The translations under genes were made by a program, and so were the position numbers. Under the pieces are notes generated by a model. The model did not search any database. It saw nothing but the letters and a program-made list of their open reading frames with translations, and had not been told where the DNA came from. A stretch of DNA of 64,000 nt from Octopus vulgaris (taxonomy: Eukaryota): assembly GCA_951406725.2 (NCBI GenBank), contig OX597816.1:23560001-23624000 (forward strand), in the 5' to 3' direction. Shown in pieces: positions 1 through 64,000 of this stretch. Position 1 is the stretch's first letter, and the number at the start of each line of letters is the position of its first letter.

Positions 1-15815: not shown

Positions 15816-16057
15816 TGTATGTATGTATGTATGTATGTATGTATGTATGTATACGTTTGTGTGTCTGTGTTTGTCCCCCCAACATCGCTTGACAACTGAT
15901 GCTGGTGTGTTTACATCTCCGTAACGTAGCGGTTCAGCAAAAGAGACCGATAGAATAAGTACTAGGCTTACAAAAAATAAGTCCTGGGGTTGATTTTCTC
16001 GACTAAAGGCGGTGCTCCAGCATGGCCACAGTCAAATGACTGAAACAAATAAAAGAA
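15619..16057 (+). mobile_element. SINE family A, full length
   Basis: GGCGCAGGAGTGGCTGTGTGGTAAG (A-box-like), GGTTCAGTCCC (B-box-like), GGCACCTTGGGCA (CORE-like), (TATG)n, conserved tail. Confidence 0.9.
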
Positions 16058-17011
16058 TACATACATCTGACGAGCTTCTGCACAGTTTCTATCGACCAAA
16101 CTCCCACACAAAGCATGGGTCGACCTTAGGTGTAGTTGAAGACACTTGCTCAAGATGTCACTCAGAAGAACTGAACTGCAAACCACATGGTTGGAATATG
16201 AGCTCCTTAACCACACACCCATTCCTGTACCTATAAATCTGTTTTTCAAATTTCACCCTATCAACCTTTAAAAAAATTGGTTAGAATACAGCGAATTGTG
16301 TAACCATGGATGCATGAAACACGGAGCCTGAAATTTAGAAAACATGATAGTCGCGTTAAAACACTTTTGAGAATATTTCTTATCAGGGGCTGATCTAGGC
16401 AAAATAACAACATGAAGAACATGAGCGCACTTGACAGGCGGCGATACGTAACGCTGGACTACTGAGCCAACAGAAAGCTAGAAATAACAATCAAATTCCC
16501 TCAAGTCACACCCTACCGTGTTTACAAAAAAGGAGGGACACATTGACCATTGTAGTCCAAGACGTAGGTAAAATAGGATGTTCTGGTTTGGAATATCCTT
16601 GATCATGTATCTGCTTAATCCCAAGGCTGATCTGAGCTAAAGTACTATATAACAGCAACAACAAGATGAATCGTGCAACACAAGAAACATAACACCAAAG
16701 TGGTAAATGGGCACAGAGCGGTGGCGGGAAAAGGTATACAGATAGACAAACAGACAGACAGATACATGGCTGAACAAACGAAGGCTCATTCTATTTGGAT
16801 GGTCACTATGGATTAAGATCAGATCATTTTAACGATGAATTTCGTTATCTTTGATCAGCATTCATATTTAAGAACTACTTTCGGGGGAACATTCGTAAAT
16901 CTCCGTAAAAATAGGATACTGATATTCTACTCATGTCTCTGGGAGAAAGATTTGATGTCGCTAATATAATACAGGAAGCCATAGATTCTCTATTATAGTT
17001 GTTGTTGCTGT

Positions 17012-17168
17012 AGGAGTGGCTGTGTGGTAAGTAGCTTGCTTACCAACCACATGGTTCCGGGTTCAGTCCCACTGCGTGGCACTTTGGGCAAGTGTCTTCT
17101 ACTATAGCCTCGGGCCGACAAAATCCTTGTGAGTGGATTTGGTAGACGGAAACTGAAAGAAGGCCGTC

Positions 17169-17234
<66 letters not shown>

Positions 17235-17445
17235 TTGTGTGTCTGTGTTTGTCCCCCCAACATCGCTTGACAACCGATGCTGATGTGTTTATGTCCCCGT
17301 AACTTAGCGGTTCGGTAAAAAAGACCGATAGAATAAGTACTAGGCCTACAAAGAATAAGTCCTGGGGTCTATTTGCTCGACTAAAGGAGTTGCTCCAGCA
17401 TGGCCACAGTCAAATGGCTGAAACAAGTAAAAGAGTAAAAGAGAG
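17012..17445 (+). mobile_element. SINE family A
   Basis: Near-full-length match to the 15619 copy. Confidence 0.9.
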
Positions 17446-19274
17446 TTGTATAGCCGAGACCAACCCAGTTTGAGCAAACATTTTTTTCAAAGCCATTACA
17501 GCTGTGACCATCCCTTCCTTTTAAGGAATGTCTAGAACTGCATTATATCTTTTATTTTATCTTTTATCTGTTTCAGTGATTGGATAGCGACCATGCTGTA
17601 GCACCGCCATGAAATGTCTAGTGGAACAAGTCGATCGTAATACTTATTTTTTAAGTCTCAGACTTATTTTATCACATCTTATGGCCGAAACGTTGGTTTA
17701 TGGAGGCGTAAACAAACCAACAACGGTTGAAAACGGTGGAGGGGCAAACACACATGCACACATACACATATGTATGTATTATTTGACGGGCTACCACGCA
17801 GTTTCCATCAGCTAAATTCACATACAAGATACTGGTGGCTCCGGAGCTACAGTAGGAGACGCTGACCGAAGATACCACAAAGTGGGACTGAACCTGGAGC
17901 TACATGGTTTCAAAGCTAGCTTCTTAACCACAAAGCCATGCCTGCATTTACAATGTGTCCTTTTATTATATATATATGAGATGTAGAAAGTGGTTTGAGA
18001 GAGAGATTTGGCTGCTATTTCTAGGAGACCGAGCGACTATGTGAAGATGTCCTTGATATGTTTGTATCATCAGAAGGCGCAGTTCATCTCTTGAAGCTGG
18101 AGGTAACCTGATACAGTCTGTAATATAAATGTCCTTTCGCCCAGTTTCGATGTTGTGCTAAAACCAACAAGAAGCTTACTAAGGCAATGAAGCTGTCTGT
18201 ACACGGCCTACTCAAAAGTGTTATTTATCCCCGATGCTCTATATAAAGACAGCGTTGTCAGTAGATTCTCCACGATCTAATGCACATTATTAATGAATTC
18301 ATGATGGTAATGAAGACACAGTCTAAAGACCATTAATAAAGCTTATCTAATATCAAATTCGCTGAGCAAGAATTTTCATTAACGAATACAATAGTAAATT
18401 ATTTTGCAACCGCCATGTTGTTTGTGAATATTTGACATTTAATTCTAATAGTTACAAGTTAGCCTTATTCCTGCCTACAGAATTAAAAGTCAACAGCGTA
18501 AGCTTACGATATGGTGTTTTATCAGTTATACAGTCAGTGCATCCTCTGTTTACTGTGTTCTAAGACTGCATTCACGCAGATATTTCTGGCATTCGATATA
18601 TGTTAACAGCTAGCTGGACAAGATCAAAAAATAAAACACGCAAAATAAGATACAAACCGTTGTCTGATACTATCCATTTCTATCTTTCTTTCTTTCTTTT
18701 TTTTTTTTCTCCGCCCCCTCACTCTCTCTCTCCCTCTGGACCAAGTCATCTGCGTCTCTTAACTCAAATAGAAAATTAAATAGTAGATAAAACGGAAATG
18801 TCAACACACGTTTTTCAACGATAATTCTAACTTTAATGAATTCGCTATGTGCATACAAAATCAATACAAACGTCTTCGTTTAACTTTAGACAGAGGATAA
18901 AATATACAAAGACCAAAAGCTTAATATGCAAAACTGGAAAATAGCGTGAGCTAATGTCAAATAAATAAGAATAGTTTTCCTCTGAAGCAACTGTTACAAT
19001 TTGTAGATGTCTGCATCATGTTCTTTTCTTCCATTCATTATTTCTGTGTCTCTATATTTCTGTCTCGTTTTCTTATACACCAAACCTTTCTTCCCTTTTA
19101 GCTTTCTTGTTTTATTGATTGCTTGACATTTTTACATTTCTCCATTTCCTTTCACAACAATTTTTATTCTTTTGTTTTCTTTATTTTTTTATTAATTTCT
19201 TCATTGACCTTATGTTTCATTCACTACTGGAAATATACTGTCAGCAGATCTCTTCAGAAAACATTAGCTATATA

Positions 19275-19364
<90 letters not shown>

Positions 19365-19540
19365 ATGAATGTATATATTATATATATATACACATGTATT
19401 TATATATATGCAGATATGTGTGTATATATATATGTATATATATATGCATATATAAATATATATGTACATATGTATGTATATATATATATATATGTATAGA
19501 TGTGTATATATGGAGATATATATATGTATATATATGTATA

Positions 19541-19600
<60 letters not shown>

Positions 19601-19821
19601 GTATATATATGTATGTATATGTATATATATATATATATATATAAAAGTACAAAGTTAGATAGGGGTTATGAGTGTAACCCACTATGGGATATCATTTATC
19701 CAATATACTGCCAGTAAAGTACCCAGAAGGCTAATACATAAATGCTAAGAATTGCAATGCAATTATTTCATTTATTGTATTATATGGGCGAAGGTAAAAT
19801 GTTTTACCTCAAATTCATAAT

Positions 19822-20322
19822 ACAAAATAAGAAAATGGAGGAATAGATTTCTTTCATTCATCAACTTCCAGATAATACCAATTCATATAATCTATTAACT
19901 AATTATTTAGATTAAATAGGAACATCCAAATCCAACAGAATAATACAGAATAAAACAATATACATCAATAAGTAAGATAATATCATAAGAATAATACATA
20001 TATAATGGATCTTACAGCTTTTTCAGCCTGTAGATAAGAGTATCTCATTATACCCATATTAGTCAGATGTATTGAGGTAATAGGCAGTTAAAAAATATGG
20101 GCATAATGAGATACTATTATCTACAGGCTGAAACAGCTGTAACATCCATTATATATGTATTATTCTTATGGTATTATCTTATTGATATATATTGTTTTAT
20201 TCTGTATTCTGTTGGATGTGGATGTTCTTATTTAATCTAAATATTTAGTTAATAAATTATATGAATTGGTATTATCTGGAAGTTGATGATTCAAAGAAAT
20301 CTATTCCTCCATTTTCTTATTT

Positions 20323-20324
<2 letters not shown>
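19822..20324. repeat. ~500-bp imperfect foldback repeat
   Basis: ACAAAATAAGAAAATGGAGG... is mirrored by ...CCTCCATTTTCTTATTTTGT. Contains GAAACAGCTGTAA as in 54087. Confidence 0.85.
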
Positions 20325-20396
<72 letters not shown>

Positions 20397-20414
20397 TGTA
20401 TGTATGTATATATA

Positions 20415-21653
20415 CAGGGTGTCCCAAAAATATGTATGCACACTTTAAACAATTGTAAAGTAGTTGTTTATTAAAAGACACTTCATTTTCAAAATTTAAT
20501 AGAATCTACAGACATTATTTTATTGTTTTGTCAATGCTTGTTTTCAAACTGATGTCCGGTCTGGTCCAGGCACTGCTGACAACGCAAAGGAATGGAATCA
20601 CAAATATCACAAAAGAATTTGTTTGGTATTTGTGTGCACTCTCGTCCAATGGCTGCTCTCAAATCAGCGACTTGTAGGTTTCATAGCGTAGAATTTGTAT
20701 TTAAGGTATCTCCATAAAAAAGTCTAGTGGTGTGAGGTCTGGTGACTTCAACCATACCTCTTGATCCAATCCACCTGTTTAGAAAGATCTCATCAAGGAA
20801 GGATCTAACATAGCAATGGTAGTGTGGGGGTGCCCCATCTTGCTGAAAATAAAACTCCTCATCTTCAAAGTCTTCTCTAATGCTTGGCATAACAGACTGT
20901 TGCAACAAGTTCAAGTAAACGGGACCAGTCACAGTAGCTTAACAAAAGAATGGTCCAATTAATCCTCTTGATGATAAACCACACCACACAAATATCAAAT
21001 TAACATGGTGTTTCACCATAACATGCAGATTCTCAGGACCCCAGTAGGTGCAGTTGTGGCAGTTAATTGAACCATTTAATTTGAATGTGGCTTCATCACT
21101 CCACACAATCTTTGTTGGAAAGTGTGCAGCTTCTACACATCGTTCCAAGTACGCAATGCTGCACTCTTTCGTCTGGATCATCATCATTAATAGCATGGAC
21201 TAATCTTGGAATGTAACTTTTCCATTGACAATGCTTCAAAAGGCATTGGACAGATGATTTTGGAATACCTACCTCATGTCTCGCTTTGCCGCACAGATTT
21301 TCTTGGACTTTGTTGATTCATTTCCAGTACTCCTTGCTTTGTTGGGTTGTTGATGTTCGGGGTCTTCTGGAATGCTTATCGTGGACATTCTGAACAGTTC
21401 CATCAGCTTCAAACTTATCTCTAATTCAAGTGATAGGGAGTTGCATTGGTGGATCTGTTTGAAACTCCCTCCCCAACTGTTTTTGCACTTCAACTGCATT
21501 TTCACACTTCCAGTATCATTTTAGAATGAATTTTCTTTGTTCAAAGCTTAATCTGACTGCTATCATTAAATCCTATAGGTTTCATCTGGAAAGAAAAAAT
21601 ATCAATTGAGTTATCAGCTGCTAAAGTGTGTATACATTTTTTGGGACACCCTG
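20415..21653 (-). mobile_element. Tc1/mariner DNA transposon with decayed transposase
   Basis: TIRs CAGGGTGTCCCAAAAA / TTTTTGGGACACCCTG, TA TSD. Fragments [31 protein letters not shown]. Confidence 0.92.
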
Positions 21654-21735
21654 TATATGTGTATATATGTATATGTATATATATATGTGTATATATGTAT
21701 ATGTATATATATATATATGTATATCTATGTACATA

Positions 21736-21801
<66 letters not shown>

Positions 21802-21877
21802 TGTATGTGTGTGTGCGTGTGTGTGTGTATGAATGTATGTATGTACACATACATAAGTATATACATACGGACTGTGT

Positions 21878-22350
21878 ATCGTAAGCACTTAAAACTTGAG
21901 GAGCATTTTCATCAACAATGTCACAGAAGGATTTTGAGGATCAGCTGGAAAATATTTCTGAGTGACGATGAGGTGCTTGAAAGGGGGAAAGAGGGAAAAA
22001 AAAGGAAAAAGAGAGAATACCTTGAAAGAGAGAAACTCTTCAGTATTGAAGCTTTGCTATTGCAGTACAGATTGTTATGGAGCGACCAGTTGGTCAGAAT
22101 GACAGACAACAGAATGCCTAAACAACGTTTAAACCGAGAATTGGTGACAGGTAAGTGTCCGTCCTACAAACCTATGATGAGGTACTAAACTTGTCTGAAG
22201 TCGGGATTGTATAAGATAAATGTTCCAATTGACAACTAGGAAGATTTAGGGGATTGTCGCGAAAAATGGAGAAAAAAAATTGTGTATGAAAGCAAAAAGG
22301 AATTTGAAAGGAAGAGAATGTAGAATGCAAAGATCAACAGAAATATGAGG
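21878..22350 (+). pseudogene. RTE-clade LINE ORF C-terminal fragment
   Basis: FHQQCHRRILRISW...DEVLER...RLLWSDQLVRMTDNRMPKQ resembles the RTE post-RT region. Stops are present. Confidence 0.8.
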
Positions 22351-23310
22351 AAAAGTGACAGGAATAATGTTCTAACTTGCGGTCGAGGGATCGCAGGTTC
22401 GAATCTCAGACCCGGCGATGTATATGTTTATGAGCGAAACACCTAAGCTCCACGTTGCTCCGGCAGAAGGTAATGGCGAGCTTCTGCAAACTCTTTCGCC
22501 ACAACTTACTCTCACTCTTTCCTCCTGCATCTTATAGCTCACCTGCGACGGACCGCCGTCCCGTCCAGATGGGGAACCTATACGCCAAGGAAACAAGGAA
22601 GCCGGCCCTTATGAGCCAGGCGTCGCTCGAGAAGGAACATGTGATGGATGGAGAAAGATTTGTCTAAGTAGGGCTTGGCTGAAGTGCCATATGAAACCAC
22701 ACATTGCACAACCGCACATTGATATTACATGGACAGAAAATTTGCATATAATTAGCACTAGGGTCTTACTTAATCTACATACATATAACAAACATATACA
22801 CATACACACATATACATGTATATTTGCATTAGCGATAAATCAATTACATACATATATAGAGAGGGATTTACATGTACATACTTATACACACATATAGATG
22901 CATATATGCTCATACATAAGCATTTGAATTAATTTTTTTACAATCCAGTAATTCTTTCACACAGAATTTCGTCCATCTACGCACCAATATCCCTGATAAG
23001 GCTTATGTATAAGAGAATTGAACTATTTATGTATCAAAAAAAGTATAAGTCGAAACAAACTGTTGGCTTTTTTGGTTGTATATATAATTATTTATATTAT
23101 ATTATATTATATTATATTATATTCATAGAATATTATGTTATAATATAAATAAATTATTGGTTGTTATTTGTATCTCTCTATTTAATTTCTTGCTTGTAAT
23201 TTACACTATATTTATATTTATGTGGTATTCAACCGACGTATTGGATGTTTTACACACCTCTTTGAAGGATTTTTTTCCTTTGTTTGTTACCATATGTATA
23301 TCTCTCTTTC

Positions 23311-23673
23311 TCTCTTTTACATGTTTCAGTCAGTTGACTGCGGCCATGCTGGAGCACCGCCTTTAGTCGAGCAACTCGAACCCCGGGACTTATTCTTTGT
23401 AAGCCCAGTACTTATTCTATCGGTTTCTTTTGCCGAACCGCTAAGTGACGGGGACATAAACACACCAGCAACGGTTGTCAAGCACACCCACACATATATA
23501 TATACATATATACGACGGGCTTCTTTCAGTTTCCGTCTACCAAATCCACTCACAAGGCTTTAGACGGCCCGAGGCTATAGTAGAAGACATTTGCCCAAGA
23601 TGCCACGCAGTGGGACTGAACCCGGGACAATGTGGTTGGTAAGCAAGCTACTTACCACACAGCCACTCCTGCG

Positions 23674-23676
<3 letters not shown>
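23311..23676 (-). mobile_element. SINE family A
   Basis: Full-length reverse-strand copy. Confidence 0.88.
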
Positions 23677-23719
<43 letters not shown>

Positions 23720-23722
<3 letters not shown>

Positions 23723-24066
23723 GAGGCGCAATGGCCCAGTGTTTAGGGCAACGGACTCGCGGATTCGATTCCCAGACCGGGCGTTGCGAGTGTTTATTGA
23801 GCGAAAACACCTAAAGCTCCACGCGGCTCCGGCAGAATATGGTGGCGAACCCTGCTGTACTCTTTCACCACAATTTTCTTTCACTCTTTCTTCCTGTATT
23901 TGTTGTATCTGTCACATTCTGTGTCACGCTGAATTTCCGCGAGAACTACGTTAAGAGTACACGTGTCTGTGGAGTACTTAGCCACTTGCACGTTAATTTC
24001 AAGAACAGGCTGTTCCGTTGATCTGATCAACTGGAACCCTCGTCGTCGTAACTGCGGAGTGCCACT
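23720..24066 (+). mobile_element. SINE family C, tail variant 2
   Basis: tRNA-like head. Tail ...CCTCGTCGTCGTAAC..CGGAGTGC is shared with 46702-47084. Confidence 0.8.
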
Positions 24067-24089
24067 ATGTATATATATATTTATTTATA

Positions 24090-24430
24090 TACACAAATAT
24101 GAGAGAGAATCCACTAAAGTGGACGCCCTTACGCTAAAGAGAGATCCGTATGAGTCTCAAGCACTCACATATAGATAATATTTTTGTTATTTTTTTCATT
24201 TGTCCTGCTCGCTTACGTTCATAGTGAGCTAAATTTTGTCTTGAGAACAATTCTTAGTGGTTGAGACTCATACGGATCTCTCTTTAGCGTAAGGGCGTCC
24301 ACTTTAGTGGATTCTCTCTCAGATTTGTGTATTAATAATATTTACTGAATCTCAGTTTTTTATGCGCTAAACCACTGGTGTTAAATTGATGTTATTAAAT
24401 TAATATACAATTTTTTCACCCTCATTTTGA
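24090..24430. repeat. Interspersed repeat with ~75-bp inverted arms; related to 1-220
   Basis: 24090-24175 mirrors 24255-24331. 24338-24430 matches 124-217 directly, and 24178-24267 matches 3-90 inverted. Confidence 0.75.
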
Positions 24431-24440
24431 TTTTATTTAT

Positions 24441-24500
<60 letters not shown>

Positions 24501-25391
24501 ATGTATACATACATCATACATACATACATACATATATACATACAAGGTGAGAGCAATAAGCAGTGATGTGTATAAATACAAACTTCGTTACCAGTTCAAA
24601 TACGCCTGAGGCACATTCGAACCCGTAAGAAAGTCATTCATTGAATTTTGTGATGGAGAAAATTTCTTACACTGCCTGATTCGGACCCGTTGTGAGCTAA
24701 CTTGTTGCATTTACATCTATTTATATCTATTTGTCTACAGTGAGGAATTTTCAGTGAGGAAATATGGTGAATGGCTTTCTTACGGACGTGGATACACACG
24801 GATTCGAAAATCTGGCAGGCGCAGGCTATTTCGAACTCTATATACTTGCTATCACTTTATATACATACGATTAGAGTTCCTGGCTTTAGGCAAAAGAAAA
24901 TACAGGAGGATCAGTTAATTATGATTTTATTCAAAATATTCCCCTTTCAGATTCACACACTGATTGCATCGGTCCTCTAAGCCCTTTAAAAGAACTCGGA
25001 AGATTTGACTCCAGCCTGGCATTTCGCGATACCCTTAAACCAGGCGCTTTTTCAGCACACATTCGTATATGTATGTATATATATATATATATACTATATA
25101 TATGAGAGAGAGAGAGAATTACAGCTTTTTTCTTTCATATGCATATATGTAAACTATGTACGTGTGTAAATGAACGAGGTACTTGTTTTTACTCTTTTAC
25201 TTGTTTCAGTCATTTGACTGTGGCCATGCTGGATCACTGCCTTTAGTCGAGCAAATCGACCCCAGGACTTATTCTTTGTAACCCTAGTACTGATTCTATC
25301 GGTCTATTTTGCCGAACCGCTAAATTACGGGGACGTAAACACACCAGCATCGGTTGTCAAGTGATGTAGGGGGACAAACACACACACACAA

Positions 25392-25422
<31 letters not shown>

Positions 25423-25456
25423 GACACACATGTATATATATATATATATATATATA

Positions 25457-25614
25457 CTTTATTTTAATCAGCAGAAAATTCAACAAAATCTGTTACTCTG
25501 AGTTTCTCGTTGCCGTTTATCAGACAGTTTTTGCTAGCAAAAACTGTCTGATGAACGGCAACGAGAAACTCAGAGTAACAGATTTTGTTGAATTTTCTGC
25601 TGCTTAAAATAAAG
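25457..25614. repeat. Near-perfect palindrome with hammerhead-like core
   Basis: Centred on GCTAGC at 25533-25538. CTGT-CTGATGA...GAAA-CTCAGAG-TA-ACAG at 25544-25581. Confidence 0.8.
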
Positions 25615-25683
25615 CATATTACTCTACCACTGGTATTTGAGTACTCTTTTTTCCACCTTGTTTCACATTTATGTGTTTACTCC

Positions 25684-25742
<59 letters not shown>

Positions 25743-25744
<2 letters not shown>

Positions 25745-25972
25745 TTCTTTACTACCCACAACGGGCTAAACACAGAGGGGACAAACAAGGACAGACAAAC
25801 GGATTAAGTCGATTATACCGACCCCAGTGCGTAACTGGTACTTATTTAATAGACCCCGAAAGGATGAAAGGCAAAGTCGACCTCGGCGGAATTTGAACTC
25901 AGAACGTAACGGGAGACGAAATACCACTAAGCATTTCGCCCGGCGTGCTAACGATTCTGCCAGCTCGCCGCC
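25743..25972 (-). mobile_element. SINE family B
   Basis: Full-length copy inserted in a TA tract. Confidence 0.9.
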
Positions 25973-27246
25973 TTTAAATATATATACATATATACGACGA
26001 GCTTCTTTCAGTTTCCGTCTACCAAATCCACTCACAAGGCTTCAGTCGGCGCGAGGCTATAGTAGAAGACACTTGCCCAAGGTGCAACGCAGTGGGACTG
26101 AACCCGGAACCATGTGGTTCGTAAGCAAGCTACTTACCACACAGCCATCGGGTTCAATAAAAAATTGTCTCATATAAAGCATAGACAAAAAGCATGATGC
26201 GAATGTAAAAGAAAGAAGCCGTAGTGACAGTAAAATTCGAAATTGTCAGAGCCAGGACATCTTGACATCTGATTTATAGTTGACAATACAGCCGAACAAA
26301 ATTGTCTACATGGAATGAAGATAATTATCTCCCTTAATTCTATCGTCCCCTCTTTCTTCTATTTGGTTCTCTGTATTGCTTATTTCTCTTTCACGGAGAG
26401 CCATCAATTTTGCAATGTATCAATTTGCGAGATAGCAGAATCAATCAAAATATTATTGTCTACGCAGTTCTGAAGTATCATTTCCAACATGTGATATAAA
26501 AGAAATCCTACATACCATAAGAAAATTAATCAATAGTTGCCCAAATAGTTGCCCGACGGCTGTGTGGTAAGTAACTTGCTTACGAACCACATGGTTCCGG
26601 GTTTAGTCCCACTGCGTGGCACCTTGGGCAAGTGTCTTCTAATATTGCATCGGGCCGATCAAACGATTGTGAACGAATTATTAAAATTATTTCCTAACTC
26701 CATTCTTCCTTATATATCATCACACATACTCACACACATATATGTAATAATAATAATAATAATAATGGGTAAAATTAATTAATCAATTAATAATTAATAA
26801 TTTTACCAAGTAGTTCGGTATGTTAAAATAACCATTATCGGTAAACTGATACAAAACTTTTATAAAACTTTTATAATTATGAGTATAATTATAATTAGGC
26901 TTCAGCAAAATTTGCTTCACTACATATCGAAATTTAGAAATAGCAGTTAAAAAATATTCTACTACCATAAGATATCTCCCTGACGCCAATACTCTACATC
27001 TCACGCAGGTTAAGAGAAAAGAGTATATACATGACCTCGTGTGTACCGTTGGCGATTTTTTTCCTCTGTCTTCCCTTCTCTGGGTCTTTCCTTCTCCTAT
27101 GTTTTCGACGAAGAGCTCCGCTCGAAGCATTAAACCCTCCTTCTTTCCTTCTTTCCTTAGCGTCCAATAATAGTATATTTGTTCCACGTCCTCGAGTTGT
27201 TGTGTTTATTTTTTGTACTGTCTTGTTTGGATTAACTTTATATATG

Positions 27247-27311
<65 letters not shown>

Positions 27312-27321
27312 ATATAATATA

Positions 27322-27580
27322 ATATATAAATTAGGGATAAAACCACTATTATGCAACTCAAACAGTGGTAGACATAAACCAAAGCATAAATAACAAATAA
27401 AATATATTTTTATAATTTAATTGTAATTCGAATTTAATTGTAGCCATGATTATTCATTTTTATACTTTTTGAGATCTAGTTATATGTTTTATAAAAGTAT
27501 ATTTTATTTGTTATTTATGTTTTGGTCTATATCTATCACTGTCTGAGTTGCATAATAGTGGTTTTATCTCTAATTTATAC
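27322..27580. repeat. AT-rich inverted repeat
   Basis: GATAAAACCACTATTATGCAACTCA is mirrored by TGAGTTGCATAATAGTGGTTTTATC. Confidence 0.8.
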
Positions 27581-27675
27581 TTTATATATTTATATTGTGA
27601 AATTTGATTTAATACTAAATTGAATTTTTCCCTGTAATTTTGGAGTTATACTCCCTAATATTATTATTATCATTA

Positions 27676-28043
27676 TATGTTTGACTTTTTCTTTATATTT
27701 GTACAAGTTGGCTCCAAGTCTCACCCAGAGACCTCAAGAGACAACAGGTTGGAAGTTCACGTTGTTGTTATGCCTAGCGTGCCATATATTTGGTTGTTTT
27801 TTGTGTTGTACTAGTGGATGTCTAAAAAAAAAGTGTTTATTTTAAACCTTGAGATTACATAGAAAGTATTTTGCGTAGGATATGAGCAGTTCCCATGAGC
27901 ACTATCTTTTGAATTTCTGCCATTTTTGAGTTTCCTGGTGTCCGAGTTAGGTAGCAATCAGCCCCTTTTGCTATCATTCTCAGGGCACCTTTGACAACAG
28001 GTATTGTTTTAGTCTTCAGGTTCCACATTTTGCTGATTTCTAT
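27676..28043 (-). pseudogene. R4/Dong-like LINE 3' fragment inserted in (TAA)n
   Basis: The minus strand reads IEISKMWNLKTKTIPVV.GAL...IQKIVLMGTAHILRKILSM*. ATT repeats on both flanks. Confidence 0.75.
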
Positions 28044-28049
28044 TATTTC

Positions 28050-28106
<57 letters not shown>

Positions 28107-28759
28107 CTGTATTCATTTTTCTTATATTTCGCATTTTACGCCAATGCAACCATCTGACAGATGCCTATTATTACTCATGATTTTTTATTCACATACATAT
28201 TTTTCTGTCTCATGTCCTAAATAAGCTACAACGTTCATGCAGTAAAATATATATATATACTTTTTTTTCTATTTTAGTAAAACTATTTTATTAAAACTAC
28301 AAAACTGCAAACAGGATAAACAGCCGATGGCAAATCATCAGCATACGTGACAGTGAGAGCACGGATGTAACAACACTAACAAAGCAAAACGATTACACAA
28401 TTTATCTCCAGACGTGTAAAATAATAGAGACATCATACACAAAATACAAACCCGCTTTAGAATGCATGATTAAAGAAAAAAAAAAGACAGTTACATCAGA
28501 CTTATAATAGTAATCTGTGAAGTAGACAGAATTAGTTTCCGAGGGAAAGAATACGATAATATATAGGCGGGAAGAGGGAAAGTAATACAGAGCCTAATGA
28601 AAAGCGAAAAACGACTATTCGAATTTAGCCCACCGAAATGCGAGCTAATCCACAAGGAAAGCTTAAAATGAATACCTATTCATTTTAAAGAGGGTCCATA
28701 ACTCAAATTTATCATAAGTAAATGAGAGGTTGACAACTTTTTACACCTTTTGTATGTAC

Positions 28760-28986
28760 TCTTTACTCTTTACTCTTTTACTTGTTCCAGTCATTTGATT
28801 GCGGCAATGCTGGAGCACCGCCTTTTAGTCGAGCAAATCAACCCCAGGATTTTTTCTTTGTAAACTTAGTACTTATTCTATCGGTCTATTTTGCCAAACC
28901 GCTAAGTTACGGGGACGTAAACACACCAGCATCGGATGTCAAGCGATGTTGGAGGGACAAACACAGACAGACAAACGTATACACAC

Positions 28987-29047
<61 letters not shown>

Positions 29048-29213
29048 TACGACGGACTTCTTTCAGTTTCCGTCTACCAAATCCACTCACAAGGCTTTGG
29101 TCGACCCGAGGCTATAGTACAAGACACTTGCCCAAGGTGCCACGCAGTGGGGCTGAACCCAGAACCATGTGTTTGGTAAGCAAGCTACTTACCACACAGC
29201 CACTCTTACGCCT
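28760..29213 (-). mobile_element. SINE family A
   Basis: Full-length reverse-strand copy with internal (TA)n. Confidence 0.88.
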
Positions 29214-29690
29214 GTATGTATACATTTTCCTACAATAATTGGTAAATAAATTAAAATGAAAACGGGAACGAGTGTATAGCATTTTCGAAATAAAATCAGT
29301 TACGAAGCTGTATGGAAAAGAACCACATTTATATATAAATGACAAAAGAAATTAAACGCTTTAACTATCCTGCCTATTAGTATTTTTTTAATGAAATCAA
29401 ATATATGTGTTTGTGAGGGTGAGTGTAGGTGTGTATGTATGTGTGGAGGCGCGAGGCTTGGTGGTTAGAATGTGGACTTACGATCGTAAGATTGTGGTTT
29501 CGATTCCTGAACCAGGTGATCGGTTGAGTTCCAGAGCAAAACATTTTATTCCATGTTGCTCCAGTCCATTCAGTTGTAGAAATGAGTTTAGACTGGAGAG
29601 GGATGAGCTCCGCCTGTCTTCCTCTCCCGAGATACGCTGCGTGTGAATAGCAACCCGACGCCTCCCAATGGATTAAGGGTCTTTTCAAGC

Positions 29691-29736
<46 letters not shown>

Positions 29737-29757
29737 ATATAATATAATATAATATAT

Positions 29758-29821
<64 letters not shown>

Positions 29822-30035
29822 ATATATAATATATAATTATTATATATGAGAATGGCAGAGACCAGGAGATGCAGTAGATATTGTTAGAAGTACACATGAA
29901 GGAGTCGGTGATGCACGCTCCACGGAACGTGTTCTGGCAAGGGCGGTGTAGATAGTGGTGAGAAGATATCCACGTAGGATGAAGTGGCGAACAATGAGTT
30001 GAGACTGAGTCTCAAAGTCATGGTCGTCACAACAA

Positions 30036-30074
<39 letters not shown>

Positions 30075-30075
<1 letters not shown>

Positions 30076-30446
30076 TAGCAGTATCGCCCGGCGTTGCTCG
30101 GGTTTGTAAGGGAAATAACTATAAAGCATTTTTAGAGAGTTATAGCCAAAAAATGGGAAAAAAATGACGGTAAATTTTTTTTTTAGTTAAAAAGGTCGAG
30201 TTGCGTCCCCTAGACAGTCTGTGGTTTGTGTTTCTGATTCTCGACCCCATGTCGAATTTATCGATTTTTTTCAGAAGTGGGGGAACTTTTCAAAATTTTC
30301 GCTGCGTTAGTTTTGAATTATGACATTGGGCTATGTGTGTGTCAAGTTTCATCAGAATCGGTTGAAAGCCGTGGTCAGGGTGAGGGTACAACCTAACAGA
30401 CACACAGAAACATACACAGACAAACTGCCGTTTATATATAGAGAGA
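30075..30446 (-). mobile_element. Non-autonomous Helitron (same 3' end as 6187-6580, different interior)
   Basis: The first ~75 bp match 6187 onward. TC...hairpin-CTAG termini, located in a TA tract. Confidence 0.75.
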
Positions 30447-30450
30447 TACA

Positions 30451-31448
30451 TATATGGATGTGTGTAAATACATTTGAAATACATGTGTAAGAAACAGGTT
30501 AAATAAGAATTTTAGTACGTTTAGTATCACTTCTACCAACCCCGTCTTATTAAATATGTATTTTTACTTTCTGCATTTATCGTTATTCTGCACTGAAAAT
30601 AATAATTAAGAAAATAATTCACATTTATGAAAGAAGTTCTCATACACAATGGATATCATTATGACTAAGTGAATGTATTGCGCTGTTAGACAGAAAATAT
30701 ATTAATTTATTTCACACATGTTAAAAAAAAAATAGATTCGTTTTCAGAACACCTGACAGCTGATCAGAAACTATTTGTCTAACTTGTTAATTAGAGTTGG
30801 AAATTAGGAAATAGTCAGACAAAATGCAGAATGTATTAGCTATTCATTAATTGAATGTATTAACTCATATCACAATATGTCGTATATGCAAAGTACAAAG
30901 GAGACATACCAGAAATTCAGTTGGTTTGAGCTAAAAGTAGAAAATTTAACAATAATAAAATCCTTTTCTATTATAAGCACGAGGCCTGAATTTTGGAGGG
31001 AGGGAGCCAGTTGATTACATGGGGATCTCATATCAAGAGAAACAGCATATGACCTTGCAGGTGAAGGCCCAGTTAGAATTTTCTTCTGGTCGAGTAGCCC
31101 ATCCCGCTCAAAAGGTCCCTGAATAAGGATTGTTTAAGGATGTTGAACGAACCACCCATGTTCCCAAAGGTGAATTATCCAAACCTCTACAACACATGGC
31201 TATGATGCTCTCCAACTACTTCTGCTCGTGGTCAGAGATGCACATATCGTCAGTCACTAAGGGACATTCTCAACCGGTTAAGTTCAAAGAAATGACAAGC
31301 AAATTTGTGGTATTGAGCAGAATATTTGCTGTAGCCCATCTTTTATACCAAGACAAAACAATGTACATGATAACACTTCCAATCAGCTAAGATCAGAAGC
31401 CACGAGAGCCACTGTCTGGTACTGCATGAGGGCATTTATTATTATTAT

Positions 31449-31484
<36 letters not shown>

Positions 31485-31936
31485 CAGTAGCAGCAGCAGC
31501 AGCAGCAGCAGCATGGTGGAGGCAACTGAGGGCCAACTTACAACATGTATCTAGTATGAGACATGTTAATTTGTGTTTTCAAATCTTTATGACAAAGAAT
31601 CCAAATACCAGTTATATTGCCGTCAATCATTCAATTCAATATATGATACCCCTCGTTAAGAAGCAACTTTGTACTGAATCTGAATCGAAAGAAAAAGAAA
31701 TTCTCCTTCTTCTTCGTCTTCTTCTTCGTCTTCTCATTATCATTTTTATTACTTATTTATTTACTTATTCACATCTGATTTTTATTGATCTTGTTGACAT
31801 TATTACAGCTGTTATTGTTATTTGGCGATGTGGTTGTTTTTACAATGACTGCTGTTGCCTTGCCTTGCTTGCTTTTATTATATTTTATTGTTTTGACATG
31901 ATTAACAGAGAAATACGACTTGAGAGTTAACTAACA
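30451..31936 (+). repeat. Left copy of ~1.5-kb direct duplication
   Basis: Matches 39726-41209 with scattered substitutions and small indels. Confidence 0.95.
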
Positions 31937-32235
31937 GTTGTCTGTTCGTCTTCGCTACGATGTTACTTTGTTAGTTAGATGTTACTTTTTCATCGATACA
32001 CTGAACTTTGAACGACTGAATACGAGTGCCTGCTTGGTTGGTAAATTGCTGTTGCTTTGTTGGCTTAATCACTGTTGTTTTGGTGTCTTTTCAATAAGAC
32101 TGTTAGTGGCCTTCGTGCGAGGGCTGCGTACTTGGTTCCCCCCCCCGCGGGGGAATTATTGTGTGTCATCGTGTGTGAAACACATCCAAAAAAAAAAAAA
32201 AAAAAAATTTTTCTACAAACGGCTGCAAAGCCAGA

Positions 32236-33600
32236 ATGTCTTCGGAAGGCGGTGAATGCCAACTGGAAAAAAAACTCGAAATGGAATTCCCCATTTCTTA
32301 TTCACCAATCTCAGGTGATGGAAGCTCTCAAGCCTCAGGTGAAGAAAGCTCACCGGCGGTGACGCCGGAAAAAGAACCGGCGGTAACGCCAGGAAAAAAG
32401 GCCCCAGCGAAGAAGTTCGCAGAAGTTGTGGGGCGTAAACAAAAAAGTATAAATGTAGATAATCTGGAAAAATACGAAGCCCTTCTAAAAAAAGAAGGAA
32501 ATGAGATAGCAGTAAAAAAAGATGTTGAAAAAAAGGAAGAGATTGAAAAGAAAAGGATAATTTATAAGACATACAGCACGACAACAAAAAGTATACAAAA
32601 AGTGGAAGAGAGTAAAATAGAGGAGTCCCTGAAGGCAATTAGAAAGGACGTCACCTATATAAACAGAGGAAGACGGTTCGGAACGGTAGAAGTGAGGTTT
32701 AGGACCGAAGAAATAGCAAAGAGGCTATCTACCGAACCACAAAAAGCAGGAAACATAGTCCTTCTACCCTTGTACAAAGGAAGAAGGACTTCGAAAATAG
32801 TTATGAGGAATATTCCCCCAGAGGCGGACGCCACATGCCTGGTGGCGGCAGTGATGCTGGGCCTGAAGGAAAAAATCAATATCCTACAAGCTACAGTGGA
32901 GGAGGAGGGTTTTTGGCAGGGCCAGATCATCACAATGGCAATACAAGCGGAGGCCCAGACACTGGAGGAAATACCAGAGGTGCTGAGGCTCGATGAGGAG
33001 GAGAGAGTATTGGTATTTGTAGAAGGAAGAAAGCCGAGGTGCTTCGGCTGCGGGAAAAAGGGACACGTAAGAGCGGAGTGTCAACCTAAACCGCAGGTAG
33101 AAGCACCGTCGGAAAAAGAAGAAGCTGAGAAGGAAAAGAAAACAGAAGAAACCAAAGAGGTAGAAAAATCATCGAGTGGTGCGGAAAAAGAAAAAGAAAA
33201 CGAAAAAGAGGAGGGGTGGTCTAAAGTTACCAAAAAAAAACTGAAAACAGAAACCACCCCTCAAGACGAAGAAAACCAGAAGAAAAGAAAAGAAGTTACT
33301 ACTTCATTTATGGCCATTAAGGCTACGAACAACAGACTAGTCAATGTGTTGGCAGCCATGGCCAATGTGGAAAGAGTAAGGAGAACGAAAGACTGTATCG
33401 TGTACAAAATAGGCCGGAAGGACTACAGGAGGATAAAATCCGAATTCTTCCACGACGTGGGCCCTCTGAGACTGGACATGTCTCCATATCTCTACGAGGG
33501 CCTGCGTCGGACTCCCCCACGAGCCAAGGAAAAAAATAAAAACGAAGAAGACGACGAAAAACAAGGCAAGCCAGTCGAACAAGTCGAACCACTGATATAA
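32236..33600 (+). CDS. LINE ORF1 nucleic-acid-binding (gag-like) protein, 454 aa
   Basis: CX2CX4HX4C zinc knuckle CFGCGKKGHVRAEC, upstream RRM-like segment, K/E-rich tail, located directly before ORF2. Exact start codon uncertain. Confidence 0.9.
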   Translation: MSSEGGECQLEKKLEMEFPISYSPISGDGSSQASGEESSPAVTPEKEPAVTPGKKAPAKKFAEVVGRKQKSINVDNLEKYEALLKKEGNEIAVKKDVEKKEEIEKKRIIYKTYSTTTKSIQKVEESKIEESLKAIRKDVTYINRGRRFGTVEVRFRTEEIAKRLSTEPQKAGNIVLLPLYKGRRTSKIVMRNIPPEADATCLVAAVMLGLKEKINILQATVEEEGFWQGQIITMAIQAEAQTLEEIPEVLRLDEEERVLVFVEGRKPRCFGCGKKGHVRAECQPKPQVEAPSEKEEAEKEKKTEETKEVEKSSSGAEKEKENEKEEGWSKVTKKKLKTETTPQDEENQKKRKEVTTSFMAIKATNNRLVNVLAAMANVERVRRTKDCIVYKIGRKDYRRIKSEFFHDVGPLRLDMSPYLYEGLRRTPPRAKEKNKNEEDDEKQGKPVEQVEPLI

Positions 33601-33608
33601 GGTAAGTT

Positions 33609-36600
33609 ATGGACTACATTTATGTTGGTTGTTTAAATGTGCGCGGCCTGGGATCAAGCGGGAAGCAAGGTCGCTTCCTTAATGATATCAGGTCGCGTAA
33701 TTTGGATGTTATTGTTGCTACAGAAACCCGGTTAAAGGGGCCAAGAAGTCTACTCCCGCTGTTTGACGGCTACGAGAGTTTTTTCTCTCCGGCCAGTCCT
33801 ACAGGCGGGGGTGGGGTGTTGGTCCTATTAAAAAGAAACCGGGTTTTTGAGAAAAAGTTAATTTTTTCAGACCCAGAAGGTAGGCTGGTCGTCATGGATT
33901 TGACGTTCAGTAACGGTAAAGTTATCAGACTGGTTGCAATTTACGCACCCAATACAGGGCAAAGTGATTATTTTCGTGAACTAGAAAACTTTCTCGGTAC
34001 TTCGCATTCATTAGTTGTGCTAGGAGACTTTAACACAATTTGCAAAGCGGATGTAGATTGTGTTGGCTCGAATGCAGATAGAAAAGGTAACTATTGCTTC
34101 CTGGAACTGCTAAGCCGCTTTGAGCTAGCAGATCCTTATAGGTTGGAATTTCCGAACGCTCCATTGTGGACATGGTCAAACAGCGACGGATCTTCCAGGT
34201 CATACATAGATAGAATTCTAATTAGAAAGGTAGACAGTAAAATAGCTAATTGTCCACAGTTTTACCCGATCAGCTACAGTGATCATAAAATGGTCACTTG
34301 TAAGCTTGACATAGATAAGGTTAGAAATAGAGGATCCGGTTACTGGAAACTTAATACGTCCCTTTTGGCGATTAAGGAGTACAGAGACCGGATTAGGACT
34401 ATAATTCAGAGGGCGCTGTCTGGTGCCATCATTAATAACAAATGGTGGTACGCCCTCAAACGAGCCATCAAGTTTGAGTCTATTAGATATAGCATAGGAG
34501 TAGTGACTAGAGAGGCTAGAAGGGAAACTACTCTAGTTAAGGAATTAGAGGAAGCCATGAAAACTGGCTCTGCGGCTCAGGTGGCGTCCAAGAGACTGGT
34601 GTTAAACCAGCACCTCGAGGCCAAACACATGGGCTGCATTGTCAGGGCTAGAATCCGTCATACGGGATGTGAAGGAATCAACGCCGTGAGATGGGCCCGA
34701 GTGGTGGAAGCCCGGAATGGCAACGATGCCACGATTCGATCTTTGAAGAACCAACAAGGTGAGTTGATAAACGAACCCGAGGAGATGTGTGAGGCCTTTC
34801 AGGAGCACTTCGCTCAGCTTTTCGGTGAGTGCGGCGGGCTGGATAGGAGGAGGGCCTTTACGGACCTACTCGACGGGCTGCCGCGCTTATCGGGGCGAGA
34901 TGCGGAGGGCTGTGAAGGGCCAATCACGCCTGAGGAGGTGGTTGAGGCAATGACGGACTGCGGCGCGGGCAAGGCGCCGGGTTTGGATGGTCTACCCTAT
35001 GAGTTATATAAGAGTATGCCAGACTTGTTCGGGCACCTACTGGCGGAGGTCTATGCGAACTGGCAGCAGAACGGGCTTATACCCAGATCTGTGCGCCGGG
35101 GAGTGGTGACTCTCGTCAGAAAGGACCCGAGCAAGGGGGAGTGCATTGATAATTTCAGGCCCATCACTCTGCTAAACACAGAGTTGAAGATTTTGGCCAA
35201 AGTGTTATCGAAAAGATTGGCGCGTGTCGCGGATGGTCTGATCGGGGAGGCACAGACATGTGCCGTTCCGGGCAGAACCATTCAGGATAATCTCCATCTA
35301 ATGCGGTACACTATAGAGGGGTTTAATAGTGATTCTGGCAAGGGTGGGGCACTGGTCCATTTAGACCAATCCAAGGCTTTTGATAGGGTCGACCATCGTT
35401 ACCTGGTATCTGCCCTGGCACAGTTCGGGCTGAGCCTTGGCTTCCTCAGGTGGATTATCCAAATTTATGACAACATCGACTCGGTAGTTCGGGTGAACGG
35501 CTTCTTGTCGAAGCCGTTCAAAATCAAACGCTCGGTTCGTCAAGGGTGTCCGCTCTCCCCGCTTTTGTACGTGATGGCTCTTGAGCCATTACTGCGAAAA
35601 CTGAGCGGCATCCCGAGACAGCCAGGTAATGGAAAATCAGTGTCAGCGTACGCGGACGACATCACCATCATCGTAACCGAAATGGACCACCTATGTAAAG
35701 TAGGCAAGGCCATAGAGGTTTACGAGACGGTGACAGGAGCAAAAGTTAATCGCGAAAAGTCAGTCGGCTTGCAACTCGGCACCTGGAGAGGCAAGTCGAT
35801 GCCTCCTGACAGCGTCGTGGGACGTTGGACGGAGGGTCCGATTAAACTGCTAGGGGTCTGGTTCGGTCCAGACCTCCAAATAGAGAAGAATTGGGGCGAG
35901 GTAACGAGCAAGGTGGCTGCAGTAGCCAAGACCTGGTCTTGGCGGTGGCTATCCCTGAAAGGGAGGGCGGAGGTGGCCAATGTGTTTATCGCATCGGTTA
36001 TCACCTACCGCCTTTCCGTCGTTCCATGCCCTGATTCGTGGTTGATCAAGTTGGAAAGACAGCTCTTCTACTTCTTGTGGAAGGGCGGGAAACCATTTGT
36101 GAAACGCTCTACTTGCTGTCAACAACCGTTAAAGGGTGGGCTAGGGATGCCTTGGCTGATGATGCGCAAACATGCGCTGAGGTTAAGACATCTGTGGCTC
36201 TACCTGGATGGTGAACGGGTGTGGTCTTCGCTAGCAAAACTGATGTTTCCCAAGTTCACTAGTTTCGGTGGATGGGAAACCTGGTTGAATCTTAAATCGA
36301 AACTGGGCACATGGTATACGGAGTGTCGCAAGGCTCTCCTGCTATTCCGTCGCTCGGGCAACGCCTGCGGTGGGGGTTCCACCACATTCTTCTATAGAGG
36401 GTTGGTAGAGGCGGAATGTGAAGACACCCTGGGGGAAACCCTAGGTCTCGACGATAATCAGCTGGCCAGTCTGTTCCGACGTACGTTCGAGCCGAAGACA
36501 CTGGACAACTTCCAGAAGTCTCTGGCATGGCAATGCTACAGAGGAGCTCTACCTGTTCGGGATAAACTCGCAAGGCACGGTGGCCAAGACAGTCCGACGT

Positions 36601-37004
36601 GTCCAAGATGCGGGCGGGATAGGGAAACCGTCCCGCACGCTATTGTCCATTGTTCGGTCGTGTCTGAGGTGTGGGTTTATGCCGAACACCTGTTGTCAAA
36701 CACACGAAGAGTACAGCTGTCGACTGAGTGTATTAAAAAAATTGACCCACCAGACTTCCTCGCGAAAGAAGGTAAGAATTGTTTTCTCGTTGTGGTAGCA
36801 ATTGCGAAAGAGGTGATATGGAAGACGAGAATGAAAGGTATACGGTCAGGCAAGTTCATATCCGGCCCTGGGTTGATGAATTATTTCATCTTCCACCTGA
36901 AAAGGAAAGATGAGAAGATAGAGAGAAAATGCCTGACTAAAAGAGTGTATGAAGAACGATGGAAGGATGTAGCACGGAAGTTGCGAATAGATGACACCAC
37001 ATAA
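33609..37004 (+). CDS. LINE ORF2: apurinic-like endonuclease + reverse transcriptase + C-terminal zinc finger, 1131 aa
   Basis: APE motifs LNVRGL, ATET, GDFN, IDRIL, SDH. RT motifs KAPGLDG, NFRPITLLN, LDQSKAFD, RQGCPLSP, YADD, then GGLG. C-terminal CPRC...H...C. The GYWKLN linker is typical of the L1/Tx1 clade. Confidence 0.97.
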   Translation: MDYIYVGCLNVRGLGSSGKQGRFLNDIRSRNLDVIVATETRLKGPRSLLPLFDGYESFFSPASPTGGGGVLVLLKRNRVFEKKLIFSDPEGRLVVMDLTFSNGKVIRLVAIYAPNTGQSDYFRELENFLGTSHSLVVLGDFNTICKADVDCVGSNADRKGNYCFLELLSRFELADPYRLEFPNAPLWTWSNSDGSSRSYIDRILIRKVDSKIANCPQFYPISYSDHKMVTCKLDIDKVRNRGSGYWKLNTSLLAIKEYRDRIRTIIQRALSGAIINNKWWYALKRAIKFESIRYSIGVVTREARRETTLVKELEEAMKTGSAAQVASKRLVLNQHLEAKHMGCIVRARIRHTGCEGINAVRWARVVEARNGNDATIRSLKNQQGELINEPEEMCEAFQEHFAQLFGECGGLDRRRAFTDLLDGLPRLSGRDAEGCEGPITPEEVVEAMTDCGAGKAPGLDGLPYELYKSMPDLFGHLLAEVYANWQQNGLIPRSVRRGVVTLVRKDPSKGECIDNFRPITLLNTELKILAKVLSKRLARVADGLIGEAQTCAVPGRTIQDNLHLMRYTIEGFNSDSGKGGALVHLDQSKAFDRVDHRYLVSALAQFGLSLGFLRWIIQIYDNIDSVVRVNGFLSKPFKIKRSVRQGCPLSPLLYVMALEPLLRKLSGIPRQPGNGKSVSAYADDITIIVTEMDHLCKVGKAIEVYETVTGAKVNREKSVGLQLGTWRGKSMPPDSVVGRWTEGPIKLLGVWFGPDLQIEKNWGEVTSKVAAVAKTWSWRWLSLKGRAEVANVFIASVITYRLSVVPCPDSWLIKLERQLFYFLWKGGKPFVKRSTCCQQPLKGGLGMPWLMMRKHALRLRHLWLYLDGERVWSSLAKLMFPKFTSFGGWETWLNLKSKLGTWYTECRKALLLFRRSGNACGGGSTTFFYRGLVEAECEDTLGETLGLDDNQLASLFRRTFEPKTLDNFQKSLAWQCYRGALPVRDKLARHGGQDSPTCPRCGRDRETVPHAIVHCSVVSEVWVYAEHLLSNTRRVQLSTECIKKIDPPDFLAKEGKNCFLVVVAIAKEVIWKTRMKGIRSGKFISGPGLMNYFIFHLKRKDEKIERKCLTKRVYEERWKDVARKLRIDDTT

Positions 37005-37254
37005 ATGTAAATCAGAACGAAACCAAAGTATCAGTGGTGAGGCGGGGCTCGTGGGGTCCGAGCTGAACCCGCCCCCACTCCACCTGTAATGTCTTCCGGT
37101 CTGTTATTCATTCGATTTTATAATTTTTGCATTTTTGTGAATTTTTGAAATTTTTAATCTCATCCTTTTTGTAACCCCATCCGAGAATCTGACCCCACAT
37201 CAGGTTGTATCGTCCCCTCTTTGTTTGCCCCTTGTGGGTAATAAAGAAATAGGG

Positions 37255-37735
37255 CAGTTGTCTGTTCGTCTTCGCTACGTAAGGTTGGTAGTTTATTTAT
37301 GATGTGTTCAGAATCAGTTCTGCTGAGGATCATAAGACGTAAGTTGAATGTGAAATCACGGTGATACAGAACTAAATTCATTTTTTAAATGTCTTGCTTT
37401 GAAAAACTGCATTTAGGTATGATTAGTATAATTTTGGTAGTAATGACTTTGTCCCTCTTAGTGTGAGGCATTTATGTGTAATAATGCCCTCTATACAATA
37501 TAGATATAATTAATTTGTTCAAAAGGAAAAAAATTATTTTCGAATTCTTTTCTTTTATGAGGTTTTCACGCTAACTACCCGATAATTTCTTGTTAAGATC
37601 CCTTATTAAGAGATTATCCTTAATTGTTAAACTTATTCCGAAATACTTTTCATTACCCGACATGCAGTTCGTAAAAAGCCCGCCATTTACCGGATATATG
37701 ATTTATAAACATTCCATGTGCTTGGCCGGAGTGGG
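37255..37735 (+). repeat. ~481-bp unit that is the insertion target of both retroelements
   Basis: CAGTTGTCT(G/A)TTCGTC recurs at 31935, 37255, 37736 and 39452. 37254-37501 is repeated at 39451-39698 with no differences I could see. Confidence 0.8.
37256..37500 (+). ncRNA. Candidate small Pol II RNA (SL-RNA/snRNA-like), unidentified
   Basis: Starts at an Inr-like GCAGTT. Short leader followed by GT donors (TAC|GTAAGG or AAG|GTTGGT), stem AGTTCTG/CAGAACT, AATTTTGG Sm-like site at ~37430, hairpin GAGGCATT/AATGCCCTC near the end. No match to an snRNA I recognise. Confidence 0.3.
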
Positions 37736-37742
37736 CAGTTGT
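37680..37742 (+). promoter_or_regulatory. Putative core promoter of the target unit (TATA + Inr)
   Basis: TATAAA at 37704-37709 lies 33 nt upstream of the A of GCAGTT (37737). CGCCATTT at 37681, and a TACCCGA motif occurs twice further upstream. Confidence 0.45.
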
Positions 37743-37751
37743 CTATTCGTC

Positions 37752-39450
37752 AGTTTGAGTTCGGTCGTGTTTTTTTACGCTCGTAAAATTCGGTAAAAAA
37801 AGATAAAAAAGAATTGTTGTTGTTGTTGTGGAAATTTTGAACGGCGTTAAAGCGGTTTCGCGTTCCACTGGTTCTGCGCGTAACACTTTTTCTGTTTTGA
37901 CGGCCGTTTTGGCCTGTCAGGCGGGAGGAGATGGATGACCACTCCCTAGTGGAGGAGTCGGAGGAAGAATGGATATTTGAGAGCTTGTCGGAGACATCGA
38001 ACTCTGAAGACGAGCAAATCGGTGATGTAAATAATGTGGAGACAAAAAACAGGAAAACGTACGCAGGAGTTGCAAAAAGAAGACGGAACAGGAAAAAGAA
38101 ATAAACCTAGAAAAATTGCCAGGTTTCCAGAGGTATATGAGGAAGGACAGCGGCGAGGTGGAACTGGAACCACCACCAAAGAGAAAGGAATGGTACAATA
38201 AGAGGACCATAATTTACAGGGTGTTCGTGAACGAAAGAAAGAAAATAGAGATCGTAAACATGGAATGGATAGAGGAGGCCCTGAGAAGATCGGAGGAGGA
38301 AATCATTTTTCTGACTCGAGGATCGAAGTACGGTACTGTAGTGGTGCATTTTAAAAGTGAGACTGCAGCGAGGAGGATGGCGGTGAAGGCGGTGAAGTCA
38401 GAAAGGGTAACACTTTTACCTATGTACTTGAATAGAAGGATCACACGAGTAAGGGTGGAGGGAGTGCCACCAAACGTGGAGGCTGAGTGGATTGTGGCGG
38501 CTGTGATCAGCGGCCACGAGGAGAAAGTAGATATTCTCCATGCCTCGGTCAAGACCGAGGGCTGGAGAGGCGTAATAGTGGAGCTGAACGTGCAGGCGGA
38601 GAGCGAGGTACTGGTGGACCTGGCGGAGAGCATTAAATTGGGAGACGTGATTATGAGAGTGTGGGTGGAGGGCAGAGCTCCACGTTGTTACAAGTGTGGC
38701 CTGAGGGGCCACATAAGAGCCTTCTGCCCTCCCCCACCAAGAGAAAAGGAAATCGTTGAGGAAACTCCAAAAGAGGAGGCCCCAAAAGAAGAAGAAATTA
38801 AAGAGAAGCAGACGGAAAGGGAAATGACAGAGGAGGAGGAGATGCAAAAAGAGTGTGAGGAGGGCAGAAAGAAGAGAAAAGGAAAGAAAAGGAAAAACTG
38901 TGCGAAGCCCCAACCCACCCCAATACCACCCACACCCTTGGAGACCCATCCTGCCCCCGCAAACAGCAATCCCACCCACTCCCCGCCTACAAGAAAAACG
39001 AAAACAGACACACAGAACATACAAAAGCCCCAGTCCTACTTTTTATGTGTTGTGGGGAAGGAGATACTGAGAACGCAAGAAGGCTTTTTGAAGACGATGT
39101 ATGGCAGGAGTATGAGGACGGAAGCTATGCGGTATTCGATTTTGAACTCATGGGCTCTTTGATGAACAAGTGCAATGAACTAAGAATAAATTGTTTATCA
39201 GTATATTTGAAGGATGATATGATAGAGAGATATGAGAGAGAAATGAAAGGTGAGGTGAAAAACTTTGGAATCGCGATAGGAAACGGAAAGGTAAGTGATG
39301 CTGGCGGAGGGGGCCGTTAGCATCGCTTTCATGTTATCATTTTTTCATTTTAACATTCATTTAATCATAATTTTAATCGCATTGTTTTATGTCCCCCATG
39401 TTTTGTAATGTTCCCTCTTCGTGGCCCCTAGTGGGTAATAGAGAAATAGG
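37752..39450 (+). mobile_element. ORF1-only non-autonomous LINE derivative (HAL1-like)
   Basis: Encodes an ORF1 homologue and no ORF2. Ends GCCCCTAGTGGGTAATAGAGAAATAGG like the LINE. Flanked by GGGCAGTTGTCT(A/G)TTCGTC at 37733-37751 and 39449-39467. Confidence 0.85.
37931..39320 (+). CDS. Diverged ORF1/gag-like zinc-knuckle protein, with 1-2 apparent frameshifts (core frame 38116-39162)
   Basis: Aligns by eye to LINE ORF1: FLTRGSKYGTVVVHF vs YINRGRRFGTVEVRF; LLPMYLNRR vs LLPLYKGRR; VWVEGRAPRCYKCGLRGHIRAFC vs VFVEGRKPRCFGCGKKGHVRAEC. The ATG at 37931 joins the main frame if one A is added in the run near 38074-38078. The C-terminus ends at 39162 or shifts into 39045-39320. Confidence 0.75.
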
Positions 39451-39694
39451 GCAGTTGTCTGTTCGTCTTCGCTACGTAAGGTTGGTAGTTTATTTATGAT
39501 GTGTTCAGAATCAGTTCTGCTGAGGATCATAAGACGTAAGTTGAATGTGAAATCACGGTGATACAGAACTAAATTCATTTTTTAAATGTCTTGCTTTGAA
39601 AAACTGCATTTAGGTATGATTAGTATAATTTTGGTAGTAATGACTTTGTCCCTCTTAGTGTGAGGCATTTATGTGTAATAATGCCCTCTATACA

Positions 39695-39698
<4 letters not shown>
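39451..39698 (+). repeat. Second, 3'-truncated copy of the target unit
   Basis: 248-bp direct copy of 37254-37501 that runs into a (TA)n tract. Confidence 0.9.

Positions 39699-39725
<27 letters not shown>

Positions 39726-39732
<7 letters not shown>

Positions 39733-64000: not shown

Follow-up and report, generated by a model that had tools for sequence, protein, structure and literature searches.

Introduction

LINEs of the Tx1 clade use many different targets, and to our knowledge the route by which they switch from one target to another is still open. In the Drosophila HeT-A/TART/TAHRE set, HeT-A is the ORF1-only member, a likeness to element B described below. A Tx1 family counts as target-preferring when one repeat type makes up more than 20% of its flanks, and for SINEU transcription from the flanking target sequence has been suggested (both from PMC4494074). 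Animal non-LTR retrozymes have monomers of ~170-400 nt and are proposed to depend on Penelope-like elements (PMC7229834; bioRxiv 10.64898/2026.07.22.740005). In hammerheads, a G-C pair usually closes stem II, a typical and not a defining feature (PMC4209133).

Here, a 64,000-nucleotide stretch of Octopus vulgaris DNA (contig OX597816.1, positions 23,560,001 to 23,624,000; hereafter the window) is analysed, in which a Tx1-like LINE (element A) and an ORF1-only element (B) adjoin copies of a 481-bp unit, U. The literature searched contained no description of retrozymes in cephalopods or of retrozyme-targeting LINEs; Repbase and most subscription journals lay outside this search, and an existing catalogue entry for these families is therefore possible.

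Results

Architecture of the composite locus

On the plus strand, the composite comprises 25 bp derived from U (31935..31959, exactly u2-26), element A (31960..37251), one complete 481-bp unit of the retrozyme type (37254..37734, u1-481), element B (37752..39448), and a terminal partial unit, u1-255, which lies with the right copy of B's target-site duplication (TSD) at 39449..39705 and contains a second hammerhead motif (39513-39570). The left copy of this 19-bp TSD (37733..37751) equals u480-u17 with one mismatch, and the 3' junction of the composite falls in (TA)n (39698..39730). As the preliminary description of this DNA had stated, A and B are different elements followed by the same sequence: the unit start of U directly follows A (37254) and appears again after B (39451). 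That description read both 5' repeats as TSDs. The 19-bp repeat of B is a genuine TSD, whereas the 25 bp ahead of A are read here as a carried 5' leader, from their identity to U and from an unchanged leader-to-A junction at C2 and C25 with differing 3' junctions. Excision of both elements was also said to restore a tandem array. The left side is not clean, because the sequence upstream of 31935 is no unit but X, one copy of a 1.5-kb direct duplication that flanks the composite (30433..31936 and 39708..41209; 14 substitutions, 7 of them at microsatellite edges, and 8 gap events). None of the 23 other U arrays tested is flanked by a long direct duplication, and no source locus for the full arrangement was found in the assembly. 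The 481-bp unit does occur elsewhere in the assembly as tandem arrays free of elements, so that empty junctions, the lack of which would have spoken against the earlier reading, exist.

A Tx1-like LINE and an ORF1-only passenger

Element A had been described as an intact Tx1-type LINE, and this holds: both ORFs are open, and the element is Tx1-like by sequence. ORF1 (32236..33600, plus strand) encodes 454 aa with one CCHC knuckle, which is visible in the sequence at a zf-CCHC score below the cut-off. ORF2 (33609..37004, plus strand) encodes 1131 aa with an APE endonuclease, an RT and a C-terminal zinc motif (zf-RVT), which together with the knuckle makes up the domain set of Tx1 elements. The RT region of A reached 277 bits with a coral protein labelled 'Transposon TX1' in one search and, in a separate one, 113 bits with human L1 ORF2p. 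The window copy shows 0.7% substitutions relative to the copy on C25 and 2.1% relative to that on C2.

B contains only an ORF1-like frame (37931-39162, plus strand), which is frameshifted here and leaves 57 aa, compared with 410 aa in the C7 copy. Since this ORF1 is only 36% identical to that of A (over 204 aa), B represents an old separate lineage with a common 47-base tail and not a recent deletion of A. The tail (37205..37251, plus strand) is common to A, B and an abundant SINE. In this A copy, unlike its closest relatives, the last 8 bases are of the B type; the identical A-U and B-U junctions in the window are therefore probably not independent and would trace to one copied event. The TSD junctions of B in the window recur in the C7 copy, and TSDs of the family measure 13-19 bp. 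B has the features of a HAL1-like element, namely ORF1 only, a common 3' tail, its own TSDs and independent copies. The claim of an ORF1-only passenger with A's 3' tail is thus upheld, and we infer that the ORF2 of A mobilises it.

U as a retrozyme-type repeat

The 481-bp target had been left as an unrecognised repeat, its hammerhead motif and promoter overlooked. Based on its arrays and motifs, U is a dispersed mobile tandem repeat of the retrozyme type. It forms short tandem arrays scattered across the genome, is low in GC and, as in non-LTR retrozymes, consists of dispersed short repeats that lack an ORF and carry one type I hammerhead per unit in at least two consecutive units. The 481-bp monomer lies outside the reported ~170-400 nt, a descriptive range (PMC7229834). 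On the 3' side, the arrays stop in (TA)n at one of two fixed points, and on the 5' side they are truncated or inverted. Of the 72 distinct unit ends abutting (TA)n, 68 fall at u249-265 or u374-392, and u255, the terminal unit end in the window, is one of the two recurring array ends. Read contigs loop back on U ('goes back 481'), a picture that a DNA tandem gives as well.

A type I hammerhead ribozyme is predicted at 37316..37373 (plus strand), with predicted self-cleavage after 37366 (u113). The strict descriptor is passed by 0 of 2000 Markov controls, and exact cores number 331, compared with 0 for the reversed pattern. Sequence variation in the motif falls at core position 7 and in loop 2. 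In a sister family (71% identical to U), 3 of the 7 stem I pairs are altered on both sides, these compensatory changes all coming from a single sister sequence. An Rfam scan of 29000-42000 returned 19 weak matches, with no hammerhead and no small RNA gene, and the minimum-energy structure (z = -0.91) retains stem I but does not form the hammerhead. In place of the canonical G-C pair closing stem II there is a U/U or A/C mismatch, and the sister family is likewise mismatched; this mismatch may lower ribozyme activity.

A predicted promoter and first exon

A core promoter of U is predicted at 37680..37709 (plus strand), ~30 bases 5' of the next unit start. It includes a motif at 37680 that we take to be YY1-like, which is kept in the 71%-identical sister family, and a TATA box at 37704; the region is TATA/Inr-like, with the TATA 30 bases before u1. 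A first exon, u1-30 (37254..37283, plus strand), directly precedes a GT donor at 37284. In one public contig this exon is spliced: the contig exits U after u30 and resumes at an AG acceptor on C13, where a U copy lies 18.3 kb upstream, joining u1-30 to a host coding exon on the same strand as that copy and its promoter in cis. This single contig is the splice evidence; its run is presumed, by guess, to be RNA, and the contigs are uninformative on strand, start and level. Taken with the start points of the leaders, it supports a Pol II promoter in U that would start near u478-u3.

Insertion sites in U and V-C

The copy surveys covered the top-scoring copies only, 30 A loci and 30 B loci. Into U run 4 of the A loci and 2 of the B loci; 26 and 28, respectively, do not, so the unrelated 3' flanks that would have undermined the preliminary description are largely what the tabulation finds. 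Seven tail-to-U junctions were located, at four bases (u480, u5, u10 and u21). An equally wide control window, a thin control in being the only one, held 0 true junctions, and the chance expectation for the U start window is a rough 0.007-0.07 with copy numbers assumed. As a real multicopy target, hit far above chance, U stands. No common motif was seen among the resolved TSDs; of the 29 rows that the automatic finder gave, 13 had been removed after visual inspection because they were truncated, duplicate, low-complexity or tandem-array rows. The A/B family is confined neither to a single base nor to a single target, and the idea of a one-base sequence-specific Tx1 lineage is contradicted by the four junction bases in U, the location of most loci outside U and the lack of a common TSD motif.

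A second target, V-C, had been overlooked and is more heavily used than U. It is an unrelated multicopy promoter-like segment, and its start region has no evident sequence in common with that of U. Among the top-scoring A copies, the flank is the V-C exon directly in 5 of 30, the next family member in 14 and unrelated sequence in 7. Family sequence lies just 3' of a TATA-like box in 14 of 30 V copies, a set that was collected by searching with sequence of an occupied copy and that includes duplicates of one event; three of these 14 hold only a 20-40-base tail. Junctions in V-C fall at about 6 distinct bases. No host ORF was found near V-C in four 30-kb stretches, which contain only retroelement or transposon remnants and satellites. 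The start-site preference is partial, since most B loci, and 7 of the 30 for A, lie in unrelated sequence.

Carried leaders and copying of occupied units

The 5' ends of family copies bear either 15-26 U-derived bases or an older tag of the V-C type. In the 5' UTR of A, tags of U and V-C are stacked: the older one (31991..32023, plus strand) resembles the first exon of V-C, the second target, with a local score of 41 that is matched by 0 of 2000 shuffles. The assembly contains three leader-A junctions, all within U composites, and the leader-to-A junction is identical at C2 and C25 while the 3' junctions differ. Subfamilies of A with V-C-type tags reside mostly in V-C arrays. On C14, two B copies with a u478-15 leader stand in tandem outside U, with no U upstream; they represent a double insertion at a retained 17-bp TSD of their own. 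On C17, a truncated A that is 99.4% identical lies in unrelated DNA.

By analogy, U arrays are probably moved by Penelope-type elements. U has the hallmarks of such movement (partial tandems, an inverted 5' copy and a microsatellite target), and the genome holds an intact Penelope-like family with a 781-codon RT and GIY-YIG, a TATA, a donor, a hammerhead-like motif and (TA)n ends. No autonomous partner was found beside 30 hammerhead loci, and no U-related sequence in 9 intact-frame Penelope loci; the best U match in the abundant intact family is 19 bases. C3 and C7 have the B-in-U arrangement in common (5 substitutions in 1692), and a 5'-truncated A at C3:181 Mb has the u21 junction of C2 and differs from it at 13 of 2726 bases.

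Discussion

The reading favoured here, with a probability of roughly 0.6, is that a Tx1-like LINE and its ORF1-only passenger have repeatedly inserted in sense orientation within ~25 bases of the predicted start of U, where they would likely borrow its promoter and likely ride with Penelope-copied arrays into (TA)n sites. In this reading, U would be mobilised by a Penelope-like element, with its hammerhead predicted to cleave after u113, and its Pol II promoter would fire near u478-u3. An endonuclease with little base specificity would nevertheless reach start-site DNA preferentially. Transcripts would then begin in the host promoter, and at 5' joining the leader would anneal to a matching target, favouring the return of full-length copies to the promoter family from which it came. 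At this locus, a leader-A-U-B-U255 cDNA, probably produced when the tail that A and B share allowed a template switch or conversion, would have entered a TA-rich site, and 1.5 kb would have been duplicated in the process. A broader proposal is tentative, with the odds against it: that a LINE can gain target families with its endonuclease unchanged, by capturing the 15-30 first bases at an active start. The leader would steer full-length copies back, the stack of tags would record successive hosts, and in its newest host, a ribozyme retroelement, the LINE would be taken in full to new sites by a second RT.

Near-random nicking could instead underlie the pattern, with the excess in U and V-C arising from leader-homology rescue, re-insertion into retained TSDs and copying of occupied repeats. 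The constant 5' junction with varied 3' junctions, the many scattered truncated copies, the junctions common to V copies and to C3/C7, and the tandem double insertion at a 17-bp TSD on C14 are consistent with this explanation. It is nonetheless unlikely, given the leaderless tail-only inserts at both start regions (3 V copies and 1 U copy) and the use of at least 4 bases in U and ~6 in V-C, compared with <0.1 expected from random nicks. A more active role of the captured leader, in which it guides the ribonucleoprotein to matching promoters and RNA-DNA pairing picks the site before or during nicking, is improbable. That all three U-leader A junctions lie in U composites and that V-C-tagged A subfamilies lie mostly in V-C arrays would suit such guidance, but the number of events is very small, tail-only inserts exist, and both the U-leader B copies on C14 and the C17 copy of A ended up elsewhere.

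A strictly sequence-specific Tx1 endonuclease that cuts one base of U, with A and B independent and both flank repeats TSDs, is already largely refuted and has very little probability left. The three u480 junctions (two in the window, one on C7), which with the 19-bp TSD of B spoke for it, collapse to one event; in addition, four bases of U are used, 26/30 A and 28/30 B loci lie elsewhere, TSDs have no common motif, and the U and V-C starts are without evident shared sequence. Such specificity has precedent in the transposon-targeting Tx1 families known from PMC4494074. If U were an array of spliced-leader (trans-splicing) RNA genes, this would account for its 30-base first exon with a GT donor, which in one contig leads into a host coding exon, and for the insertions inside that exon. 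A would then be comparable to NeSL and SLACS, which are leader-targeting LINEs. This idea is scarcely credible and was dropped: the sole spliced case has a U source in cis, with promoter, on the same strand and 18.3 kb 5' of the spliced exon, and clusters of leader genes do not resemble dispersed, (TA)n-embedded arrays that contain inversions and a hammerhead motif.

This locus family offers a testable route of target switching that pairs start-site preference with leader capture; a single genome holds both unrelated targets, along with occupied and empty sites and copies in which ORF2 is intact. The family also likely represents three-tier parasitism, of a LINE in a retrozyme and of the retrozyme on Penelope-type machinery. 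The predicted promoter of U would supply a concrete Pol II promoter for animal retrozymes and, in one case, an alternative first exon for a host gene; the terms 'octopus', 'mollus' and 'promoter' are absent from the text of bioRxiv 10.64898/2026.07.22.740005.

U resembles animal non-LTR retrozymes in its short dispersed arrays, low GC, lack of an ORF and one type I hammerhead per unit, and differs from them in its 481-bp length, evident TATA/first-exon/donor layout, stem II base mismatch and LINE insertions. With Penelope-like elements and their pseudo-LTRs (PMC8557442, PMC4209133), it shares partial tandems, an inverted 5'-truncated copy, microsatellite bias, a hammerhead with a palindromic stem III and a retained intron; unlike them, it has no ORF, and it bears no significant similarity to the family examined. 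B parallels HAL1 (half-L1; PMC5753468) as a non-autonomous, ORF1-only LINE derivative, and departs from it in its separate ancestry. Tx1L/Tx1D, Tx1-Mar with SINEU, Keno, Kibi and Koshi (PMC4494074) are like A and B in that a two-ORF APE LINE enters a mobile element or multicopy unit, with passengers of the same preference and tandem insertions. From these target-preferring families, A and B are set apart by two unrelated promoter-like targets with variable bases, a retrozyme as target and stacked 5' tags of successive hosts. R2 in 28S rDNA and Drosophila HeT-A/TART/TAHRE (PMC4494074; PMC5537684) match what is proposed for A and B in that transcription starts outside the element, target sequence transcribed along with it aids integration, and mixed arrays run head to tail. 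R2 is base-specific and uses a different endonuclease, and HeT-A relies on the 3' promoter of its neighbour at telomeres (PMC5537684), whereas A and B would use the promoter of unrelated repeats.

Architecture of the composite locus

In the window, a two-ORF Tx1-like LINE (A, 31960-37251) precedes an ORF1-only relative (B, 37752-39448), and both 3' ends continue into u480/u1 of a 481-bp, hammerhead-bearing repeat unit of retrozyme type (U, numbered u1-u481, with u1 at 37254). A has two open frames with APE, RT and zinc-motif domains; these domains and the best named hit suggest placement in the Tx1 clade. The nearest named relative of its ORF2 comes from Argonauta (64% identity). B has only an ORF1-like frame (36% identity to A ORF1 over 204 aa), which is broken by a frameshift here and spans 410 aa in the C7 copy. 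The intact LINE and ORF1-only partner of the preliminary description are therefore confirmed. Its proposal that removing both elements rebuilds a tandem array is not: positions 31935-31959 correspond to u2-26, and the sequence upstream is no U unit but segment X (30433-31936), repeated at 39708-41209 on the other side of the composite. The order is X, leader (u2-26), A, U, 19 bp, B, U(1-255), (TA)n, X. The two 1.5-kb copies differ by 14 substitutions, 7 of them outside microsatellite edges, and read as an unusually long target duplication or, possibly, an assembly product. No long direct flanking duplication was found at other U arrays (0 of 23). Immediately left of X, a repeat fragment (30065-30430) lies between two (TA)n tracts, and its first 90 bases match 6178-6266.

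The repeat unit and its predicted promoter

A search of the 2.8-Gb genome with U gave 1634 candidates, the best 40 of which hold 194 matches. These form short arrays distributed over most chromosomes, with 95-100% identity among the matches listed. The 5' ends of arrays are variable and frequently inverted. At the loci examined, 68 of 72 distinct unit ends adjoining (TA)n fall in u249-265 or u374-392 (28 at u255, 23 at u383); the 33 other ends are chiefly internal inversion points or unit joins. At L262 (G000:C2:63.53 Mb), 31 bases of flanking DNA are duplicated in inverted orientation at the two ends of a U-A-U composite.

A type I hammerhead motif that agrees with the core consensus occupies u63-120. 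Its stem I has 7 bp, stem II is short and stem III is palindromic, and cleavage is predicted after u113. The exact core occurs 331 times and the reversed pattern never; a strict descriptor matched 0 and a loose one 1 of 2000 Markov controls. U copies vary at core position 7, where G, C and T are found. A sister family 71% identical to U keeps the core with 3 of 7 stem I pairs altered on both sides, a covariation that recurred in 6 of 500 shuffles of seven hand-picked sequences, one informative. That family (L306:708-1480, G000:C13:64549700-64550480) is inverted in structure, ends in TA-rich sequence, has a hammerhead motif of its own and shares U's upstream promoter-like motif. An Rfam search of the U region gave no hammerhead match, the minimum-energy fold of the motif differs from the ribozyme fold, and U has a mismatch at a G-C pair described as highly conserved in PMC4209133. 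U fits the animal retrozymes described in PMC7229834 and bioRxiv 10.64898/2026.07.22.740005, though it is longer.

The predicted promoter of U comprises a TATA box at u451 and, some 30 bases further on, an initiator-like start; both labels are presumptive. One contig from run X3, tentatively taken to be RNA, tracks U to u30 and then departs. This might suggest that U is a spliced leader, the least likely of the readings weighed here: the added bases have a single genome location, immediately after an AG acceptor in a C13 coding exon (Gfo/Idh/MocA-like, E 7e-4, below the curated cut-off), and the same strand carries, at a distance of 18.3 kb, a U copy with its upstream promoter. If the run is RNA, this one contig records a cis-splice that uses the GT donor of U at u31. 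At this locus (G000:C13:64552691 to 64534326; L252, L254, L306), the host oxidoreductase exon appears to receive an alternative first exon from a U copy, by splicing over 18.3 kb. Independently of the contig, two B copies on C14 start with u478-15, without U upstream and with their own 17-bp TSD, as transcripts initiated by the U promoter should.

A Penelope-like family with intact 781-codon RT and GIY-YIG frames is abundant in the genome. Of nine intact-frame loci examined, seven have a common terminal repeat in which a TATA box and a donor are present, and in which inspection by eye shows a hammerhead-like motif of the U3-A8 core variant; five of these seven have (TA)n ends. The family (L297-L305, e.g. 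G000:C16:20834500-20842500) is young and has a zinc-linker motif like Neptune's. Its sequence shows no real similarity to that of U, so the family is at most a candidate mobiliser. PMC8557442 describes Penelope-like elements as having partial tandems, inverted 5' copies and a bias towards microsatellites.

Insertion near the predicted starts of two promoter-like sequences

Downstream of the best 30 of 41 A 3'-end loci lie the next family member head-to-tail (14), unrelated DNA (7), exon-like sequence C (5) and U (4), and U follows 2 of 30 B loci. Thus 26 A and 28 B flanks are not U, and A fails as a single-site family. Clean 13-19-bp duplications occupy 16 of 29 TSD-finder rows, with no common motif by eye. 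Genome-wide, tail-U joins within the first 26 bases of U number six exact and one on C25 with a mismatch, at u480 (three), u5 (one), u10 (one) and u21 (two). An equal-width control window gave a single match, a point variant of U itself, and no join outside these 26 bases was found among all loci examined, some of them chosen for such junctions. The four distinct junctions compare with a rough chance expectation of 0.007-0.07 (331 units; 2,000-20,000 family copies assumed). The hot spot of the preliminary description is real, but its reading as one site was mistaken; single-base specificity, suggested by the shared end of A and B, is very unlikely given four junction bases and most loci elsewhere.

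Another multicopy sequence, V-C, is also occupied. V lies upstream of many A arrays and ends in a TATA-like box; C, the downstream half of this second target, runs on to a GT donor. Among the best 30 of 40 V loci, 14 have A-like, B-like or tail-only sequence directly after the box, 12 are empty and lead to C, 2 hold a different element whose head is B-like and 2 are unclassified. These loci were retrieved with a query taken from an occupied copy, and duplication has given some of them common junctions. V-C belongs to a multi-kilobase multicopy segment of transposon remnants leading into satellites, in which no host ORF was found. It shares promoter geometry with U, not evidently sequence. V-C (L180-L221, e.g. 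G000:C13:49862530) has at least 40 non-coding copies in which a first exon and a donor accompany the TATA-like box; a 70-bp satellite and long triplet arrays lie about 5 kb downstream. Empty copies are also heterogeneous immediately after the box, and at L186 and L194 the V start region contains an additional element whose head is B-like.

The leader, copying and the proposed mechanism

The 25 bp before A had been taken for a TSD. The same u26-to-A junction occurs three times with differing 3' junctions (C2, u21; C25, u10; window, u480), and only C25 has an ordinary 17-bp TSD, which contradicts that reading. The 25 bp are most simply read as a leader that would travel with the RNA and anneal to the target at the 5' joint, an effect cited for R2 in PMC4494074. 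The window leader starts at the predicted U start with no unit upstream. Behind it, 31991-32023 resembles the beginning of C, with a score of 41 that 0 of 2000 shuffles reached, so the 5' UTR of A stacks tags of both promoters. A leader acting as a guide would account for U-tagged copies in U; this is doubtful, since one U-leader pair (C14) lies outside U and the leader thus does not dictate the site.

Independent insertion of A and B at one base is also unlikely. The last 8 bases of the window A are those of B, a different end from that of its nearest relatives (C25, 38 substitutions in ~5290; C17, 17 in 3230), and window and C7 have B-in-U in common (5 substitutions in 1692). Because of this B-type end and the C7 copy, u480 probably counts once as an event, and a template switch or a conversion within the common tail probably produced the window A-U junction. 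No source locus with the window's arrangement was found in the assembly. A 5'-truncated A at C3:181 Mb has the C2 junction (13 of 2726 bases differ), which fits its having been copied along with U. Such shared junctions would also follow from leader homology and copying alone; set against the four distinct U junctions and the occupied V-C, it is a possible but clearly weaker account.

The preferred model, to which we give a probability of roughly 0.6, is that the family would preferentially nick start-site DNA, the leader would assist joining to the target, A ORF2 would mobilise B and a Penelope-like element would mobilise U. The anatomy, the array structure, the positions of the junctions, and the leaders and tags are observed features, and ribozyme cleavage and the promoter are predictions.

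At G000:C27:32.95-32.99 Mb, C22:14.18-14.25 Mb, C30:10.43-10.45 Mb and C58, full-length A-family copies follow one another head-to-tail in arrays of three to seven or more (5.28-kb period), some with B-type elements; double insertion is a known route to tandems (PMC5932611). Several older B-type copies (L075, L079, L081, L085, L086) have in common one further 3' flank, which may be an additional target or a composite. An abundant SINE (5594-5961, 7732-8340, 13088, 13965, 54227-54275) has the A/B 3' tail and 15-18-bp TSDs, so the A/B LINE family is its likely partner. Among 19 sampled SINE tails, 10 enter another SINE body, 9 at one position.

Comparison with known systems

Active L1-Tx1 and Penelope families appear in a recent octopus repeat annotation (PMC13282606); one of its supplements contains neither 'retrozyme' nor 'hammerhead'. 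Literature searches gave no LINE-in-retrozyme arrangement among the entries listed, and the bioRxiv supplements may name more retrozyme hosts. The proposed promoter borrowing of the A/B family resembles that of R2 and HeT-A (PMC5537684). Like Tx1L and Tx1-Mar, the family has another mobile element as its target, and B is HAL1-like (PMC5753468).

Follow-up and report, generated by a model that had tools for sequence, protein, structure and literature searches.

In a window of 64,000 nucleotides of Octopus vulgaris DNA, the whole stretch analysed here, we identified a retroelement of about 1.7 kb (37752-39448, forward strand) that carries an ORF1 and no trace of an ORF2. We consider it probable that this half element represents an ORF1-only non-autonomous family of the L1/Tx1-type lineage, mobilised in trans. 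It shows four features of an ORF1-only non-autonomous LINE: an ORF1 homologue, no ORF2, the 3´ end of an autonomous LINE and a target site duplication (TSD). Against the family reading stand its single copy within the window, two breaks in its reading frame and a C-terminal piece unlike the C-terminal domain of the ORF1 family.

The half element lies in microsatellite-rich DNA close to a complete LINE, and a 481-nt unit consisting of segments B (37252-37508) and C (37509-37732) separates the two. The whole block is bracketed by a direct duplication of 1.5 kb, with a first copy A (30433-31936) and a second copy A´ (39708-41209) that differ by 10 substitutions and 10 indels; both elements with all their parts, the 481-nt unit and A´ are given on the forward strand. 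The neighbour LINE (31960-37251) follows a 25-nt 5´ TSD copy (31935-31959) and contains two intact reading frames, ORF1 (454 aa, 32236-33600) and ORF2 (1131 aa, 33609-37004), the latter with APE endonuclease, reverse transcriptase (RT) and zf-RVT domains. The closest solved relative of this ORF2 is human L1 ORF2p (E 2e-69). A type I ORF1 (RRM + CCHC) together with an APE-RT ORF2 of the L1 group fits an L1/Tx1-type element. Being fully intact, the LINE is a potentially active element and a candidate helper for the half element.

As the earlier note had claimed, the half element has a 5´ UTR, an ORF1, a short 3´ UTR and a TSD of its own. The TSD (37733-37751 and 39449-39467) is 19 nt long with one mismatch (18/19 identical), and its 3´ copy begins a flank, B´, that extends to 39698 and is separated from A´ by (TA)n. 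The 5´ UTR (37752-37930, 179 nt) contains no upstream ATG, the first ATG of the element being located at 37931; its only match to the 5´ UTR of the neighbour is an A-run, and no convincing homology between the two was found. The ORF1 consists of an acidic N-terminal piece in the first frame (37931-38104, stopping at 38104 as assembled), a core (38089-38742), a charged, proline-rich linker that is shared with the database relative P0004 (38743-39039) and a C-terminal piece in the third frame (39039-39320), after which the 3´ UTR (39321-39448) follows. Terminal inverted repeats were not found, and scans of prokaryotic genomes gave zero matches, as expected.

The core contains a first RRM-like domain at about 38176-38436, a second at about 38425-38679 and, at about 38683-38730, a single CCHC knuckle, in agreement with the motifs proposed before. 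The AlphaFold model of the RRM-like part reached a pLDDT of 95.8 on an alignment of 99 sequences (the two window rows and 97 of the 150 listed relatives), and its top Foldseek matches are tandem-RRM proteins (E 1e-5); the superposition on La is only middling (VIA-align Z 8.3, rmsd 2.5 over 79 residues). For the knuckle, the Pfam zf-CCHC match has an E-value of 0.04, below the curated cut-off, and the family profile matches CCHC knuckles in the PDB. Transposase_22 is absent among the Pfam matches of the 99 family members. Members of the family share a C-terminal domain (about 85 aa, 33300-33560 in the neighbour) that is conserved but has no Pfam match. With P0004 as stand-in for the half element ORF1, the top Atlas cluster is commonest in Mollusca; the lower-ranked look-alikes include ZCCHC3-like proteins (score 0.87), which combine a knuckle with two RNA-binding domains and are mentioned as a lead only.

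The ORF1 was described as clearly diverged from that of the adjacent LINE, and this proved correct. The core is 35.5% identical to the neighbour over 220 aa (E 4e-46), and the N-terminal piece yields no alignment with the neighbour N-terminus. Nucleotide identities at the three codon positions are 0.54, 0.61 and 0.40, and 13 of 34 four-fold sites match, with 8.7 expected. In a quick tree (84 of the 99 rows, rows with fewer than 120 aligned residues having been dropped, with SH-aLRT as the only support measure) the half element ORF1 and P0004 form one clade (SH-aLRT 99), the neighbour ORF1 groups with P0001 and P0002 (SH-aLRT 99), and both groups join at 81. P0004 is 50% identical to the half element ORF1 over core aa 115-332; the neighbour ORF1 has a relative at 89.5%. 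Thus, the half element is no damaged version of the adjacent LINE: a protein identity of 35%, a third-position identity of 0.40 and a separate clade all place its ORF1 in a lineage of its own. From this separateness it does not follow that ORF2 is missing in the lineage, and the divergence is no sign of a family either, since the same divergence would be expected of a one-off deletion in another autonomous family.

For the loss of ORF2, all six frames of 38900-39449 were compared with two ORF2 proteins, and none of the 12 tests gave a signal (p>0.27 in 12/12). With fragments from a relative that is about 50% identical in its C-terminal part, the same test recovered 99% of 30-aa and 77% of 20-aa fragments. 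The point at which ORF2 was lost may still be visible. The 9-mer AAGGTAAGT occurs on both strands of the window only at 33599 and 39288, and at both sites an ATG follows one base later; in the neighbour this ATG is the start of ORF2. The junction motif AAGGTAAGT-N-ATG (39288-39300) is identical in 12 of 13 positions to the ORF1-stop/ORF2-start of the neighbour (33599-33611) and is the probable left edge of the ORF2 deletion. It was noticed after the fact and also matches the splice-donor consensus; an equally good match arose in 45 of 3000 local shuffles (p 0.015) and in 34 of 300 shuffles of the whole element (p 0.11). About 20 nt past the motif, the half element becomes collinear with the distal ~145 nt of the neighbour 3´ UTR. 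This alignment pairs 101 of 126 bases, is gappy, T-rich and of low complexity, and has a p-value of 0.013 without the tail. From these positions we infer a loss that begins near the ORF2 start and ends in the distal 3´ UTR.

The splice-donor likeness of the motif raises a separate point. Between its two ORFs, the neighbour carries a sequence that fits the splice-donor consensus (33599-33611), and it has a CAG|G acceptor-like site at 37203, which is the start of the tail shared with the SINEs. Splicing of the neighbour RNA would yield an ORF1-only RNA that keeps the tail, with a branch-point spacing that looks short. An origin of the half element by splicing from the junction donor was rejected, because the donor is still present in the half element.

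The 3´ UTR of 128 nt is short and ends in the shared tail, as proposed: its last 50 nt resemble the neighbour with p=0.003. The last ~45 nt are common to the half element, the neighbour LINE and ten SINE tails, nine of which could be aligned, and poly(A) is absent from both the half element and the LINE. The tail can be aligned although the third-position identity of ORF1 is only 0.40. LINE and half element can form the same small terminal hairpin, which is close to significance in the LINE only (z -1.97, compared with -0.36 in the half element).

The SINE, of about 230 nt, shares the last 45 nt of the LINE and has TSDs of 16-18 nt; its loci are 5593-6007, 7734-8326, 13135, 13918, 25741-25972, 54228-54459 and 57134-57365. 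At two of these loci a single TSD pair encloses a tandem array in which the repeats restart within the SINE. Among five insertions examined, two have perfect TSDs (16 and 18 nt), one has a 16-nt TSD with two mismatches, and two are located in TA repeats. The target motif of the half element flanks none of the ten SINE tails in the window. Since SINEs with the same tail insert elsewhere, the machinery reading this tail is not strictly site-specific.

The LINE and the half element are inserted at the same nucleotide of an identical sequence. In their tails, differences extend to 8 nt before the junction, and from the junction on B´ is identical to the 3´ flank B of the neighbour for 250 nt without a substitution; thus B is target and not element. 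Neither this identical flank nor the 1.5-kb duplication figures in the earlier note. The window contains the TSD motif four times, and none of 100 shuffles contains it. The 5´ TSD of the half element has 19 nt and that of the LINE 25 nt, which suggests that a repeated 481-nt unit was hit by two separate insertions, both at one nucleotide. As to the earlier description of the element as target-specific, two of two elements share the site, at one locus, and the same-tail SINEs go elsewhere.

The nature of the 481-nt unit, to which 39449-39705 also belongs, was approached through its sequence. A known RNA gene as target was rejected: the unit matches no Rfam family and no tRNA, and it folds no better than its shuffles (z 0.44). 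In C, a TATA-like box precedes the first TSD base by exactly 31 nt, and B has a T6 at +129, a spacing which we take to be that of a type-3 promoter and regard as a lead only. GTAAG is found at +27 and +87 and AATTTTGG at +178; we assume that the former are splice-donor-like and the latter is Sm-site-like. In addition, 37654-37671 (-79) agrees by eye at 12 of 18 positions with a published Staf/ZNF143 site (listed in Table 2 of PMC1904299), again a lead only. Candidate identities for the unit are a small-RNA gene, a first exon and a repeat. In the surrounding duplication, A ends exactly at the 5´ TSD copy of the LINE, and at the corresponding point A´ runs on into a few bases similar to the start of the target. 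The 1.5-kb duplication may reflect a rearrangement, a giant TSD or a haplotype join. Just before A, a TA repeat contains a short insertion (30075-30455), partly repeated at 6178-6275, which resembles a small Helitron-type element.

The ORF1 of the half element is spread over three frames, each step being one base short. A codon model for which the neighbour was the sole training sequence scores all three pieces as coding and favours the first frame for the N-terminal piece. Breaks at about 38075 and 39040 had been described, and both exist. Break 1 fits the A5 at 38074-38078. Break 2 can be placed at the T5 39040-39044 or at the T5 39085-39089; the codon model places it at about 39085-39090 with an advantage of about 3 nats, and a low-confidence fold suits 39040. 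The earlier note had suspected a sequencing error at ~38075, an explanation that our data do not favour. The neighbour has 35 homopolymer runs of at least 5 nt and both its ORFs are open, whereas the half element has 14 such runs and two breaks (P 0.05-0.08 if error rates are equal in the two). The breaks are somewhat more likely to be real lesions than read errors, to judge from these counts. A and A´ differ at several homopolymers, so a local sequence error may also have contributed. No nonsense codon was found among the 460 codons, and the half element agrees with the family at 30 of 35 conserved columns, the same number as in the intact neighbour (database median 0.71); this points to a source whose ORF1 was still open, no more than about 4% divergence away. 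As assembled, this copy is dead, and it probably came from such a source recently.

Two other explanations of the frame structure found no support. Programmed frameshifting uses a slippery-site motif of the form X-XXY-YYZ, and a full site of this kind, read from the sequence, is found at neither break. A third break at the A5 at 39258, which would end ORF1 in an overlapping stop-start, is not backed by the codon scores (-0.9 versus 0.5).

The C-terminal piece looks coding (93 stop-free codons, seen in 1 of 3000 shuffles), but homology to the family C-terminal domain could not be detected. Against an HMM of the family C-domain it scored at most 4.7 bits as the best of 53 trial breaks, where 10 of 10 left-out members scored 11.7-43.2 bits; hhalign gave a probability of 0.2% for the same domain, and Pfam no match. 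A single-sequence model is weak (pLDDT 55), with a best Z of 4.6 to ferredoxin-like folds. The piece was also considered as an ORF2 remnant and rejected at the protein level (p 0.37 and 0.55). A purine-rich DNA match of 19/22 nt to the end of ORF2 (p 0.02, one of five tests) was taken as chance.

Instead of belonging to a family, the half element might be an autonomous element of another, unseen Tx1 family, with the same tail and target as the neighbour, that underwent a one-off internal deletion by an RT template jump, a cryptic splice or, after insertion, a DNA deletion. We consider this unlikely, though to be taken seriously. Candidate parents are numerous, with 728 ORF1 relatives (clustered at 50%) and 80 L1-Tx1 consensus families in O. 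vulgaris, 13 of them recently active according to the part of PMC13282606 cited here. The divergence of ORF1, the UTRs, the tail and the TSD would all be expected, an ATG is still present at the ORF2-start position, and the frame breaks fit a dead copy. On the other hand, a traceless loss of ORF2 is obtained in only 1-2% of random deletions: in simulations that kept ORF1 and tail, and that assumed uniform breakpoints and the geometry of the neighbour, less than 30-90 nt of ORF2 were left in 1.3-2.2%. The parent would also need the nick site of a family that is about 1.7 substitutions per site away in ORF1 (summed branch lengths). An established ORF1-only form is argued for chiefly by this near-exact loss, yet a structure-guided RT jump could be equally clean. 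A near-identical ORF1 was found neither in two word-index protein searches with the core, covering 30-657 aa, nor among the best 150 representatives. Database coverage is thin (for the C-terminal part of the neighbour ORF2 only one relative was found, at 50%), so this absence weighs weakly against the family and the one-off deletion alike.

The frame breaks and the flanks allow two further readings. A multi-copy family might exist in which ORF1 is untranslated and the breaks are fixed, moving like a long SINE with both proteins supplied in trans. Two breaks, compared with none in the 4.76 kb of neighbour coding sequence, would agree with this, as would the same-tail SINEs, which move without any ORF1. 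We regard it as very unlikely, because 0 of 460 codons are nonsense and the conserved residues are intact, and because each break lacks a single base in a 5-nt homopolymer, the form that slippage and read errors most commonly take. The shared site might also be a product of rearrangement or assembly, in which the 250-nt flank is a long TSD or duplicated segment, C is 5´-carried sequence and one site is counted twice. B and B´ show no substitution in 250 nt, yet the 19-nt TSD has one mismatch and A and A´ differ as described; furthermore, the block sits inside the 1.5-kb duplication and the 5´ TSD copy of the LINE is joined directly to unrelated sequence. The ORF1-only anatomy would still stand under such an origin, however, and the 5´ TSD copy lies directly before the 5´ UTR, as for the LINE, while the tails differ right up to the junction. 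It has hardly any probability in our view.

The ORF1-only family remains our preferred reading, and the near-exact loss of ORF2, the conserved tail and the use of the LINE's insertion nucleotide make it most likely that ORF2p is borrowed. The lineage of the half element would be sister to the neighbour LINE and not descended from it. Its ancestor would have lost ORF2 from just past the start codon, as the junction motif suggests, to the distal 3´ UTR. The shortened RNA would make a type I ORF1p, for which the predicted fold has two RRMs and a CCHC knuckle, and this protein would package its own RNA in cis. The 3´ tail, which has been kept, could then be recognised by an ORF2 protein, and an autonomous relative such as the neighbour would supply endonuclease and RT in trans. 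The endonuclease of this relative would cut the same target nucleotide, and target-primed reverse transcription would complete the insertion with a 19-nt TSD.

It might also be possible, although we think it improbable, that three tiers exist: a Tx1-type LINE and a long-diverged ORF1-only family, both at the start of a tandemly repeated and so far undescribed 481-bp host unit, and a SINE without this specificity. In that arrangement, LINE and half element would be inserted at the transcription start of the unit and co-transcribed from its promoter, which would account for 5´ TSD copies that start at +1 or immediately behind it. The lack of specificity of a SINE with the same tail would then imply that ORF1p, and not only the endonuclease, confers targeting, and this in turn would explain why the half element has kept its ORF1.

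If the half element is a family, ORF1-only parasitism extends to Tx1-type LINEs in an invertebrate. One genome would then contain three RNAs with one tail, the LINE (ORF1 and ORF2), the half element (ORF1) and the SINE (no ORF), and their comparison would bear on what ORF1p adds in cis and on whether it aids targeting. In the case of a one-off deletion, the half element would be no more than an ordinary dead copy. The 481-nt target unit may be the more useful lead.

ORF1-only elements had been described in the earlier note as known from mammals and some other lineages, and the portions of the literature cited below bear this out with HAL1, HeT-A, Ag-Sponge and the target-specific TRE5-A.2. HAL1 is a non-autonomous L1 derivative of mammals with several independent origins that, like the half element, encodes only ORF1p and no ORF2 (PMC5753468). 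The mammalian HAL1 has an ORF1 of the Transposase_22 type, whereas that of the half element is type I (RRM + CCHC; types as in PMC5203782). The half element also differs in its structured tail without poly(A) and in its invertebrate host. It is therefore not a HAL1 proper, type II ORF1p and poly(A) end both being absent.

Another parallel is TRE5-A.2 of Dictyostelium, in which ORF1 is kept, a large part of ORF2 is deleted and the ORF2p of the full element acts in trans; it has a short 3´ RNA signal and target specificity, as proposed for the half element (PMC3159450, in the part cited). TRE5-A.2 is a derivative of its own helper, whereas the half element ORF1 is 35% identical to that of its candidate helper. 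TRE5-A.2 finds its targets by contact of ORF1p with TFIIIB; half element and LINE have a DNA sequence as their common site. HeT-A, of the Jockey clade, and Ag-Sponge, of the CR1 clade, are bipartite non-autonomous LINEs with ORF1 present that belong to other clades than the half element, and the cases in the cited part of PMC5786205 are from L1, Jockey and CR1, with none from Tx1. A Tx1-derived or cephalopod ORF1-only element was not found in the literature searched; Repbase or Dfam may catalogue one.

Tx1 elements are described in the cited part of PMC4494074 as preferring repeated targets and mobilising non-autonomous partners into them, for instance SINEU/Tx1-Mar, and a family is called target-specific there if one sequence type makes up >20% of the flanks across copies. 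A repeated target and a putative non-autonomous partner are likewise found here. In contrast to SINEU/Tx1-Mar, the target of the half element has no Rfam family, the partner encodes an ORF1 and the tail-sharing SINE inserts at other sites. The half element probably adds to the known class of ORF1-only non-autonomous LINEs.
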